Source: Escherichia phage vB_EcoM_G10400. Taken from it: a DNA stretch of 64,000 bases. Both the position numbers and the translations under genes were made by a program. The notes under the pieces are model-generated. The model was given only the letters and a program-made list of their open reading frames with translations. It was not told the origin of the DNA and searched no databases. Location of the stretch: sequence record MK327937.1; one strand, given 5' to 3'. This document shows positions 1-64,000 of the stretch, piece by piece (within the stretch, counting starts at the first letter, position 1; every line of letters starts with the position of its first letter).

Positions 1-442
1 TTCATAATACGCATGACGAGCAGGTGCAGATTTAATTTTGTTCTGAATAACTTCCATTGCGTTATCAGAAAGAGACAAAACCCATGCTCGACGAATTTTA
101 TTTTGGTTTTGTGGATTTGATTCAGAACGCACGTGTTTTGGCTGAATATCTTTTACATCAACAGTATAATTCACAGTAATTTTAGTCATAATACACCTTT
201 AGTCATAATAATCAGTAACAGTCCAAGCTTCATTTCTATTGGACATTATTTTTGTATATTCTGCTTTAAATGCATTCCTAAGCATAGATTCAGTAACTAT
301 ATGCTCTTCATTAGAAAAATTATTTCTCAGAATATATCGTTTTATTTCAGGAAAAGTTAATAAATGCTGTCCAGTTGAATATTCCATGTTTTTCCTCCAT
401 AGAGATTATACTCTAATAAATTAAAGCATAATCTCTTATAAA

Positions 443-2125
443 TTAAACCATTACAGTAAATCGACCAACTTTCTTCATTTGAAGATGCTGACCATATTCT
501 TGCGGGTCATGGTCTTTATGCGAAATTATAAAAACATTAGTGTTTTTCATTGAATTTATAATATTAGCTACACCTTTAATACCTTCGGCATCAAATGACC
601 CATCAAACACTTCATCAAGAATTAATGTACTAATACTAACACCAGATACGATAGAAGCAATATCACGCCAAGTAAATAAAAGAGCAATATCAATTCGTGC
701 CTTTTCACCTTCACTAAATGAAGCATAACTAAAATCTTCACGACCACGGGATTTAATTGTCTCATTAAATTCTTCATCTAATGTAAACACATAATCCGCT
801 TCCATTATTTTAAGATAATGGTTAATCTGCTTATTAAATAATGGAATGTACTTTTTAATAATAGCACCTTTAATACCAGAATCTTTGAGCATATCAGTCA
901 AAATTCCTCGGTGGTATTTTTCCATTACTAAATTAGTTTTTGTCTTAACAATTTTATCAAGTTCTTCTTGAAGCAATGCTATTTCATCAGCATGGTCAAT
1001 AAACTCGGATGATGCTTTTTCTATAGCTGCTTTAACTTTTTTAGCTTTATCTACTGTCGTGATTAGAGATTGCTTTTTATTGCGAATATCATTTGCCAAC
1101 GACTGCTGGGTTTTAATATTATCTCGGTATTCATCAACAAGAACTTTTAAATTATCACGGTGTGTTGAAAGCTGTTCAAACGAATGCGTACATTCAGAAA
1201 CTTTATCTTTAATTTTAGAAACAACTTTATCACCGGAACTTAATTGTGACAAACAGGTTGGACATAATCCACCTTCGTGATACATATTAATGACTTTATT
1301 ATACGAGTCAATTTTTGATTTAATTAAAACTGCTTCTTGACCGATTTTATTAAATGCATCAGTCGGGTCTTCATCTAAAACAATATTAACTAATCTTTCA
1401 TTAGCTTCTTCTATTTCCGATTTTAGCGTTCTAGCTTCTTTTGCCAAATCATCATACATATTTTGAAGACGAGTAAGGTTGTCACCCGTTAATTTTTTCT
1501 GGCGTTCAACGTTATCATTATATATTTTAATTTGTTGGATAATACTATCTTTTTTAACATCAAGCACTTGGTTCTGTGAGTTTAATTCACGTATTAGTGC
1601 TTTATTAAGCTTATCCATTTCAGCTAATGTTCCTACCTCAAGCAGGTCTTCCACAAGCTTTCTTCGCGCAGGGGTCGACAAACCCATGAAAGGGGTATAC
1701 CCTGCTGTACCAAGGACAACAATCTGCTTGAAACTGGCATATGACATTCCGATAAGCTGTTCAAATTCTGCTTGGAAATCTTTACTGCTGGCAGATTCAT
1801 TAAGACGTGTACCGTTAACGGTGATTTCAAAAACGTTCGGTTTTTGTCCTCTTTTGATATAGTACTTTTTCTCATCATATTCCATCCACAGTTCAACTAA
1901 AAGTTCTTTCTTATTTGTGCTGTTTATTAATTGACCTTTCTTTACATCACGAAATGGCTTGCCAAAAAGCCCAAATGTGATGGCTTCTAGCATAGTAGAC
2001 TTACCACCGCCATTTCGTCCAGTAATAAGAGTTTTTTGAACCTTATCTAATTGAATGTCAATAGGATTTCCACCTACTGACATTATATTTTGATACCTAA
2101 CTCGGTTTAGTTTAAAATTCTTCAC
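443..2125 (-). CDS. 46: Recombination endonuclease subunit gp46 (SbcC/Rad50-like ATPase)
   Basis: 560 aa ORF; N-terminal Walker A (GRNGGGKST), long central coiled coil, C-terminal ABC signature/Walker B region; sits directly downstream of gene 47 as in T4. Start codon appears to be GTG. Confidence 0.9.
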   Translation of the reverse strand: MKNFKLNRVRYQNIMSVGGNPIDIQLDKVQKTLITGRNGGGKSTMLEAITFGLFGKPFRDVKKGQLINSTNKKELLVELWMEYDEKKYYIKRGQKPNVFEITVNGTRLNESASSKDFQAEFEQLIGMSYASFKQIVVLGTAGYTPFMGLSTPARRKLVEDLLEVGTLAEMDKLNKALIRELNSQNQVLDVKKDSIIQQIKIYNDNVERQKKLTGDNLTRLQNMYDDLAKEARTLKSEIEEANERLVNIVLDEDPTDAFNKIGQEAVLIKSKIDSYNKVINMYHEGGLCPTCLSQLSSGDKVVSKIKDKVSECTHSFEQLSTHRDNLKVLVDEYRDNIKTQQSLANDIRNKKQSLITTVDKAKKVKAAIEKASSEFIDHADEIALLQEELDKIVKTKTNLVMEKYHRGILTDMLKDSGIKGAIIKKYIPLFNKQINHYLKIMEADYVFTLDEEFNETIKSRGREDFSYASFSEGEKARIDIALLFTWRDIASIVSGVSISTLILDEVFDGSFDAEGIKGVANIINSMKNTNVFIISHKDHDPQEYGQHLQMKKVGRFTVMV

Positions 2126-2385
2126 AAAAGATTCCTTTTAATGTATCTTTTAGACCATTCTATCATATCATCATAATCTAAAAAGTATTCATCAAATTCA
2201 GCCATGCAAACAACGCCTTGTGCTGTTTTTGATGTAATATAAATTATTCCAACATATCTAGAATCTTCTTCGGTGTAATCAATATTTGCTATGAATTCAT
2301 CATTAATGTCAAATGTCGAAAACTTCACAGTATGCATCCTTAATACAAGATACAGCCATATCTCGTAATGATTTAGGTGTGTCAT
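2122..2385 (-). CDS. Hypothetical small protein between genes 47 and 46
   Basis: 87 aa ORF in the sense orientation of the early transcription unit; overlaps its neighbour by 77 nt, so the true start may be internal. Confidence 0.4.
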   Translation of the reverse strand: MTHLNHYEIWLYLVLRMHTVKFSTFDINDEFIANIDYTEEDSRYVGIIYITSKTAQGVVCMAEFDEYFLDYDDMIEWSKRYIKRNLL

Positions 2386-2572
2386 TATCTAAAATGTTGA
2401 AGTTAAAAGATACAGCCCAGTCAGTGCAGACCGTGACCTTTTTAATACAATTATCTTCAACCTCTAGCGGTTCAAACCAATATTCAATAATTTCTTTATG
2501 ACCAATATCATCTTTTACTTCGCATTCAAAATGCTGACTCATCATAACATTTTTAAATTCATCAAAAGTCAT
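2309..2572 (-). CDS. Hypothetical small protein between genes 47 and 46
   Basis: 87 aa ORF; stop/start overlap with gene 47. Confidence 0.4.
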   Translation of the reverse strand: MTFDEFKNVMMSQHFECEVKDDIGHKEIIEYWFEPLEVEDNCIKKVTVCTDWAVSFNFNILDNDTPKSLRDMAVSCIKDAYCEVFDI

Positions 2573-3588
2573 TGTGTTGCCTCTACATATAGCTGATTCG
2601 CATATTGAATAAGTGCTTCACGGTCAGAATCAGTGATGTCTGGAATTGCATTAATGTATTCTTCCATCAACGTCTGAAGAGATTGAACTTCAACTTCTTC
2701 ACTGTCATCTGACTCGACAGAGTTATCAATCTTTGACACAACTCGTAATGAATGCACAACTTTTTCTAGTTCAGATTCGAACTTCGTTAGATTTTTGTCT
2801 ACTTCAGTTACTATAACACGTACTGATAGATTTGTAAAATCTTTATAGTCAATTTTTCCTTTAAATGGATAATGAATTCTACGATGCCAAGTAGTGTTGT
2901 TTGGAATAAATTCCATTCGTTCTGTTTCTGTATCAAACATCCAGAACCCACGAGGGTCATTCTCGTCACCTGCAGTTAGTGTCCATGGTGTCCCAATATA
3001 TCTGACGTTTGCAGCCTCAGAAATAGTATGGAAGTGACCAGACCACACTTCTTTATAAGTCTTAAGGAAATCAGGTTCAAGACCGTGAGATTTCATTCCT
3101 TTATAAAAATAAAATCCATTCAGTTCCCAGTGACCAACGCAAAAAGAAGCAGATGAAGTTTTGATGTGCTCAAGAATTTCACCAGTATTTTCTTCACACA
3201 TCCAAGGAATTAAATCAATTAAACATCCGTCAAAATCTACTGTAGTAGGCTTATCATATACTTTAACATTAGGATATTTAGCCAAAAGCTCAGTAGAAGC
3301 ATTTGGATGCATTACATTTTTGTAGTGGAGATCGTGATTTCCTACAATAGTATGTAATGTGATTCCAGCACCATCAAGCATTTGAACTATTTCACGGGCA
3401 AACTCCATAGTTTTATGCGTGATCGCTTTTCGCACATCAAAAATATCACCGTATTGAATCCATACCGTAATTCCATTTTTCTTAGAATATTCTATCGCTT
3501 GCTTAATTCCATCAATTTGAATACCGCGAATCCACTCATCATCGGCTTTAACGCCTAAATGCCAATCACCTAAATTTAAAATTTTCAT
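2569..3588 (-). CDS. 47: Recombination endonuclease subunit gp47 (Mre11/SbcD-like phosphoesterase)
   Basis: 339 aa; calcineurin-like phosphoesterase motifs (GDWHLG, GDIFD, GNHD, GHWE); paired with gp46. Confidence 0.9.
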   Translation of the reverse strand: MKILNLGDWHLGVKADDEWIRGIQIDGIKQAIEYSKKNGITVWIQYGDIFDVRKAITHKTMEFAREIVQMLDGAGITLHTIVGNHDLHYKNVMHPNASTELLAKYPNVKVYDKPTTVDFDGCLIDLIPWMCEENTGEILEHIKTSSASFCVGHWELNGFYFYKGMKSHGLEPDFLKTYKEVWSGHFHTISEAANVRYIGTPWTLTAGDENDPRGFWMFDTETERMEFIPNNTTWHRRIHYPFKGKIDYKDFTNLSVRVIVTEVDKNLTKFESELEKVVHSLRVVSKIDNSVESDDSEEVEVQSLQTLMEEYINAIPDITDSDREALIQYANQLYVEATQ

Positions 3589-3750
3589 ATATCAAGAACC
3601 GTCATTGAAATGCAAAATAAAATTAATGAAATAAATCCATCTGGAGTGCTAAAGAACCCAATCCAACATGCTCTGGTGAACAAATAAAACGCTAGAAAAA
3701 GTATCACATATCCAAGAAATATCATTATATCAAACTCCGTATAAAGCTAA

Positions 3751-3764
3751 AGGGCCGAAGCCCT
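3751..3764 (-). terminator. UUCG-tetraloop hairpin at the a-gt 3' end
   Basis: Minus-strand RNA GGGCUUCGGCCC immediately after the a-gt stop codon; weak U-tract. Confidence 0.45.
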
Positions 3765-4967
3765 TTATTTTGTAATAATGTCAAATTGCTCTTTAAAGCA
3801 GAAGCTTGAATCTTGATGCTGATACAAAAATTCATAAGCTTTTTCACGTTCACGGTCATAAAGAGTTCGATCAGATGACAGTTCTTTAATACGTTCAAAT
3901 GTTGATTTCATATCATTTTCATCAAACCAAATGATACCGCTATCATGCGAGGTCAAAGGAGTATTATCAACACGGAATTTTAAATTTTCGCCAATAGATT
4001 TCCAAAATACCGGAATTGTTCCACATGCACCAAGCTCGAGATGAGTATATTCTAAAGAGCGCTGTAGATATTTTTTATCCAACTTACTCAACTGATAACC
4101 AAAACCGGATTTGCTCATGCGTTCAAGCATTTCGCTATTTACATAACGGTCAAGAATTTGCGTTGGCAAATTAGGAGCAATTTTAATTTGGTCTACTTGA
4201 TGAAGACGATAATACTCGTATGGAATTCCTTTTTCTTTAATAGGAATGAACGCTGGAGAACGTTCCAGACCTTCCATAATAGTACTTAGTCCTGCAGGTT
4301 TAAGATGTTTTTCGTGAAAATCAAACATCTGATAAAAGCCTTTCCATGTAGTAGTACGACCAATCCAACGGTTGATATTCATGTTAATTTCAGAAACATC
4401 TTTCCAGTAGGTTGATCGAACCTTCGCAATATCCATAGGAGGCTGAAAGTTATATACTGTCGGCGCTTCTTCAATATCATCAAACAAAGAAACTGTTTCA
4501 GGATACCATTCTTTCATCAGAACTTTATTAAAATCACCATTATCAGAATGGCTAAAAATAACATCAGCTCGACGAACAGTTTCTTCTAATCCCAAATTTC
4601 GGCGCAAAGAAAGAGAAGAATGGTCATGTTGATAAACTACAACACGAACAGAAGGTTTAATGTTATCAATAATTTTTTTATAGTTATTAATAGTGTCTTC
4701 TTCAACCGAAGTAGCAGGAACTGAATTGATAATTAGAATATCACAATCATTTACCAGCTTAAGTGTTTTATCATATTCTTTTGCCAATAAAACCGGAATT
4801 GAAAATGATTTATAATCATGCGCGCAATTACGAGTAAATGATTTATCTTTAGCATAAACCAAAGTTACTTCATGACCATTCTTAATAAACCAATCACGTT
4901 GCTCAAGAGAAAATTTAGTTACACCACAACCTTCAAGACCTCGAGCCATAAAAATACATACTTTCAT
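3765..4967 (-). CDS. a-gt: DNA alpha-glucosyltransferase
   Basis: 400 aa; N-terminus MKVCIFMARGLEGCGVTKF closely matches T4 alpha-glucosyltransferase as I recall it; same length and position. Confidence 0.85.
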   Translation of the reverse strand: MKVCIFMARGLEGCGVTKFSLEQRDWFIKNGHEVTLVYAKDKSFTRNCAHDYKSFSIPVLLAKEYDKTLKLVNDCDILIINSVPATSVEEDTINNYKKIIDNIKPSVRVVVYQHDHSSLSLRRNLGLEETVRRADVIFSHSDNGDFNKVLMKEWYPETVSLFDDIEEAPTVYNFQPPMDIAKVRSTYWKDVSEINMNINRWIGRTTTWKGFYQMFDFHEKHLKPAGLSTIMEGLERSPAFIPIKEKGIPYEYYRLHQVDQIKIAPNLPTQILDRYVNSEMLERMSKSGFGYQLSKLDKKYLQRSLEYTHLELGACGTIPVFWKSIGENLKFRVDNTPLTSHDSGIIWFDENDMKSTFERIKELSSDRTLYDREREKAYEFLYQHQDSSFCFKEQFDIITK

Positions 4968-5020
4968 TTAATATCCTCTTTGTTTTGGTTTATTTTACCA
5001 AAAATTTATAAAGCAATATA

Positions 5021-5034
5021 GGAGCCGAAGCTCC
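5021..5034 (-). terminator. UUCG-tetraloop hairpin
   Basis: Minus-strand RNA GGAGCUUCGGCUCC between gene 55-region ORFs and a-gt. Confidence 0.4.
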
Positions 5035-5382
5035 TATCCACATAATACGCCATACAGAGGCTCGTTAGAACTTTTAAATTTTATGCGCTTATATTTTATA
5101 GTTCCTTCTGCTTTAGCTTTATCATGAGACGCTTTAAAGAGTCTCATCATTTCCTCTTTAGAGGAACGAATTTTATTATAATCTATTTCAGAAGTCTGGG
5201 TGTTCATCTTTCACAGTTGCCACCATTTTTTGACTTGGTAAGAATCAACCCACACTTTCATATTAGGGTCTGCTCTTACAATAGGAGGATTAACTTCTTT
5301 AATTGAACTATCATGGTATTCTTTTTCAGAAATTTTCACACAAAGATGACCATTCAAAGATTCAGTAAATCCTGCATTAATT

Positions 5383-5700
5383 TTAAGACGCTTGAATTTT
5401 ACGTGTGTAAGCATCAATCATATCCTCAATCTGCGATCTAGTAGTCTTCCAAAGAATACTGATGAGTTCATCGTTATATGGCTGTTTCAGAATATCCCGA
5501 CTTTTCTTGATAGCATATTCGTATTGAGCAAAATTATTATTTTCAGCTGCAATCTGAGCGTGCTTATAAAGACGATTCAGTTCGCGTTTGTTTTTAGACA
5601 ATAACTTATTTGCTTTTCTTTCTGCTTCAAGACGGTTCTTTTCTTCAATAGAAGAAATAAGCTTTTCCACTTCATCATTAATTTCGGGTTTATCAGTCAT
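5383..5700 (-). CDS. Hypothetical coiled-coil protein
   Basis: 105 aa, charged and helical; early-strand ORF between gene 55 and a-gt. Confidence 0.45.
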   Translation of the reverse strand: MTDKPEINDEVEKLISSIEEKNRLEAERKANKLLSKNKRELNRLYKHAQIAAENNNFAQYEYAIKKSRDILKQPYNDELISILWKTTRSQIEDMIDAYTRKIQAS

Positions 5701-5701
5701 A

Positions 5702-5920
5702 TTATTTCTCTAATATAAAATAAAAATCATCATCTGTTAAATGATACCGATAGTTTAATTCTACACCATTAGATTTAAAAGCGGTATCATACGGATTTTC
5801 TGGATCAATATCAATGTCAAGAGCTAAAACTTCCCTGAGATACATTTTAAGTAAATAGGGAATAGCTTCAACTTCAGGTATTTCTTCCAAGAATCCGGAG
5901 AGGTTAATCGTTAGCCTCAT
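5702..5920 (-). CDS. Hypothetical protein
   Basis: 72 aa ORF immediately downstream of gene 55. Confidence 0.4.
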
Positions 5921-6467
5921 ATAAAAAATCCAAACTAGGAGAATCGTCTACAACACTTTTCTTTTCAGCCCCCGGTGTTCTATAGGTTGATTCTTCGTAA
6001 TGCGTCATTTTATCGTAGATGTCTTGAATAAAAGTTTCATCTACTAACGCAACCATATCGTCGTCACGACTGTCATAGACATTGTGAACGAAGTAACTAT
6101 ATTTCTTTGCAACTTCCTTACGTTCTTTTTTAATACGTTGGACGAATGCATTAAAACAAGCTTGAGTTATATACGCATGTGGGTTTTTATATTTCGTTTC
6201 ATCAAAATTATGAAGCCCCTTAATAGAAGCTTCTATACCATCTGCAATCATTTCTTGTTTCCAAGACTGGGTGTATCCTGAAAAGTTGAAACGTTTAGAT
6301 AAGCCTTCTGCAATAAGCATAATGGCTAATCCGATAGTATCATTTTGACGAACTACTTTATTTGGGTCTTTATTATTTGCTAATTCTGTTTTCCAATCAA
6401 TAATAGCTTGTAAAAGCTCTTTATTGTTTACGTAATTATATTTAGGCTTAGTTTCTGGCATTTTCAC
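5904..6467 (-). CDS. 55: Late-promoter sigma factor gp55
   Basis: 187 aa; sequence ([22 protein letters not shown]...) matches T4 gp55 from memory. Confidence 0.9.
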
Positions 6468-6539
6468 CTCTTAGCTCAATTCATAGATCTATTATATCAT
6501 AATATTTGAAGATCTATCTTAAAGCATAGAGGATATCAG

Positions 6540-6809
6540 TTATCTAAGTAAGCAGTATGCTTGGAACACTTTCTCCATCATCTTTTTAAATTCATGAATA
6601 TCTATGTAATGATCATTAATATCAGCGCGATATAAAAAGTCTAAAAACTTTTTATGGGTATTAGAATATTTACTTCCAGTTAATTCAGAAACATGGCTTT
6701 CCCAATATCCAACACCAGTTTTATTTGGGAAAAATGAAATTTTCATGTATTGGTCAACATAGAAAATACCAAAATTTTCAATAGCAATAGAAATATTAAT
6801 TAATTTCAT
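6540..6809 (-). CDS. Hypothetical protein
   Basis: 89 aa ORF in the early-strand array upstream of gene 55. Confidence 0.4.
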   Translation of the reverse strand: MKLINISIAIENFGIFYVDQYMKISFFPNKTGVGYWESHVSELTGSKYSNTHKKFLDFLYRADINDHYIDIHEFKKMMEKVFQAYCLLR

Positions 6810-7027
6810 ACATTCATCAACTTAGCCGCTTCAAAAGCTGCATCTAGTGAATCAAACTGGTCAACGTATTCAATCAATTCGCCGTAATTGGCATATAACC
6901 ACCATTGGCTAAATTCATACTCAAGGATGAATCCGTTTCCTTCAATTTGAGTTAAACCAATGCCATTTGTATTTACTTCATATCCGGCAAGACGTAAATC
7001 GTTAATAAGAGCTTCGTTCATATTCAT
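6806..7027 (-). CDS. Hypothetical protein
   Basis: 73 aa ORF; stop/start overlaps with both neighbours. Confidence 0.4.
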   Translation of the reverse strand: MNMNEALINDLRLAGYEVNTNGIGLTQIEGNGFILEYEFSQWWLYANYGELIEYVDQFDSLDAAFEAAKLMNV

Positions 7028-7350
7028 ACCTTAGCAATTTTCAGGTCTGCAAATTTTTTCTTGCGTTGATTTTTCATGCGACGAATAGTTTTATCGGAAA
7101 TTTCATGCTTTTGATAAGCTTTAGATTCTACACCAAAAGCTTTAACATCAAATTCTGACAAGATATATTGAACCAACAATTCACGGACAGTATTGCGTCC
7201 AATCTTCTGATCATTCTGTTTCATCGTCTGATGAAGCTCTTTTTCCCATTTATCCAAAATTTGAGGAGTTACAATATCGCCTTTTTCTAGCAAAGAAACT
7301 ACTTTATCATATGCGTAAGAATTAATGACGTTTTTAATTTGAATAGTCAT
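7024..7350 (-). CDS. Hypothetical protein
   Basis: 108 aa ORF; translationally coupled with the downstream ORF. Confidence 0.45.
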   Translation of the reverse strand: MTIQIKNVINSYAYDKVVSLLEKGDIVTPQILDKWEKELHQTMKQNDQKIGRNTVRELLVQYILSEFDVKAFGVESKAYQKHEISDKTIRRMKNQRKKKFADLKIAKV

Positions 7351-7383
7351 ACATTATCCTCAATTACGTTAAAATTTTATTAT

Positions 7384-7402
7384 CCAAAAAGGGCCGAAGC
7401 CC
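7384..7402 (-). terminator. Intrinsic terminator (UUCG hairpin plus U-tract)
   Basis: Minus-strand RNA GGGCUUCGGCCC followed by UUUUUGG. Confidence 0.55.
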
Positions 7403-7603
7403 TTAGCTAAACTTTTTGGCACCCTTCCAGCCTTCATACATCATTGCGGCTGATATTAATATTGCTCCTGAGCAACTTGAATATTTGTGATTCCAAAACC
7501 AGTTTAGAAAAACTTCATCATCAATACCTTGGGCTATCATATTTTCAAAGAACTGACGACGAGATTCGGCAATTCGTTGTGATAATTTAGATTCAGGATT
7601 CAT
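7403..7603 (-). CDS. Hypothetical protein
   Basis: 66 aa ORF; preceded by a terminator hairpin at 7391-7402. Confidence 0.4.
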   Translation of the reverse strand: MNPESKLSQRIAESRRQFFENMIAQGIDDEVFLNWFWNHKYSSCSGAILISAAMMYEGWKGAKKFS

Positions 7604-7819
7604 TTAAATTTTCCAGTTACCGTTTTCATCAATAAATTTAATCCAGTCATTTACTGACCACTTAGTTGTATCACCTTTTGGAGTAACATTTAAAGTGTAT
7701 AACCCCTGCTTAAAAAGCATTCGTTTGATATTCATAATTTCCTCAGCTGTAACGATAACACTCGTTTGATTTACGTTTAGCAACTCGTTGAGAAGTATTA
7801 TAATCAAAATCATCGTCAA
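7604..7819 (-). CDS. Hypothetical protein (start probably internal, near 7735)
   Basis: 71 aa ORF overlapping the upstream ORF; an internal ATG at 7733-7735 is preceded by a GAGGA ribosome-binding site. Confidence 0.35.
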   Translation of the reverse strand: MTMILIIILLNELLNVNQTSVIVTAEEIMNIKRMLFKQGLYTLNVTPKGDTTKWSVNDWIKFIDENGNWKI

Positions 7820-8075
7820 TGTAAACTGATTTTTTCAACTTTCTTACTTCACCGCGTAATTGACGATTTAGCTCATCTTTAACTTCTGAATCAATACCTT
7901 TCATTCTACGCCATTTATCTGAGCGAAAAATGTTTTCAACCATATCTTTATGACTTACACCATCAGGAGCTTTACGCTTTCCGAAATAGTCATAATCACG
8001 CACTTTTAAGTCTTTACGACGATACGTTTTACCCATGGAGTTTAATTTCCTTAGCAATTGAACTAAATGCAGCAC
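7743..8075 (-). CDS. Hypothetical basic protein
   Basis: 110 aa, lysine/arginine-rich. Confidence 0.4.
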   Translation of the reverse strand: MLHLVQLLRKLNSMGKTYRRKDLKVRDYDYFGKRKAPDGVSHKDMVENIFRSDKWRRMKGIDSEVKDELNRQLRGEVRKLKKSVYIDDDFDYNTSQRVAKRKSNECYRYS

Positions 8076-8211
8076 GATCGCAAATCATGTGTTTATGTAA
8101 CTTAAGTATAAGATAATAAACATCATAACCATTTACGTAAGTAACGCGAACAGCATTACCATTAATAAGATAATACTGTCCCTTTTTAATTTCTTTATCA
8201 ATCATAACCAT
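8029..8211 (-). CDS. Hypothetical protein
   Basis: 60 aa; first ORF downstream of the early promoter at 8241-8290. Confidence 0.4.
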   Translation of the reverse strand: MVMIDKEIKKGQYYLINGNAVRVTYVNGYDVYYLILKLHKHMICDRAAFSSIAKEIKLHG

Positions 8212-8240
8212 ATCAATTCCTCAAAGGCAATTCATGTGTT

Positions 8241-8290
8241 AATAATACCATAGTTTGAGCTCGTTGTAAACAACTTTGTGAAAATTATTT
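8241..8290 (-). promoter_or_regulatory. T4-type early promoter
   Basis: On the minus strand: A/T-rich upstream element, -35 GTTTAC (plus 8266-8271), about 17 nt spacer, -10-like TATTAT. Confidence 0.6.
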
Positions 8291-8345
8291 TAGGGAATGA
8301 TAAGAAAGGAACGATAGCTTAGAATGGTAATATACAGAATGTGAG

Positions 8346-8367
8346 AAAGAAAGGCCCAGAGGGCCCG
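8346..8367 (-). terminator. Intrinsic terminator-like hairpin
   Basis: GC stem (ggccc/gggcc) followed on the minus strand by UUUCUUUC; downstream of nrdH. Confidence 0.45.
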
Positions 8368-8369
8368 TC

Positions 8370-8678
8370 TTAGTCTTCTATGATATCTTTATCATATCCA
8401 AGTGAAATGAGAGTTTCTTTGAAGTGTTTAATGTTCTTTTGTCTAGAATCATTAATGAAAATGACCGGATAACGAATGTTAAGAGATGTGAATCCAGCGC
8501 GTTTAGCAAGAGATACAATCAGCGGACGATCATACTCAATCTTACCATTATTTGTAAGAACTTTATAGAAAGTAAAAGGAGCATTGAGCTCCTTTAGAAG
8601 TTTTGTAACTGATTGACATCCAGGACAACGACCTACTTCATCTGGAATTCCATAGACTTCAATCTTATTTTGTTTCAC
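8370..8678 (-). CDS. nrdH: Glutaredoxin-like protein (NrdH-like)
   Basis: 102 aa with a CPGC redox motif near the N-terminus; adjacent to nrdG/nrdD. Confidence 0.7.
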   Translation of the reverse strand: MKQNKIEVYGIPDEVGRCPGCQSVTKLLKELNAPFTFYKVLTNNGKIEYDRPLIVSLAKRAGFTSLNIRYPVIFINDSRQKNIKHFKETLISLGYDKDIIED

Positions 8679-8680
8679 AA

Positions 8681-8893
8681 TTATTCCTTATTAAGAGCAG
8701 CATTCAGCTTGTTAGTAATTTTATCCAGACGCTCATTAAACTCACTAGAAGATAAGCCCTTTTCTGGAGAAATCAAACTAATCACGAAAAATATAGCAAT
8801 AAAAGGAATAAGGAAAATAGCTCCAACTGCCATAAACAGAAAGAATGTTACAGTTGTAAGAAAATCAGCTAAACCTTTACGAAATTTATACAT
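8681..8893 (-). CDS. Small membrane protein
   Basis: 70 aa with one strongly hydrophobic transmembrane segment. Confidence 0.45.
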   Translation of the reverse strand: MYKFRKGLADFLTTVTFFLFMAVGAIFLIPFIAIFFVISLISPEKGLSSSEFNERLDKITNKLNAALNKE

Positions 8894-9008
8894 ATTTTAC
8901 CCTTAATTGATTAACCAAGCATTGATAAGCACTAAACTATACTGTGAATAAAATTCTGGACCAAAATGAAAAATCATATCATTTATAGTATCCATAATGT
9001 AATTCAAT

Positions 9009-9479
9009 TTAATCATGTTTCCACACCCCATCGGTATTTGACCAAAGTCGCTGATTATCTGATCCTCGCCACAGCTTTTTAGTCGGAAGATTTTTCTCAT
9101 ACTTCCCATCAATAATAACATCAACATATTTAAGCATTTCTAGTTGTTTAATATCTTCAAACTTATATCCTGTCCACAACCAAATGCTTTTATTGGGATA
9201 AAGATTTTTTACTGTTTGAACAATGCAATGAATAACATCTCGGTTATCAGGATAGAGAGGGTCACCTCCAGTTATAGTCAATCCTTCTATATAATCATTA
9301 TTCAAACATTCAATTAATTGTTCTAGTGTTTCACCAGTGAATGGAACGCCATTTCTAGCGTTCCATGTTGATTTATTATAACACCCTTCACATTTATGCA
9401 AACAACCTGTAACGAAAAGAACGACCCTGCATCCAGGGCCATTCACAAAATCGCAAGGATAAAATCTATCATAATTCAT
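9009..9479 (-). CDS. nrdG: Anaerobic ribonucleotide reductase activating protein (radical SAM)
   Basis: 156 aa; CxxxCxxC radical-SAM motif (CLHKCEGC); translationally coupled to nrdD. Confidence 0.9.
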   Translation of the reverse strand: MNYDRFYPCDFVNGPGCRVVLFVTGCLHKCEGCYNKSTWNARNGVPFTGETLEQLIECLNNDYIEGLTITGGDPLYPDNRDVIHCIVQTVKNLYPNKSIWLWTGYKFEDIKQLEMLKYVDVIIDGKYEKNLPTKKLWRGSDNQRLWSNTDGVWKHD

Positions 9480-11293
9480 TGGTGTTTAACCCTATGCATG
9501 ATTTCTTTATTTTTGCCGAGATTAAATCCACGTTCGTTCGGATTTCCCAAATAACCACAAGTTCTTCTTATTGTGTTCATCTTTTTAGGATCAGTTTCTC
9601 CACAAATAGAACAAACAAACCCGTTTTCAGTAGGAGTCATTTCATGGGTACTTCCACACGTAAAACATTTATCTACTGGCATGTTAACACCAAAATAATC
9701 TAAATGTTGTGCAGCATAATCCCAGACAGCCTCAAGACCTTTTAGGTTATTTTTCATATCAGGAAGTTCAACATAAGAAATGTGACCACCTGTCGCAATG
9801 AAATGATATGGCGCTTCACGAGAAATTTTTTCAAACGGAGTAATATTTTCTTCTACTGAAACGTGGAAACTATTAGTGTACCAGCCTTTATCGGTAACAT
9901 CTTTTACACTTCCATATTTTTCTGTATCAAGTTTACAGAAGCGATAACAAAGGTTTTCAGCAGGAGTCGAATATAAACTAAAAGCAAATCCAGTTCTTTC
10001 AGTCCACTGTTTAAGATGAGCATTCATTTTAGTTAAAATTTCTTGTCCAATATCACGACCGACAAGAATATTCAATTCGTGAATACCAATGTATCCTAGG
10101 GACACTGAACTTCTACCATTTTTAAATAACTCAATTATATCGTCATCAGGTTTAAGACGAACCCCGAATGCACCTTCTTGGTAAAGAATAGGAGCAACAG
10201 TCGCTTTAACTCCTTTTAAGGAACTAATTCTACACATCAAGGCTTCAAAGCACAGATCCATTCGTTCATTAAATAGCTCAACAAATTTCTGTTCATTGAA
10301 CTGTGTTCCAATATAAGAATCTAATGCGATACGAGGAAGATTCAGTGTTACAACACCGAGATTATTACGTCCATCAAGAATTTCATTACCAGTCGAATCT
10401 TTCCATACGCTCAAGAAACTACGGCAGCCCATCGGAGAAACAGGAATAGATGAACCAGTGATAGCTTTATTGTTCTTAGCTGAAATAATATCAGGATACA
10501 TCCTTTTGCTTGCACACTCTAGAGCAAGCTGCTTAATATCATAGTTCGGATCGTCTTTATAAAGATTAACACCTTCTTCAACGAACATAACAAGCTTAGG
10601 GAAAATAGGAGTTATCCCATCACGACCGAGACCTTTAATACGATTTTTCAGAATTGCTTTCTGAATCATTCGTTCAGTCCAGTCAGTTCCCGTACCAAAT
10701 GTAATTGTTACAAAAGGTGTTTGCCCGTTTGAACTAAAGAGAGTATTTACTTCATATTCATAAGCTTGAAATGCATCGTATACATCTTTTTCTGTTTTAG
10801 ATTGAGCATAATTCAACGCATCAGCGATTTGCCATTTTTCTGCATCCTCAATATGTTTTGCATAGGTGCGTTTAACATAAGGAGAAAGTACTTTATCTAC
10901 ATTAGCAAAAGTCGTTCCGCCGTATTGGTGAGAAGCAACCTGTGCAGTAATTTGTGCCATAATTGCAGTAGCAACTCCAATTGATTTAGGAGTTTCAATC
11001 TGTGCATTACCAAGCTTAAATCCGTTCTCAAGCATTCCTTTTAAATCTACTAAACAGCAATTAGTAAAAGGCAATGATATACTGTAATCTAAATCATGAA
11101 AATGAATTAATCCAACATTATGGGCATTTACAATATGACTTGGAAGAATACGACAAGCGATATGTTTAGAAACAATACCGGCCATTAAATCTCTTTTTGT
11201 TGGAAAGACGCGAGAATCTTTGTTGGCGTTTTCCGTATTTAATTCTTTATCTTTATTTGAAATAAAATTTAAAACATCTTTTTCTAAAGACAT
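9476..11293 (-). CDS. nrdD: Anaerobic ribonucleoside-triphosphate reductase
   Basis: 605 aa uninterrupted ORF; C-terminal glycyl-radical motif (RRTCGYLG) and a Cys-rich zinc site. Confidence 0.95.
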   Translation of the reverse strand: MSLEKDVLNFISNKDKELNTENANKDSRVFPTKRDLMAGIVSKHIACRILPSHIVNAHNVGLIHFHDLDYSISLPFTNCCLVDLKGMLENGFKLGNAQIETPKSIGVATAIMAQITAQVASHQYGGTTFANVDKVLSPYVKRTYAKHIEDAEKWQIADALNYAQSKTEKDVYDAFQAYEYEVNTLFSSNGQTPFVTITFGTGTDWTERMIQKAILKNRIKGLGRDGITPIFPKLVMFVEEGVNLYKDDPNYDIKQLALECASKRMYPDIISAKNNKAITGSSIPVSPMGCRSFLSVWKDSTGNEILDGRNNLGVVTLNLPRIALDSYIGTQFNEQKFVELFNERMDLCFEALMCRISSLKGVKATVAPILYQEGAFGVRLKPDDDIIELFKNGRSSVSLGYIGIHELNILVGRDIGQEILTKMNAHLKQWTERTGFAFSLYSTPAENLCYRFCKLDTEKYGSVKDVTDKGWYTNSFHVSVEENITPFEKISREAPYHFIATGGHISYVELPDMKNNLKGLEAVWDYAAQHLDYFGVNMPVDKCFTCGSTHEMTPTENGFVCSICGETDPKKMNTIRRTCGYLGNPNERGFNLGKNKEIMHRVKHQ

Positions 11294-12105
11294 AATTCTA
11301 ATTTATCCTTTTGAAATTCTTCGTCTAAATATGGGTTCCAACCCATTTTAAACCTTTTGATGAAATTATCAATTCTAAATTTCGGTAAGTTTAAATCCGC
11401 AAAAATAGATGATTTACTTTTAAAATCTGGACTTAAATAATCATATAAAATTTCTGCGTATTTTAACCATAATATACAAGTACCAGATTTAATTGCTCTT
11501 GGAGTTTTCCAAGGTTTTACACCATACATCGGATTTCCGCTTCCTTTATGCCTGATAGAAGATGAAATTCCAATTTTAATTTTAGCTTCCTTTGTATGCG
11601 AAAATCCACGATGTGGATTTTCTTTCCAGTATTTTTTAGAAGCTTCTGATATTTTCTTTCTAGCTAAATTAGTATGATGCTTTCCATAAAATCCATGATT
11701 TTTGCCTTTATTACGATTTCTTTTAATCATGGTTATTGATTGCTTTTCTCTAGTTTCTTTAGAAGGAGAAATACCATATGTCGTAAATCGGCCATCAGCA
11801 TATGCTAAATTAAAATACTCTTTATTCCATACATCTTTTTCTATATTCTTTTGAAATTCAGCTTCAATGCTAGTTATTTGTTCATCTCCGACTAATTGAA
11901 AATATAATATTTCAACTTTCGGCGTTTCTTTCAATAAGGCTTTTTGAAATTCGGAAGATGACGAAGACGAATAATAAAATTTACCATTTTTATCAATAAT
12001 ATTCGTTCCATCAAAAGTGCAATTGGTTTTACTTCCAATGTAATAATATGGTGGGGTTTTAGCATTAATTCTATTAATAAATGATAGTTTATATACTACA
12101 TTCAT
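11284..12105 (-). CDS. GIY-YIG family homing endonuclease (free-standing)
   Basis: 273 aa; N-terminal GIY-YIG-like motif (VYKLSF...YYYIGSK) followed by repeated H-T-x-E-x-K-x-K-I-type DNA-binding motifs; its stop overlaps the nrdD start. Confidence 0.7.
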   Translation of the reverse strand: MNVVYKLSFINRINAKTPPYYYIGSKTNCTFDGTNIIDKNGKFYYSSSSSSEFQKALLKETPKVEILYFQLVGDEQITSIEAEFQKNIEKDVWNKEYFNLAYADGRFTTYGISPSKETREKQSITMIKRNRNKGKNHGFYGKHHTNLARKKISEASKKYWKENPHRGFSHTKEAKIKIGISSSIRHKGSGNPMYGVKPWKTPRAIKSGTCILWLKYAEILYDYLSPDFKSKSSIFADLNLPKFRIDNFIKRFKMGWNPYLDEEFQKDKLELCL

Positions 12106-12575
12106 TTTAAACTCTTTCTAAGCTGCTTCTTGAATGAAGCTATTAATTGTGTTTTGGTGTCAGATTCATTATATTCAAATCCTCTTTGAAGCATCTCAGC
12201 CATCATTTCCTCTTTTCCTAAACGAGAAAATTCCTTTGATTTATCTCCAACAAAGTTAGGGTGAATATTATTTTGGGTGTAATCGGATTTTAAATAAGTA
12301 AGTAAATTTTCTAACCATTCAAGATAATCAACCCCTTGTCCCTTTAAGCCAGAACGATTAAATTTATGTTTCATTTGACCTTCTGCGGCATTACAGAGAT
12401 TACAAAGCAATCCACGTACCTTTCCTGCTTTTGGTCCATTTAATTCATGGTCATGGTCGAGGTGATTAGCTTGAACGTCAGGATTTAGTTCTCGTTGGCA
12501 AATTAAACATTTACCATTTTGTGCATCATAAAATTTCTGTTTTTCTTCTTTGTATAATTTGCCAGTCAATAACAT
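12102..12575 (-). CDS. 49: Endonuclease VII (Holliday-junction resolvase)
   Basis: 157 aa; zinc-binding Cys cluster and HNH-like core; matches T4 gp49 from memory. Confidence 0.9.
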   Translation of the reverse strand: MLLTGKLYKEEKQKFYDAQNGKCLICQRELNPDVQANHLDHDHELNGPKAGKVRGLLCNLCNAAEGQMKHKFNRSGLKGQGVDYLEWLENLLTYLKSDYTQNNIHPNFVGDKSKEFSRLGKEEMMAEMLQRGFEYNESDTKTQLIASFKKQLRKSLK

Positions 12576-12582
12576 AATAAAC

Positions 12583-12607
12583 CCTTACCTTAAATAGATA
12601 AGGGTAT
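12583..12607 (-). promoter_or_regulatory. Stem-loop in the gene 49 leader
   Basis: Inverted repeat accctta / taagggt (7 bp stem, 11 nt loop) just upstream of the gene 49 start; regulatory role inferred. Confidence 0.35.
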
Positions 12608-12616
12608 TTATTATTT

Positions 12617-13120
12617 TCAAGTATTGTAAAACATTTGATTCAATCGCTTATATTGCCGAATCTTTTGGTCAGAAAAAGAAATTTGAGTTTCAAGCCATTC
12701 AATGTATTCTGCGGCAGCTTGCATCAGGTTACCTTCATAACCATCGTTATTTTCTTGCGCAGCTAATTTAGCTAATGCGTATGAAATACGTTCACCTTGA
12801 AAATCGGCTTTAGGCTTCTGAACAACTTGATTAGTTCGCTCTACAACTTCTTCAATTTCGCCATTTTCAACGGATTCAGTATTCCATAAGCACCAATACG
12901 TAATTGGCTTATCATAGATATTAATAATCTTTCCGTCGGAAAGTTCAATTTCAATAATTCCAGTATCAGGCTCTATATCATCTTCACATTCTTTTGCAAG
13001 TTCACGAACTTTAAAGACAGTACCTGCGCTAAGTTCCGGCCAGTAATTACACAGCCCTGTATCAGTACGATTAATTCTAAACCACTTATCTACTGTAATC
13101 ATGTCCCATCTCCATATCAA
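12617..13120 (-). CDS. Hypothetical protein (occupies the position of T4 pin)
   Basis: 167 aa ORF between gene 49 and nrdC; the pin assignment is by synteny only. Confidence 0.45.
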   Translation of the reverse strand: MIWRWDMITVDKWFRINRTDTGLCNYWPELSAGTVFKVRELAKECEDDIEPDTGIIEIELSDGKIINIYDKPITYWCLWNTESVENGEIEEVVERTNQVVQKPKADFQGERISYALAKLAAQENNDGYEGNLMQAAAEYIEWLETQISFSDQKIRQYKRLNQMFYNT

Positions 13121-13225
13121 TTAAGTCATTTATCGTTGGTTCATTATATACTGTTTCTTCATCAGTGTAAACCGGTTCTTCCGGCTCTGGCTCTACAGTT
13201 TCCCATCTAGCCGCCCACCAAGGTT

Positions 13226-13546
13226 TTATAGCGTAATCCATTCTCGTACTGTCTGAGTTACTACACGTTCATGGGGCTCTACTAGTTCAACAGTCGGAAC
13301 TGCATAATACCAGTCAGAATGATAAGAACCTGACCGAGATTCATTTACGGAAACATGTACGTTATGTTTTGGACTAAAATAAACACACTGACGATATTGG
13401 CATTTACCATCTTGCACCCAGTCTTCTATTTCGACAGGTTTAAGATAATCGGAAAAATCGAAATCATAGTTTTCCGAAAATGCATCGTGGTCTTCAATGA
13501 TTTCGCTCAGAACTGCATCAACATCTAATTTATTTTCAGTATTCAT
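13226..13546 (-). CDS. Hypothetical acidic protein
   Basis: 106 aa ORF. Confidence 0.4.
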   Translation of the reverse strand: MNTENKLDVDAVLSEIIEDHDAFSENYDFDFSDYLKPVEIEDWVQDGKCQYRQCVYFSPKHNVHVSVNESRSGSYHSDWYYAVPTVELVEPHERVVTQTVREWITL

Positions 13547-13557
13547 TTTTTCACCAA

Positions 13558-13767
13558 TTAATTTCGCAATTTATTAAGTTCTTCATCATCAATCCAGGAT
13601 TCTAGTCCTGTTGGCAGGTCACATTCAATTTCCCAAAGAAGTTCTTCAATTTTATGAAGACGATCTAATTCTTCAACAGGAATAGTAACCATTGACGGAG
13701 CTCGTGATACATTAATATCGTAAATCATATTTACCCCAGTTTGACCATGCAATCGCCGTATTTCCAC
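13558..13767 (-). CDS. Hypothetical protein
   Basis: 69 aa ORF. Confidence 0.35.
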   Translation of the reverse strand: MEIRRLHGQTGVNMIYDINVSRAPSMVTIPVEELDRLHKIEELLWEIECDLPTGLESWIDDEELNKLRN

Positions 13768-13946
13768 TTAGAAATAGACTTTTCACCATTAGAATAATAA
13801 ACTTCGAGTTTAGCACGATTATTTTTAATTTGAATAACCTTGGCTGTCATCAAAGTTCCATACCCATAATAAACTGCAACTTCATCACCTACATACACCG
13901 CGCTTCCACGGTAATCATGGATATAATCAGTTCCTTCGAGCATCAT
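13731..13946 (-). CDS. Hypothetical protein
   Basis: 71 aa ORF; stop/start overlap with nrdC. Confidence 0.4.
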   Translation of the reverse strand: MMLEGTDYIHDYRGSAVYVGDEVAVYYGYGTLMTAKVIQIKNNRAKLEVYYSNGEKSISKWKYGDCMVKLG

Positions 13947-14206
13947 TTAAAATATTCTCGCAGTTGGTCAAATCCACCAATATGACTTCCATCAGGAGCA
14001 AATACCTGAGGCATTGTCAAGCCGATTTGAGTATCACGACCTAGTTTAGTCAGAAGCTCAGCGATTTTCTCATCATCAAAAACACCTTTTTCCGGCATAA
14101 TGTTGACAAATTCAAATGGCTGTTTCTTCACGGTCAAAAGACGTTTTGCATTATCACAATACACGCATTTGTGGATGTTGCTATCATAACCATATACTTT
14201 AAACAT
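13943..14206 (-). CDS. nrdC: Thioredoxin (glutaredoxin-type)
   Basis: 87 aa; CVYC redox motif; matches T4 NrdC from memory. Confidence 0.85.
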   Translation of the reverse strand: MFKVYGYDSNIHKCVYCDNAKRLLTVKKQPFEFVNIMPEKGVFDDEKIAELLTKLGRDTQIGLTMPQVFAPDGSHIGGFDQLREYFK

Positions 14207-14207
14207 A

Positions 14208-14450
14208 TTATTCCTTAATTCCTAGTACTTGTTTAAAAGTCTCGTCGTAATCAAGACTTTGACCCGTTTGTTCTTTATGTTTGTATATAATATCACTTAC
14301 TTCTGATAGCATATTTTTATATGAACGAGTTAAAGCAGATTTAAGCACGCTGTATCTATCAGGAAATTTACCATGTTCATTATAATAAGCTATTGCTAAT
14401 TCACGGACTGCCTTTTCAGCAGCCTCCATATATTCTTTACGCTTGGTCAT
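14208..14450 (-). CDS. Hypothetical protein
   Basis: 80 aa ORF; first of eleven ORFs between nrdC and the 21.7 kb mark. Confidence 0.45.
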
Positions 14451-14452
14451 TT

Positions 14453-14842
14453 TTAATCCAAAATATTATTAGGCATTGGTTGAACACTCACAAGTTCTTT
14501 AAAGAACTCAGTAGAGTCAGGCAATTTAACCATTTCCGGAGCATGCTTACTGAATTTATGTTTACATTGACGGCATTTATATTCAAGCTCTGGTTTACGC
14601 CAGTTAATCAATTGAACTTGTTCAGTACCGCATTCAGGGCAATTAGGAACGTTTTTAGAAGCTCTTTCACGTCGTTCAACCATAGCCATAATAGCATCCC
14701 ATGCTGGAGGTTTAAAATCTAAATCGTCGCAGCCGTGAATCTTTCCACGCATTTCCATATCATCTTCCTCACCAGCCATAATAATTTTAATTAAACTGGA
14801 ATTACTTGAAGCTGCAATGTCTTCTAATAAACGCTTTTTCAT
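14453..14842 (-). CDS. Zinc-ribbon protein
   Basis: 129 aa with a CPECG...CRQCKHKF Cys4 ribbon. Confidence 0.5.
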
Positions 14843-15765
14843 TTCAATACCTCAATAGCATTACGTAAACCATTTGCTTTTGCATTAAGAGCTTTTAACA
14901 ATTTGGTGTGTTCTGCAATTTGGGCTTCAACTTCAATCAAACGGGCATTGAGATATTCACGTTCTTCACTCAGATTATCAACCTTTTCTACTTTAGGCTC
15001 TTTTACAACTGTCTTATATGTATTAGGGTTCTTCAGTTTAATTAGAATGCGTGAACTGTATAACATTGAACCATTATCTTCGGTTTCATCATACATTTCT
15101 ACTACGTCCATGATTTTTAACATCATGCGGAGTTTATAAGACAATGAACGAATAGTTTTGTTGTGCTTATTAATTTCTCTAGAGTTCATGGTGCCGAGAT
15201 TACGTGAGTAATAATAAGGAACCTGGATATTAATTAACACTGATGAACCACCTGGCTTGTGTGTTACTTCATCAGCAATAACCCAATCCTTAACATGAAC
15301 TGTATTTGTACGGTCATCGCCTGCGGTAAATAGTTTGCAAGCATGCTTAAAAAGCATATTCACTTGGGTATTGAATTGACAAGCAAATTTATCAGCAAAT
15401 TTAGTTTCAGGAATGGTAGATAACCAATCAGCTAAATGGGTCTTTTTAACATCGTTAACAATAGTAAATTCAACCAAATCGGTTATAGATGTCGCAGTTT
15501 TAATGAATCTCGGCTTCATAAAGTTTTTAATGTTATCGCGAGCTACAGTAGAAGATAACATACGAGAACGTTTAAACCATTCAAGCAAATTGCCTAACGA
15601 ATGAGAATAAGCGTTTTGAGTATCTTTACAGATATGATTTTCCTGGCCAACATATTGAAGGAAATCACGAAGAATATTATTAATTACTGCTCTGTGTCCG
15701 ATCTGATAATTGTGGTGTTTAGTAATAAGACTGTCAAAATAATCAATATAATGTTTACGAGTCAT
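14839..15765 (-). CDS. Hypothetical protein with C-terminal coiled coil
   Basis: Track ORF 14839-15816 begins with a TTG; the ATG at 15763-15765 follows a GAGGAG ribosome-binding site (308 aa). C-terminal ~50 aa is a heptad coiled coil. Confidence 0.55.
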   Translation of the reverse strand: MTRKHYIDYFDSLITKHHNYQIGHRAVINNILRDFLQYVGQENHICKDTQNAYSHSLGNLLEWFKRSRMLSSTVARDNIKNFMKPRFIKTATSITDLVEFTIVNDVKKTHLADWLSTIPETKFADKFACQFNTQVNMLFKHACKLFTAGDDRTNTVHVKDWVIADEVTHKPGGSSVLINIQVPYYYSRNLGTMNSREINKHNKTIRSLSYKLRMMLKIMDVVEMYDETEDNGSMLYSSRILIKLKNPNTYKTVVKEPKVEKVDNLSEEREYLNARLIEVEAQIAEHTKLLKALNAKANGLRNAIEVLK

Positions 15766-15822
15766 ATTAATCTCCTCAGTAGAAAGTAAGAACATTATAC
15801 CACATCCTTGTGGCAAAGTAAA

Positions 15823-16845
15823 CTAGTTCAGTGCATTTAGTGCGTTGTTCAGTTTAGAACGTTGCTTTGTCAGATTTTGAACCCTTGACTGAGCTTGTTC
15901 TAACGCCTTTTCAGCTTCTAGCACTTCATTGGTCGCTTTAACGAGTTCATCATCTACTGCCTTAAGAGACTTCTCAATCGCGTCAGCGTGCCATTTTTCT
16001 ACAGGTTTAAAATTTGAATTTTCAGTAGGAAGAAAACTCACTTTATTAAGTTTACATGCATCTATATTGCTTGAGCTATACATCCAAAATTTAGGATCGT
16101 TTGATAAGTAATTGGATAAATTTAAGTTATCTTGCACTTCCTGCTTTTTCTCTTGCGGGACTTCGTCCTTTCTCAAAAAATCGTATTTAAATGAAACGAT
16201 CATATCAAGTTCATATGTTGTTGTATGTTCCCAATTTCGCTCAAAACGAGGTAAAATCTTAGATTGAACAGCAGCAACAACATCCATATACTTAAATGCT
16301 TCTGTCAACTGTGATTTAAGGCATTCACAAATTGAAAGAGAATTTTTAGTATTAGGCTTAAAGCTAATTCGTGCAGTTCTATTATTTTCTTTAGATGGTC
16401 TTACTTCCATTTGAAGAGTATAACCATCAAATTTCAGATTCTTTAAGTTAATATCAGAACCTTTTAATCGACTAGCCGTCGACAAAATTTGCTTTAATTG
16501 TCTACGGAACAGAGCAATAAATCTCCATTCAAGACGATAATGATTTGGATTGAAAAATCCAGATGATAAATCGACCTTACTTTGACCAACGCCTCGAACA
16601 AATAGAGGATTTTTATAATCAATAGTTTTACAGAAATCGGTGAGCTGCTCACGAGCAGTCATTTGTGTAATATACCCCGCTTCATTAAAATTACGCACCC
16701 ATTCACTGCTGTTTAGATGTTTAAAGGCGTGAATGGAACAATTAACTTTATCAGGGTCTAAATTATTTTCACACAAAAATGTCATAACATCACAAGTATA
16801 ACTGGCATTACGAACCATATCTTCAATTTGAGAACGAGTTTTCAT
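15823..16845 (-). CDS. Hypothetical protein with C-terminal coiled coil
   Basis: 340 aa; ATG start with AAGGA ribosome-binding site; C-terminal coiled coil. Confidence 0.55.
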   Translation of the reverse strand: MKTRSQIEDMVRNASYTCDVMTFLCENNLDPDKVNCSIHAFKHLNSSEWVRNFNEAGYITQMTAREQLTDFCKTIDYKNPLFVRGVGQSKVDLSSGFFNPNHYRLEWRFIALFRRQLKQILSTASRLKGSDINLKNLKFDGYTLQMEVRPSKENNRTARISFKPNTKNSLSICECLKSQLTEAFKYMDVVAAVQSKILPRFERNWEHTTTYELDMIVSFKYDFLRKDEVPQEKKQEVQDNLNLSNYLSNDPKFWMYSSSNIDACKLNKVSFLPTENSNFKPVEKWHADAIEKSLKAVDDELVKATNEVLEAEKALEQAQSRVQNLTKQRSKLNNALNALN

Positions 16846-16853
16846 GGTGTTCC

Positions 16854-17741
16854 TTAAGATTTAAGTAAATCAACAATTTTAATTAATTTTTCACGCTCAG
16901 ATTTAGCTTTACTACTCAATCCAGATAGTCTGAAAATTTCATCATCATATTGCTGAATAGAAATATTTAGCTCTTCAATCTGCTTATTAAAATAAGCAAT
17001 TTGTTCAGAATGTTTTTCATTACTGCGAACTGGTACAGGTTTTGTAGGTAATTTAGATGAACTGGATTCATCCGGGCGATAAATTAAAATACAACTTGAA
17101 CCAATCGGACATTTAGCACCAGACACATATTCTAATGTTCCAGCTTCTTTTAAAACTTCAAAAGCTAAACAGAGATGATGACCCATATTGACATAATCTG
17201 TAGAGCGAGCTCTGATGTAATAATCATCTCCACGAATACTAAATTTAAAGCATTTAAGGTCTTCTGTATTATTGGTCTTAAAAATCATTTGTTTATCTAG
17301 ACCTTTAGCTAATCGAGCGCCTAATGCTAATAATCGTCGTTGATTTTCCCACAAATCCGCGATCATTTGGTCAAATGATAATTTCGGCATTAGTCGACCA
17401 TAAAGGTCGTATCCTTTATTATAATTGCGAAGGATTTCACTCGCGTTAATGCGAGACAACGCTCCAATTTTATTAAGGGCTTTCATGATGCGATTAGATA
17501 AAAGCATTCCAGACCCGTTTGTTCGTTGTAAATGTTTTTCTAATCCAAATCCAATATCAACTTTAAACTTATCTAAAATTTCGGCGTGAACATCTTTATC
17601 AATAACATTTAAATTTAGTACTGGGTTAAATTTATGAAAAAATTTATCTGACTCGTCGTGTTGAAGTACAGTCCATTCATTTGATTTTTTATTAACTAAA
17701 GATTTAATTACTGCATTGACATTATTAATTACTACTGACAT
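16854..17741 (-). CDS. Hypothetical protein with C-terminal coiled coil
   Basis: Track ORF 16854-17765 begins with a TTG; the ATG at 17739-17741 follows a GAGGA site (295 aa). C-terminal coiled coil. Confidence 0.55.
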   Translation of the reverse strand: MSVVINNVNAVIKSLVNKKSNEWTVLQHDESDKFFHKFNPVLNLNVIDKDVHAEILDKFKVDIGFGLEKHLQRTNGSGMLLSNRIMKALNKIGALSRINASEILRNYNKGYDLYGRLMPKLSFDQMIADLWENQRRLLALGARLAKGLDKQMIFKTNNTEDLKCFKFSIRGDDYYIRARSTDYVNMGHHLCLAFEVLKEAGTLEYVSGAKCPIGSSCILIYRPDESSSSKLPTKPVPVRSNEKHSEQIAYFNKQIEELNISIQQYDDEIFRLSGLSSKAKSEREKLIKIVDLLKS

Positions 17742-17748
17742 ATTTTCC

Positions 17749-18150
17749 TCACTCAATTTTACCAATTACGCGGAATAAGATTGAACAGACTATATAAGCA
17801 CCGCATATAGATTGAACTAATGCCATTCCAAAGAACCAAACAATATTATCAAACCATGTCTGTTTTACGTCGAAAGGACGTAAACTTACAGTAATATTAT
17901 CGCCTTTTTCTATTGAAGAATACATCTCCGGTGAAATATATTCACTAAATCTATAACCGTCATTTAGTTCATATACGGCAATAAACGATAAACTAGACCC
18001 CTTTCCTTGAGTTCCTGCAAGGGTATTAACTACAGTAACATCATAATCTTTATAATGCATATAATCATTAATAGCATAATAACCATATGCAATTACTATA
18101 CATAAACAACATATCAATAAATTCAATCTTTTAATTATCAACTGTTTCAT
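17749..18150 (-). CDS. Membrane protein
   Basis: 133 aa with N- and C-terminal hydrophobic helices. Confidence 0.5.
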   Translation of the reverse strand: MKQLIIKRLNLLICCLCIVIAYGYYAINDYMHYKDYDVTVVNTLAGTQGKGSSLSFIAVYELNDGYRFSEYISPEMYSSIEKGDNITVSLRPFDVKQTWFDNIVWFFGMALVQSICGAYIVCSILFRVIGKIE

Positions 18151-18205
18151 AATAATCTCAATTAAAAGGGCTTAAAACCATTATACCATCCTTGGTATAA
18201 AGCAG

Positions 18206-18733
18206 TTATGCGAGTACCGTCTTTAACCGTTCTTCAAACTTCCGAAGAGTATTTTGGCGTTCAGCTCTTTGCTTTTTGTAAGTTTCAATACGCTCTGAAA
18301 TGAGAGTGTATCGTTCATTTACTGATTCTTTCATAAAATCAGGAATTTCACGAGAAGCTTTAATCTCATCAAATTTATCAATAACAGCTTGCTCTTCAGC
18401 AATTAAGTTATCATACATCAAAATATCTTTCTTGATGAACTCAATATCTTCTTGAGTTACACGAGATAATTTAGATGCTTTATCCTTTTTGTACTGTTCG
18501 TTAGTATCACGAGACCAGTGTAATATACGATTTTTATTCATATTTTTGTAAATTTCTACAATACCAATCTCATCGATAATAACGATCCAATTCCAACGAG
18601 ATTTGTAAATTTGTCCTCCATCAACAGTGATTTCACCTCCGATTGAGATGTCATTAAAGAACTTGCTTTGTGCTTCAGATTTAAATTTACCATCATTGTA
18701 GTTTACCAAGTTGAAAATATCTTTAGCATTCAT
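18206..18733 (-). CDS. Hypothetical protein
   Basis: 175 aa; GGAGGA ribosome-binding site; downstream of the early promoter at 18755-18800. Confidence 0.5.
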   Translation of the reverse strand: MNAKDIFNLVNYNDGKFKSEAQSKFFNDISIGGEITVDGGQIYKSRWNWIVIIDEIGIVEIYKNMNKNRILHWSRDTNEQYKKDKASKLSRVTQEDIEFIKKDILMYDNLIAEEQAVIDKFDEIKASREIPDFMKESVNERYTLISERIETYKKQRAERQNTLRKFEERLKTVLA

Positions 18734-18754
18734 TTTCTGTTCCTCCGTAGTTGA

Positions 18755-18800
18755 TAGTTATATAGTACCACAGAGGAACAGTCTTGTAAACAACTAAAAG
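18755..18800 (-). promoter_or_regulatory. T4-type early promoter
   Basis: -35 GTTTAC (plus 18786-18791) and the recurring -10 block TGGTACTATA (plus tatagtacca, 18761-18770). Confidence 0.6.
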
Positions 18801-19108
18801 AAACTTCTTTCACAATTTTTTCCACTGAACCACGCGCTCACTGCTTTCTTAGTCTCAGGAGCGGTGTTATCCATAAACCATTCAAAGGCAGCCTTTTTAT
18901 GATTCTGGAGGGCTTCTCGGGCTTTAATCTGCTCACGGTCTATTAACACTAACATATGAGCCTTTCTTGTCACCAGGGGCTTCTTATGATTTTTTGAATA
19001 TTCCCAATCATTTGTCCAACGCATTGTCGTTGCGAACTGATGAACTGCGTCTTTAATTTTAGTTTCATAAATTTCACGAGCCTTTGAGTATAACATCACT
19101 ACCTCCAT
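18794..19108 (-). CDS. Hypothetical protein
   Basis: 104 aa ORF. Confidence 0.45.
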   Translation of the reverse strand: MEVVMLYSKAREIYETKIKDAVHQFATTMRWTNDWEYSKNHKKPLVTRKAHMLVLIDREQIKAREALQNHKKAAFEWFMDNTAPETKKAVSAWFSGKNCERSFF

Positions 19109-19198
19109 TTACCAGTTTAATTCTAGTCATCTTTTTGATGGCAGTCCATATAATCTATTTCTGAACTGCCTTTTTGTCTTAGAAGTCCTCTTATGAAT

Positions 19199-20167
19199 TT
19201 ATTTCAGAAGAGTAACCTCAGCGATTTCTTCCCAACCGTTTTTGTCGGTCATAATAAAGTCAGCAAGATAAAGAGCAGTACGCAGTGAAACATTACGTAA
19301 ACGGTTAACATTGACTTTCATCCATGATAATGCTTTATAAGTTTCTTCATCAGAAAGACCGCGCTTTTGCATCATGTCGGTTGAAAGAATAACATCTTCA
19401 ACCCTGACCATAATTTCTTCATTAGTGTGAACACCCAAATCTAAATAAACTGAGCGGGACACTAATGCTTGTAAATGTGGAGCAAGTTTAGTACCACGGT
19501 CTAATTCGCGGTCAATATCAACGTTTGTGATAAAAACAATCGTTCCTTTAAATTCAAACTCACGCTCAATGCCTTTTTCTTCTAAGTAAGAAGATGCAGT
19601 GCTCCAGCAGACTTTACGGGTCTCTCCAGTGTCCAGAGCGGCTTTTAGAAGATTAAGAATGTCCATATCAGAGAAAACATCCACATCATCAATCAAAAGG
19701 ACAGAATTCTCTTCACGATTATTCCAAAGCTGCTCATAAAGACCAATGCCAGAGATTTTACCGTTAATGCTTTTATATTCAATGTATCCATTATCATTTG
19801 CTTTATTCAAAGCTTTATCTAAAGAATACGTTTTACCAATACCTGCTGCACCAGAGATAATTAATGAACGAATGTTTCCGTTAATAATACCATTCGTCAT
19901 CATTCCCATAACATTAAATCTTTTATTAATGCGGGTTTTCATATCTTCATATGATTCTTTAACTTCTTCAACTTTTACACCATCATATGAAATGTCTGAT
20001 TTGTAAACCCAAACACCGCGACGTTTACCGTCAATTTCAACAAAAACTTTACCATCTCCTTGTGCATCTACCGGAGCATTATCTGGGAACCATTCGCCTA
20101 AGAGCTCAAAAGTTCCAGAGATTTCTTTACCAAAGTAGATACCCTTATTGATAGTTACAGTTTTCAT
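19199..20167 (-). CDS. P-loop ATPase (AAA-like)
   Basis: Track ORF runs to 20284, but the ATG at 20165-20167 (MKTVTINKG) follows a GGAG site and lies downstream of the promoter at 20195-20250 (322 aa). Walker A GAAGIGKT, Walker B VLLIDDVD, sensor-like FITN. Confidence 0.6.
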   Translation of the reverse strand: MKTVTINKGIYFGKEISGTFELLGEWFPDNAPVDAQGDGKVFVEIDGKRRGVWVYKSDISYDGVKVEEVKESYEDMKTRINKRFNVMGMMTNGIINGNIRSLIISGAAGIGKTYSLDKALNKANDNGYIEYKSINGKISGIGLYEQLWNNREENSVLLIDDVDVFSDMDILNLLKAALDTGETRKVCWSTASSYLEEKGIEREFEFKGTIVFITNVDIDRELDRGTKLAPHLQALVSRSVYLDLGVHTNEEIMVRVEDVILSTDMMQKRGLSDEETYKALSWMKVNVNRLRNVSLRTALYLADFIMTDKNGWEEIAEVTLLK

Positions 20168-20194
20168 TTTATTCTCCAAATCCGTATCAGTTGA

Positions 20195-20250
20195 TAGTTG
20201 TATAGTACCATAAAGCTTTATGCTTGTAAACCGTTTTGTGAAAAATTTTT
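20195..20250 (-). promoter_or_regulatory. T4-type early promoter (drives the ATPase gene)
   Basis: -35 GTTTAC (plus 20226-20231), -10 block tatagtacca (20201-20210), A/T-rich upstream element. Confidence 0.65.
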
Positions 20251-20278
20251 GAAATAAAAAGGGAGCCCGAAGGCTCCC
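20251..20278 (-). terminator. Intrinsic terminator after the nucleotidyltransferase-like gene
   Basis: Minus-strand RNA GGGAGCCUUCGGGCUCCC followed by UUUUUAUUUC. Confidence 0.6.
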
Positions 20279-20280
20279 TA

Positions 20281-21294
20281 TCATTTATAATAACTTCGAT
20301 GGTTTTCAAGATAGACCTTCTCAAGGAAGTCATCCCAAAAACCCATGTCCACTTTTTGCTGCATACCGTTCTTAGAAGCTTCAGTAGATGCTGCTTCTAC
20401 TTGATCGACCACATCTTCCAAAAACTCTTGAACGGTTTTAAATGGATGTTTACCCAACTTCACGTCAAGAATAAATGGAGCGTCTTGAAGTGGATAAACC
20501 AAGTCGCCAGTTTTGTAAATTTCCAATAGTTGAAGTCCACCACGACAGGCATGGCTCAGAGCTTTCCAGTCAATACCTTCATTGGCTTCGGCCTTACGAG
20601 CACGTTCACCGTATTCAGCATCTAATTTGTTCAGTGACTGCTTAAGCTCAATAAGAGAAAGCGTTGTCTGATATTTACGACCCAACACTGTGTAAAACGT
20701 TTGTGGGCCTGTTTTCTCATGATTATGGAACACCCATTCACAGAATTCGTTTTCTGGAAGACGATGCTTAATATCTTCAACTTTAGTACGACGCTGCTTA
20801 ATAGAACCATCTTCTTGGTAATCAACCCATTGCTCAGGGATTTGATTAACTACTTTCAATACATCACGTAATGCAGCCAAACGAGAACCCTTGACACCGT
20901 ATTTAGAAGCTTGCTTGCGGACATATCCTAAATATGATTTCATGTTAGTCGTATAAAAACGAAAACGGTTGTCTTGAATAAACTTCCACACATCAGGCAA
21001 ATCAGATTTAACCACTAGTTCAGGTGGAGTGTGAAGCATATCCAACGCTACAGTTTCACCGTCTGCTGCTAATTTAAAGAAATATTTAAGACTGTATAGT
21101 TCATGGTCAATATCATCTTTAGTGTTTTTAGATGATGTATTGTTAGTGTTTTTACTCATATGCTCTTTGACATTTCCGATAAGAATATCGCGAGCAGGAG
21201 GAACAAAGATTTCTTTAAAATCTACATCAGATTCTGGGGTAGAAGTTCCATAAAGATGGCTACCAAAATAACTTTTCATTACTGTTTTCATCAT
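20281..21294 (-). CDS. Nucleotidyltransferase-fold protein (pol-beta superfamily-like)
   Basis: 337 aa; N-terminal YFGSHLYGTSTPESDVDF matches the G[SG]-x9-13-DxD nucleotidyltransferase signature, with a further acidic cluster (DDIDHE) about 40 residues later; helical C-terminal region. Confidence 0.55.
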   Translation of the reverse strand: MMKTVMKSYFGSHLYGTSTPESDVDFKEIFVPPARDILIGNVKEHMSKNTNNTSSKNTKDDIDHELYSLKYFFKLAADGETVALDMLHTPPELVVKSDLPDVWKFIQDNRFRFYTTNMKSYLGYVRKQASKYGVKGSRLAALRDVLKVVNQIPEQWVDYQEDGSIKQRRTKVEDIKHRLPENEFCEWVFHNHEKTGPQTFYTVLGRKYQTTLSLIELKQSLNKLDAEYGERARKAEANEGIDWKALSHACRGGLQLLEIYKTGDLVYPLQDAPFILDVKLGKHPFKTVQEFLEDVVDQVEAASTEASKNGMQQKVDMGFWDDFLEKVYLENHRSYYK

Positions 21295-21752
21295 TCAGCC
21301 TCATATTCAATAACAGGACATACTTTAGCTTTACGAGCTTTTAAAAATTCAACGATAATCGATTTCTTGGGTTGAATAGGAGGTAAACCTTTATACGCTC
21401 TATCAATATTTTCTACGTGTAAAGCATAATCCTTCTTCCATTTATAATCTTTATATTTTTCACGCAAATGTGCAGGAATAACAAATGAACCGATAATAAG
21501 TAAAACAACCAAAAGCGCAAGTATAAATGCTGATGGAAGCAAAGTCCATAAACTACCGAAAATAAGCCAACGTTGTAGACTTTCTGCACAAATAATTGTT
21601 AGCCCTACGAGTATAGCACACCCAAAAATAGAAACGAAAAATGTAGGAATGGCAATAGACCAAAAATATGCGCATAGTGTCTTAGGTCGTTGCCATTCAT
21701 CGTTAAACAGTTTGAATAATTTATAGTGCCAAGAGTTTTCATTAATAATCAT
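21291..21752 (-). CDS. Integral membrane protein
   Basis: 153 aa with at least three predicted transmembrane helices. Confidence 0.5.
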   Translation of the reverse strand: MIINENSWHYKLFKLFNDEWQRPKTLCAYFWSIAIPTFFVSIFGCAILVGLTIICAESLQRWLIFGSLWTLLPSAFILALLVVLLIIGSFVIPAHLREKYKDYKWKKDYALHVENIDRAYKGLPPIQPKKSIIVEFLKARKAKVCPVIEYEAE

Positions 21753-21754
21753 AA

Positions 21755-22276
21755 TTATCCTTTCATTGAAGGCGTAACGGTTGTTAAATACTTAATCATA
21801 GCTTCAGCTTCTGATTTTGATAATGAAATTTCTCCATTGTTTTGACGAATAGAAATAAAATCCGGATGACGGTCACCACCAGCTTTTAAAACACACATAT
21901 AAGTATCAGCTTCGCCTTCAATATTTGAAATGATTGAAGCAGTTCCACATGAATGTGGTTTTTGATAAATCAATACAGCTTTTCTTCCACCGTTTGATTG
22001 TTCATAGGCTTTTAATACATCAAGCAAATCAGTTCTTTTATCAATAGCTAAGATGTTATTTTCATCTTCAATGTTAAATCCTTCGGATACTTCATAAAGC
22101 GTTACCCATAAATCACCAATGTCAATAACAGCATTTACTTTTCCACGGCTTTCAAGAGTATGACAAATTTTCTTGATTTCGTCATAACTCATTTTAATAA
22201 TATCATCTCCTTGAATAAGGAAGATGTCATTTTTAAATTCAACACGAATTAAACCGCTTCCACTTGAAATAAACAT
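21755..22276 (-). CDS. Hypothetical protein (paralog of 22283-22816)
   Basis: 173 aa; C-terminal region resembles that of the adjacent ORF (…IRQ…SKSEAEAMIKYLTTVTPSM vs …IRQ…TKDEAIALKTYLDSVIPTM). Confidence 0.5.
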   Translation of the reverse strand: MFISSGSGLIRVEFKNDIFLIQGDDIIKMSYDEIKKICHTLESRGKVNAVIDIGDLWVTLYEVSEGFNIEDENNILAIDKRTDLLDVLKAYEQSNGGRKAVLIYQKPHSCGTASIISNIEGEADTYMCVLKAGGDRHPDFISIRQNNGEISLSKSEAEAMIKYLTTVTPSMKG

Positions 22277-22282
22277 ATTTCC

Positions 22283-22816
22283 TCACTTTGAAATCATAGT
22301 TGGAATAACAGAATCAAGATAAGTCTTTAGTGCAATAGCTTCGTCTTTGGTAAATGTGACAATATGTGCTCGAGAATCATCAATTTGGCGAATAGTTAAG
22401 ACATCTCCATCTTCATAACATTTTGATACGTTTAAAACAGTTTCATCATTCTGGTTGCAAGCGTTAGTAATAATAGCATTGCAATTTTTGAGCCATTTTA
22501 AACTGTGTTTTCTTTCATTAGAATAATAAAAATATTTAATCTTAGTTATAAAGCTATCCCAATGGATAACTGATAAACACATTGACTCACTTTTAATATT
22601 AAATCCTGGGCATGAAGAATAAAAATGAATTTTGTGCTCATCATTGATGCTTACTATTTTATCAGTATAAGGATATTCAATTTGGGTTAAATGAATGATT
22701 TCACTAGGCGTAAAATATAGCATATCGTCTTCTTGCGTCAAACGATACATGTTATTTACTTTTTCTATAGCCAATTCACCAAAAAGCGGACTAACTTCTA
22801 ATACTAATCGTTTCAT
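22283..22816 (-). CDS. Hypothetical protein (paralog of 21755-22276)
   Basis: Track ORF begins with GTG at 22840; ATG at 22814-22816 gives 177 aa. Confidence 0.5.
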   Translation of the reverse strand: MKRLVLEVSPLFGELAIEKVNNMYRLTQEDDMLYFTPSEIIHLTQIEYPYTDKIVSINDEHKIHFYSSCPGFNIKSESMCLSVIHWDSFITKIKYFYYSNERKHSLKWLKNCNAIITNACNQNDETVLNVSKCYEDGDVLTIRQIDDSRAHIVTFTKDEAIALKTYLDSVIPTMISK

Positions 22817-22969
22817 ATTGATTCTCTTCGACTCACTCACAATTACATACTCCTTTGAATAATATCAATAATGTTGTTCACCAGATTATAAGTAAACATT
22901 GGGTAATTATATTGAATCATTACATACACAACAAACAAAACTTTCATTCTCTTCTCCTTGGCAGTTGAC

Positions 22970-23010
22970 AAGATTACTATATCATAACCTTGCCAACTTG
23001 TAAACCATTA
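22970..23010 (-). promoter_or_regulatory. Probable early promoter
   Basis: -35 GTTTAC (plus 23000-23005) with a TATAGT-like -10 about 18 nt downstream, inside a 170 bp non-coding gap. Confidence 0.45.
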
Positions 23011-23181
23011 AATAACGTTTTCAATAAAATTCTGAAGCTTTGTATGAGCATCAACCATGATTTTCATTTCTTCTTTAGCGAAAGCTGTGCCTCTTTCCCG
23101 AGAAGAACACTCATAGTCAGAAACTGCATTAGCATATTCTTCAATTAGCTTCATTAAAAACATCTGCTTTTCAGTTTTCAT
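23008..23181 (-). CDS. Hypothetical small protein
   Basis: 57 aa ORF (below the track threshold) found by manual translation; ATG start overlaps the stop of the upstream ORF. Confidence 0.3.
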   Translation of the reverse strand: MKTEKQMFLMKLIEEYANAVSDYECSSRERGTAFAKEEMKIMVDAHTKLQNFIENVI

Positions 23182-23365
23182 TATTCCACCTAATCATTTC
23201 AAGATATTGAACTAACTTAGCTTTGGATTTATCCAAATCTCTTTTAGCTGCTTCTATACCGTCGTATGAATATCCTTCACAATGCTCAACTGCCAATTGA
23301 TATGAATCTATTTCAATATCACGTGCTAATTTAATGATTTTTTCAAACTGTTCGCGTGTTAGCAT
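23171..23365 (-). CDS. Hypothetical protein
   Basis: 64 aa ORF. Confidence 0.4.
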   Translation of the reverse strand: MLTREQFEKIIKLARDIEIDSYQLAVEHCEGYSYDGIEAAKRDLDKSKAKLVQYLEMIRWNNEN

Positions 23366-23367
23366 AC

Positions 23368-23607
23368 TTAAACTCTCGTATTATGATCGATAATTTCATC
23401 AAGAAACATATCTAACGCTTCTACAGCATTGTTAACTTTATCTTCAAATTCTTCAATACTTTTATTTGCAATGCCTGACGAAAACCAAGCAAAGTCACTA
23501 AGTTCCTCATCTGCTTTACGAATTAAAGCTACCAATTCCTTAATTTTATCAGCTTGTTCGATACTAATCATTATTCCACCACATATGAAAGAGAGAATAT
23601 TGCACAC
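23368..23607 (-). CDS. Hypothetical protein
   Basis: 79 aa ORF. Confidence 0.4.
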
Positions 23608-23759
23608 GCCATGTGAGTTGCAACTTCATCACACATATTATAACGTTTCTTAAGAAGTTCTACAAGTTCTTCACTAGTAACTTCATCCATGTCGACGAAA
23701 AAATCACCATTAATGATGACGTAGATATTTCCTTCTTGATTGAGTGCTTCAATTTTCAT
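23571..23759 (-). CDS. Hypothetical protein
   Basis: Track ORF extends to 23804 into the promoter; ATG at 23757-23759 follows a GAGGAG site (62 aa). Confidence 0.4.
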
Positions 23760-23780
23760 GATGTTCTCCTCTTTATCCGA

Positions 23781-23830
23781 TAGTTGTATAGTACCACAGC
23801 TCAAACGGAAAGTAAACCGGTAAAATGAAA
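23781..23830 (-). promoter_or_regulatory. T4-type early promoter
   Basis: -35 GTTTAC (plus 23813-23818), -10 block tatagtacca (23787-23796). Confidence 0.6.
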
Positions 23831-23849
23831 AAAGTCTCCCGAAGGAGAC
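23823..23849 (-). terminator. Intrinsic terminator
   Basis: Minus-strand RNA GUCUCCUUCGGGAGAC followed by UUUUUUCAUUUU. Confidence 0.6.
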
Positions 23850-23854
23850 TAATG

Positions 23855-24241
23855 TTATTCGAGGGAAAGAAGATACTTACTCTGGTAAAACATTCCAGTA
23901 ATATCATCTATCGTGCTTTGGATGGCTGGAGGCATTTCTTTATAAATGCTGTTAGATTGGTCTAGTATGCGATCAATCATTTTAATTGTGTCGGTAGGAA
24001 GTTTACTGGCATCTGGAATTGAAGGTGTGTATTTTCTACCAGAATACCCCAAATACTGCTCACCAAATTTATCAATCAAATCTGGTAACTCGGAGAAAAT
24101 AAAATCGTATGCTTTGTGTCTAGCATAATTTTTAGTTTCAAAATGTGCAGAATGAAAATAAGCTTGTGCAGCCATTAATAAACCTAAGTATTCATCTGCC
24201 TTTGAAGGTTTTCCACTTTGTGAAAAGTCGCTGAATTTCAT
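23855..24241 (-). CDS. Hypothetical protein
   Basis: 128 aa ORF preceded by a terminator hairpin. Confidence 0.45.
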
Positions 24242-24531
24242 TCAGTCTCCAATTTAATGTTCATAATTCTAGCGTATGATTGTGCCATCTCCGCGCCTCG
24301 TTCTATACATTCAAAATCAGAAGAGCACGGGTCATTTTTATAGGTCGTTCTCATAAAACTATAGAATTGTTCAGACGATTCTACGCTTTTATTTTCAAAA
24401 AGCATATAAACGTGCCTAATACCAGATTCCATAAATTTATCAAAATGAGGATCGACATTCGCTTCAATCGATGGAGATAAAACAAACGCTAATCCTAGCA
24501 TGGCAAATAGTGCCGTTGCTTTTAAGGCCAT
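24238..24531 (-). CDS. Secreted/periplasmic small protein
   Basis: 97 aa with an N-terminal signal-peptide-like segment (MALKATALFAMLGLAFVLSPSIEA) and two Cys. Confidence 0.45.
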   Translation of the reverse strand: MALKATALFAMLGLAFVLSPSIEANVDPHFDKFMESGIRHVYMLFENKSVESSEQFYSFMRTTYKNDPCSSDFECIERGAEMAQSYARIMNIKLETE

Positions 24532-24543
24532 AAAGGCCTCCTA

Positions 24544-24756
24544 TCATTTTTGTCCTGTATTTACTTTATGCCGGTGCACGGCCTTAACTTTATCAAGGTA
24601 TTTTTCAAAATTTCGCAATCTAGTATAGTCTGCCGGAGATTGGTTGAGCAATACTTCTCGACGCAAAGCTGAAATGATATTTCCAACTTCCCTACGAATT
24701 TCATCTAATTGAAGCACAGTAAGATTGCGAAGTTGCTTTTCAGTTAATTGTAGCAT
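24544..24756 (-). CDS. Hypothetical protein
   Basis: 70 aa ORF immediately downstream of tk. Confidence 0.4.
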
Positions 24757-24798
24757 ATATACCCCTTTAGTTAGATAAACCTATTTATAACTTTTGCA

Positions 24799-25380
24799 CT
24801 AACCAAGCTTTTTAGTTAATTCATTCCAATGTTTTCTGCACAAAGAAACATAAATTTCATCACCAATACAGATTTGATTACCTTCTTTAACTGGTGTTCC
24901 ATCTTCCATTAATCGAGCTGTCATAATCGCTTTTTTGCCGCAATGACAAACTGCCTTTAGTTCAATAAGTTTATCTGCAATCGCTAAAAGTTCTTTAGAA
25001 CCTTCAAACAATTTTCCAGCGAAATCAGTCCTTAATCCATAAGCCATAACAGGAACATTATATGTATCAACAATTCGGCTTAATTGGTGCACCTGTTCAG
25101 TTTTTAAAAATTGGGCTTCATCTACAAATACGCAATGAATATCTTTTTGTGCTTCAGCCCATTTATAGAACTCGAAAATATCCATATCATCTGTAATAAT
25201 ATTCGCTTCCTGCTTAATTCCAATGCGAGAAACGACTTCACAGACAGAATCGCGAGTATCAATAGCAGGCTTAAGAACTAATACACTCATTCCACGTTCT
25301 TTATAATTATGCGCAGCAGTCAAAAGAGAAGCAGATTTTCCAGCATTCATTGCTGCATAAGTAAAAATTAAACTCGCCAT
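24799..25380 (-). CDS. tk: Thymidine kinase
   Basis: 193 aa; P-loop AMNAGKS and C-terminal zinc-binding Cys pairs typical of type II thymidine kinase. Confidence 0.9.
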   Translation of the reverse strand: MASLIFTYAAMNAGKSASLLTAAHNYKERGMSVLVLKPAIDTRDSVCEVVSRIGIKQEANIITDDMDIFEFYKWAEAQKDIHCVFVDEAQFLKTEQVHQLSRIVDTYNVPVMAYGLRTDFAGKLFEGSKELLAIADKLIELKAVCHCGKKAIMTARLMEDGTPVKEGNQICIGDEIYVSLCRKHWNELTKKLG

Positions 25381-25567
25381 CTTAGTCCTTAGTTAAATTT
25401 TCTAAATATGTTTCTAAATCATTTTCAGCTTTATCGATAGATTTTACTAATTCATAATATGTTTCGGCATCTCCATAATCAGAAGATAATTCAAAAGACA
25501 AATCCTTTTCTAAACTAATAATTTCACCAACTAAAAATAATATTTCGTTCTTTTTGTTCGCGAGTAA

Positions 25568-25753
25568 TCATAAGGAATTTATATAATTAATAAGTTCTTG
25601 TTCTTTATTATCGAATTCTTTAGAAAGTTCTTCGTACTCGTTTGCACTAAAAGGACCGCATTCATTACAAACTTTTTCCAATTCACTATTTTTATCCATA
25701 ACTTCATGGATAAGAGAAAAGAGTTTGTCTTTTTGTTCTTTGCTTAGGCTCAT
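25568..25753 (-). CDS. Hypothetical protein
   Basis: 61 aa ORF. Confidence 0.35.
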   Translation of the reverse strand: MSLSKEQKDKLFSLIHEVMDKNSELEKVCNECGPFSANEYEELSKEFDNKEQELINYINSL

Positions 25754-25919
25754 ATATTAATTTCCAGAAGTTTTAAAATAATTCGCTTTTGCTTAAATAT
25801 TTCCATAGTTAAATGATCAGTATCTTTTTGACCAATTCCAATAGCAAAACCTTTATTAGCAGCGAGTTCAATTAAATTATCAAGTTCACGTGACACTTCA
25901 TATTGTAACTCAAAACTAT

Positions 25920-26147
25920 TCATTTCGGTTTACCTTCTTTAACGAAATCTGGATAAGGATAAAACCCCGAATAAAATCCTTCACCTTTATGATTGATGCA
26001 TCCTTTATTAGAACAATAGCACCAATAATCGAAATCACAAACCATTTCATCGTTGCATAAAGCAAAAACAACCGGCCATTTACACTTTTCACAGTGGGCA
26101 TTTTTAAGAATGCTAGTTTGGCTCATAACCATGTAACCTTTAAGCAA
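25920..26147 (-). CDS. Cys-rich small protein
   Basis: 75 aa with multiple CxxC-like pairs; preferred over the overlapping 25916-26101 frame. Confidence 0.4.
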   Translation of the reverse strand: MLKGYMVMSQTSILKNAHCEKCKWPVVFALCNDEMVCDFDYWCYCSNKGCINHKGEGFYSGFYPYPDFVKEGKPK

Positions 26148-26350
26148 TATTCTTCTACATGCTGTTTACGACCTTTCTTATCAATAAAGGTATATTCAAC
26201 GAATGTTCCAATATAGTCTTTATCTACATCATGTGGACTATTAATTGGGCATTTAGTACGGCAAATGCGTTCCCATTGACGAATAATTACTGCCTTATTC
26301 TTTGGGTCATATGGATGTGGATAATGTATATTCATAATAACGGTTCCCAA
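26123..26350 (-). CDS. Hypothetical protein
   Basis: 75 aa ORF. Confidence 0.4.
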   Translation of the reverse strand: MGTVIMNIHYPHPYDPKNKAVIIRQWERICRTKCPINSPHDVDKDYIGTFVEYTFIDKKGRKQHVEEYCLKVTWL

Positions 26351-26799
26351 TCAACAATCACAATTTCTAATTTAGAGGAATATGTATCTAAAATCCCCTC
26401 AATAATATCCCAGTTCCCTTTACCTATGCCTGCACCAATCCTAGGCATATAGATTGTAGGTTTAATCAGTTTATTTTCACCAAACTCATTTAATTCTAAC
26501 ATACAATTCATTAAAGCGGAATACTCAAAATTTGGCCCTGGTTGAAATTGAGTATAAAGGTTGAAGCAATACGCTTTATGAGTCCTAAAGTATTTTTCAT
26601 AGACTGAGTAAGAACCGAGTTTAGTTACATCACCCCATTCAGTCTGTAATTTATCAGCTTCCAAAATTTTAGGGAAAGCTTTGGTTAATTGACCCGCTAC
26701 GCCTGAACCCATAGTATGAAAACAATTGCATCCATGCGCAATATTTTTACCTTCAGCGAAAAGGGCGACAATATCGCCCTTGATATATTTTACAATCAT
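26332..26799 (-). CDS. Macro-domain protein (predicted ADP-ribose binding/hydrolase)
   Basis: 155 aa; motifs characteristic of macro domains (…AHGCNCFHTMGSGVAGQL… and …PRIGAGIGKG…). Confidence 0.65.
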   Translation of the reverse strand: MIVKYIKGDIVALFAEGKNIAHGCNCFHTMGSGVAGQLTKAFPKILEADKLQTEWGDVTKLGSYSVYEKYFRTHKAYCFNLYTQFQPGPNFEYSALMNCMLELNEFGENKLIKPTIYMPRIGAGIGKGNWDIIEGILDTYSSKLEIVIVDWEPLL

Positions 26800-27137
26800 C
26801 TAGTACTCAATCCTCGATTATAAGAATCTACCAAACGGTCAACCATTGAATGACAAGCGGCTTTATCTTTCTCCTCCGCAACTGAACATTCTAAGGTATT
26901 CCACTTTTTAGCATATCGTTTTAATAATGTATCGTTTTTGTATCTGCTTGATTTATCTCTTTCTCCGTCTTTATATGCATATATTAATTTCTGTGCAAAT
27001 TCAGCTTGGCATGCTTTATTTTTCCCACAATAATCCGCTGCAGTACGGTTTACATACTCTCTAATTTCAGTATATGATGTATCTGCTAACGCAGAAAATG
27101 AAATTAATCCTATACATAAAACCAAAATTTTAGTCAT
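26796..27137 (-). CDS. Secreted Cys-containing protein
   Basis: 113 aa with signal-peptide-like N-terminus (MTKILVLCIGLISFSALA) and four Cys; at the position of T4 vs by synteny (uncertain). Confidence 0.5.
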   Translation of the reverse strand: MTKILVLCIGLISFSALADTSYTEIREYVNRTAADYCGKNKACQAEFAQKLIYAYKDGERDKSSRYKNDTLLKRYAKKWNTLECSVAEEKDKAACHSMVDRLVDSYNRGLSTR

Positions 27138-27675
27138 TTACTATTTCCAAAAGTTTATTATTTTTAAGGTAATTAGCCTTTTCTAGGACTTCAGAAGCAT
27201 ATTTAGAACCTGCTTTAACATTCCATCCCGAATTATAAGAGGATATTGCTTTTCTTATATCGCCCTTATGTATATTTAACCAATAAGAAAGTTCAATGTA
27301 CGCCCAGGAAGCTGAATTGGACCGTTTATTCAACATTCTTTTTATTTCAGCATCGGTCATATTATAACCAAGTTCCTTAACTCTTGCTCGCATAGTAGGC
27401 AAATAATTTTGGAACATTCCGTAGGCGTGATGCTTTGCTTTAGATTTTAAATTAACTCCGCCAGAGCTTTCTTGCCATAAAATAGCAGCCATTATATGAC
27501 CCAATCCGCTCTTGTGGATATTTTTGTGTGTTTTATATTTTCCATCCTTAGAAAATTGTTCCCCGAATTGATACGCGTAACGCATGTTATCGAGTTGGAC
27601 ATTACTGAAAGTATGCTCGGAGCTATGTGCCATCATTGAAATGGCCAATAGACCAGCGAGTAGTGCTTTTCTCAT
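27130..27675 (-). CDS. Periplasmic lytic-transglycosylase-like protein
   Basis: 181 aa; signal peptide (MRKALLAGLLAISMMA); SLT-like catalytic motifs (WQESSGG … AYGMFQ). Confidence 0.55.
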   Translation of the reverse strand: MRKALLAGLLAISMMAHSSEHTFSNVQLDNMRYAYQFGEQFSKDGKYKTHKNIHKSGLGHIMAAILWQESSGGVNLKSKAKHHAYGMFQNYLPTMRARVKELGYNMTDAEIKRMLNKRSNSASWAYIELSYWLNIHKGDIRKAISSYNSGWNVKAGSKYASEVLEKANYLKNNKLLEIVND

Positions 27676-27682
27676 GCTTACC

Positions 27683-28144
27683 TCATTGAGTTTTAATTAC
27701 TGCTTTAGAAGCCTTTCCTGGTAAACGACGACTGTTGATAATTGCCATCCTGCATTGAAGTGACGGGTCTTTGAACTTCTCATTAGGCTTACAAACAGTA
27801 AATCCAAGCCAAAGATTTCCATCTGTGATTTCTAAACGTCCAGGACGATATTCAACCCCATCAATAAAATCCTCGTCAATGTCAGGACGCGGAGGCATAC
27901 TCAGGAATTCATTAACTTCTAAAACATGGTCTTTTATTTTATGGAATAATTCAAAAACATATGTCTCATCAATCTCCCGTTGAATTGCACGATCAAGAAG
28001 ATGTTGAGAATATTTTAGATGAAACGATGAGACTCCTGCTGCTTTTGATGCCTCACGAATCTCATTGTTAATTTGACGAAACTCCGACTCAAAGTGACGA
28101 CGAAGCTTATTTCGACGGATAAAAACTTCTGTATTGATAGTCAT
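27683..28144 (-). CDS. regB: Site-specific endoribonuclease RegB
   Basis: 153 aa; sequence and length match T4 RegB from memory; own early promoter at 28165-28210. Confidence 0.8.
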   Translation of the reverse strand: MTINTEVFIRRNKLRRHFESEFRQINNEIREASKAAGVSSFHLKYSQHLLDRAIQREIDETYVFELFHKIKDHVLEVNEFLSMPPRPDIDEDFIDGVEYRPGRLEITDGNLWLGFTVCKPNEKFKDPSLQCRMAIINSRRLPGKASKAVIKTQ

Positions 28145-28164
28145 GTTGTTCTCCTCTTAACTGA

Positions 28165-28210
28165 TAGAAAAATTATACCACAGTCAAGAGGAAAAGTAAA
28201 CAGTTATTCT
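28165..28210 (-). promoter_or_regulatory. T4-type early promoter (regB)
   Basis: -35 GTTTAC (plus 28196-28201), -10 block aattatacca (28171-28180). Confidence 0.6.
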
Positions 28211-28524
28211 TTAAATCTAATCAATTTATTCATAGACTTTGAAACTTCTGCACGAACCTCATGTAAGTTTTTAAGCTGTTCAAGACGCTGCTCATAGTAA
28301 GCAATTTCATCTTCTTCGAGACAGTCCTGTGAATCTTCTTTAAGATAACGTGCATAGTCCTGAAAAGCTTTACGGACTACTTCCTGGAAGTCATCAAGAC
28401 TTTGAATTTTCTTAGGAGCGGCAGATACACGACGAGGTGCAGTATAATACTCATAACCAAACCCTGCACTTAATTGAGCCATTAGTATTTTTCCTCTGGT
28501 TGGAACACTGCACGACAAGCCCAC
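28204..28524 (-). CDS. Hypothetical protein
   Basis: 106 aa ORF. Confidence 0.4.
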
Positions 28525-28784
28525 ATACTGGCTTCTTTGAGTTTCGTTTTAGCAATAGTTAACTGATCGAGGCTTTCAGCATAATTCTTCGCGAGTTCAT
28601 CGTCTTCACAGCTATCAAATGCTTCCCAAAATTCATCGTATAAAGCATCAAAGATAAGTCCTAAACGAACTTCAGCGTCTTTAATAGCATTTACTTTACC
28701 GATTTTTTCGTCGGTATGTGGCTTATAACCTTTAATATCTTCAATCATATTTGACTTCCTCACCAGTGCATAAATCATATTCAA
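28482..28784 (-). CDS. Hypothetical protein
   Basis: 100 aa ORF. Confidence 0.4.
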
Positions 28785-28962
28785 CTAAACGAATAGGTTC
28801 ATGAATGCCATATCCTTGAACAGAAATTTCTGTCGTAGGATAAATTCCATCAATATCACCCATATTCCAGGCTTCATTAAATTGCTGTTCGCCTGAATTA
28901 CTAAACCACTCGGCGAAAGCATTTAGCACATCTTTAGAACCTTCAATAATTATCTTTGCCAT
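28741..28962 (-). CDS. Hypothetical protein
   Basis: 73 aa ORF. Confidence 0.4.
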   Translation of the reverse strand: MAKIIIEGSKDVLNAFAEWFSNSGEQQFNEAWNMGDIDGIYPTTEISVQGYGIHEPIRLVEYDLCTGEEVKYD

Positions 28963-29324
28963 TACAAACTCTCGGTGAAGGTACGAGCAATAACGTCGCG
29001 CTGCTGTTCCGGAGTCAGAGAGTTAAAGCGAACTGCATAACCAGATACACGGATGGTCAGCTGCGGATATTTTTCCGGATGCTTAACTGCATCTTCCAGA
29101 GTTTCACGACGCAGAACGTTAACGTTCAGGTGTTGACCACCTTCAATTTTAACTGTAGGCTGTTGCTCAATTTCAATTTCACGGGCATGCAAACCGTAGA
29201 AAATTTCTGGGTCTACAAAAGAGTCCTCTTTAAAGGTTTTAGAGACAATAATTCGTGCTTGAATACCATCTTCAAAATAAATAGTACCTTTATGTGTGCC
29301 TTCAAGAATTTGATATGCTTTCAT
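28962..29324 (-). CDS. Autonomous glycyl-radical cofactor (GrcA/YfiD-like)
   Basis: 120 aa; C-terminal half carries the pyruvate-formate-lyase glycyl-radical signature (RVSGYAV) and is encoded by markedly GC-rich DNA (about 28962-29170). Confidence 0.8.
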
Positions 29325-29331
29325 ATAAACC

Positions 29332-29658
29332 TCAATTAGAAAATAAATTTATCCAAGATTGTTCTTTAATTAAAAATGGCTCAGAATCATATGCCATTAA
29401 ACTTTGGGTGATTAGTCCTTTAAAAGGTCCATCAATAAATTCCATGGTAAAATATGGAATTTTATTCATTAACTGTGCGTTAGGAGCAGTGCACAAAACT
29501 CTGCATCCTTTGAATACACCTTTTTGTAATTTGTATTGCTTGGGATAAAATTCGCTTAAAATGTTGTTATTTGCCAAAATTTCAAAATGATTTACCAATT
29601 TATTTTTAATAGTTTTTGGCGAAAAATAGAGATATTCGAAAAGCTGTGTGTCTGTCAT
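29332..29658 (-). CDS. Hypothetical protein
   Basis: Track ORF 29332-29712; ATG at 29656-29658 (MTDTQLFEY) overlaps the upstream stop (108 aa). Confidence 0.45.
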
Positions 29659-30254
29659 TATTGCATTCCGATTACGAAAAACTGTGGACGAGTAATACCA
29701 CCAATGCAACATTTACTATTACAGCAGTAGTGTACAGTGTCAATATGGACGCTATAAATCTTATCCATATCAGGAGATTTGACAGGCTCATCAATTATAT
29801 ACAAAATTCGCGAAAGCGATAAACCTCTGAACTTGCTTCCTTTATTACCAATAAAACTGCGTACAGAATCAGTAAATAAACGAAAACGTATATCATCATT
29901 AGAATAACGCGAAAATTCCTTTTTAATGTTATTTGCAGAAATTTTAGCGTAAGCTGAAGTATTAGAAAGAACAATAACTGTTCCGCCATCATACAGCCAA
30001 TTAGCAGCAAAGTTAGTCACAGCAATTGATTTACCAGATTGACGTCCACCATCTATACGAAGTGTGCAGTACTGTTTAAGTAATTCTTCAAATGGCGGGA
30101 TATATTCGTTTTTACAAATTTCTTCTACTCTAGCATCAGAATGGTGTGTAAAAGCATTCATCAGGGATAGATACGGGCCAGTTAAAAATGTTCTCATATT
30201 TTCTCTCTTAATTTTTGGGCCATTCCATGGCACATGAGTTGTCCATTCCTGCAT
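29658..30254 (-). CDS. Small P-loop NTPase
   Basis: 198 aa; Walker A GGRQSGKS and Walker B-like ILYIIDEP. Confidence 0.5.
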   Translation of the reverse strand: MQEWTTHVPWNGPKIKRENMRTFLTGPYLSLMNAFTHHSDARVEEICKNEYIPPFEELLKQYCTLRIDGGRQSGKSIAVTNFAANWLYDGGTVIVLSNTSAYAKISANNIKKEFSRYSNDDIRFRLFTDSVRSFIGNKGSKFRGLSLSRILYIIDEPVKSPDMDKIYSVHIDTVHYCCNSKCCIGGITRPQFFVIGMQ

Positions 30255-30332
30255 TACCCATTACCGCGCTTTGGCTCGACCTTATCACAGGTTGGCGGGA
30301 ATACCTCAAATGAGGTCCAGGCTGTTCCCATA

Positions 30333-30806
30333 TTATTTGAACGATTTAACGTACTGAATAGAACCTTTACTATTTACAAAGGCAATTTTACCATTTTTAT
30401 TATACATGGTAGCAGTACGTTGATAACCATAAGTTTGTTTACCAGATTGATAACCAACTAATGCGAAATTATCTTCACCCATTTTATTCTGTTTAGCGCG
30501 AATGCGTTCATGACCATGTGCCATAAGAACCTTAGCATCACCAGTTGCAATGGATCTACGAGTTTTTTCATCTTCAACTGTATTAACAAAGTCGTCAAAT
30601 GAATCAAATTTAGCATGAGATTTATTATACAGTTTTCCATCTACTGTATAATTATATCCCTGTACATCCATCTCAACTTCTGTACCATCATCCAATACAG
30701 CAGTGATTTTTTGACCTTTTTTAAATTTCAAAAGATCAGTAAAAGATTCAGCAATAATTTGAGAATTAATAGCTGCTTCAGTGATAAATTCTTGATATGT
30801 TTTCAT
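30333..30806 (-). CDS. Internal head protein candidate (IpII/IpIII-class)
   Basis: 157 aa; N-terminus MKTYQEFITEA is the conserved capsid-targeting sequence of T-even internal proteins; lysine-rich body. Confidence 0.65.
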   Translation of the reverse strand: MKTYQEFITEAAINSQIIAESFTDLLKFKKGQKITAVLDDGTEVEMDVQGYNYTVDGKLYNKSHAKFDSFDDFVNTVEDEKTRRSIATGDAKVLMAHGHERIRAKQNKMGEDNFALVGYQSGKQTYGYQRTATMYNKNGKIAFVNSKGSIQYVKSFK

Positions 30807-30815
30807 ATGTTTCCT

Positions 30816-31232
30816 TTAAATGTAAATATTTTTACCGTAATACTTATACCAATGTGGTTTCATTAAAATTTTTTCATCAAGTCGTTGTTGACTCAATTTA
30901 ATAGCTGATTTGCATGGATTATAATCATTTTTCCATTCTACTGGAATATCGCTGATGTCAGGAACTTCAGTATCTTTTATACTGAACCCTCGTTTTAAGC
31001 ATTCCGTTATAATGTCCGATTGACGCTTTCGCAAAAATTCTAACTTATCGTAAAAGAACGTAACATGACCAGAACCTAAAATAAACTCGGAAGATATTTT
31101 AAAATCTTTAACGCGCTTACCGTTTGCCACATGCTTACGAACTATACCAAAAACACGTGGCAATTCACGGTATTCTGCGATTAAATGTTGATCAGCAAGT
31201 TCAGATACTAAAGTCAAATTAATACGAGTCAT
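30816..31232 (-). CDS. denV: Endonuclease V (pyrimidine-dimer DNA glycosylase)
   Basis: 138 aa; near-identical to T4 DenV from memory ([17 protein letters not shown]…). Confidence 0.9.
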
Positions 31233-31251
31233 TTTATCCCTCCAAGTAACT

Positions 31252-31822
<571 letters not shown>

Positions 31823-32278
31823 TTAAAAGAGGTTGTTCATTATTCGGTAAAGTGAAGGACCCATCACATATTGCCACTGAGTACGAGGAATAAGAGCAAA
31901 AGCGTCCATCTCTGGAATCATAACGCCATCTTTATTTTCAAAATAAGACTCGCAGCGGCAATTTCTAAACATCTCATGCTCTACTGGAATCATATAATAA
32001 AACAACTGTAGGTCTTTATTACTAGAATATTTAAATACACCTAGGTCTTCTAGAAGGTCTGGATTATAATTGCTAAAACCGGTCTCTTCTAAACATTCTC
32101 TTCGTGCTGCATCTAATGCGCTTAAATCAGAATTTTCTACACGGCCCTTTGGAATATCCCAACGATGTGCCATCATTCCAGGCTTACGAGAACCAGTAAC
32201 CCGACCCATAAATAAATCTTTATCTTCTGTCATAAAAATAATACCAGCTGATAATGTTTTCATTTTAATTTCCTGCAT
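31823..32278 (-). CDS. nudE: Nudix hydrolase
   Basis: 151 aa; Nudix box (…GRVENSDLSALDAARRECLEETGF…). Confidence 0.85.
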   Translation of the reverse strand: MQEIKMKTLSAGIIFMTEDKDLFMGRVTGSRKPGMMAHRWDIPKGRVENSDLSALDAARRECLEETGFSNYNPDLLEDLGVFKYSSNKDLQLFYYMIPVEHEMFRNCRCESYFENKDGVMIPEMDAFALIPRTQWQYVMGPSLYRIMNNLF

Positions 32279-32748
32279 TCAGTGATAAAGTTATTTAAAT
32301 TTTGAGTATATTTCTTTTCATCAAAAATCTTTTGCTGTCTGCGTAACCGCCATGGCATTTCAATGAACGCGCACCATATCCCAGATAATATTGCTGCTGT
32401 CAAAATATTAACAAGCATAATTAAAAGAATCCAATCTCCTGTTCTGCCTATTGGACTTTCTCCAAAGAAGCAAAATACGAATGATGACACAGGAAGACTA
32501 ATAATATACCACAGAATCATAATTTTATTTGTAAACCAATCAGCATTTGTTAACTTAGCGCGACCGTTTTGAATACATACGAACTTATCATCTGTTATAG
32601 TAGATGGCTTAGCTGCTTGATATCCCATTCTAAACTCCCTAATCAAACAAATTTTCATATCTTCGGAACAACCATTCCAGTCAACTCTATCAACTGAAAT
32701 GCCATCATCCCCATCATCTAAATCATACCAGCGAGTTTTTAAAATCAT
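32260..32748 (-). CDS. Membrane protein (first of three tandem paralogs)
   Basis: 162 aa; transmembrane helices and a conserved C-terminal tail ending …ITECRKLK. Confidence 0.5.
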   Translation of the reverse strand: MILKTRWYDLDDGDDGISVDRVDWNGCSEDMKICLIREFRMGYQAAKPSTITDDKFVCIQNGRAKLTNADWFTNKIMILWYIISLPVSSFVFCFFGESPIGRTGDWILLIMLVNILTAAILSGIWCAFIEMPWRLRRQQKIFDEKKYTQNLNNFITECRKLK

Positions 32749-33107
32749 TTAATTTTCCTACAATCACTCACAAACTCTTCCATTGATTCTTTTTCAATAT
32801 AAGACATGTAGCTATTATATTCTTTTAATTGTATTTTGTAATCTTTTTTTCTTTGCCAATTTATTTTAAAATTATCATAATGAAAATATAACATGGTACC
32901 AAAGAATGAAAATAATGAAATCGCTATAGTATAACGAAGTTCACTCCAAACCTCTGTTATAATTACTGTGCCGTCAATGTTTAAAATAAAACAGTCAATT
33001 AACAATCCAATAAGACTACCCGCAAGAGCTGCAAATACTGATACAGCAAGAATTAATAGTGACTCAGGAAACGAATATTTGACTTTATTTAATTTTGGCT
33101 TTTGCAT
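32745..33107 (-). CDS. Membrane protein (second tandem paralog)
   Basis: 120 aa; two transmembrane helices; tail …VSDCRKIK. Confidence 0.5.
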   Translation of the reverse strand: MQKPKLNKVKYSFPESLLILAVSVFAALAGSLIGLLIDCFILNIDGTVIITEVWSELRYTIAISLFSFFGTMLYFHYDNFKINWQRKKDYKIQLKEYNSYMSYIEKESMEEFVSDCRKIK

Positions 33108-33502
33108 CGTGATTCCTTAACAAATTTCATAATTTCATCAAATTCATACATATCAAGTTTAAGCTGATGTTCTTTTTTAATCTTTTTGCACTGGGCTTTC
33201 CAATCACGTACACGTTTACGATAGTGTCTTCCTTGATACCAGTATCCTATCCAATTTATAGGTACTAATAAAATTGGAACTACAAATGGAAGAATTAGCG
33301 TTGACGCAAATATTGTATTAGATTCAATATCAGTCATAACGTCTATAACCATTCCAGCAATCAGCAGAATCACAAATGATACAGCTACCACAGGACCTAT
33401 TAACACATCAGTAGAAATTATCTGACGCTTTAATTCATACTTCAACGGTTTACTTGGAAGGTATAGTGATGGTTTTGACATATTCTCTGCATTCCTTAAC
33501 AA
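33089..33502 (-). CDS. Membrane protein (third tandem paralog)
   Basis: 137 aa; transmembrane helices; tail …KESRCKSQN. Confidence 0.5.
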   Translation of the reverse strand: MLRNAENMSKPSLYLPSKPLKYELKRQIISTDVLIGPVVAVSFVILLIAGMVIDVMTDIESNTIFASTLILPFVVPILLVPINWIGYWYQGRHYRKRVRDWKAQCKKIKKEHQLKLDMYEFDEIMKFVKESRCKSQN

Positions 33503-34055
33503 ATTTTTCTAATAATAAATCGCTTTCAAAATTGGGATTTTCTACGAATTTATCAAAAAGATCATCAACAATAGTTAAGATATTCTTTTTACTAAGAATA
33601 CGTTTATTTTCATGCTTCGTTTCAGAATCAACTATAAGAGTAAAGAAATATTTCTTGCCCTGAAATTTTACAGTAGTATCAATATAAAATAAATTTGACT
33701 TTTGTAAATTACGTTTAAACCATGTGTCACTTAAACTATAAATACCGAGATAATCATAATCGTCGTTTAAATAACATACTGTCCATTCAGGAGAAATGAA
33801 ATCAGTAAATTCAACATCAAAATCACACGTCAATGAATGAATTGATTCAATACTGTTAATAAGTATTCCAGGACGTATTAAAGACTTTTTACCTTTATAA
33901 AATCCAGAAAGACTTTCATCAGTTTCATATGAAGAACCCCAATAATAATTACGTCCTTCTGCCATACGTTTAAGAGCATTTAGTAATTGGTCTGGAACAT
34001 CAACCTGTCTTTGAAACTCTTCAAACATTGAATTGAAATCACTTTGCATTTTCAT
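33450..34055 (-). CDS. Hypothetical protein
   Basis: 201 aa ORF. Confidence 0.45.
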   Translation of the reverse strand: MKMQSDFNSMFEEFQRQVDVPDQLLNALKRMAEGRNYYWGSSYETDESLSGFYKGKKSLIRPGILINSIESIHSLTCDFDVEFTDFISPEWTVCYLNDDYDYLGIYSLSDTWFKRNLQKSNLFYIDTTVKFQGKKYFFTLIVDSETKHENKRILSKKNILTIVDDLFDKFVENPNFESDLLLEKFVKECREYVKTITIPSK

Positions 34056-34076
34056 TCCTATTTACTCCAAGTAATA

Positions 34077-34091
34077 GGGGCCCGAAGCCCC
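34077..34091 (-). terminator. UUCG-tetraloop hairpin
   Basis: Minus-strand RNA GGGGCUUCGGGCCCC; weak U-tract. Confidence 0.4.
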
Positions 34092-34097
34092 TTATCA

Positions 34098-34691
34098 TTA
34101 TTTCAGAGAATTAATATATTCCTGAACATCGGCAGAGGTAGTTTCAACCCCAGAAATATTACCATTAAAGGTTTCAACTCGAGCAAGAGTATCTTCAATA
34201 TCAACCTTAGTCAGTGCTGCAATTTCAACTACATCATCAGCAGTACTAATTCCAAGGGCATTCGCTGCACGAGTTTCACGGATATATTCCAATTTAACCG
34301 CAAGTTCTTGACGAGCATCATCTAACTCAACTACTTTCTTGGCGATTTCAATTCGCATTTCAGCATAACCGTCAGCCTTAGTAGTCAACTGCTCAGCTGT
34401 TCGACGATATAGTAAACCGAGTTTAGCATGCATTGTTACATCTTGACCTTCGGAAAGAAGCTTGCGAATTTCACGCTCTTTTGATTCGGCTTGCTTATTC
34501 TTTTCGACAATAAGTTCACGAATACGCTTTTCTTCATTAATAGATTTAACGGAAGCAGTTTTTAGATCTTTAATCTTATCAAGTAGTTTTGCTGCCGCAG
34601 CAGTATACTGTTCTTCAACAGATAGATTTTTAGCCATAGCAGAACCAAGTTTAGTGCGAATAAACTCAACAATTTTCTTCAGTGTGTTCAT
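34098..34691 (-). CDS. Coiled-coil protein
   Basis: 197 aa, largely alpha-helical; somewhat higher GC than its neighbours. Confidence 0.5.
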
Positions 34692-34704
34692 AGTATTTCC
34701 TTAG

Positions 34705-34750
34705 GTTGGTATAATTAGATAATATCACGTTTCTAATAGATTGTAAACTT
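34705..34750 (-). promoter_or_regulatory. Possible early promoter
   Basis: GTTTAC (plus 34743-34748) with TATAAT/TATTAT-like elements 17-20 nt downstream; overlaps the stop of the upstream ORF. Confidence 0.35.
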
Positions 34751-35084
34751 ATTCTTCGTCTAGCTCGTCGATAAAGGCGTTGATGGCCTCGATAACGGCA
34801 TCATTGATAGCTAATAAAATAAAATCATCGTCAGTACCTTTAGAAGATTCTAAAGCATTGATATATGCTTGGTTGGCGAGTTCCCAAGCCTTTTTAAAAT
34901 AAGGAGCTTCATCATCAGGACAAATATCCCGCACGCCTTCAAAGATACGTTTGGCATAATCTAACACCCATTGTACAGGCATGTTTTGAGAACGTTCGTT
35001 AAACTCTTTAAAGTCCTTAGATTCAAAAAGCTCTTCAGGATAATTATTTCTATTACAAAAAGCTTTGCTAAAATTACGTTTCAT
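34749..35084 (-). CDS. Hypothetical protein
   Basis: 111 aa ORF downstream of the promoter-like element at 35100-35145. Confidence 0.45.
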   Translation of the reverse strand: MKRNFSKAFCNRNNYPEELFESKDFKEFNERSQNMPVQWVLDYAKRIFEGVRDICPDDEAPYFKKAWELANQAYINALESSKGTDDDFILLAINDAVIEAINAFIDELDEE

Positions 35085-35099
35085 AATGTTTTCCTCATT

Positions 35100-35145
35100 T
35101 GTATAGGCTCATAATATCTCAATCATGAGCCTATGTAAACTTATT
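35100..35145 (-). promoter_or_regulatory. Probable early promoter with a palindrome around the -10
   Basis: GTTTAC (plus 35135-35140); 9 bp inverted repeat taggctcat/atgagccta (35104-35133) brackets the -10 region. Confidence 0.45.
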
Positions 35146-35416
35146 TCATATTATTGAAATATTCTTCTGCGATTTCATCGTTATCATGGTAAACTTTAGA
35201 AGACAGTTTAACATAACCTTCAGCAGTGAACATGTTAATCACAACCTTTACAGTATACCACTGACCATCTTCATTACCCATTACTGCGTAAGTTTCAAAC
35301 ATCGGATGATCAGGACCGATAACTTTAATATCATTCACTGTACGACCGAAATCTTCTGAAACACATTTCATAAAGAAGTTGAACAGTTCGCCGTAATTAT
35401 CCATTTCGTTCTCCAA
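35141..35416 (-). CDS. Hypothetical protein
   Basis: 91 aa ORF downstream of the early promoter at 35441-35495. Confidence 0.45.
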   Translation of the reverse strand: MENEMDNYGELFNFFMKCVSEDFGRTVNDIKVIGPDHPMFETYAVMGNEDGQWYTVKVVINMFTAEGYVKLSSKVYHDNDEIAEEYFNNMK

Positions 35417-35440
35417 GTTGTTTTCTGTATCAGTAGTTGA

Positions 35441-35495
35441 TAGTTGTATAGTACCATGGAAGAACAGGGATGTAAACAGTTTTGTGAAAAAATTT
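35441..35495 (-). promoter_or_regulatory. T4-type early promoter
   Basis: -35 GTTTAC (plus 35472-35477), -10 block tatagtacca (35447-35456), A/T-rich upstream element. Confidence 0.6.
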
Positions 35496-35606
35496 TTAAA
35501 AAGTTTTAGGGAATTCTAGGGTCAGGAGGGGCAATTAAAAGATAGGATAATATATTATAAAGGGTAGAAACTAAATGATGCCTAGAGAGGCCCGGAAAGG
35601 CCTAGA

Positions 35607-35641
35607 TACCAAAAAGCCCCAACCTTTTGGTCGGGGCTAAG
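35607..35641 (-). terminator. Intrinsic terminator (repeat copy A)
   Basis: Minus-strand RNA AGCCCCGACC-AAAA-GGUUGGGGCU followed by UUUUUGGUA; 35 bp element repeated at 36166-36200. Confidence 0.6.
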
Positions 35642-35645
35642 AATG

Positions 35646-36119
35646 TTATTTGATTTGTTTAGCAGACCAAATGCGGTCTTTAATAATTTTTTGGATGTCT
35701 TCAACATACTCAAGAGAGTGAGCATGTGGGTTATCTTTGAAACTATAAGCACGAGCTAGCTTTTGGCCTTCAGTTTTGATTACTAAAAGCTCTTTAAGGA
35801 TAGCTTCATATTTAGAGATAATTCCTTTAACAATATTTTTTTCTTGTGCAGCTTTAGGATCTGCTTTAGGAGCAGGTTTACCTGAAGCCTTTGCAAAAGC
35901 AGCGCCAGTAGCAACTAAACTTTTCCAGGCCATACTAACTGCATTTCCCGTAAATCCTTCCGCTTTCATGTCGCGTGCGAACTGGAATCGCGATTCATCA
36001 GAAGCATCTTTATAAGAATATTTACCCGCTGCAATGGCTGCTTTTGCGACAGCTTGAATTTCGGTGCTAGATGCTTCATTTAACACCGCTTCATTTAAAA
36101 ATTGAGTATATGATTTCAT
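35646..36119 (-). CDS. Internal head protein candidate (divergent capsid-targeting sequence)
   Basis: 157 aa; N-terminus MKSYTQFLNEA resembles the internal-protein targeting sequence; a TATAAATA late promoter lies just upstream; alanine/lysine-rich body. Confidence 0.6.
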   Translation of the reverse strand: MKSYTQFLNEAVLNEASSTEIQAVAKAAIAAGKYSYKDASDESRFQFARDMKAEGFTGNAVSMAWKSLVATGAAFAKASGKPAPKADPKAAQEKNIVKGIISKYEAILKELLVIKTEGQKLARAYSFKDNPHAHSLEYVEDIQKIIKDRIWSAKQIK

Positions 36120-36159
36120 CTTATTTCCTGTTTTAATTTGTAGATATTTAATATACTAA

Positions 36160-36167
36160 TATTTATA
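36160..36167 (-). promoter_or_regulatory. Late promoter upstream of the internal-protein candidate
   Basis: TATAAATA on the minus strand, about 40 nt upstream of the ATG at 36119. Confidence 0.55.
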
Positions 36168-36200
36168 CCAAAAAGCCCCAACCTTTCGGTCGGGGCTAAG
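36166..36200 (-). terminator. Intrinsic terminator (repeat copy B; end of the tRNA/stable-RNA operon)
   Basis: Same 35 bp element with one substitution (GAAA loop), followed by a U-tract. Confidence 0.6.
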
Positions 36201-36510
36201 CCTTGCGGCAACCTTGTCGGGGTTCCACCTGCTAAGGCAAGTGTTTGTACGAAACGCCGGGATTCGAACCCGGTTATTAAGCAGTTGACGCTACTCAATA
36301 TTTTTAAAAGGCCATATCTCGACCATATCCGAACGTTCCGTCAAAAACACTACTCGGCTTACGGCAAAGATATTTCCTCGAATCGATAATTCGGTGCGCC
36401 GTTTCTGCTGTGATGTAAGAGGGCATCAATAAACGCAAAGATTATTAACGCAATTCCTTACTCAGGGAACATCAGTCCGACGACTTGCCGGTAGCGACCC
36501 GGCTTCTTGT
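36201..36510 (-). ncRNA. Candidate small stable RNA region (T4 species 1/2-like)
   Basis: About 310 nt with no ORF between the operon terminator and tRNA-Arg; contains a tRNA-like T-arm (CCGGGTTCGAATCCCGG on the minus strand, about 36257-36273) and extended stem pairing (ccttgc…gcaagg). Boundaries not determined. Confidence 0.4.
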
Positions 36511-36511
36511 C

Positions 36512-36587
36512 TGGTCGAGGCAGTAGGGATCGAACCTACGACCCAGGACTTAGAAGGTCCTTGCTCTTCCTTCTGAGCTATGCCCCG
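36512..36587 (-). tRNA. tRNA-Arg (anticodon UCU)
   Basis: Hand-folded cloverleaf: acceptor CGGGGCA/TGCCTCG, anticodon arm AGGAC-CTTCTAA-GTCCT, T-arm GGGTTCGATCC; CCA encoded. Confidence 0.85.
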
Positions 36588-36590
36588 TAA

Positions 36591-37256
36591 TTAAAATTTC
36601 ATTTTTCGACCTTTAAACCATCCTTCTGGAATTGGGTCAGTTTTCTTAATACGTTTAGAAACTTTTTCATCTAATGAATGAATCCACATCATGCCAAATT
36701 GGGAATTCTTTTCACCTTGTTGGTGTTTATTTCTGGCGTGAGATTCTTTCATTTTATTAATAGTTTCAGGAGTATGGGTCTTACCCAAGAAAGATTTAGT
36801 ATTTAAAAATTTCTCTCTATACTTAGGATTATCCCAAAGCTGTTTAAACCTTTCTGAACCCATTTTACGATATTTTTCTTTAAGGTCTGGGTCGTTCTCA
36901 AATCTGGTTTTAAAAGCGGCAGCTCCTTTTAAGGAAGCTTCTTTCTTTTTATCCAAATATTCTTTAGTGTTTAAATGGTCCCAACCACCTTCACCACCTA
37001 ATTTCAAATTATAAACATCAGAGCGCTTTAAAAACTCTTCAGTCACAATATTCTTTTCTGACTCAAACATAGAGGTTTTATCGTCAAAGAACTCTAATAT
37101 TTCTTTAGAAAAATTTTCTATACCATACTTATCTTGGGCTCTTTTTAATAATTTACCAGAACCCATATATCCATCATCTAAATTTTCGGTAGAATGAGCG
37201 CCTATATAGATTTTATTATTAATTTTATTTGTTATTTTATAAATGTAATGGAACAT
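36591..37256 (-). CDS. segB: GIY-YIG homing endonuclease SegB
   Basis: 221 aa; N-terminal GIY-YIG motif (YIYKITNKINNKIYIG); embedded in the tRNA cluster, as T4 segB is. Confidence 0.8.
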   Translation of the reverse strand: MFHYIYKITNKINNKIYIGAHSTENLDDGYMGSGKLLKRAQDKYGIENFSKEILEFFDDKTSMFESEKNIVTEEFLKRSDVYNLKLGGEGGWDHLNTKEYLDKKKEASLKGAAAFKTRFENDPDLKEKYRKMGSERFKQLWDNPKYREKFLNTKSFLGKTHTPETINKMKESHARNKHQQGEKNSQFGMMWIHSLDEKVSKRIKKTDPIPEGWFKGRKMKF

Positions 37257-37297
37257 AAATATCTCCTATTTCTAAGAGTATTTATGTTCTCAAAATA

Positions 37298-37369
37298 TGG
37301 CCCTGGGTGGAATTGAACCACCATCTGGCGATTATGAGTCGCTTGCTTGAACCTTCCAGCTACAGGGCC
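37298..37369 (-). tRNA. tRNA-Ile (gene anticodon CAU; would score as Met)
   Basis: Hand-folded: acceptor GGCCCTG/CAGGGCC, anticodon loop CTCATAA, T-arm GGTGGTTCAATTCCACC. Ile assignment follows the T4 tRNA set. Confidence 0.75.
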
Positions 37370-37375
37370 TTGATA

Positions 37376-37448
37376 TGCTGATTGACGGAATCGAACCGCC
37401 GACGTCCTCATTACAAGTGAGGTGCTCTACCTACTGAGCTAAATCAGC
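37376..37448 (-). tRNA. tRNA-Thr (anticodon UGU)
   Basis: Hand-folded: acceptor GCTGATT/AATCAGC, anticodon arm CCTCA-CTTGTAA-TGAGG, T-loop TTCGATT. Confidence 0.85.
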
Positions 37449-37455
37449 GAAATTA

Positions 37456-37542
37456 CGGAGGCGATAGGATTTGAACCTATGAGTCGCCGGAGCGACTGCC
37501 GGTTTTCAAGACCGGTGCATTAAACCACTCTGCCACGCCTCC
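37456..37542 (-). tRNA. tRNA-Ser (anticodon UGA)
   Basis: Hand-folded: acceptor GGAGGCG/CGCCTCC, anticodon arm CCGGT-CTTGAAA-ACCGG, long variable arm, T-loop TTCAAAT. Confidence 0.85.
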
Positions 37543-37544
37543 AG

Positions 37545-37618
37545 TCTCCGCGGCAGGATTTGAACCTACGACATTCTGCTCCCAAAGCAGATGCTCTACC
37601 AAACTGAGCTACACGGAG
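37545..37618 (-). tRNA. tRNA-Pro (anticodon UGG)
   Basis: Hand-folded: acceptor CTCCGTG/CGCGGAG, anticodon arm TCTGC-TTTGGGA-GCAGA, T-arm GTAGGTTCAAATCCTGC. Confidence 0.85.
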
Positions 37619-37630
37619 TAAATTAAATTT

Positions 37631-37702
<72 letters not shown>

Positions 37703-37708
37703 AAACTT

Positions 37709-37795
37709 TGGTACGAGAAGTGGGACTCGAACCCACAAGGAAATCATTCCGCAGCATTTTAAGTGCTGTGCCTTTACCAATTTGACCATTCTCGC
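37709..37795 (-). tRNA. tRNA-Leu (anticodon UAA)
   Basis: Hand-folded: acceptor GCGAGAA/TTCTCGT, anticodon arm CAGCA-CTTAAAA-TGCTG, long variable arm, T-arm GTGGGTTCGAGTCCCAC; CCA encoded. Confidence 0.85.
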
Positions 37796-37801
37796 GCTAT
37801 A

Positions 37802-38434
37802 TTATTTATTACGTGAAAAAGACTGTTCTATCAATTCTGGACACTTTCGTTCTATCCATTTTCTAGCTTTTTGTGGGCTTATACCTATTATTTTAGCAGC
37901 TTTACTAACCCATCCAAATTTAGAATAATCGATTTTAACTAATTCTTCGTAAATTTCATCAGTTAAAATCTTTTCATTAATATTTACCAGTAAATGATAT
38001 AATTTATTATCATTAGCAATTTTAATGAATCTTTTATAGTTTCCGCCTTTACTTAAACCTAATGAAGTAATTGCAGATGATATAGTAGCCGAATTTAATA
38101 GTGCGTTTAAAATTTCTTCATCACTAACATTATAACGCTTTTTATTATTTTTAATATTTTTACCAGCAAAAGTATCAGTTTGCGAATGGCAATTTGGACA
38201 TAATAATCTTAAATTTGATTTAAGATGATTTTTGTTATTTCCATCAATATGGTCTAATTGCAGAACAATATGCTTATTTTGCCATTTTGAAATTTTACAA
38301 ATTGCACACTCATATGGAAAAATATTTTCTTTTATTATTTTGTCTTTCAGCTTTCCTGTACTAAAATTTGGATGTTTTCCTTCAAAAATTTCAGCTAATT
38401 TAGTATCCATAATATGATTCCCAATTATTAACAA
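37802..38434 (-). CDS. HNH family homing endonuclease
   Basis: 210 aa; HNH core (…LQLDHIDGNNKNHLKSNLRLLCPNCHSQTD…) with flanking Cys pairs; stop codon 6 nt from the 5' end of tRNA-Leu. True start may be the internal ATG at 38410. Confidence 0.7.
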   Translation of the reverse strand: MLIIGNHIMDTKLAEIFEGKHPNFSTGKLKDKIIKENIFPYECAICKISKWQNKHIVLQLDHIDGNNKNHLKSNLRLLCPNCHSQTDTFAGKNIKNNKKRYNVSDEEILNALLNSATISSAITSLGLSKGGNYKRFIKIANDNKLYHLLVNINEKILTDEIYEELVKIDYSKFGWVSKAAKIIGISPQKARKWIERKCPELIEQSFSRNK

Positions 38435-38520
38435 AGGCTCTCAAACAAGAACCCTTGATGATAGAGGGTATTAATCAGTGCGGTATGAGTTAATAATAAC
38501 AAATAATTCTTAAAGCATAT

Positions 38521-38814
38521 TTACCATTTATGATAATACATATTTACGATGCATTCAAGGCCCAAAGGATTCCTGAAAATATCATATTCAAGAGGACCTT
38601 TTTCTGTTTCAATAAAGAAATCAAAATTTACTGTATTAAATTTACGGTCTTCCTTCACTAATTTAACTTGGGAAGATGAACGGTCAACATAAACCTTTTC
38701 AACTTCAAAACACGTTAAAACGCCATAATCATCAATCAAGGCTTTAGCCGCGTCTTGATCATATTTATATCCATTTTCAATGGACGATACTTTTGCATAA
38801 AGAATCATTATCAC
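38521..38814 (-). CDS. Hypothetical protein
   Basis: 97 aa ORF. Confidence 0.4.
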   Translation of the reverse strand: MIMILYAKVSSIENGYKYDQDAAKALIDDYGVLTCFEVEKVYVDRSSSQVKLVKEDRKFNTVNFDFFIETEKGPLEYDIFRNPLGLECIVNMYYHKW

Positions 38815-39191
38815 ACTCCGTAGTCTATCTTGACCAATCTACCTTTGTAGTAGCCAAAGTTCTTTGGAAAGGCATCATACTCAAAGAAATCACGGTCAAG
38901 CGTTCTGCATTCATCACCATCAACATCATTATAGAGCTTTTGCAAATCAGATTTAAAAAGCTCCTTATCCTCAACTGGCTCTGCTTTGTGCATCACAACC
39001 ATGAGACCAAATCTGTTTGAGTATGCTATTGGGCATAGGTATTTGTTATCATACCCCTTCCACTGACCTTCTGTAAGATTGCTGAGCATACCCTGCACGA
39101 AGTGTTTCCATGTCTTGGGGATAGGGAACTTAATAGCATACTTATGTGTTAGTAGTACCCATCTGGTTCCACCCGATTTAATTAATTTCAT
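38811..39191 (-). CDS. Hypothetical protein
   Basis: 126 aa ORF. Confidence 0.45.
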   Translation of the reverse strand: MKLIKSGGTRWVLLTHKYAIKFPIPKTWKHFVQGMLSNLTEGQWKGYDNKYLCPIAYSNRFGLMVVMHKAEPVEDKELFKSDLQKLYNDVDGDECRTLDRDFFEYDAFPKNFGYYKGRLVKIDYGV

Positions 39192-39265
39192 AGTCTCAGC
39201 TACCTCAATATTAATTTAAGCAATATCATTCCTGTAAGGTAGTACTTTAGCATAAAGAATCATTG

Positions 39266-39676
39266 TCAGCCTCTATCAACGATAGCATGAGTATGGGCAT
39301 TTACGATTTGCCACCAGTCGAAACGATTGAAACCATAATCTGGTTTATTTTCATTTTCTTTAATGATATCACGCAGCTTATCTTCTGTTTCAGCATACGC
39401 AATTAAATCATCATATCCACCACAAGGGTAATAATTATCACCTGCGAATAAAAGAAAATTTACCTTAGATGGATTTACATAATAATGGTCTTTAGGATAT
39501 TTAGTTCCTCTCCAATCAGTTACTTCAACATAACGGTAAGAAAATCCATTTTTACTTTCAATCCAACTCCACGCTTCAAAAGGAGTATTAAAAACTTTAT
39601 CAGGTATTAAATTACCTTCAAAATGAGAAGGATTTGCATAATCCCCAGCATAAACATAATATTCGTTAATACTCAT
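39266..39676 (-). CDS. Hypothetical protein
   Basis: 136 aa ORF, aromatic-rich. Confidence 0.45.
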   Translation of the reverse strand: MSINEYYVYAGDYANPSHFEGNLIPDKVFNTPFEAWSWIESKNGFSYRYVEVTDWRGTKYPKDHYYVNPSKVNFLLFAGDNYYPCGGYDDLIAYAETEDKLRDIIKENENKPDYGFNRFDWWQIVNAHTHAIVDRG

Positions 39677-39862
39677 TTATTCACCTTTAGAAATTTTATC
39701 CATAACGATAGCAATTAAACCAATTAAAAATGCTACTACAAGTGAAAACGCATTTTCTGCTGTAGTTAATAATCCGCATATAAATCCAACAAACATTGAA
39801 AAACTAAAAGCAGAAGCAGAAATTGCAATAGCAACATTTCGAATTAATTCACAGCGTTTCAT
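39677..39862 (-). CDS. Small membrane protein
   Basis: 61 aa with two hydrophobic helices; downstream of the early promoter at 39885-39935. Confidence 0.4.
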   Translation of the reverse strand: MKRCELIRNVAIAISASAFSFSMFVGFICGLLTTAENAFSLVVAFLIGLIAIVMDKISKGE

Positions 39863-39884
39863 TTTATTCTCCTCAGTAGTTGAT

Positions 39885-39935
39885 AGGGTAATAGTATCAC
39901 AACTAAAACCCTATGTAAACAACTTTGTGAAAAAT
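39885..39935 (-). promoter_or_regulatory. T4-type early promoter
   Basis: -35 GTTTAC (plus 39915-39920), -10 block atagtatcac; inverted repeat taggg…cccta spans the -10. Confidence 0.55.
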
Positions 39936-39938
39936 TTA

Positions 39939-40223
39939 TTACAAAAGATTTTTAGCAATAATTTTAAGCTGAGCTACTGAAATATGCTTGGCTTTAAACA
40001 AAGCAGTTTCTTCAGCAGGGGAGATAATGATTGTAGCACCATCTTTCTTAGCGGACCATCCATCACCCAGGTAAACAGTACCTTTAACTTCTTCGCCATC
40101 AACCAGGCTAATCATCGGTTTACCTTCACGTCCTTTGTTTGCTTTAATAACTTCAGAAGTAAGGGTCGCTTCAGTCAAAGTAGAAGCGTTAGTCGTTGAA
40201 GTGAATTCTTGATAAGTTTTCAT
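39939..40223 (-). CDS. Internal head protein at the ipI locus (divergent from T4 IPI)
   Basis: 94 aa; N-terminus MKTYQEF is the capsid-targeting sequence; sits immediately before 57B, where T4 has ipI; the body does not match T4 IPI as I recall it. Confidence 0.6.
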   Translation of the reverse strand: MKTYQEFTSTTNASTLTEATLTSEVIKANKGREGKPMISLVDGEEVKGTVYLGDGWSAKKDGATIIISPAEETALFKAKHISVAQLKIIAKNLL

Positions 40224-40244
40224 TTTATTTTCCTAATTAATTTT

Positions 40245-40295
40245 GATGAGGTAATAGTATCACTACCTCATCAGCATGTAAACAACTTTGTGAAA
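40245..40295 (-). promoter_or_regulatory. T4-type early promoter (ipI locus) with a palindrome around the -10
   Basis: -35 GTTTAC (plus 40278-40283), -10 block taatagtatcac; 9 bp inverted repeat gatgaggta/tacctcatc (40245-40271). Confidence 0.55.
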
Positions 40296-40992
<697 letters not shown>

Positions 40993-40993
<1 letters not shown>

Positions 40994-41718
40994 TATAGTA
41001 CCTTTAGTGTATTTTTAATTTTAGAAAAAAGTTCTTCAAGAGAACCATCGTTTGTAATTACTAAATCGCCATCACGAATTGGCAATCCAGCTTCTGTAAT
41101 ATGTGTATCATTGGATTTTTGACCAGGACGAACTACATGAATTACTGTAGCACCCATCGCCCTAGCCGCATCCATTTCATGATCTTGACGAGTATCAGGA
41201 ACGATATAATAATCATAACCTGAGTTAAATTTATCAAGATAATCTAAAGCAAATAATTTTACCCAGTACATGCGATCGAAGTTATTAACAATCAAATCCG
41301 TACCTAGGGCTTGCATCAGACGACGGACTGACCATTGATCTTCAATATTATTTATAACGTCAATAATCTTGTTAAATGCTACGGAATTAACTGATTCTTG
41401 TCCTTCGTCATCAAAAACAAACACACCTTTAATTGGGCTTTTACCATTAAGATAGCAAAATGCTTGTTCCATAATCGTGATTACTTCTGATTTAGTCAGA
41501 TTTAAATTAGTCTCACGATCATAGTCAATTCCTTCAAACTCTTTACGAGTTAAGCAAGGATAGTCAGTGTTTGCTGCAAATACTCCCCATGCATAAGCCA
41601 ATGCATCCTTAATAGGACCAGCAAGTTGGTATTTAACTGCAGAATAATTGCTCATGATAAAATCAGCAGTAGTATCTTTTCCACTACGCTTTACACCGCT
41701 TAAAAAGATTAGTTTCAT
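40993..41718 (-). CDS. 1: Deoxynucleoside monophosphate kinase
   Basis: 241 aa from the ATG at 41716-41718 (MKLIFLSGVKRSGKDT, P-loop) with GAGGAG site; the track ORF extends 13 codons further upstream. Confidence 0.9.
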
Positions 41719-41767
41719 GTGTTTCTCCTCAAATTTAATTAAGATTATAACACACAAAACTGAAGCA

Positions 41768-42298
41768 TTAAACTTCTGCTATAATTTTTCCATCTTTTTC
41801 TACTTGAAAATAGGTGTAAGGAATCGTTGCAGTACATACTAAAGCCGGGTCTGAATCTTCCGTATAGCTAAATTCTACTTCAGATAGGTCAGAAACCCAA
41901 GGCTTATAAAAATTTATTGACATCACGATTTCAGTTTTGCTATTATCTAAGATGTAAAGCGTAATGTACTCAGGACCTGTTTTTTGGGCAGTATTTTCAC
42001 CTGTAAGATAGTTGCTAGTTCCTAGCATCCATTCATACATTCCTATCCATGACTTAAGTTCTTCATCAACTATAAATCTCACAATGAGTGGATCATACTC
42101 AAATGTAACACCTGGACGTTGTGCTCGGCCCAGTCCAAACGGCCCAGTCACGGTATCAGTAACAGGTATTCTAATTCCTGGAATAGGAACTGACTGAGCA
42201 TTTAAAGTAAAAGCAGATGTAGTATTACTATGTGGTATTGATACTACAAAGTTAGTTGTATTTGCTTGGTTAAAAATTTGTTGCAGAGCTTGCGACAT
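41768..42298 (-). CDS. 3: Tail completion/sheath-stabiliser protein gp3
   Basis: 176 aa from the ATG at 42296-42298 (MSQALQQIFNQ…), matching T4 gp3; the track ORF is extended upstream. Confidence 0.85.
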   Translation of the reverse strand: MSQALQQIFNQANTTNFVVSIPHSNTTSAFTLNAQSVPIPGIRIPVTDTVTGPFGLGRAQRPGVTFEYDPLIVRFIVDEELKSWIGMYEWMLGTSNYLTGENTAQKTGPEYITLYILDNSKTEIVMSINFYKPWVSDLSEVEFSYTEDSDPALVCTATIPYTYFQVEKDGKIIAEV

Positions 42299-42404
42299 AT
42301 ATTCCTCATAATGCTTTATAACTGTTAGTGGTATAATGGGTCTAAGTCCCTTCCATTCAATTCCATTTAGAACAAACAACAGAAAAGAATGGAAGATAAT
42401 AGAA

Positions 42405-43229
42405 TTAGATATTTGACCAGACTTTGTTTGCAGAGAAACGTTTTCCTTTTGAAACGAACTGCTGAAGTGGCATCAACACAACGTTCGCCCAGTCTTTCGG
42501 GGCGATTTCAACAAGGCTACCCATAATATTACCAGGTATATATGCCTTAATCATTTGGTCTGCGCCCCTAAATCCTTTCACTTGACTCCAATCAATTTTT
42601 AATTTCGTTTTATTAGTAATAGTAGGTGTATTTGAATATTGCTTTAAAAGCTCTTCTAGAAATTGCTGACGAGCTTTAGGTGGAATATAGTGCAAGTTTA
42701 ATCCGTACATTAAATTGTGCTTACCTAAACCAAGGTAAATTATCAAAGGAAATTTATCCCAGTAAGGAAGAGTTTCCTTGTGTTTAGCATCATAAGCAAA
42801 AGCATATATTCGTCCCGGCTGCGGGCGAACAACTTTATGTCCTTTTACTTGCTTAATAGTTTCAGCAAACCATTTTCTGGTTTTATTATTAATTGCTGCG
42901 CCTTCATTACGAATTTTATCACGCAATGTTTGTCTGAATGAATTTATCATAAGCAGTTGTCTTTCTTGCTTATTGAGTTTATTCATTGGTTTTGATTCAA
43001 GCTTTTGAATCTTTTCAGCCGTTTTAATTCCTGAAGCATATTTTGACATTGCTGAAGTAAACGTAGAGTATTTGATTCCTCTTTCTTCAGCAAATTGCTT
43101 TCCTGTCATTCCTTTTGCTTTGGCCTTTTTATATTCAAGACCTATCTGAATCCATTTCTTTTCGTTTAATGATTGCTTAACCTTTGGAACTTGGGGAGTG
43201 CTTTCATTAATTATTTGAAAAATAGCCAT
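42405..43229 (-). CDS. 2: DNA end-protector protein gp2
   Basis: 274 aa; length and position as T4 gp2. Confidence 0.85.
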
Positions 43230-43681
43230 TATGCCCCCTTAAAGCCAAGAGCTCGTAATCCATCTTCTGTTAGAATTCTAAATTTTATTCCACGCTTTTC
43301 AGCTAAAGATTGTGCTGCTTTCCATTTGTCAGTGTTCACAGACCAGGTATAAATTTCATTCATAAATCTTTTCTTCGCTGCGGTTGTTAGATGTGCTGGT
43401 TTAACTGGTGGTTGTGTTTCTTTTTTAGGTTTTATTTCAATAAAAAATTCTTGTCCAGAAGAATCTTTCATCCAAATATCCATGAAGTATCTACGTTTTT
43501 TCCCTTCGGCATTACAAAAATAAGGAATTACTGCTGTTTCACTACCCCATGCAATAATTTCTGGATTTTTATCTAACCATTCAAAAAAGAATTTTTCCCA
43601 ATTTGATCTATACGTAATTTTTTTAGGGTCACCTCTATATTTTGATATATTTTTAGGAACCCATTTTCCAGAATATGCCAT
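43229..43681 (-). CDS. 4: Head completion protein gp4
   Basis: 150 aa; overlaps gene 2 start; divergent from gene 53 across a late-promoter region. Confidence 0.85.
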
Positions 43682-43692
43682 TGGATTCTCCT

Positions 43693-43700
43693 TATAAATA
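43693..43700 (+). promoter_or_regulatory. Late promoter for gene 53
   Basis: TATAAATA about 30 nt upstream of the gene 53 start. Confidence 0.65.
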
Positions 43701-43707
43701 GATAATA

Positions 43708-43715
43708 TATTTATA
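43708..43715 (-). promoter_or_regulatory. Late promoter for gene 4 (divergent from gene 53)
   Basis: TATAAATA on the minus strand about 27 nt upstream of the gene 4 ATG. Confidence 0.55.
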
Positions 43716-43728
43716 AACAGGAGGGCCC

Positions 43729-44319
43729 ATGCTCTTTACATTTTTTGATCCGATTGAATATGCGGCCAAAACGGTGAATAAAAACGCGCCGACTATTCCT
43801 ATGACAGATATTTTTAGAAACTATAAAGACTATTTTAAACGCGCTCTTGCGGGATACCGCTTACGTACTTATTATATTAAAGGTTCACCACGCCCGGAAG
43901 AATTAGCAAATACTATATATGGAAATCCACAGTTGTATTGGGTTTTATTGATGTGTAATGATAATTATGACCCGTATTATGGATGGATTACTTCGCAAGA
44001 AGCTGCTTATCAGGCATCTATACAAAAATACAAAAACGTAGGTGGAGACCAAATAGTATATCATGTAAATGAGAACGGTGAAAAATTTTATAATTTAGTA
44101 TCATACGATGATAATCCATATGTTTGGTATGACAAAGGTGATAAAGCTAGAAAATATCCTCAATATGAAGGAGCACTTGCTGCTGTTAATACGTATGAAG
44201 CTGCTGTTCTTGAAAATGAAAAACTTCGTCAAATAAAAATAATAGCAAAATCAGACATCAATTCATTTATGAACGACCTTATACGTATAATGGAGAAATC
44301 TTATGGAAATGATAAGTAA
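43729..44319 (+). CDS. 53: Baseplate wedge protein gp53
   Basis: 196 aa; first late gene on the plus strand; TATAAATA promoter 30 nt upstream. Confidence 0.9.
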   Translation: MLFTFFDPIEYAAKTVNKNAPTIPMTDIFRNYKDYFKRALAGYRLRTYYIKGSPRPEELANTIYGNPQLYWVLLMCNDNYDPYYGWITSQEAAYQASIQKYKNVGGDQIVYHVNENGEKFYNLVSYDDNPYVWYDKGDKARKYPQYEGALAAVNTYEAAVLENEKLRQIKIIAKSDINSFMNDLIRIMEKSYGNDK

Positions 44320-46030
44320 TAACCTTAATTGGTTTGTTGGTGTTGTTGAAGATAGAATGGACCCATTAAAATTAGGTCGTGTTCGTGTTCGTGTGGTTGG
44401 TCTGCATCCACCACAAAGAGCACAAGGTGATGTAATGGGTATTCCAACTGAAAAATTACCATGGATGTCAGTTATTCAACCTATAACTTCTGCAGCAATG
44501 TCTGGAATTGGAGGTTCCGTTACTGGACCGGTAGAAGGAACTAGAGTTTATGGTCATTTTTTGGACAAATGGAAAACTAACGGAATTGTTCTTGGCACGT
44601 ATGGTGGAATAGTTCGCGAAAAACCGAATAGACTTGAAGGATTTTCTGACCCGACTGGGCAATATCCTAGACGTTTAGGAAATGATACTAACGTACTAAA
44701 CCAAGGCGGAGAAGTAGGATATGATTCGTCTTCTAACATTATCCAAGATAGTAACTTAGACACCGCAATAAATCCCGATGATAGACCACTATCAGAGATT
44801 CCAACTGATGATAATCCAAATATGTCAATGGCTGAAATGCTTCGCCGTGATGAAGGATTAAGACTAAAAGTTTATTGGGATACAGAAGGATATCCGACAA
44901 TTGGTATTGGTCATCTTATCATGAAGCAGCCAGTTCGTGATATGACCCAAATTAATAAAGTTTTATCAAAACAAGTTGGTCGTGAAATTACCGGAAATCC
45001 AGGTTCTATTACAATGGAAGAAGCGGTAACTTTATTTGAACGCGATTTGGCTGATATGCAACGTGACATTAAATCACATTCTAAAGTAGGACCAGTCTGG
45101 CAAGCTGTCAACCGTTCTCGTCAAATGGCATTAGAAAATATGGCATTTCAGATGGGTGTTGGCGGTGTAGCTAAATTTAACACAATGTTAACTGCTATGT
45201 TAGCAGGAGATTGGGAAAAAGCATATAAAGCCGGTCGTGATTCATTGTGGTATCAACAAACAAAAGGCCGTGCATCCCGTGTTACCATGATTATTCTTAC
45301 GGGGAATTTGGAATCATATGGTGTTGAAGTGAAAACTCCAGCTAGGTCTTTGTCGGCAATGGCTGCTACTGTGGCGAAGTCTTCTGATCCAGCTGACCCT
45401 CCTATTCCAAATGACTCAAGAATTTTATTCAAAGAACCAGTTTCTTCATATAAAGGCGAATATCCTTATGTGCATACAATGGAAACTGAAAGTGGACATA
45501 TTCAGGAATTTGATGATACCCCTGGGCAAGAACGATATAGATTAGTTCATCCAACTGGAACTTATGAAGAAGTATCACCGTCAGGGAGAAGAACAAGAAA
45601 AACAGTTGATAATTTATATGATATAACCAACGCTGATGGTAATTTTTTGGTAGCCGGTGATAAAAAGACTAACGTCGGTGGTTCAGAAATTTATTATAAC
45701 ATGGATAATCGTCTTCACCAAATAGATGGAAGCAATACAATATTTGTACGTGGCGATGAAACTAAGACGGTTGAAGGTAATGGAACTATCCTAGTTAAAG
45801 GTAATGTTACTATTGTAGTTGAAGGTAATGCTGACATTACAGTTAAAGGAGATGCTACTACTTTAGTTGAAGGAAATCAGACTAATACAGTAAATGGAAA
45901 TCTTTCTTGGAAAGTTGCTGGGACAGTTGATTGGGACGTTGGTGGTGATTGGACAGAAAAAATGGCATCTATGAGTTCTATTTCATCTGGTCAATACACA
46001 ATTGATGGATCGAGGATTGACATTGGCTAA
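44303..46030 (+). CDS. 5: Baseplate hub and tail lysozyme gp5
   Basis: 575 aa; central lysozyme domain similar to gene e (MAEMLRRDEGLRLKVYWDTEGYPTIGIGHL) and C-terminal VxGxxxxxx beta-helix repeats. Confidence 0.95.
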   Translation: MEMISNNLNWFVGVVEDRMDPLKLGRVRVRVVGLHPPQRAQGDVMGIPTEKLPWMSVIQPITSAAMSGIGGSVTGPVEGTRVYGHFLDKWKTNGIVLGTYGGIVREKPNRLEGFSDPTGQYPRRLGNDTNVLNQGGEVGYDSSSNIIQDSNLDTAINPDDRPLSEIPTDDNPNMSMAEMLRRDEGLRLKVYWDTEGYPTIGIGHLIMKQPVRDMTQINKVLSKQVGREITGNPGSITMEEAVTLFERDLADMQRDIKSHSKVGPVWQAVNRSRQMALENMAFQMGVGGVAKFNTMLTAMLAGDWEKAYKAGRDSLWYQQTKGRASRVTMIILTGNLESYGVEVKTPARSLSAMAATVAKSSDPADPPIPNDSRILFKEPVSSYKGEYPYVHTMETESGHIQEFDDTPGQERYRLVHPTGTYEEVSPSGRRTRKTVDNLYDITNADGNFLVAGDKKTNVGGSEIYYNMDNRLHQIDGSNTIFVRGDETKTVEGNGTILVKGNVTIVVEGNADITVKGDATTLVEGNQTNTVNGNLSWKVAGTVDWDVGGDWTEKMASMSSISSGQYTIDGSRIDIG

Positions 46031-46559
46031 TATACTTCCAATGAGCGCTGATTTAGGAGAATCCATGGAAGGTTCTTCTATCGACGTCACCTTTACCGCT
46101 CAATTAGAAACAGGTGAAACGTTAGTATCTATAAATATAACTAGTTACGAAGAAACTCCTGGGGTTTTAGTAGAAGAAAATCGCTTATATGGAACATATG
46201 AATCTGTGTTTGGATTTGGAAATGACGCGTTGAAATATCGTTTAGGTGATGAATTTAAAACTGTTGCTTCATGGGAAGAACTTCCTACTGATTCTGATAC
46301 TCAGTTGTATTTGTGGAAAGCTCCTCAAAATCTCCAGAAGACATTCACTTACGAAGTAACATTAATATATGACTACCAAGAACAAAGTGAATCTGGAGGT
46401 TCTGGCAGTAATTCTAGGTCATCTTCTGATACTACTGAACCAACAGATCCTCCTGCTCCAGTAAGAAAAACTCTCGTTAAAAATTATACTAAAACTATAG
46501 TTGGAAATTGGAGTCGTTGGGCTAATAAATTAAGAAGCTATGTGTATGAGAGGTCATAG
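46002..46559 (+). CDS. Hypothetical protein downstream of gene 5 (5.1-like)
   Basis: 185 aa ORF overlapping the gp5 stop. Confidence 0.55.
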
Positions 46560-46853
46560 ATGTCAGGATTAAGTTATGATAAATGTGTTACTGCTGGTCA
46601 TGAAGCATGGCCTCCAACAGTTGTGAATGCTACACAAAGTAAAGTATTCACTGGAGGAATTGCTGTTCTCGTAGCAGGTGATCCAATTACAGAACATACA
46701 GAAATTAAAAAGCCATATGAAACACATGGCGGAGTGACACAACCTAGAACTTCTAAGGTATATGTCACAGGAAAGAAAGCTGTTCAAATGGCTGATCCAA
46801 TATCATGCGGTGATACTGTGGCTCAGGCATCATCTAAAGTATTCATTAAATAG
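46560..46853 (+). CDS. 5.4: PAAR-repeat spike-tip protein (gp5.4-like)
   Basis: 97 aa; small PAAR-like protein at the position of T4 gene 5.4. Confidence 0.75.
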
Positions 46854-46861
46854 GATTTAAA

Positions 46862-48844
46862 ATGGCAAATACCCCTGTAAATTATCAATTAACAAGAACA
46901 GCAAATGCTATTCCCGAGATATTCGTCGGGGGTACGTTTGCTGAAATAAAACAAAACCTCATTGAATGGCTTAATGGCCAAAATGAATTTTTGGATTATG
47001 ATTTTGAAGGCTCAAGATTAAACGTTCTGTGCGACCTTTTAGCTTATAATACATTGTACATTCAGCAGTTTGGTAATGCTGCTGTGTATGAAAGCTTTAT
47101 GCGTACTGCTAACTTACGAAGTTCAGTTGTTCAGGCTGCACAAGATAATGGATATTTACCTACTTCAAAATCCGCTGCACAGACCGAAATTATGTTAACA
47201 TGCACCGACGCATTGAATAGGAATTACATTACTATTCCTCGCGGAACTCGCTTTTTAGCATATGCAAAAGATACTTCTGTTAATCCATATAACTTCGTTT
47301 CTACCGAAGACGTTATTGCTATTCGTGATAAAAATAACCAATATTTTCCACGATTAAAATTAGCCCAGGGACGTATAGTAAGAACTGAAATCATTTATGA
47401 TAAATTAACACCTATTATCATTTATGACAAAAACATAGATAGAAACCAAGTTAAACTATACGTTGATGGAGCAGAATGGATTAACTGGACAAGAAAGTCA
47501 ATGGTTCATGCTGGTTCTACATCAACAATTTACTACATGCGTGAAACTATTGATGGAAACACTGAATTCTATTTTGGCGAAGGTGAAATTTCTGTTAATG
47601 CGGCAGAAGGAGCTCTAACTGCTAACTATATTGGAGGTCTTAAACCTACCCAGAACTCTACTATTGTTATTGAGTACATCAGTACTAACGGTGCAGATGC
47701 GAATGGTGCAGTCGGATTTTCATACGCAGATACATTAACAAATATAACTGTCATCAATATTAACGAAAATCCAAATGATGACCCAGATTTTGTTGGGGCA
47801 GATGGCGGTGGCGATCCAGAAGATATTGAGCGTATTCGCGAATTGGGTACTATTAAACGCGAAACCCAGCAACGCTGCGTAACTGCGACCGACTATGATA
47901 CATTCGTTTCAGAGAGATTTGGTTCTATTATTCAAGCTGTGCAGACTTTCACTGATTCTACTAAACCTGGGTATGCATTTATTGCTGCTAAACCTAAATC
48001 AGGACTATATTTAACTACTGTGCAACGTGAAGATATTAAAAATTATCTCAAAGACTATAATTTAGCGCCTATTACACCGTCAATTATTTCTCCTAATTAT
48101 CTTTTTATTAAGACTAATTTAAAAGTCACATATGCTTTAAATAAACTACAAGAATCCGAACAGTGGCTTGAAGGTCAAATAATTGATAAAATTGATCGCT
48201 ATTATACCGAAGATGTAGAAATTTTTAACTCATCTTTTGCCAAGTCTAAGATGTTAACTTACGTAGATGATGCAGATCATTCTATCATTGGTTCATCAGC
48301 GACTATTCAAATTGTTCGTGAAGTACAAAACTTCTATAAAACGCCTGAAGCAGGTATTAAATACAATAATCAAATAAAAGATCGTTCTATGGAATCTAAT
48401 ACGTTTTCATTTAATTCTGGACGAAAGGTTGTAAATCCTGATACTGGTTTAGAAGAAGATGTATTATATGACGTTCGTATAGTATCAACAGACCGAGATT
48501 CTAAAGGAATTGGTAAAGTTATTATTGGTCCATTTGTTTCTGGCGATGTTACAGAAAATGAAAACATTCAGCCGTATACGGGCAACGATTTTAACAAATT
48601 AGCAAATTCTGATGGACGCGACAAATACTATGTTATCGGTGAAATAAATTATCCAGCTGACATGATTTATTGGAATATCGCTAAAATTAATTTAACATCT
48701 GAAAAATTTGAAGTTCAGACTATTGAATTATATTCTGACCCAACTGATGATGTTATCTTTACTCGCGATGGTTCACTGATTGTATTTGAAAATGACTTAC
48801 GTCCACAATACTTAACTATCGATTTGGAGCCTATATCACAATGA
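46862..48844 (+). CDS. 6: Baseplate wedge protein gp6
   Basis: 660 aa; length and order as T4. Confidence 0.9.
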   Translation: MANTPVNYQLTRTANAIPEIFVGGTFAEIKQNLIEWLNGQNEFLDYDFEGSRLNVLCDLLAYNTLYIQQFGNAAVYESFMRTANLRSSVVQAAQDNGYLPTSKSAAQTEIMLTCTDALNRNYITIPRGTRFLAYAKDTSVNPYNFVSTEDVIAIRDKNNQYFPRLKLAQGRIVRTEIIYDKLTPIIIYDKNIDRNQVKLYVDGAEWINWTRKSMVHAGSTSTIYYMRETIDGNTEFYFGEGEISVNAAEGALTANYIGGLKPTQNSTIVIEYISTNGADANGAVGFSYADTLTNITVININENPNDDPDFVGADGGGDPEDIERIRELGTIKRETQQRCVTATDYDTFVSERFGSIIQAVQTFTDSTKPGYAFIAAKPKSGLYLTTVQREDIKNYLKDYNLAPITPSIISPNYLFIKTNLKVTYALNKLQESEQWLEGQIIDKIDRYYTEDVEIFNSSFAKSKMLTYVDDADHSIIGSSATIQIVREVQNFYKTPEAGIKYNNQIKDRSMESNTFSFNSGRKVVNPDTGLEEDVLYDVRIVSTDRDSKGIGKVIIGPFVSGDVTENENIQPYTGNDFNKLANSDGRDKYYVIGEINYPADMIYWNIAKINLTSEKFEVQTIELYSDPTDDVIFTRDGSLIVFENDLRPQYLTIDLEPISQ

Positions 48845-51800
48845 CAGTAAAAGCACCTTCAGTCACTAGTCTCAGAATTTCCAAGTTATCCGCTAATCAG
48901 GTGCAAGTACGCTGGGATGACGTTGGTGCTAATTTCTACTACTTTGTAGAAATCGCTGAGACAAAATCAAACTCGGGAGAAAATCTCCCGAGTAATCAAT
49001 ATCGTTGGATTAATTTAGGATATACAGCAAATAATAGTTTCTTTTTTGATGATGCTGATCCACTGACATCATATGTTATTAGAGTAGCTACAGCTGCGCA
49101 AGATTTTGAGCAGTCTGATTGGATTTATACCGAAGAGTTTGAAACTTTTGCTACAAATGCTTATACATTTCAAAACATGATTGAAATGCAATTAGCCAAT
49201 AAATTCATTCAGGAAAAATTTACTCTTAATAATTCTGATTATGTTAATTTCAATAATGACACAATAATGGCTGCGTTGATGAATGAATCATTTCAGTTCA
49301 GCCCATCGTATGCTGATGTCTCATCAATCAGTAATTTTATTATTGGTGAAAACGAGTATCATGAAATACAAGGTTCTATTCAGCAAGTATGTAAGGATAT
49401 TAACCGAGTTTATTTGATGGAATCAGAAGGGATTCTATATCTTTTTGAGCGTTATCAACCTGTAGTTAAAGTATCCAATGATAAAGGACAAACCTGGAAA
49501 GCTGTAAAGCTCTTCAATGACCGTGTAGGATATCCTTTATCTAAGACTGTATATTACCAATCTGCAAACACAACATACGTTCTAGGATACGATAAGATTT
49601 TCTATGGCCGTAAATCGACTGACGTTAGATGGTCAGCAGATGATGTCAGATTCAGTTCACAGGATATAACATTTGCTAAATTAGGAGACCAACTTCATTT
49701 AGGATTCGATGTTGAAATCTTCGCTACTTATGCGACTTTACCAGCGAATGTATACCGTATAGCTGAAGCCATTACTTGTACGGATGATTATATCTATGTT
49801 GTTGCCAGAGATAAAGTTAGATATATAAAAACGAGTAATGCACCTATAGATTCTGACCCGTTATCACCAACATACTCGGAAAGACTTTTTGAACCTGATA
49901 CAATGACTATAACTGGAAATCCTAAAGCTGTATGCTATAAAATGGATTCTATTGGTGATAAAGTTTTTGCTCTTATTATTGGTGAAGTTGAAACATTAAA
50001 TGCCAATCCGAGAACTTCAAAAATAATTGATTCCGCTGATAAAGGAATATATGTTTTGAATCAAGACACGAAAACATGGAAAAGAGTTTTCGGTAATACC
50101 GAAGAAGAAAGAAGACGTATTCAACCTGGATACGCAAACATGTCAACTGATGGTAAATTAGTTTCTCTGTCTTCGAGTAATTTTAAATTTTTAAGTGATA
50201 ACGTTGTTAATGACCCTGAAACTGCTGCAAAATACCAGTTAATCGGTGCTGTCAAATATGAATTTCCTCGCGAATGGTTAGCTGATAAACATTATCATAT
50301 GATGGCGTTTATAGCGGATGAAAAATCTGATTGGGAGACTTTTACTCCTCAACCGATGAAATACTACGCAGAACCGTTCTTTAATTGGTCTAAAAAATCT
50401 AACACTCGTTGTTGGATAAACAACTCTGATAAAGCTGTTGTAGTTTATGCAGATTTGAAATACACCAAAGTTATTGAAAATATTCCAGAAACGTCACCAG
50501 ATAGATTAGTGCATGAATACTGGGATGATGGCGATTGCACTATAGTAATGCCAAATGTTAAATTCACTGGATTTAAAAAATACGCATCAGGAATGCTTTT
50601 TTATAAATCTTCTGGTGAAATAATTTCTTATTATGATTTTAACTATCGTGTGAGAGATACAGTAGAAATTATTTGGAAGCCGACTGAAGTATTTTTAAAA
50701 GCATTTTTACAAAACCAAGAGCGTGAAACTCCTTGGTCACCAGAAGAAGAACGTGGATTAGCTGACCCTGATTTAAGACCATTAATTGGCACAATGATGC
50801 CTGATTCTTATTTGTTACAAGATTCTAATTTTGAGGCATTTTGCGAAGCATATATTCAGTATCTTTCTGATGGATATGGAACTCAGTATAACAATTTACG
50901 AAATTTAATTCGTAACCAATATCCACGAGAAGAGCATGCGTGGGAATATTTATGGTCAGAAATATATAAAAGAAACATTTATTTAAATGCTGACAAACGC
51001 GATGCTGTTGCAAGATTTTTTGAATCACGTAGCTATGATTTTTATTCTACTAAAGGAATTGAAGCATCATATAAATTTCTTTTTAAAGTTCTTTATAATG
51101 AAGAAGTTGAAATTGAAATTGAATCGGGAGCAGGTACTGAATATGATGTAATCATTCAATCTGATTCTCTTACAGAAGATTTAGTAGGACAAACTATCTA
51201 TACTGCAACTGGAAGATGTAATGTTACTTATATAGAAAGAAGTTATTCTAATGGTAAATTGCAATGGACTGTGACTATACATAATCTTTTGGGGCGGTTA
51301 ATAGCAGGACAAGAAGTTAAAGCAGAAAGACTTCCGGGCTTTGAAGGTGAAATTATTCGTGGGGTTAAAGGAAAAGATTTGCTTCAAAATAATATAGACT
51401 ATATTAATAGAAGTAGATCATATTATGTAATGAAAATTAAATCCAATTTACCTTCTTCCCGCTGGAAATCTGACGTTATTCGTTTTGTTCACCCAGTAGG
51501 ATTTGGATTTATAGCAATCACGCTTTTAACTATGTTTATTAATGTCGGTTTAACTCTTAAACACACAGAGACAATAATTAATAAATATAAAAACTATAAA
51601 TGGGATTCTGGATTGCCTACTGAATATGCTGATAGAGTAGCTAAATTGACTCCAACTGGTGAAATTGAGCATGATTCGGTAACAGGCGAAGCAATTTATG
51701 AGCCTGGCCCAATGGCTGGTGTAGAATATCCTCTTCCTGATGACTATAATGCTGAAAATAACAATTCAATATTTCAAGGTCAATTGCCGTCTGAACGACG

Positions 51801-51939
51801 TAAATTAATGAGTCCTTTATTTGATGCATCTGGAACAACATTTGCGCAATTTAGAGATTTAGTTAATAAACGTCTAAAAGATAATATAGGAAATCCAAGA
51901 GACCCTGAAAATCCAACACAGGTTAAAATAGATGAATGA
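48841..51939 (+). CDS. 7: Baseplate wedge protein gp7
   Basis: 1032 aa; length and order as T4. Confidence 0.9.
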   Translation: MTVKAPSVTSLRISKLSANQVQVRWDDVGANFYYFVEIAETKSNSGENLPSNQYRWINLGYTANNSFFFDDADPLTSYVIRVATAAQDFEQSDWIYTEEFETFATNAYTFQNMIEMQLANKFIQEKFTLNNSDYVNFNNDTIMAALMNESFQFSPSYADVSSISNFIIGENEYHEIQGSIQQVCKDINRVYLMESEGILYLFERYQPVVKVSNDKGQTWKAVKLFNDRVGYPLSKTVYYQSANTTYVLGYDKIFYGRKSTDVRWSADDVRFSSQDITFAKLGDQLHLGFDVEIFATYATLPANVYRIAEAITCTDDYIYVVARDKVRYIKTSNAPIDSDPLSPTYSERLFEPDTMTITGNPKAVCYKMDSIGDKVFALIIGEVETLNANPRTSKIIDSADKGIYVLNQDTKTWKRVFGNTEEERRRIQPGYANMSTDGKLVSLSSSNFKFLSDNVVNDPETAAKYQLIGAVKYEFPREWLADKHYHMMAFIADEKSDWETFTPQPMKYYAEPFFNWSKKSNTRCWINNSDKAVVVYADLKYTKVIENIPETSPDRLVHEYWDDGDCTIVMPNVKFTGFKKYASGMLFYKSSGEIISYYDFNYRVRDTVEIIWKPTEVFLKAFLQNQERETPWSPEEERGLADPDLRPLIGTMMPDSYLLQDSNFEAFCEAYIQYLSDGYGTQYNNLRNLIRNQYPREEHAWEYLWSEIYKRNIYLNADKRDAVARFFESRSYDFYSTKGIEASYKFLFKVLYNEEVEIEIESGAGTEYDVIIQSDSLTEDLVGQTIYTATGRCNVTYIERSYSNGKLQWTVTIHNLLGRLIAGQEVKAERLPGFEGEIIRGVKGKDLLQNNIDYINRSRSYYVMKIKSNLPSSRWKSDVIRFVHPVGFGFIAITLLTMFINVGLTLKHTETIINKYKNYKWDSGLPTEYADRVAKLTPTGEIEHDSVTGEAIYEPGPMAGVEYPLPDDYNAENNNSIFQGQLPSERRKLMSPLFDASGTTFAQFRDLVNKRLKDNIGNPRDPENPTQVKIDE

Positions 51940-52936
51940 TTCAAGTGTTATCTATCGTGCGATAGTTACTTCAAAATTTAGAACAGAAAAAATGTTGAAT
52001 TTTTATAATTCAATTGGAAGTGGTCCGGATAAAAACACTATCTTTATCACATTTGGAAGATCAGAACCGTGGTCATCAAATGAAAATGAGGTGGGCTTTG
52101 CCCCACCTTATCCTACCGATTCTGTATTAGGTGTAACTGACATGTGGACTCATATGATGGGAACAGTAAAAGTTCTTCCATCAATGCTTGATGCAGTTAT
52201 TCCTCGTCGAGATTGGGGAGATACTAGATATCCGGATCCATACACATTTAGAATTAACGATATTGTAGTGTGTAACTCAGCTCCTTACAACGCTACTGAA
52301 TCAGGCGCGGGATGGTTAGTGTATCGCTGTTTAGATGTTCCTGATACTGGAATGTGCTCAATAGCATCTTTAACTAATAAGGATGAATGCCTTAAGTTAG
52401 GTGGAAAATGGACTCCTTCTGCTAGGTCAATGACTCCTCCTGAAGGTCGAGGAGATGCTGAAGGAACAATTGAACCTGGGGATGGATATGTTTGGGAATA
52501 TTTATTTGAGATTCCGCCTGATGTATCTATAAATAGATGTACGAATGAATACATCGTGGTTCCTTGGCCTGAGGAATTAAAAGAAGACCCGACTAGATGG
52601 GGGTATGAAGATAATCTCACTTGGCAACAAGATGATTTTGGATTAATTTACCGTGTTAAGGCAAATACTATCCGTTTTAAAGCATATTTAGATTCAGTTT
52701 ATTTTCCTGAAGCTGCATTGCCGGGAAATAAAGGATTTAGACAAATATCAATAATTACGAATCCTCTTGAAGCTAAAGCTCATCCAAATGACCCAAATGT
52801 TAAAGCTGAAAAGGATTATTATGATCCGGAAGATTTAATGAGGCATTCGGGCGAAATGATTTATATGGAAAATAGGCCACCTATTATTATGGCAATGGAT
52901 CAGACAGAAGAAATCAATATTCTGTTTACATTTTAA
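51932..52936 (+). CDS. 8: Baseplate wedge protein gp8
   Basis: 334 aa; followed by a terminator hairpin. Confidence 0.9.
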   Translation: MNDSSVIYRAIVTSKFRTEKMLNFYNSIGSGPDKNTIFITFGRSEPWSSNENEVGFAPPYPTDSVLGVTDMWTHMMGTVKVLPSMLDAVIPRRDWGDTRYPDPYTFRINDIVVCNSAPYNATESGAGWLVYRCLDVPDTGMCSIASLTNKDECLKLGGKWTPSARSMTPPEGRGDAEGTIEPGDGYVWEYLFEIPPDVSINRCTNEYIVVPWPEELKEDPTRWGYEDNLTWQQDDFGLIYRVKANTIRFKAYLDSVYFPEAALPGNKGFRQISIITNPLEAKAHPNDPNVKAEKDYYDPEDLMRHSGEMIYMENRPPIIMAMDQTEEINILFTF

Positions 52937-52941
52937 ATTAA

Positions 52942-52966
52942 GGGAGCCCATGGGCTCCCTTTTTCT
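52942..52966 (+). terminator. Intrinsic terminator after gene 8
   Basis: Perfect palindrome gggagccc-at-gggctccc followed by TTTTTCTTT. Confidence 0.65.
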
Positions 52967-52967
52967 T

Positions 52968-52975
52968 TATAAATA
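52968..52975 (+). promoter_or_regulatory. Late promoter for gene 9
   Basis: TATAAATA about 25 nt upstream of the gene 9 ATG, directly after the gene 8 terminator. Confidence 0.65.
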
Positions 52976-52999
52976 CTATAAACTCATAAGGAAACCGCT

Positions 53000-53866
53000 A
53001 TGTTCATTCAAGAACCAAAGAAATTGATTGATACCGGCGAAATTGGTAACGCTTCTACTGGTGATATCTTATTCGACGGTGGTAATAAAATTAATAGTGA
53101 TTTTAACGCAATTTATAACGCGTTTGGCGATCAACGTAAAATGGCAGTAGCAAATGGCACTGGAGCAGATGGTCAAATTATCCATGCTACTGGATATTAT
53201 CAAAAACACTCTATTGCAGAGTATGCAACTCCAGTAAAAGTTGGCACTAGGCATGATATTGATACCTCTACTGTAGGTGTTAAAGTTATCATTGAAAGAG
53301 GCGAACTTGGCGACTGCGTTGAATTTATTAACTCAAATGGATCAATATCAGTTACTAATCCTTTAACGATTCAAGCTATTGATTCAATTAAAGGCGTTTC
53401 AGGTAATTTAGTAGTAACTAGTCCATATAGTAAAGTTACCTTACGTTGTATTTCATCTGATAATTCTACGTCGGTTTGGAATTATTCTATTGAAAGTATG
53501 TTTGGTCAAAAGGAATCACCTGCTGAAGGTACATGGAATATTTCTACATCTGGATCAGTTGACATTCCACTATTTCATCGCACTGAATACAATATGGCTA
53601 AATTGCTAGTTACGTGCCAATCAGTAGATGGAAGAAAAATTAAAACAGCAGAAATAAATATTCTTGTGGATACTGTTAATTCAGAAGTTATTTCTTCTGA
53701 GTATGCTGTCATGCGAGTTGGAAATGAAACAGAAGAAGACGAAATCGCTAATATTGCATTTAGTATTAAAGAAAATTACGTAACGGCGACTATAAGTTCT
53801 TCAACTGTCGGTATGAGAGCAGCAGTTAAAGTTATCGCTACGCAGAAAATCGGGGTGGCTCAATAA
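53000..53866 (+). CDS. 9: Baseplate protein gp9 (long tail-fibre socket)
   Basis: 288 aa; own TATAAATA late promoter. Confidence 0.9.
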   Translation: MFIQEPKKLIDTGEIGNASTGDILFDGGNKINSDFNAIYNAFGDQRKMAVANGTGADGQIIHATGYYQKHSIAEYATPVKVGTRHDIDTSTVGVKVIIERGELGDCVEFINSNGSISVTNPLTIQAIDSIKGVSGNLVVTSPYSKVTLRCISSDNSTSVWNYSIESMFGQKESPAEGTWNISTSGSVDIPLFHRTEYNMAKLLVTCQSVDGRKIKTAEINILVDTVNSEVISSEYAVMRVGNETEEDEIANIAFSIKENYVTATISSSTVGMRAAVKVIATQKIGVAQ

Positions 53867-55671
53867 TGAAACAAAATATTAATATCGGTAATGTTGTAGA
53901 TGATGGTACCGGTGACTACCTGCGTAAAGGTGGTATAAAAATAAATGAAAACTTTGATGAGCTTTATTATGAACTCGGTGATGGTAATGTTCCATATTCA
54001 GCCGGTGCCTGGAAAACTTATAATGCTTCATCTGGGCAAACATTAAAAGCTGAATGGGGAAAATCATACGCTATTAATACTTCGTCTGGAAGAGTAACAC
54101 TGCAACTTCCTAAAGGAACTGTTAATGATTATAATAAAGTAATTAGAGCTAGGGATGTATTTGCAACATGGAATGTTAATCCAGTTACTTTAGTAGCCGC
54201 TTCTGGTGATACTATCAAAGGATCATCGTCATCGGTTGAAATTAACGTTCAATTTAGTGATTTAGAGCTAGTTTATTGCGCTCCGGGTCGTTGGGAATAT
54301 GTCAAAAATAAACAAATTGACAAAATTATTAGTTCAGACATTAGCAATGTAGCTCGTAAAGAATTTTTAGTCGAAGTTCAAGGACAAACAGACTTTTTAG
54401 ATATTTTCCATGGAACTAGTTATAATGTTAATAACATCAGAGTAAAACACCGCGGTAATGAATTGTATTACGGCGATGTTTTTAGCGAAAACAGTGACTT
54501 TGGCTCTCCAGGGGAAAATGAAGGAGAATTGGTTCCTCTTGATGGATTTAATATTAGATTAAGACAGCCTTGTAATATTGGTGACACTGTTCAAATTGAA
54601 ACATTTATGGACGGTGTATCGCAGTGGAGAAGTTCATACACAAGACGTCAAATAAAAGTATTAGATTCAAAATTAACATCAAAAACTTCTTTGGAAGGAA
54701 GTATTTACGTTACTGATTTATCGACAATGAAATCAATTCCATTCTCCGCATTTGGATTAATTCCAGGAGAACCTATTAATCCTAATTCTCTTGAAGTTCG
54801 TTTTAATGGAATTTTACAACAACAAGCTGGAACAGCAGGATATCCTCTGTTTTTATGTGAAGGCGCTAATTCAGATACACAAGAAGGATGTATATCTCTT
54901 GGTGGTGAATGGAAAGAATCAAACACAGATTATTCTATAGAATATGAAGATGGAAAACCGATCAGTCTTTTATTTGATAGAAAATTTGAATCAGGTGATA
55001 TAATCGTTATAACATGGTTCAATAATGATTTAGGAACTCTTTTGGAAAAAGATGACATTATTGAATTAACTGATGAACGCTATGTTAGCAAAGGATCATC
55101 TACTGAAGTTACTGGTGATGTAGCCTTAACTGATTTTGATAAAATCGGTTGGCCAAATGTTGAAAAAGTTGATTCTTATACTAGAACATATAATTCAATA
55201 TCATCTATTTTCGATAGCATTTATCCCATTGGTTCAATTTATGAAAATGCTATAAACCCAAATAATCCGGTGACTTATATGGGATTTGGTTCATGGAAAT
55301 TATTTGGTAAAGGACAAGTTTTAGTAGGATGGAATGATGATGTTACGGATCCAAACTTTGCATTAAATAACAATGATTTAGATTCTAGCGGAAATCCTTC
55401 GCATACTGCCGGTGGAACAGTTGGAACAACATCAGTGACACTTGAGAACGCAAATCTTCCTGCAACTAAAACTGATGAAAAAGTTTTAATTGAAGATGAA
55501 AACGGATCAGTTATTATTGGAGGTTGCCAATATGACCCAGATGAAACTGGTCCTATATATACAAAATATCGTGAAGACTACGCAACAACAAACTCTTCAC
55601 ATACTCCTCCTGCTAATATTAGTAATATTCAACCGTCTATTACTGTATACCGTTGGATAAGGATTGCATAA
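53866..55671 (+). CDS. 10: Baseplate wedge protein gp10
   Basis: 601 aa; stop overlaps the gene 11 start. Confidence 0.9.
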
Positions 55672-56330
55672 TGAGTTTACTTAATAATAAAGCGGGAGTT
55701 ATTTCCCGCTTAGCAGATTTTCTTGGTTTTAGAACTAAGAAAAATGATATTTCGGTTATGAATAATCAGCCAGTAGGTGCTGTAACAATTTCACAAATAG
55801 CAAAAGGTTTTTATGACCCAAATGTAGAATCTGCTATCAATGATGTTAGAAATATGGCAGAGCAACAGGTTGGAGCTGTATTAGTTAATATAAGTGGCGT
55901 ATCTCCTACTGGCGTGCAGCAAACAGACTATTGGTCATTTGAAGGAACTGTTACTGATACTTCAGCCAAACCAGGTGACCCAGTTATTGTTAATATGTTT
56001 GGCATTCCTGTTAAAGCTACTAATGGAATGACTTCAATCGAATTTACCAGTGCCGTTAGAACAGCTCTACAGGAAATGGTTGCAAAATTTATTGCAATTG
56101 ATTCATTTGAAGACCATCCTACCATAGGAAATAAAATACAAGTTAAGTATTTAGATAACCAAGAACATATCTTAGAACAATACTCTGATAAAGGAATTAC
56201 TTTCAAACAGGAAATAATTTCTCCTTCTAAACCTGGGTATGGAACTTGGCAATTATTAGGTGCGCAAACTGTTACGCTAGATAGTCACACCCAACCTACA
56301 GTATTTTATTATTTTGAGAGAATAGCATGA
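55671..56330 (+). CDS. 11: Baseplate wedge protein gp11 (short tail-fibre attachment)
   Basis: 219 aa from the ATG at 55671 ([20 protein letters not shown]), matching T4 gp11; the track ORF starts 6 codons earlier. Confidence 0.9.
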
Positions 56331-57877
56331 GTAACAATACATATCAGCACGTATCAAATGAATCAAAATACGTTAAATTCGATCCTGTAGGATCGAATTT
56401 TCCTGACACTGTCACGACAGTGCAGTCAGCATTATCAAAAATAAGTAATATCGGCGTAAATGGTATTCCTGATGCAACTATGGAAGTTAAAGGAATAGCA
56501 ATGATTGCATCGGAGCAAGAGGTTTTAGATGGAACTAATAATTCTAAAATCGTTACACCAGCTACATTAGCAACAAGATTATTGTATCCAAATGCTACTG
56601 AAACTAAATATGGATTAACACGCTATTCAACAAATGAAGAAACTTTAGAAGGCTCAGATAATAATTCATCAATAACGCCACAAAAACTGAAATACCATAC
56701 TGACGATGTATTCCAAAATAGGTATTCATCTGAATCATCAAATGGAGTTATTAAAATATCATCTACTCCTGCGGCTTTGGCTGGAGTTGATGATACTACG
56801 GCAATGACTCCATTAAAAACCCAAAAACTTGCAATAAAATTAATTTCACAAATAGCTCCTTCAGAAGACACAGCATCAGAATCTGTTAGAGGTGTAGTTC
56901 AGTTATCAACTGTCGCTCAAACTCGTCAAGGAACTCTTCGCGAAGGATATGCAATTTCTCCGTATACCTTTATGAATTCTGTTGCAACACAAGAATATAA
57001 GGGTGTTATACGTTTAGGAACACAATCGGAAATTAACAGTAATTTAGGAGATGTTGCAGTAACAGGCGAAACATTAAATGGTCGAGGAGCTACTGGTTCT
57101 ATGCGCGGTGTAGTAAAATTAACGACGCAAGCCGGTATTGCCCCCGAAGGTGATGGCTCTGGAGCATTAGCATGGAACGCAGATGTAATTAATACTCGCG
57201 GTGGACAAACTATTAACGGTTCTTTAAATTTAGACCATCTTACAGCAAATGGAATTTGGTCACGCGGCGGTATGTGGAAAAATGGCGATCAACCTGTTGC
57301 CACTGAAAGATATGCGTCTGAAAGGGTTCCAGTTGGAACTATTATGATGTTTGCGGGTGATTCTGCACCTCCAGGTTGGATTATGTGCCATGGTGGAACC
57401 GTGTCAGGAGATCAATATCCTGATTATAGAAACACAGTTGGAACAAGATTTGGTGGTGATTGGAATAACCCTGGCATTCCTGATATGCGAGGTCTTTTCG
57501 TCAGAGGAGCTGGCACAGGAGGTCATATTTTAAATCAACGAGGACAAGATGGTTATGGAAAGGATAGACTTGGCGTAGGATGTGACGGAATGCATGTTGG
57601 CGGTGTTCAAGCACAACAAATGTCATACCATAAACATGCTGGTGGCTGGGGAGAATACCAAAGACATGAAGCTCCATTTGGCGCGTCCGTTTATCAAGGA
57701 TATCTTGGAACTAGAAAATATGCCGACTGGGATAACGCTTCATACTTCACTAATGATGGATTTGAATTAGGTGGACCGAGAGATGCCCTTGGTACACTTA
57801 ATCGTGAAGGATTAATTGGTTATGAAACTAGACCATGGAATATATCATTAAACTATATTATTAAAATTCATTACTAA
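56327..57877 (+). CDS. 12: Short tail fibre gp12
   Basis: 516 aa; repeat-rich N-terminus and C-terminal receptor-binding domain. Confidence 0.9.
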
Positions 57878-57886
57878 GGATTACAA

Positions 57887-59344
57887 ATGATTGAATTAAA
57901 AGAGTTACCTTTTGTTGATAGCGTTCCTGGCGAAGGTCAGGAACGTATTTCATGGATTAAAAATGGTGAAGAAATATTAGGAGCTAGTACTAAGTATGGA
58001 AACGATGGGTCAATGAATAGACCAACTGTTTCCGTGTTTAAAAACGTCGAGGTTCTCGACGAAAATGTAGGAATTCTTAAAACTGCCATTGAAACATCTC
58101 AGGAAGATATTAAAACTATTCAAGGCATTTTAGATGTATCAGGAGATATAGAAGCGCTATCACAGATCAGCGTTAATAAAAATGATATATCAAGTTTAAA
58201 GACGCTCACAAGTGAACATACTGATATATTAAATGGTACAAATACTACGGTTGATAATATTCTTTCTGATATTGGTCCATTTAATTCGCAAGCAAATTCA
58301 GTTTATAGAACGATTAGAAATGATTTGTTATGGATTAAAAGGGAATTAGGACAATATGCTGGACAAGATATTAATGGTCTTCCTGTTGTAGGAAATACCA
58401 GCACGGGAATGAAGCATCGTATTATTAATAATACAGATGCTATAACTTCCCAAGGAATACGTCTAAGTGATTTAGAAGAAAAATTTATTGAATCTGATGT
58501 AGGTTCGCTTACAATCGAAGTAGGAAATCTTAGACAGGAATTAGGACAAAGACCACCTTCATTTAGTGAAAGTATATATTCACGTGTGCATAATTTAGAT
58601 CAATCTCAAATTAATCTTAGTTCCGAAATTAAATCTATCAAAACTTCTATTGGATATCCAGGAAATACTTCAATAATCACAGATGTTAACACTAATACAC
58701 GAGAAATTTCAGCTTTAAATGATGAACTAAATAAAAGTGGCGGCGTTAAACAGCGATTAACTGTTATTGAAACATCGATTGGTTCAGATGATATTCCTTC
58801 TAGTATTAAAGGTCAAATTAAAGATAATACCACTTCTATTGAATCTTTAAATGGAATTGTAGGTGAAAACACCTCGTCCGGTTTAAGAGCTAACGTTTCA
58901 TGGCTAAATCAGATAGTTGGAACTGATTCTAGCGGAGGTCAACCTTCTCCTCCGGGGTCTCTTTTAAATAGAGTTTCAACAGTTGAAACCTCTGTTAATA
59001 GACTTAACAATGATGTTCAAAACTTACAGGTTGAAATTGGTAATAACAATTCCGGAATTAAAGGGCAAGTTGTAACATTAAATAAATTAGTAAATGGAAC
59101 AAATCCGAATGGTTCAACTGTCGAAGAACGCGGATTGACTAATTCAATAAAAGCTAATGAGACTAACATTTCTTCAATTAATCAAGAGATTCGTAGTATT
59201 AAAGGTAATGTGTCCTCATTACAGAGGGATGTCCAGACTTTACAAGAAGCTGGTTATATTCCTGAAGCTCCAAAAGATGGTCAAGCTTACGTTCGTAAAG
59301 ACGGCGAATGGGTATTGCTTTCTACCTTTTTATCACCAGCATAA
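57887..59344 (+). CDS. wac: Fibritin (whisker protein)
   Basis: 485 aa; long heptad coiled coil and C-terminal foldon-like sequence ([27 protein letters not shown]). Confidence 0.9.
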
Positions 59345-59347
59345 CAT

Positions 59348-59372
59348 GGGGCCGCAAGGCCCTAAAGGATTT
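59348..59372 (+). terminator. GNRA-tetraloop hairpin between wac and gene 13
   Basis: ggggcc-gcaa-ggcccc hairpin followed by taaaggatttt; may terminate or attenuate. Confidence 0.4.
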
Positions 59373-59375
59373 TAA

Positions 59376-61077
<1,702 letters not shown>

Positions 61078-61118
61078 TAAATATTATAAACTAATTAAAG
61101 CCCAGATTAGGAGAAATC

Positions 61119-64000
<2,882 letters not shown>

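Follow-up and report, generated by a model that had tools for sequence, protein, structure and literature searches.

Three adjacent genes upstream of the lysozyme gene e of T4-like phages encode small membrane proteins with similar C-terminal ends, and to our knowledge no function has been assigned to any of them. This raises the question of whether the three genes are duplicates of one another and what their common end does. It was addressed here in 64,000 nucleotides of Escherichia phage vB_EcoM_G10400 (sequence record MK327937.1), the whole of this stretch being called the window. Judged by its sequence, with a DNA identity of 96% to Tequatrovirus genomes with annotated e.3, e.4, e.5 and nudE, the window belongs to a T4-like phage of the genus Tequatrovirus, and the three minus-strand open reading frames (ORFs) are the T4 genes e.2, in an intact 162-aa allele, e.3 (120 aa) and e.4 (130 aa). 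These are catalogued, uncharacterised T4 genes and the array itself is already known; a search of the full-text literature found no functional study of e.2 to e.6. All three proteins match their families over the whole profile (Table 1) and are 80-100% identical to named T4-like proteins. The gene order e.6-e.5-e.4-e.3-e.2-nudE-e is common to the window and its T4-like relatives, with e.2-e.4 lying between e.5 and nudE, upstream of e. The e region of T4 has the same genes in the same order and differs in e.2, which is frameshifted there and yields a truncated product of 102 aa. A further difference from T4 is that denV directly follows e in the window, without ipII or ipIII. Since e.2, e.3 and e.4 are conserved in >500 phage records and the dN/dS of their tails is 0.07-0.13, they are real genes.

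The third ORF had been taken to encode 137 aa. This frame exists as the mechanical maximum (33089-33502, from TTG 33502), but the true start of e.4 is likely ATG 33481 (130 aa, MSKPSLY...), as annotated in T4, AR1 and the RB phages. The annotation of T4 and AR1 starts nudE at an alternative ATG further upstream (32278). Neighbouring genes overlap by 4 nt (e.3/e.2, ATGA), 19 nt (e.4/e.3) and 32 nt (e.5/e.4). Early-type promoter matches and no late promoter are located upstream of e.2-e.4, which appear to be expressed early. The label sulfurtransferase, attached to many NCBI records of e.3 and e.4, was rejected, as Pfam and NCBIfam revealed no rhodanese, TusA or other sulfurtransferase domain and the proteins consist of two transmembrane (TM) helices plus one helix.

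Table 1. Features of the e region, with positions in the window and protein parts in residues.
Feature	Position	Strand	Remarks
e.2, 162 aa	32260..32748	-	PHROG 2203 (E 2e-76); 100% identical to G10400 protein
e.3, 120 aa	32745..33107	-	PHROG 2330 (E 6e-59); named e.3 in AR1 and T4 annotation
e.4, 130 aa	33089..33481	-	PHROG 2604 (E 8e-70); T4 and AR1 annotation; likely start ATG 33481
e.5, 201 aa	33450..34055	-	PHROG 2607; soluble (no TM helix)
nudE	31823..32263	-	Nudix hydrolase; last gene of overlapping chain e.5-e.4-e.3-e.2-nudE
e.6, 197 aa	34098..34691	-	All-helical upstream neighbour; context, outside array
Hairpin	34074-34095		GC-rich, UUCG loop; between e.6 and e.5
e.2 motif codons	32272..32289	-	F154-I-T-E-C-R159 (TTT ATC ACT GAA TGC AGG)
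e.3 motif codons	32757..32774	-	F112-V-S-D-C-R117 (TTT GTG AGT GAT TGT AGG)
e.4 motif codons	33107..33124	-	F120-V-K-E-S-R125 (TTT GTT AAG GAA TCA CGA)
e.5 motif codons	33486..33503	-	F185-V-K-E-C-R190 (TTT GTT AAG GAA TGC AGA)
nudE Shine-Dalgarno	32269-32274	-	e.2 AGG AAA codons (R159-K160)
e.2 Shine-Dalgarno	32754-32759	-	e.3 AGG AAA codons
e.3 Shine-Dalgarno	33113-33118	-	AAGGAA in e.4 motif codons
e.2 protein, predicted parts			Acidic N-terminal cytoplasmic domain 1-75; TM1 76-96; short loop; TM2 104-128; basic tail 130-162, end NNFITECRKLK
e.3 protein, predicted parts			Basic N-terminus MQKPKLNKVKY; TM1 17-41; acidic loop of 17 residues; TM2 59-76; tail 78-120, end EEFVSDCRKIK
e.4 protein, predicted parts			N-terminus MSKPSLYLPSKP; TM1 27-49; loop TDIESN; TM2 55-80; tail 82-130
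e.4 tail			W-K-A-Q-C-K-K-I-K internal; KFVKESRCKSQN terminal

Two hydrophobic helices are present in each of e.2, e.3 and e.4 (Kyte-Doolittle), and a hairpin in the inner membrane with both ends in the cytoplasm (N-in/C-in) is predicted for all three because the N-termini are basic and the loops acidic, following the positive-inside rule. The predicted periplasmic loops are tiny (6-17 residues), while the tails comprise 33-49 residues with a net charge of +5 (e.2), +2 (e.3) and +8 (e.4), the C-terminal end of e.4 reading ...MKFVKESRCKSQN. The ORFs, the hydropathy profiles and the motif scan described below thus bear out the sequence-only reading that three small proteins of the inner membrane, encoded side by side, have basic tails and a Cys motif in common. 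PADLOC and NCBIfam had no match for any of the three proteins, Pfam (E up to 1) had none for e.2 or e.3 and sub-threshold, unrelated matches only for e.4, and neither e.4 nor e.5 had a match when its sequence was searched against the PDB. A profile search with e.4 among 1.84 billion representatives retrieved only 6 relatives, none outside T4-like phages, and AlphaFold modelled e.2 with low confidence (pLDDT 52).

The tails carry the peptide Φ-x-x-F-[IV]-x-x-C-R, in its longer form [ED]-Φ-x-x-F-[IV]-x-x-C-R-[KR] (10-12 residues), and its sharing by e.2, e.3 and e.4 is far beyond chance. Among the 331 window ORFs of at least 40 aa, the motif lies within the last 22 residues of e.2, e.3, e.4, e.5 and tk only, its occurrence in tk being a coincidence, and of 67 closely spaced junctions between window genes, 4 bear it (those of e.2, e.3, e.4 and e.5). 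The peptide had been described as a feature of the three membrane proteins; it is indeed found in all of them, but it also occurs in the soluble e.5 (EKFVKECREYVK), 12 residues before the end, and is kept by the e.5 homologues of all sampled genera. Across 38 loci of the e.6–nudE region from T4-like genera, about 20 BLAST-distinct families, two-TM as well as soluble, bear the motif in nearly all members, and about 70 other families of the region have it in none. Soluble carriers besides e.5 are the families f25, f32, f60 and f103, and genera differ in how many two-TM motif genes they have (1 to 5 copies). In e.4 the cysteine is displaced (S-R-C-K), or missing in some genera, and is therefore not strictly required. 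When the whole collection was scanned for FIKECRK followed by a stop codon, 8 matches were obtained, half of them at the expected genes in T4-like contigs and the other 4 by chance inside large ORFs.

Selection on the motif acts at the protein level, because codon choice at F, I, C and R is free: F is encoded by TTT (60) or TTC (29), C by TGT (38) or TGC (30), and R by both codon families (AGA 28, AGG 13, CGT 23, CGC 9, CGA 6, CGG 4). The motif is also retained without a nearby start codon, for example as FVDQCR and FINLCR in e.5 homologues. Furthermore, the tails are under strong purifying selection and the membrane hairpins evolve faster, with a dN/dS of 0.07-0.13 in the tails versus 0.4-1.1 in the TM helices and peaks of 2.6 in the 8-codon loop of e.2 and 1.1 in TM2 of e.4.

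The proposal that the three genes are tandem paralogues found partial support. PHROGs places e.2, e.3 and e.4 in three separate families, and pairwise BLASTP aligned e.3 and e.4 with 20% identity (E 0.003) and e.2 and e.3 over 14 tail residues only. The hhalign probabilities from shallow profiles of Tequatrovirus only (Neff about 1.2) were 11%, 1% and 1% and are superseded by those of deeper cross-genus profiles. With the latter, e.3 and e.4 matched with a probability of 95-97% (E 1.5e-8 to 3.7e-11; z=6.9 against a segment-permuted null), but the signal became marginal without the motif (z=3.0, the observed score being reached in 1 of 100 permutations) and was z=0.3 for the TM region alone. 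The match of e.3 to e.2 (probability 90-92%, E about 1e-6, z=10.7) covers the tail only, and the profile comparison of e.4 with e.2 was not significant. After masking of the motif, the two-TM motif families scored higher among themselves than against motif-less TM families (median 15.3 versus 10.8, Mann-Whitney p 8e-17), where the controls were shorter, which itself lowers the score. Domain order and predicted topology are common to all three proteins, with two TM helices followed by a basic tail and an extra N-terminal domain of 75 aa in e.2. The motif is not a family-specific signature and alone does not prove whole-gene duplication, because soluble e.5 and the other soluble families carry it. 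No long DNA repeats were detected within the array, and a recent duplication can therefore be dismissed. Taken at the level of sequence similarity, e.3 and e.4 probably go back to an ancient tandem duplication, while whole-protein paralogy of all three genes is only partly supported. Because the similarity outside the motif is weak, it is conceivable that unrelated hairpins converged, each acquiring the tail.

We favour, with a probability of about one half, the explanation that e.2, e.3 and e.4 are diverged membrane anchors that display a common cytoplasmic docking peptide. The three proteins would belong to a set of small inner-membrane proteins that diverges fast and is restricted to this locus in T4-like phages, each protein having a two-helix hairpin as anchor and both ends in the cytoplasm, and e.2 would have the same architecture and tail as e.3 and e.4 with an N-terminal domain added. 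The conserved functional part would be the cytoplasmic tail, formed by a basic helix and the terminal motif peptide. Because the same peptide ends soluble e.5 and several other soluble families of the region, the motif seems to act as a docking motif at the C-terminus that is portable between proteins. In the most likely mechanism, where docking and a common partner are inferred, the membrane proteins would offer this peptide on the cytoplasmic side of the membrane to a single common cytoplasmic partner, which could be a host factor or the proteins themselves. In this explanation, e.5, e.4, e.3, e.2 and nudE are read as a single translationally coupled chain. In phage VR7, the syntenic site has e.2, e.3 and e.4 but neither e.5 nor e.6, and the obvious phage-encoded partners are therefore not obligatory. 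A similar logic is known from the clamp-binding tails of T4 gp43, gp33 and gp55, unrelated proteins that address the hub gp45 with one short hydrophobic and charged C-terminal peptide. The gp55 tail is present in the window (gene at 5904-6461); in contrast to the motif described here, the clamp-binding sequence is L-D-F-L, and many of the present carriers are membrane-anchored.

Superinfection exclusion or a membrane-directed effector function had been suggested for the array from the sequence. In this explanation, the hairpins would be inserted early into the inner membrane and keep secondary phages from introducing DNA or damaging the membrane, similar to T4 Imm and Sp, which are small, early, non-essential membrane proteins mediating superinfection exclusion. 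The small size, the inner-membrane location, the non-essential and variable region and the position downstream of early-type promoter matches fit this idea, as do the changing copy number and the rapidly evolving TM and loop sequences (including the peaks in the e.2 loop and in e.4 TM2), a pattern typical of arms-race genes. However, e.2-e.4 show no detectable sequence relation to Imm and Sp, no similarity to any Pfam family including T4 Imm (E up to 1) or to any model of NCBIfam or PADLOC, and no PDB match was obtained. The periplasmic loops offer only 6-17 residues, the strongest constraint rests on a long cytoplasmic tail that is common to soluble proteins, and e.2 is inactive in T4 itself. 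We know of no exclusion phenotype for e.2-e.4, and we regard this explanation, which found no support here, as unlikely.

The function of e.2-e.4 is accessory and dispensable in the laboratory. Besides the truncated allele of T4, e.2 is missing from T2-type phages and fused to e.4 (e.4::e.2) in UFV phages. As listed in supplementary file 15 of the T4 CRISPRi-ART study, knock-down of each gene had no fitness phenotype, all being scored 'Not Fit' (PMC11879866). These negatives are weak because the same screen did not rate e, a known lysis gene, as needed for fitness either (PMC11879866). Redundancy among the genes may also hide the effect of knocking down one at a time.

The motif also has a role in the DNA. 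Its variable middle residues (K-E = AAGGAA) or the R-K pair (AGGAAA) double as the Shine-Dalgarno sequence of the next, overlapping gene. The ATG codons of nudE (32261-32263) and e.2 (32746-32748) overlap the stop codons of e.2 and e.3, respectively, as ATGA, that of e.3 (33105-33107) falls within the R-C codons of e.4, and the AAGGAA of the e.5 motif is located 10 nt upstream of the e.4 ATG (33479-33481). The same nucleotides serve as codons of a conserved peptide and as ribosome-binding site of the following gene, a clear case of dual coding. The peptide might have no function as a protein and be the relic of a reused gene-end cassette, made of the last ~10 codons and the next ribosome-binding site and kept for translational coupling, with the three membrane proteins being unrelated ORFs. 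Apart from the location of the downstream Shine-Dalgarno sequences and start codons within the motif codons, such a cassette would agree with the weak similarity outside the tail, with the exact 16-nt repeat ATTCCTTAACAAATTT at the ends of e.4 (33112-33127) and e.5 (33491-33506), and with a phiE142-like genome that has lost e.3 except for exactly its last 24 nt, retained directly before the next ATG. Against it, the residues F, I/V, C and R hardly vary whereas the codons behind them do so freely, with exchanges between AGR and CGN for arginine, and e.5 homologues keep the motif where the next start lies at a distance of 20-40 nt and where the middle residues do not resemble a Shine-Dalgarno sequence. 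In addition, the other 63 close junctions of the window have Shine-Dalgarno overlaps without the motif, and the low dN/dS of the tails points in the same direction. Codon variation, start-distant motifs and motif-less junctions rule out that the motif is fully explained as a mere shadow of the next Shine-Dalgarno sequence, and the broader cassette explanation appears improbable to us.

It is very unlikely that the three proteins are holin- or antiholin-like modulators of lysis timing or lysis inhibition, since, although they resemble class II holins (S21 of phage 21) in their small size, two TM helices, predicted N-in/C-in topology and charged cytoplasmic C-terminal tail and are encoded two genes upstream of the endolysin gene e, they match no holin family in Pfam or PHROGs, follow early-type promoter matches and not a late promoter, are separated from e by nudE, have longer tails (33-49 residues) with a motif common to soluble proteins and include e.2, which is inactive in T4, a phage whose holin is gpt and whose t mutants do not lyse.

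Returning to the docking peptide, a wider and more doubtful version of this explanation is that the approximately 20 otherwise unrelated accessory families of T4-like phages use the peptide to converge on a single hub on the cytoplasmic side of the inner membrane. This hub could be a host machine or e.6, which may be Vipp1/PspA-like: in a fold search with its model, the top 10 PDB matches were Vipp1 or PspA, a lead that received no support as PspA from Pfam, a PDB profile search or hhalign against E. coli PspA. PspB and PspC of the E. coli psp operon offer an analogy only, being likewise small inner-membrane proteins beside a helical-hairpin protein of the PspA/Vipp1 type; e.2-e.4 differ from them in lacking a family match and in their presence in VR7 without e.6 at the site.

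What is added to the catalogued array is a single protein-level C-terminal peptide, shared by e.2-e.5 and by numerous small ORFans from this region of other T4-like genera. Four or more genes of unknown function are thereby reduced to a single testable question, namely what binds the peptide. If the hub exists, the hyperplastic region would be a cassette system that swaps effectors on a common adaptor, and a common partner, if there is one, would reveal what T4-like phages target with an entire and rapidly changing set of genes.

The region shares 95-97% DNA identity with hundreds of Tequatrovirus (T4-like) genomes, and in the annotation of AR1 and T4 the genes e.6, e.5, e.4, e.3, e.2 (AR1_129 in AR1), nudE and e (lysozyme) follow each other on the same strand. 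Given this shared gene order, the three small ORFs singled out by the sequence-only reading are T4 e.2, e.3 and e.4, already known ORFs of unknown function that the T4 genome annotation, as quoted in the supplement of PMC11879866, describes as 'conserved hypothetical, predicted membrane protein'. The third ORF comprises 137 aa when read from a TTG start; read from the ATG, which is the start in T4 and AR1 and in every close homologue, the protein begins MSKPSLY (Table). The annotated start of RB69 e.4 (MPSKPW; RB69 locus L003, 2127-2148) is probably 21 nt too late, and an in-frame upstream ATG gives MSKPTLYMPSKPW..., in agreement with the T4-type N-terminus. Many NCBI/GenBank copies of e.3 and e.4 (P0053, P0071, P0097, P0098 and others; phages Killian, IsaacDaniel and BW-1) bear the name 'sulfurtransferase'; with Pfam and NCBIfam, neither a rhodanese nor a TusA nor any other sulfurtransferase domain was detectable in them, and the label looks like a propagated misannotation.

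Table. Genes and elements of the e.6-denV region and its upstream neighbourhood (helices from hydropathy, in residues)
Feature	Position	Strand	Product or start	TM helices	Tail end or motif
denV	30816-31232	minus			
e (lysozyme)	31292-31786	minus			
nudE	31823-32263	minus			
e.2	32260-32748	minus	intact 162-aa form	76-96, 104-128	NNFITECRKLK
e.3	32745-33107	minus		17-41, 59-76	EEFVSDCRKIK
e.4	33089-33481	minus	130 aa, ATG at 33481	27-49, 55-80	MKFVKESRCKSQN
e.5	33450-34055	minus		none	EKFVKECREYVK, 12 residues before C-terminus
GC-rich hairpin	34074-34095	minus			
e.6	34098-34691	minus			
Terminator-like hairpin	35615-35638	minus			
Hairpin-flanked ORF	35646-36119		157 aa		
Terminator-like hairpin	36174-36197	minus			
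GIY-YIG-type ORF	36591-37256	minus			
Likely HNH-type ORF	37802-38434	minus			

Hydropathy placed two hydrophobic helices in each of e.2, e.3 and e.4, separated by short, acidic or neutral loops. Since basic N-termini in e.3 and e.4 are combined with basic C-terminal tails (33-49 residues) in all three proteins, the positive-inside rule predicts a hairpin with both termini in the cytoplasm. The low-confidence AlphaFold model of e.2 (pLDDT 52) shows nothing beyond TM2, which continues into one long tail helix. All three tails, as well as the soluble neighbour e.5, carry near the C-terminus the peptide Φ-x-x-F-[IV]-x-x-C-R, where Φ is hydrophobic; in e.4 the Cys is displaced. In the 64-kb window, this motif lies near the C-terminus of these four consecutive genes and of thymidine kinase only, the latter match being a coincidence, and 4 of the 67 close gene junctions carry it, all belonging to e.2-e.5. 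The motif at e.2-e.5 is thus real and not due to chance, and the earlier description of three adjacent membrane proteins with basic tails and a shared Cys motif was borne out by hydropathy, tail comparison and the window scan.

The motif extends well beyond the array. Among the sampled genera, [ED]-Φ-x-x-F-[IV]-x-x-C-R-[KR] occurs within the last 26 residues of nearly all members of about 20 BLAST-distinct protein families, both two-TM (e.4, e.3, e.2, f11, f40, f42, f61, f62, f77, f82, f91, f99, f102, f107 and f108) and soluble (the e.5 families, f25, f32, f60 and f103), and about 70 other families of the same loci are without it. Given that no cross-family conservation was found upstream of motif position -4, it counts as a short linear motif, not a domain. 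Each e.6-anchored locus contains e.5 and, after it, between one and five two-TM motif genes, the latter often separated by the insertion of a block of small, unrelated genes. When 2.9 million viral contigs were scanned for FIKECRK-stop, four of the matches were T4-like and fell at the genes where the motif was expected, and the other four lay within large ORFs by chance. An e.4 profile run against 1.84 billion representative proteins found just six relatives; the set of motif proteins appears, from these searches, to be confined to T4-like phages. The inserts that other genera carry between e.3/e.4 and e.2 (L003 2857-3652, RB69ORF136c-139c; VR7 locus L004, 2024-3283; most of L012-L040) include small soluble paralogues all ending in G-x-W-V-S-S-S-x-x-C, a second conserved C-terminal signature of this hyperplastic region, as well as proteins of 310 and 228 aa; the window is without the block.

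Whether e.2, e.3 and e.4 are paralogues, as had been claimed, was answered differently for the individual pairs. Pairwise BLASTP aligned e.3 and e.4 at 20% identity (E 0.003), matched e.2 and e.3 over a 14-residue tail only, and gave nothing convincing for e.2 and e.4; in PHROGs, which clusters remote homologues, the proteins sit in three separate families. Profiles built from Tequatrovirus alone were too shallow (Neff 1.2; hhalign probabilities 11%, 1% and 1%), and the locus was therefore gathered from RB69, VR7, a Klebsiella phage, a Dhakavirus and 34 IMG/VR contigs anchored on e.6, after which 913 ORFs were clustered and the family profiles compared. With these deeper profiles, e.3 and e.4 reached a probability of 95-97% (E 1.5e-8 to 3.7e-11) and e.3 and e.2 one of 90-92% with the tail alone aligned, and e.4 and e.2 were not significantly similar. 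Against a null model of 100 permutations of alignment columns within each topological segment, z was 6.9 for e.3/e.4 and 10.7 for e.3/e.2 (observed score reached in 0 of 100 in both cases) and 1.4 for e.4/e.2. Without the terminal motif, z fell to 3.0 for e.3/e.4 (1 of 100 permutations reaching the score) and to 2.2 for e.3/e.2; removing the N-terminal MxKPxL of e.3/e.4 as well left 2.0, and their TM region alone gave 0.3. It is therefore in the tail that the similarity is robust. Judged by profile comparison, e.3 and e.4 probably arose by a very old, though not proven, duplication, and the claim of three paralogues is right in part, as e.2 matches through the tail and the common architecture only and has an extra N-terminal domain. 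The array is free of long DNA repeats and has thus seen no recent duplication.

The motif is also intertwined with translation initiation, as each downstream gene's Shine-Dalgarno sequence in the window falls within motif codons: AAG GAA (K-E) for e.5→e.4 and e.4→e.3, AGG AAA (R-K) for e.3→e.2 and e.2→nudE, with start/stop overlaps of 32, 19, 4 and 4 nt at e.5/e.4, e.4/e.3, e.3/e.2 and e.2/nudE. In other genera, the commonest arrangement is K-E or E-E (AAGGAA, AAGGAG, GAGGAA) followed by AAATGA. A phiE142-like contig (L048 3403-3426) has lost e.3 and kept its last 24 nt (FIKECRK-stop) directly ahead of the next gene's ATG, which fits a gene end doubling as the downstream translation-initiation region. 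Codon use at the invariant motif residues is nevertheless free (F, TTT 60 and TTC 29; I/V, eight codons; C, TGT 38 and TGC 30; R, AGA 28, AGG 13, CGT 23, CGC 9, CGA 6 and CGG 4), and e.5 homologues keep the motif with middles unlike a Shine-Dalgarno sequence (FVDQCR, FINLCR, FVKMCR) and the next start codon tens of nucleotides away. Selection therefore acts on the peptide, and a functionless relic of the gene junctions is the less well supported explanation. Protein and nucleotide signals are both present at different motif positions, the two variable middle positions being recruited as ribosome-binding site wherever a stop codon is near.

Across seven Tequatrovirus alleles, dN/dS was 0.13, 0.12 and 0.07 in the tails of e.3, e.4 and e.2, 0.2-0.3 in the N-terminal parts and 0.4-1.1 in the TM helices; the eight-codon loop of e.2 gave a noisy estimate of 2.6. 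The three genes encode real proteins in which constraint falls on the cytoplasmic parts and the hairpin behaves as a tolerant anchor. They are individually expendable: e.2 is frameshifted in T4 (locus L002, 3153-3461; a product truncated to 102 aa, with a gap of 161 nt behind it, retrieved by tblastn in two pieces) and missing from T2-type phages, e.3 or e.4 is missing in several genera, and in UFV05/09/11 the N-terminus of e.4 is fused in frame to the C-terminus of e.2 at the start of TM1, thereby deleting e.3. Protein P0051 and locus L008 are among the records of these natural knock-outs of the array. Supplementary file 15 of a T4 genome-wide dCas13d knock-down screen (PMC11879866) lists e.2, e.3, e.4, e.5, e.6 and nudE as 'Not Fit' and their prior essentiality as 'UNKNOWN'; these negatives are soft, because lysozyme e was likewise not scored as required for fitness.

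The ten best PDB matches of a single-sequence AlphaFold model of e.6, a long helical hairpin (pLDDT 74.6), were all full-length matches to Vipp1/PspA of the ESCRT-III superfamily (best E 3e-4); Pfam, a PDB profile search and hhalign against E. coli PspA gave no support at the sequence level. On the model, the phage may encode in e.6 a PspA-like membrane protein, whose adjacency to small membrane proteins would then echo the host psp operon, an analogy we regard as a lead rather than a result. In the 42 nt that separate the stop of e.6 from the start of e.5 lies a hairpin with a UUCG(G) loop (AGGGGC-UUCGG-GCCCCU), resembling known stable T4 intercistronic hairpins. Further upstream, two near-identical terminator-like hairpins, AGCCCCGACC(G/A)AAAGGTTGGGGC followed by TTTTT, flank an ORF in a manner that recalls the promoter/stem-loop cassettes (PeSLs) of T4-type phages. 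The neighbourhood of the tRNA region, also upstream of the e.x genes, contains a GIY-YIG-type ORF that is segB-like by position and an ORF judged by eye as likely HNH-type from its Cys/His pattern.

No array protein matched a described family in Pfam, NCBIfam, PADLOC or PDB sequence searches. Drawing on anatomy, we consider it most likely that the membrane anchors and their soluble relatives-by-tail would present a common C-terminal amphipathic peptide, with hydrophobic residues at -3, 0, +1 and +4 followed by Arg and more basic residues, to one putative cytoplasmic partner. Neither e.5 nor e.6 is an obligatory partner, since VR7 (L004/L042) lacks both at the syntenic site and retains the tail motif in its e.3, e.2 and 5'-truncated e.4. 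Early expression of the array is suggested by T4-early-type promoter matches upstream of e.6, e.7 and e.8, taken with general T4 knowledge. Superinfection exclusion, which the sequence-only reading had offered alongside membrane-targeting effectors for such tandem membrane proteins, is less well supported than presentation of the tail peptide to a common partner, as is a holin-like modulation of lysis. We found no earlier description of the motif in the literature searched, the coverage of which was poor. The Cys motif is a genuine, portable C-terminal peptide at the protein level, found well beyond e.2-e.4, and its codons double as translation-initiation signals; sharing it turns several ORFans into one testable question.

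Follow-up and report, generated by a model that had tools for sequence, protein, structure and literature searches.

A duplicated, predicted terminator brackets a variable late gene for a probable internal protein between rnaC and e.8 of T-even phages

Among phage proteins, internal proteins are the first to enter the cell. Their leader is a capsid-targeting sequence that the prohead protease gp21 removes after L/I-x-E, and the basis for this leader in T4 is reportedly the 1996 work of Mullaney and Black. The morons of lambdoid phages are promoter-gene-terminator units lying between genes that are adjacent in relatives; their insertion is attributed to illegitimate recombination, with no conserved motifs at their flanks, and their base composition is often different. 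Two polymorphic internal protein (IP) loci are described for T-even phages, ipI between gene 57B and the tRNA genes and ipII/ipIII between denV and e (Repoila 1994, as relayed in PMC2839356 and PMC12373910). Arbiol 2010 describes IP genes as confined to these two loci and absent elsewhere in T-even genomes, and the elements associated with them as early promoters and weak AT-rich stem-loops (PMC2839356). Arbiol 2010 (PMC2839356) and Comeau 2014 (PMC4122927) present promoter-stem-loop cassettes, PeSLs and PmSLs, as mediators of modular shuffling; the model of PeSL excision and integration provides a precedent for repeat-driven exchange (PMC2839356), and T4 recombines readily at short homologies (PMC9391042). 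T4 Ip1, Ip2 and Ip3 each inhibit a distinct variant of the GmrSD type IV restriction enzyme (PMC12373910).

The window analysed here, 64,000 nucleotides of Escherichia phage vB_EcoM_G10400 (MK327937.1), is of a Tequatrovirus (T4-like), and a 1.1-kb query around the site of interest has matches in 703 phage records, with Yersinia phage phiD1 (97.9%) at the top. All genes near the site lie on the minus strand, in the transcription order (high to low coordinates) seven tRNA genes with segB between them, tRNA-Arg, rnaD, rnaC, a small cassette and e.8 (Table 1), with the rnaD and rnaC homologues forming the last part of the unit ended by the cassette-proximal terminator. An Rfam search returns tRNAs only, with no family for rnaC, rnaD or the hairpin described below. 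We find by sequence comparison that this cassette is a unit of predicted terminator, late promoter, gene and predicted terminator, that its boundaries fall in the terminator, and that the content of the site has changed repeatedly among relatives. We consider it likely that the rnaC-e.8 interval is a small hypervariable cassette site of T-even phages, occupied in the window by a self-contained late unit for a probable internal protein, here called IPx, and that the terminators serve as portable homology.

Table 1 Features of the rnaC-e.8 region in the window; positions are those of the 64-kb stretch.
Feature	Position	Strand	Remarks
tRNA-Arg	36512-36587	-	adjoins rnaD; ~310 bp from the proximal terminator
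rnaD homologue	~36393-36511	-	coordinates carried over from the T4 annotation via the alignment offset
rnaC homologue	~36248-36386	-	coordinates carried over from the T4 annotation via the alignment offset
Proximal repeat copy	36165..36200	-	predicted intrinsic terminator of the tRNA/rnaD/rnaC cluster; stem 36197..36174, GAAA loop, U-tract 36173..36169
T4-type late promoter TATAAATA	36160..36167	-	perfect; 2 nt past the U-tract; its first three bases close the proximal repeat
Shine-Dalgarno AGGAAA	36124..36129	-	4 nt before the ATG; read from the sequence
IPx gene, 157 aa	35646..36119	-	ORF starting MKSYTQFLNEA; stop four bases before the distal copy
Distal repeat copy	35606..35641	-	predicted terminator of the IPx late transcript; stem 35638..35615, AAAA loop
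Conserved distal-side spacer	35417..35605	-	same sequence as past the single terminator in T4
e.8 early promoter TTTACA-17-TACTAT	35476..35448	-	inside the distal spacer
e.8 homologue	35141..35404	-	conserved right-hand flank of the cassette site

Like the ipI and ipII/ipIII loci, this site holds small non-essential genes with a MK[ST]Y..F[IL].E capsid-targeting leader, the number and identity of which vary in close relatives, and the genes are separated by repeated regulatory motifs of the kind proposed for shuffling. It differs from them in its position between rnaC and e.8, in its proteins, which belong to phrog_2280 and are unrelated to IPI-III apart from the leader, and in its linker, a strong GC-rich intrinsic terminator with a late promoter where the known IP loci have a T4 early promoter with a weak AT-rich stem-loop. 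As with PeSLs and PmSLs, a composite of terminator and promoter flanks ORFs that are inserted, deleted or replaced in close relatives, empty sites keep a single copy, the stem-loop is predicted to act as a terminator or attenuator, and transcriptional insulation would travel with the gene in the proposed excision and integration. In contrast to those cassettes, the promoter is the 8-bp late TATAAATA rather than a sigma70-like early or Mot-dependent middle promoter, and two or three copies occur at one site as against dozens across the hyperplastic region. A sigma70 scan finds no early promoter inside the 36-nt repeat, which makes the element an analogue of the PeSLs and not a member; PMC2839356 and PMC4122927 make no mention of late promoters, and T4 and PST, the phages compared by the PeSL group, are both empty at the rnaC-e.8 site. 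With lambdoid morons the cassette shares the form of an autonomous transcription unit between two genes that are adjacent in T4; unlike morons, it has homologous repeats as boundaries, and its GC content (38.0% versus 34.8 +/- 3.3%) is unremarkable and so gives no compositional hint of foreign origin.

A repeat search of the 64-kb window returns the bracketing element as a 36-nt repeat in two copies with 35/36 identical positions (97%), and its 28-nt core, with up to three mismatches allowed, occurs at two places in the 64 kb compared with 0.00 expected from 100 shuffles. The first-pass annotation had reported a 35-bp repeat with one mismatch; the repeat is real, although one base longer at its 5' end, and its single T/C difference (T at 35628, C at 36187) lies one position later than had been indicated, in the string CCTTT[T/C]GG. 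Identity of the copies reaches past the hairpin, into a 5' CTT and a 3' GGTAT. As minus-strand RNA each copy forms, as had been described, a hairpin followed by a U-tract, with a 10-bp GC-rich stem, a tetraloop (GAAA in the proximal copy, AAAA in the distal) and then UUUUU. The folding energies are -24.9 kcal/mol for the proximal and -21.7 kcal/mol for the distal copy (z-scores of -3.7 and -3.2), 0 of 200 shuffles fold equally well, and a terminator scan calls both copies.

The proximal hairpin lies 48 nt past the rnaC homologue and the distal one 4 nt past the IPx stop codon, so that each has the features expected of an intrinsic terminator, a GC-rich hairpin and an immediate U-tract at the end of a putative transcription unit. 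In the T4 record X03016 the homologous single copy, 52 nt downstream of the species 1 RNA, is labelled 'pot. stem-loop structure; pot. terminator', in agreement with the earlier assignment of one copy as the terminator of the tRNA/stable-RNA operon. Stem pair 3 is C-G in Tequatrovirus and G-C in Mosigvirus, with both copies alike in most genomes; this compensatory change and the matching of copies within genomes support selection on the hairpin and some concerted evolution. We infer that both the proximal and the distal hairpin terminate transcription in vivo.

The minus strand continues directly past the proximal copy as GGGGCTTTTTGG-TATAAATA, which places the late promoter 40 nt upstream of the IPx ATG. 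The copies thus flank exactly one gene and its perfect late promoter, as first noted. The junction of hairpin and TATAAATA before the gene is also found in phiD1, KRT47, SA20RB, the sequences L004-L006 and L009-L013, and Klebsiella phage KP1, and in the SA20RB record it is annotated as a late promoter, with the e.8 early promoter annotated too. The perfect promoter, together with a preceding terminator that should stop early read-through, suggests that IPx is transcribed only late.

What lies between the flanks differs widely among relatives. T4 has no gene between e.8 and rnaC and a single copy of the element, bordered as the outer sides of the window copies are; since this junction matches the outer flanks of both copies, the window differs from T4 by a 559-bp unit that comprises the late promoter, the gene and one terminator copy. 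The same scar-free state with one terminator copy is present at all eight of the eight empty sites examined (T4, PST, RB6, Sf24, SV76, pSe_SNUABM_01, SHFML-26 and ELT1), and the seven phages besides T4 span several Tequatrovirus species. IPx stands alone in the window, phiD1 and SA20RB; a different gene of 187 aa, IPy (MKTYAEFLTEA...), stands alone in RB14 and G3F7; and IPx is followed by IPy in tandem in KRT47, L005, L007 and L011. Mosigvirus-type contigs carry either a DUF7338 membrane protein with a 205-aa IP-like gene (IP205), each after a hairpin-TATAAATA junction, or IPx with DUF7338. Metagenome contigs again show the IPx-only, IPy-only and IPx+IPy layouts, and a divergent metagenome contig (L131) has four genes at the locus; in the metagenome scan, made with a 20-nt hairpin core, most matches are unrelated terminators, and the few T-even contigs other than L131 have layouts that were known already.

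A tblastn search detects IPx in 511 phage records and IPy in 165. A 115-nt query across the T4 junction is covered to at least 80% in 194 records; half-matches at filled sites became joined in this search, hence only a sample was read, in which 7 of 14 rows are empty (a single-piece match), and the resulting sample-based estimate is that empty sites make up ~15% of T-even records. The first-pass annotation had read the gene as a cassette inserted or exchanged by recombination between terminator repeats. Relatives do have different contents between the repeats (none in T4, IPy in RB14, both genes in KRT47, others in Mosigvirus), and the same gene with both repeats is not a constant of the group, T4 and seven others being empty; the cassette reading is therefore supported, with two qualifications discussed below, that the role of the repeats in crossover is unproven and that a loss in T4 is likelier than a recent insertion in the window.

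We find that all insertion boundaries examined fall in the terminator hairpin or the U-tract. When the hairpin copies are tabulated, each has, past GGGGCTTTTT / ...GGTTGGGGCTTTTT, one tail out of three: gGTATAAATA (promoter of IPx), agtttgaatcac (leader of IPy) or ggtatctagg, ggtatctaggcc (spacer before e.8). Any hairpin copy may bear any tail, and in the IPx+IPy tandem the inner junction is another terminator copy with the IPy tail. IPy ends in an AT-rich hairpin of its own, which has in common with the main terminator only GGGCTTTTTGGTATC (GGGCTTTTTGGTATCTAGG); the shared GGGCTTTTTGGTATCTAGG puts the right-hand IPy junction in the 3' stem or U-tract, and the difference between the two hairpins means that full-length terminator repeats are not needed for every event. 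A second common module comprises promoter, leader and capsid-targeting sequence (CTS): IPx of L010 shares ~75 nt, from TATAAATA to codon 15, with the unrelated 205-aa gene of L009. The loss of a neighbouring gene in L008 stems from an internal deletion that has no connection with the terminators.

For the left flank (rnaD/rnaC) and the right flank (spacer and e.8), neighbour-joining trees, which are short and without support values, show empty sites scattered among those with IPx, IPy or IPx+IPy, from which it follows that the content of the site has changed repeatedly and independently of the flanks. In Mosigvirus the same place is taken by IPx homologues with ~72-74% identity. Klebsiella phage KP1 (Jiaodavirus) has a 177-aa relative (MKFKEFLAEA...) directly after its tRNAs; a different hairpin with U5 and TATAAATA stands before this gene, and behind it come an unrelated terminator and then an early promoter and a gene, both e.8-like. 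The layout in KP1 indicates that the architecture of terminator, late promoter, IP gene and terminator is old; the two terminators of KP1 are not repeats of each other, and it is in the Tequatrovirus/Mosigvirus lineage that the two are identical in sequence. Because IPx homologues hold the same position in both Mosigvirus and Jiaodavirus, the T4-type empty site more likely reflects loss via recombination between repeats than a recent gain in the window. Recent horizontal movement, as judged from nucleotide identity, also occurs: in RB69 (Mosigvirus) the block from rnaC to e.8 is 90-100% identical to that of the Tequatrovirus RB14 with surroundings at ~40%, which shows that a block larger than the cassette has moved, and IPy in RB69 is frameshifted into two annotated ORFs.

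This last case bears on the strongest alternative, that the terminators are regulatory punctuation only, alike by copying or homogenisation and without any role in mobility, and that the long rnaC/rnaD/tRNA and e.8 flanks swap alleles in co-infection, perhaps stimulated by SegB. Such exchange would account directly for the RB69 block and for KP1, which has the architecture without repeated terminators; segB itself lies ~400 bp from the cassette, the SegB enzyme cleaves tRNA genes, tRNA-Arg among them, and brings about nearly 100% inheritance of the tRNA region of T4 along with co-converted flanking sequence (PMC2330249), and it promotes amplification in the tRNA region (PMC13096335). We nevertheless judge this alternative unlikely. 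Against it, 8/8 empty sites examined keep exactly one terminator copy and no scar, and the inner junction of the tandem is again a terminator copy with a swapped tail; moreover, the scatter of contents against both flank phylogenies requires breakpoints between flank and cassette, where the available homology is the terminator. The two processes are compatible and probably both operate. Since the conserved flanks, rnaC and e.8, suffice for exchange in co-infection, the terminators are established here as module boundaries and not proven as crossover substrates, a role in which the 36-nt repeats themselves may nonetheless act.

We then consider the protein. Residues 1-11 of IPx (MKSYTQFLNEA) align with MKTYQEFIAEA of T4 IPII and IPIII and with MKTFKEF of IPI, and M1, K2 and F7 are invariant across IPx and the three T4 proteins. 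IPx, IPy, IP205 and the homologue in KP1 all retain the motif M-K-[ST]-[YF]-x-[EQ]-F-[LI]-x-E-[AS] while the remainder of these proteins diverges, the leader is conserved throughout the IPx homologues aligned, and the IPx translation contains two candidate L-x-E sites for the prohead protease, L8-N9-E10 before A11 and L13-N14-E15 before A16. Within the window the full leader pattern is limited to IPx, the ipI homologue (40223..39939) and an annotated member of an internal virion protein family (30806..30333); two other matches in a scan of start codons carry MKSY alone and not the rest of the leader. The gene is also variable and evidently non-essential, since it is absent from T4, PST, RB6 and others and is replaced by other genes in RB14 and Mosigvirus. 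By analogy with the T4 proteins, IPx is a probable internal protein, packaged into the capsid and injected, and the early label 'internal-protein-like' fits this N-terminal capsid-targeting motif; a function as an inhibitor of host defence is suggested by the same analogy.

IPx could instead be an ordinary late gene whose N-terminus no more than resembles a CTS, or one that is not expressed, and its product would then be neither packaged nor injected. An alignment detects no similarity of IPx to IPI-III beyond the ~11-residue leader, and BLASTP of IPx against IPy likewise finds the leader only. A Pfam search with IPx returns no domain, and IPx, IPy and the 205-aa protein all fall in the PHROGs family phrog_2280, of unknown function. 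Homologues among 5.8 billion proteins form only 13 clusters, which come without exception from T4-like phages and bear no informative names; IPx is a 'hypothetical protein' in every record listed among the 511 matches, and IPy is hypothetical or nameless in every listed row. The homologues have a conserved N-domain (residues ~15-80), a linker rich in Pro, Lys and Ala, and a variable C-terminal helical part. An AlphaFold2 model of IPx, made from a 9-sequence alignment, is all-helical and of moderate confidence (pLDDT 73, pTM 0.40); Foldseek against the PDB finds nothing below E = 2 for this model, and function is thus not assignable from the fold. The leader strings of IPx and IPy were also looked for in the supplements of Silas 2025, which name ip4-ip10, and were not found there. 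An ordinary late gene is nevertheless quite unlikely, because the leader motif persists through proteins that diverge everywhere else, because the full leader in the window is limited to known or likely internal proteins, and because the intact ORF is accompanied by a perfect late promoter and a Shine-Dalgarno sequence across three genera. That the repeat is a coincidence of two independent terminators, GC-rich hairpins with T-runs being generally common, or an artefact of assembly is refuted by the shuffles, by an identity of 35/36 that includes the non-stem flanks CTT and GGTAT, and by the presence of the same duplication in metagenome contigs and in hundreds of genomes that were sequenced independently.

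The reading that we prefer, a cassette with terminators as portable homology, suggests the following course of events. In the window, the proximal hairpin and U5 would end the tRNA and stable-RNA transcripts; TATAAATA would drive the 157-aa gene late in infection; and the distal, near-identical hairpin and U5 would stop the IPx transcript before the e.8 early promoter. The MKSYTQFLNE leader would direct IPx into the scaffold core of the prohead, where gp21 would cleave it behind L-x-E; the mature form would be injected alongside the DNA and may disarm a host defence, for example a GmrSD-type restriction enzyme, by analogy with T4 Ip1-3. Recombination between the terminator copies would excise the cassette and leave one copy behind, as in T4, and the reverse reaction or an unequal exchange in a mixed infection could insert or stack cassettes; that breaks made by SegB initiate exchange at the site is speculation. 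A bolder version, which we regard as possible but doubtful, would make the hairpin-U5-TATAAATA element a dedicated, portable late-promoter counterpart of the PeSLs and the site a third IP locus in Tevenvirinae, at which excised circles re-integrate into the terminator of the tRNA operon with the help of SegB breaks, and would turn phrog_2280 (IPx, IPy and IP205) into a new family of anti-defence proteins that are injected and act on targets unlike those of Ip1-3.

The principle at work, polymorphic IP loci with shuffling of promoters and stem-loops as in the PeSLs, is known already. A third IP locus, beside the two in the accessible literature, and a GC-rich intrinsic terminator fused to a late promoter as the linker appear to be new, with an earlier mention possible. 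The site reveals a widespread family of probable injected proteins that lacks annotation and occurs in several hundred sequenced T-even genomes; as the listed records are hypothetical or nameless, screens that go by an 'ip' annotation or by the two known loci would miss IPx and IPy. The family supplies candidates for new anti-defence functions and may help to explain differences in host range among therapeutic T4-like phages. The site is also a simple natural system for repeat-driven gain and loss of genes in a virulent phage, with one gene, two 36-nt repeats and clean empty alleles.

A hairpin, a T-run and TATAAATA within a few bases of one another are also found at 52939-52975, at the junction of genes 8 and 9 of the window. 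The design of that late-gene junction is the same as that of the rnaC-e.8 element; unlike the latter, it is single-copy, lies between conserved essential genes and brackets no variable cassette. The hairpin-TATAAATA design as such is ordinary, being common in T4 late regions.

We find that the interval between the stable-RNA cluster and e.8, which holds IPx in the window, varies in content among phages. In the Mosigvirus RB69, the rnaC-to-e.8 block is 90-100% identical in nucleotide sequence to that of the Tequatrovirus RB14 versus ~40% for the adjoining sequence, and the internal protein (IP)-like gene that it carries, IPy (187 aa in RB14), is frameshifted and split into ORF148c and ORF149c; the block is a recent intergeneric transfer that then decayed. 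In contigs related to L008, the DUF7338 membrane-protein gene follows IPx. L008 itself retains only the first ~17 nt and the last ~60 nt of this gene, having lost its interior by a deletion in which the terminators played no part. In L131, a metagenome contig from a divergent T4-like phage, four genes separate the stable-RNA region from e.8; one of them is IP-like (…MLTYAEFLNRN…VLTE|A), has its own TATAAATA late promoter and sits upstream of rnaC-tail/terminator sequence.

Positions of the features discussed, in the window unless another sequence is named
Feature	Coordinates	Strand	Remarks
Block rnaC to e.8, RB69	2351-3566 of L018 (AY303349)		Mosigvirus
DUF7338 gene remnant	3780-3893 of L008
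Four-gene interval	1640-3750 of L131
157-aa protein	30333-30806	-	N-terminus MKTYQEFITEA; hits to DUF7412 and to phrog_3155 ('internal virion protein')
Palindrome CTAGGCCTTTCC-NNN-CCTCTCTAGG	35575-35600		just downstream of distal terminator
ORF with HNH-type motif (...CPNCHSQTD...)	37802-38434	-	directly upstream of tRNA-Leu
ipI homologue	40223..39939	-
Flanks with the two copies of the ~50-nt motif	39869-39938, 40224-40313		around ipI homologue
Terminator/late-promoter composite	52939-52975	+	between gene 8 (51932-52936) and gene 9 (53000-53866)

The ipI homologue is a second repeat-bracketed IP gene in the window, with repeats of a different type from those at IPx. Its flanking early-promoter motif, tttcacaaagttgtttaca...gtgatactattacc, looks like the early-promoter/AT-rich stem-loop linker known from the classical IP loci. 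The 157-aa protein encoded at 30333-30806 is an additional IP, its gene lying at what is probably the classical denV-e locus; it is neither IPII nor IPIII of T4.

A strong hairpin lies directly upstream of TATAAATA at only two of the 12 sites in the window, IPx and the gene 8/9 junction, where the order is GGGAGCCC-at-GGGCTCCC, T5, ctt and TATAAATA. The palindrome is conserved at the equivalent position in relatives, with its central three bases varying among phages (ggg, aga, ttg or aaa).

The HNH ORF occupies the position of tRNA-Gln in T4, and ARAGORN found no tRNA-Gln within 34000-40000 of the window. With this ORF, a free-standing homing endonuclease gene has probably replaced or displaced a tRNA gene.

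Follow-up and report, generated by a model that had tools for sequence, protein, structure and literature searches.

In phages T4 and PP01, the gene for tRNA-Gln is located 1 nt upstream of the gene for tRNA-Leu. In Escherichia phage vB_EcoM_G10400 (sequence record MK327937.1), of which a stretch of 64,000 nucleotides, called the window in the following, was analyzed, an open reading frame (ORF) for an HNH endonuclease is found next to tRNA-Leu instead. This raises the question of whether tRNA-Gln was replaced by the endonuclease gene or was never present in this lineage, two alternatives which a sequence-only reading of the locus had left side by side. It also raises the question of whether the endonuclease gene is still mobile. 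The analysis presented here leaves little doubt that the ORF is an intact F-TflIV-like HNH gene that replaced tRNA-Gln. As a blended figure, a probability of about 0.7 is assigned to the reading that it is a free-standing homing endonuclease gene of the F-TflIV (T5 hegA) branch, which currently homes at or near the tRNA-Gln/tRNA-Leu junction.

By ARAGORN and Rfam, seven tRNA genes were identified in the window, all on the minus strand, and tRNA-Gln was found by neither of them within the 64 kb (Table 1). The order Leu-Gly-Pro-Ser-Thr-Ile, followed by segB and Arg and without tRNA-Gln, had been deduced correctly by the sequence-only reading, as had the distance of 6 nt between the end of the HNH ORF and the 5' end of tRNA-Leu. 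The tRNA-Met-CAU gene is the counterpart of the gene annotated as tRNA-Ile in the T4 record. The segB product shares 83% identity with T4 SegB across all 221 amino acids and matches the Pfam GIY-YIG family with 7.5e-6. The trna.2 homologue is the conserved upstream neighbour both in phages carrying the HNH gene (HNH+) and in phages with tRNA-Gln at this site (Gln+).

Table 1. Features of the tRNA region, listed in the direction of the minus strand.
Feature	Position in window	Strand	Description
trna.2 homologue	38521-38808	minus	phrog_2023, 6.7e-47
Middle-promoter-like element	38493-38518	minus	same sequence in HNH+ and Gln+ genomes, T4 among them
tRNA-Gln 5' stub	38415-38423	minus	TGGGAATCA; TGGGAATTA in relatives; 5' junction of cassette
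HNH endonuclease ORF	37802-38410	minus	202 aa; ATG at 38410, TAA at 37802-37804
Zinc-finger HNH (beta-beta-alpha-metal) core	38156-38323	minus	approximately aa 30-85; CxxC...DH...N...CPNCH
C-terminal helical region, two helix-turn-helix-like modules	37841-38122	minus	approximately aa 97-190
Spacer TATAGC	37796-37801	minus	HNH stop codon to tRNA-Leu; 3' junction of cassette
tRNA-Leu(UAA)	37709-37795	minus	ARAGORN, Rfam; adjoins HNH ORF
tRNA-Gly	37631-37702	minus	ARAGORN, Rfam
tRNA-Pro	37544-37618	minus	ARAGORN, Rfam
tRNA-Ser	37455-37543	minus	ARAGORN, Rfam
tRNA-Thr	37376-37448	minus	ARAGORN, Rfam
tRNA-Met-CAU / Ile(CAU)	37298-37369	minus	ARAGORN, Rfam
segB, GIY-YIG homing endonuclease gene	36591-37256	minus	221 aa; between Ile and Arg genes
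tRNA-Arg(UCU)	36512-36587	minus	ARAGORN, Rfam; last tRNA of cluster

The junctions were aligned for eight HNH+ and six Gln+ genomes, the approach which the sequence-only reading had named for locating the insertion and any remnant of its target. In the carriers, the leader upstream and the tRNA-Leu downstream match the Gln+ phages up to breakpoints located within tRNA-Gln or at its edges. Just upstream of the HNH start codon, a 5' stub of tRNA-Gln of 7-9 nt has survived, reading TGGGAAT[T/C]A, while a 3' half of the tRNA was not found in the junction alignments. The junctions are identical in all eight carriers; the spacer before tRNA-Leu is TATAGC, TATAGA or TATAAC, and Gln+ genomes read ...TTCCCAG-C-GCGAG at the 3' junction. 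The alignments indicate that a cassette of about 620 bp with the HNH gene has replaced nucleotides ~10-72 of tRNA-Gln at the head of a T4-type tRNA operon.

Three other explanations for the missing tRNA were considered and rejected. A hidden or split tRNA-Gln is not present, as ARAGORN and a permissive Rfam search gave seven tRNAs only and no 3' half. For a group I intron, an Rfam search at E <= 0.1 of positions 35500-40500 of the window returned only tRNAs and noise. A tRNA-Gln gene moved to another place, to which the sequence-only reading had pointed as evidence against its own view, was found neither in the 64-kb window nor in a scan of the complete genome of the HNH-carrying relative teqhad.

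An HNH homologue also heads the tRNA cluster in diverged T4-like phages, as would be expected if the HNH arrangement were ancestral and tRNA-Gln had been inserted later in T4 and most of its relatives. However, such a history is already contradicted by the stub, since the carriers keep the first 7-9 nt of tRNA-Gln exactly where the gene begins in non-carriers. Moreover, tRNA-Gln is kept at the same position in Tequatrovirus and in other T4-like genera, namely in Marfavirus and in T4-like phages of Enterobacter, Serratia and Erwinia. In Marfavirus, tRNA-Gln is intact beside the HNH homologue, which has taken the place of tRNA-Asn. A lineage which never had tRNA-Gln is consequently regarded as extremely improbable, and the choice offered by the sequence-only reading is decided in favour of replacement by the matching flanks, the stub and the tRNA-Gln genes of the other T4-like genera.

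The ORF, listed by the ORF finder at 37802-38434, was confirmed, but the TTG at 38434, assigned mechanically, is probably not its start. The start is likely the ATG at 38410, because the homologues and all annotated relatives, in which 609 nt are annotated, start there. Further upstream, a MotA-box-like ATGCTTTA at 38518-38511 is followed after 12 nt by a -10 element TATTAT at 38498-38493, an arrangement which we take to correspond to the middle-promoter consensus. A consensus scan for sigma-70 promoters and terminators near the HNH ORF gave background-level matches only. For the tRNA cluster, it has been described that transcription is driven by a middle promoter just upstream (PMC2330249). 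Transcription from this conserved promoter of the middle type, located directly downstream of trna.2, would probably put the HNH ORF first among the cistrons of the tRNA precursor, and cleavage by RNase P at the 5' end of tRNA-Leu would leave an mRNA which ends 6 nt past the HNH stop codon. The stub contains the sequence GGGAA 8 nt ahead of the ATG, which could act as a weak ribosome-binding site and suggests a low expression of the HNH gene, as proposed for segB. In other T4 endonuclease genes, the ribosome-binding site is sequestered by a hairpin. Such a hairpin is not supported for the leader of the HNH gene, the fold of which is no better than that of shuffled sequences (z = -0.3).

On the protein level, the catalytic residues of the HNH motif, the lack of which had been named by the sequence-only reading as a point against it, are intact. 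In the family, C35, C38, H54, N66 and C71-P-N-C-H75 are invariant. Three alignments, of 14, 43 and 42 homologues with T5 F-TflIV among them, showed no variation at D53-H54, N66 and N73/H75. The likewise invariant C35-x2-C38 and C71-x2-C74 form two CxxC pairs flanking the HNH motif as a putative structural zinc site. The protein conforms to the beta-beta-alpha-metal fold and its predicted fold is HNH-like, while a Foldseek search with the model of the full protein gave nothing significant. The two helix-turn-helix-like modules in the C-terminal region are presumed to be the DNA-recognition part.

The protein matches phrog_14736 over its full length (5e-124) and phrog_10822 (2.5e-29), and the PADLOC HEase (homing endonuclease) model PDLC03673 with 2.8e-19. 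For the Pfam HNH family PF01844, it reaches 17.3 bits, which is below the gathering threshold of 21.4. The homologue P0003, which is 58% identical, passes with 26.5 bits, and T5 hegA is also below the threshold with 16.2 bits. The family is accordingly regarded as a divergent HNH subgroup. The gene is under purifying selection: dN/dS values of 0.12-0.28 were obtained against homologues with 58-68% identity in the same syntenic slot of diverged T4-like phages. Among the variable codons within Tequatrovirus, 15 are synonymous and 2 non-synonymous, and stop codons were not found.

The closest named relative is T5 hegA, or F-TflIV, with 35% identity between amino acids 16 and 184 (BLASTP, E 2e-22); both the HNH core and the C-terminal GW...HTH region align, covering 84% of the protein. 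The title of a paper by Akulenko et al. (2004), which PMC2330249 and PMC5714182 cite, calls F-TflIV an H-N-H site-specific endonuclease, so that an endonuclease activity is reported for F-TflIV while it is predicted for the window protein. Like the gene in the window, hegA is free-standing, lies inside a tRNA cluster directly beside a tRNA gene, and is present in a minority of relatives only (23/328). It also occupies the place of a tRNA gene, as shown by the comparison of T5 with phage 5. Here, however, the displaced gene is tRNA-Leu2 and a 3' stub is left, whereas tRNA-Gln and a 5' stub are concerned in the window. The two proteins differ in that hegA has an extra N-terminal helix-turn-helix of the LuxR/GerE type with ~55 aa, which the window protein lacks, and a middle helical module of the window protein has no counterpart in hegA. 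The hosts of the two genes also belong to different families, Demerecviridae for hegA and Straboviridae for the HNH gene.

The HNH gene was identified in 63 Tequatrovirus records, which correspond to about 1 in 8 (~12%) of the records of this genus. All copies are full length, and in 63/63 the gene is located contiguously between the same two flanks. About 440 related records, as estimated from an evenly spaced listing, contain tRNA-Gln at the site instead. Between the flanks of carriers and non-carriers, the number of fixed differences is zero. The HNH gene is combined with downstream clusters of the T4 type, the Tyr-containing type and the T2 type, and the best backbone match of the window is a phage without the HNH gene. 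The pairwise dS of the HNH gene is 0.041, compared to 0.10-0.12 in trna.2, trna.4 and 57B; in these 8 genomes, its synonymous diversity is 2.5-3 times below that of the neighbours, a moderate drop which does not approach zero. The undifferentiated flanks and the low synonymous diversity of the gene fit a spread by homing, but the same mosaic pattern could also be produced by ordinary recombination without active homing.

The gene might, according to this second possibility, be an inactive passenger or one that no longer homes, derived from one old insertion that destroyed tRNA-Gln and now moved only by the frequent homologous recombination of the T4 type. Free recombination would yield undifferentiated flanks as well, and a lowered but nonzero diversity (the dS given above), an occurrence in only ~12% of the records, the weak ribosome-binding site and the failure to find a dedicated promoter would agree with such a passenger. 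However, strong purifying selection acts on the gene within and between lineages, and the copies are uniformly of full length, with all catalytic residues invariant. A synonymous diversity below that of the neighbours would not be expected if the gene were an equally old neutral passenger. That relatives independently replaced tRNA genes in two further groups of phages also speaks for a process that is active and directed to a site. A passenger is therefore considered rather unlikely.

In another explanation, the nuclease is kept because it is of benefit to the phage, either by marker exclusion of competitors or by an effect on the expression of the tRNA operon, or the loss of tRNA-Gln is itself advantageous on some hosts. 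The conservation of the gene in the syntenic slot of diverged T4-like phages with a dN/dS below 0.3 would be in line with this, and the family-wide tie to tRNA arrays could reflect a functional link. Homing endonucleases have also been discussed as stabilizing the phage's own markers in mixed infections (PMC2330249). However, ~88% of the close relatives do without the HNH gene and have tRNA-Gln, and a likeness to defence effectors is limited to the common HNH domain. In addition, marker exclusion and homing come down to one and the same mechanistic act, so that the distinction is one of interpretation more than of mechanism. A benefit for the phage as the reason for the maintenance of the gene is judged to be very unlikely, and homing is preferred as the explanation for its presence.

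For homing, the following course is proposed. In a co-infection with a Gln+ relative, the HNH enzyme would nick or cut the allele without the HNH gene within or beside the tRNA-Gln/tRNA-Leu junction. Recombinational repair would then copy the cassette from the HNH genome, by which tRNA-Gln is exchanged for HNH, and the carrier genome would be immune because the target site is gone. This junction is proposed as the target since no other sequence differs consistently between the alleles. With the filled and the empty allele identical elsewhere, the likely target is narrowed to ~65 bp at the junction. That the gene currently homes by cutting at or near this site is rated as somewhat more probable than the opposite. 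Which tRNA was replaced varies with the lineage (Gln, Asn, Leu), so that one conserved target cannot be taken for granted.

A second homing endonuclease of the same tRNA cluster, T4 SegB, has been characterized experimentally (PMC2330249). Both genes are free-standing in the same operon, with the stop codon beside the 5' end of a tRNA, and both are present in some T-even phages and absent from others. Co-transcription with the tRNAs is common to them as well, presumably also in the case of HNH. SegB targets tRNA-gene sequences and drives the inheritance of the surrounding tRNA region, which for the HNH protein is a proposal. However, SegB belongs to the GIY-YIG family and the window protein to the HNH superfamily, and their catalytic domains are without sequence similarity. 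Homing has been shown by experiment for SegB, whereas for the HNH protein homing or marker exclusion is inferred. In T4, segB together with the tRNA genes that flank it occupies the place where T2L has a block of two ORFs and four additional tRNA genes (PMC2330249). The HNH gene stands in place of a single tRNA gene instead.

Like the window protein, T4 MobA-E, I-TevIII and I-HmuI belong to the broad HNH (His-Me finger) superfamily, and the Mob proteins have been placed together with F-TflIV in group 1 (PMC5714182). The mob genes are also free-standing in T4-like genomes. A paralogy with Mob-type HNH genes was rejected, since tblastn searches of the complete genome of teqhad, of the window and of the tRNA region of T4 returned only the gene itself, with all other matches at E > 0.2. 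Genes of the I-HmuI/I-TevIII type are embedded in introns, while for the HNH gene no group I intron was matched by Rfam at 35500-40500 of the window; its domain architecture also differs.

HNH genes in tRNA arrays have been described for mycobacteriophages and mycobacterial plasmids, where they were proposed to drive the diversity and spread of tRNA repertoires (PMC6409571 and PMC5966550; Pope 2014 as cited therein). The statements of these reports referred to here are made on the level of gene content, whereas precise junctions of filled and empty sites and the replacement of a tRNA by HNH are found in the case of the window. HNH genes beside tRNAs were also identified in Gordonia and Streptomyces phages by tblastn with the window protein.

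The association with tRNAs was analyzed for 80 distant relatives; a search of IMG/VR gave only distant family members. A tRNA gene is located within 3 kb of the HNH-family gene in 74 of the 80 and within 150 nt in 59. Immediately downstream of family members, tRNA-Leu is enriched with an odds ratio of 8.4 (p 3.9e-6). In the Klebsiella T4-like phage L006, an HNH relative is present in place of the tRNA-Asn found in phage F48, and in phage CM8 a SegB paralogue occupies the slot of tRNA-Pro. The idea of the sequence-only reading that two homing-endonuclease families in one tRNA operon mark a hotspot is supported on the comparative level, both by the proven role of SegB (PMC2330249) and by its CM8 paralogue. 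In a Klebsiella-phage contig, a cluster of substitutions in tRNA-Gln by the HNH gene was considered as a mark of immunity or co-conversion. This was rejected: the substitutions are not diagnostic, since an HNH-less phage has the same tRNA-Gln allele.

The gene already carries an HNH endonuclease annotation in dozens of genomes, and it does not represent a new kind of system. It offers a clean case, resolved to the base, in which a phage tRNA gene was removed by a selfish nuclease gene. More tentatively, and with the odds against rather than for it, the F-TflIV-like HNH proteins might form a widespread guild of homing endonucleases of tRNA arrays, which recognize tRNA-gene sequences, often the 5' edge of tRNA-Leu, insert with the stop codon abutting the next tRNA, and delete a neighbouring tRNA. 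If so, this guild would be a main driver of the gain, loss and exchange of single tRNA genes in phage repertoires, and the loss of tRNA-Gln in the window would be one instance of it. The parallel replacements of tRNA-Asn, tRNA-Leu and tRNA-Pro suggest that homing endonucleases help to set which tRNAs a phage carries, which bears on the role of phage tRNAs as countermeasures to host defences that target tRNAs.

All genes of the locus are located on the minus strand, and the window was assigned to Tequatrovirus (T4-like), with its closest 24-kb database matches being about 96% identical and none identical. Seven tRNA genes were identified concordantly by ARAGORN and Rfam, with the transcription order Leu(UAA), Gly, Pro, Ser, Thr, Met-CAU and Arg. 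This agrees with the order Leu-Gly-Pro-Ser-Thr-Ile, segB, Arg of the sequence-only reading, its tRNA-Ile being the gene called Met-CAU here and labelled tRNA-Ile in the T4 record. In T4 and PP01, tRNA-Gln lies 1 nt upstream of tRNA-Leu. As had been claimed, no tRNA-Gln precedes tRNA-Leu in the window: none was found in the 64 kb, and a permissive Rfam threshold revealed no hidden copy between 35.5 and 40.5 kb. The HNH ORF indeed ends 6 nt from the tRNA-Leu 5' end, its TAA being followed by TATAGC. The proposed boundary at 38434 is a mechanical TTG only and was not retained, since homologues and all annotated relatives start at the downstream ATG, giving a protein of 202 aa.

Coordinates of features in the window and in the compared loci
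Feature	Genome (locus)	Position	Strand	Remark
segB-like GIY-YIG ORF, 221 aa	window	36591-37256	-	ahead of tRNA-Arg; 83% identity to T4 SegB, full length
tRNA-Leu(UAA)	window	37709-37795	-	ARAGORN, Rfam
HNH ORF	window	37802-38410	-	stop TAA 37802-37804, start ATG 38410
tRNA-Gln 5' stub	window	38423-38415	-	followed by TATT-ATG in carriers
Candidate middle-promoter element	window	38518-38511 and 38498-38493	-	ATGCTTTA, 12 nt, TATTAT; directly past trna.2 stop
126-aa ORF	window	38811-39191	-	phrog_4301 (function unknown); between trna.2 and trna.3
516-nt VOG0448 ORF	Killian (L095)	3614-4129
516-nt VOG0448 ORF	CM8 (L096)	3945-4460
516-nt VOG0448 ORF	teqhad (L090)	27321-27836
516-nt VOG0448 ORF	SHFML-26 (L099)	2654-3169
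tRNA-Gln allele	T4 (L004)	3959-4031		pair with PP01
tRNA-Gln allele	PP01 (L001)	2900-2973		pair with T4
tRNA-Gln allele	Klebsiella T4-like contig (L006)	4911-4986		pair with F48
tRNA-Gln allele	F48 (L101)	5200-5272		pair with L006
tRNA-Gln 5' part	FL08 (L098)	~2950-2971
GC-rich stretch	L006	5604-6009
GC-rich stretch	F48 (L101)	~5363-5778
hegA region	T5 (L005)	3791-4500
Corresponding region	Salmonella phage 5 (L102)	608-862
tmRNA-like match	diverged T4-like contig (L007)	10343-10412		RF00023
SegB paralogue	CM8 (L096)	2410-3018
Unannotated gap, tRNA-Pro slot	PhiZZ30 (L097)	~2109-2769

The junctions were aligned for eight HNH-carrying genomes (carriers) and six tRNA-Gln-carrying genomes (non-carriers). 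The leader after trna.2 is alike in both groups through TGGGAAT[T/C]A, the first 7-9 nt of tRNA-Gln. At the 3' junction, carriers read ...TAATAATATAG-[C/A]-GCGAGAATGG and non-carriers ...TTCCCAG-C-GCGAGAATGG, with GCGAGAATGG belonging to tRNA-Leu. This comparison indicated that a cassette of ~620 bp stands in place of tRNA-Gln nucleotides ~10-72. At an identity of at least 95%, the HNH gene was identified in 63 phage records (including some GenBank/RefSeq duplicates), and both flanks were contiguous in 63/63, which implies one fixed insertion site. Around 440 related records, estimated from an evenly spaced listing, have tRNA-Gln instead, so that about one record in eight contains the HNH gene. 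In the fully sequenced carrier teqhad, 10 tRNAs are encoded genome-wide, none of which is tRNA-Gln. Since tRNA-Gln is present at the corresponding position in other T4-like genera, it represents the ancestral state, and the alternative that this lineage never had tRNA-Gln was rejected. The initial observation is confirmed, and of the two alternatives offered with it, replacement of tRNA-Gln by an endonuclease insertion is supported by the stub and the matching flanks; the locus alignment that had been suggested for finding junctions and a target-site remnant located the junctions and the 5' stub.

Distinct tRNA-Gln alleles were observed between otherwise near-identical phages, both in Tequatrovirus and in the Klebsiella T4-like group; their differences cluster in anticodon stem and T-arm and seem compensatory. 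They might confer resistance to a nuclease or help to evade a host anticodon nuclease. In FL08, one D-arm C is missing (TTAGC-AAGTTGG versus TTAGCCAAGTTGG in the others), to be explained by an error in sequencing or by damage to the allele.

Many records list the gene as 'HNH endonuclease' or 'F-TflIV'. Its product scored below the cut-off for Pfam HNH (17.3 versus 21.4 bits), matched phrog_14736 ('HNH endonuclease') over the full length (5e-124) and the PADLOC 'homing endonuclease' model (2.8e-19), and by tblastn and BLASTP showed 35% identity over aa 16-184 to the product of T5 hegA ('H-N-H endonuclease TflIV', E 2e-22). The expected HNH catalytic residues are present: C35, C38, H54, N66 and C71-P-N-C-H75 were invariant in alignments of 14, 43 and 42 homologues and are predicted to constitute two CxxC zinc ligand pairs and the H-N-H/N residues. 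The AlphaFold model is confident (mean pLDDT 90.7); Foldseek with the whole model gave no significant match, and PDB sequence searches gave no match. According to model and sequence, the C-terminal half consists of helical modules with weak helix-turn-helix signals; it contains a GWV...PQK..W motif common to F-TflIV. No paralogue was found elsewhere in a complete Tequatrovirus genome, which sets the gene apart from the Mob-type HNH genes. With a dN/dS of 0.12-0.28 against 58-68% identical homologues, and with 15 synonymous and two amino-acid-changing variable codons and no stops among eight Tequatrovirus copies, the gene is under purifying selection.

Downstream of the cassette, the tRNA clusters are of three types: that of T4, including segB, in the window and T4_ev151; one containing Tyr in Pu-Krd-SF5; and that of T2, with Tyr-Asn-His and lacking segB, in teqhad. 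The cassette is absent from PhiZZ30, the closest backbone match of the window. Carriers and non-carriers are not separated by any fixed difference across 57B, trna.4, trna.2, the leader, the tRNAs and the e.8 region, and identity between the groups equals that within them. Among carriers, mean identity is 99.2% for the HNH gene versus 95.9-97.8% for neighbouring genes, and pairwise synonymous divergence is 0.041 versus 0.10-0.12 for trna.2, trna.4 and 57B. This pattern is as would be expected for a cassette spreading horizontally over diverged backbones; given the moderate contrast and the small sample, it is supportive and not decisive. Because the alleles consistently differ solely in cassette versus tRNA-Gln body, a nuclease sparing its own genome would have to recognise a sequence overlapping tRNA-Gln or the Gln/Leu junction, where the recognition sequence is predicted to lie. 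Active homing by the HNH protein and its target site remain putative.

For most relatives, the alignment to the window is interrupted at ~38813, so that the 126-aa ORF marks a mosaic boundary. A 381-nt ORF occupies this position in PhiZZ30, FL08, JEP6 and CM8, and none occurs in T4. In some genomes, carriers as well as non-carriers, the VOG0448 ORF separates trna.2 from the promoter/leader, which adds an independent case of presence/absence polymorphism at the operon head.

The candidate middle-promoter element is identical in T4 and presumably fits the middle-promoter consensus. The HNH ORF would be the first cistron of the tRNA-operon transcript, with GGGAA from the tRNA-Gln stub as a weak Shine-Dalgarno-like site; an RBS-sequestering hairpin was unsupported (z = -0.3). 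For the whole tRNA/segB precursor, transcription from a middle promoter located immediately before the cluster was described (PMC2330249). Processing of tRNA-Leu by RNase P would sever the mRNA 6 nt beyond the HNH stop codon, and such processing was proposed as a brake on segB and the T5 F-Tfl genes (PMC2330249).

SegB, a homing endonuclease of the T4 tRNA operon, recognises a tRNA T-arm sequence and cleaves preferentially right after the CCAR motif at tRNA 3' ends, including that of tRNA-Gln (PMC2330249). While homing of T4 SegB is proven, that of the HNH protein is predicted from sequence comparison. The 3' end of tRNA-Gln reads ...CCCAG, and the 3' junction of the cassette lies at exactly the same point; speculatively, the original insertion might have been seeded by a SegB-induced break.

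Three homologues with 58-68% identity (P0002-P0004) occupy the same syntenic slot in diverged T4-like contigs, with the order gp2, gp3, gp1, 57A, 57B, trna.x, HNH, tRNAs. The contig L006 was placed in the vB_Kpn_F48 (Marfavirus) group of Klebsiella T4-like phages. The order in F48 is tRNA-Met, tRNA-Gln, tRNA-Asn, spacer; in L006, tRNA-Asn is replaced by the HNH cassette, with flanks near-identical to F48 on both sides. Both also contain a GC-rich, ORF-less stretch of ~400 nt between tRNA genes, which is ~98% conserved, matched no Rfam family and could represent a stable structured RNA comparable to species 1 and 2 RNAs of T4. In L007, the tmRNA-like match (29.9 bits versus a gathering score of 47) directly follows tRNA-Met.

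The T5 gene hegA was found in only 23 of 328 T5-like records. Its place in Salmonella phage 5 is taken by a small ORF and tRNA-Leu2(UAA), of which the last 7-8 nt (CCTACCAAA) persist in T5, beginning 9 nt past the hegA stop. Thus hegA displaced tRNA-Leu2 leaving a 3' remnant, whereas the window gene displaced tRNA-Gln leaving a 5' stub. For distant relatives in IMG/VR, tRNAs were identified within 3 kb in 74/80 loci and within 150 nt of the ORF in 59/80; these F-TflIV-like ORFs very often end less than 10 nt from, or overlap, the 5' end of a same-strand tRNA. Among 25 distinct ORFs with a tRNA start at -25 to +20 nt from the stop codon, 12 adjoin tRNA-Leu, compared to a background of 60/509 (odds ratio 8.4, Fisher p 3.9e-6, kinship ignored), an ~8-fold over-representation seen especially for Leu-UAA. 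Clustering at 70% identity left these 12 ORFs in 12 clusters; at 50%, they are distributed over 6 of 13 clusters. By this frequent adjacency, the layout in the window is the commonest in the family.

In the Shigella phage CM8, the slot of tRNA-Pro, flanked by tRNA-Gly and tRNA-Ser, is filled by a 202-aa SegB paralogue whose end lies 6 nt ahead of tRNA-Ser. The paralogue shares 82% identity with SegB in the GIY-YIG domain and differs in its C-terminus, which includes an HTH similar to the C-terminal one of the HNH protein (12/24 residues identical). PhiZZ30, which has kept tRNA-Gln, shows an equal-sized gap in the same slot.

The HNH annotation of the gene was known already, as were HNH genes in phage tRNA arrays: they are common in mycobacteriophage and plasmid arrays and were proposed to diversify them (PMC5966550, PMC6409571). 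According to PMC2330249 and PMC5714182, T5 F-TflI, II and IV are encoded by site-specific endonuclease genes in the tRNA cluster. A full-text literature search of partial coverage returned no account of the exact tRNA-Gln replacement or of parallel cases. The cases in L006, T5, the window and CM8 show that homing endonuclease genes have repeatedly taken the place of tRNA genes.
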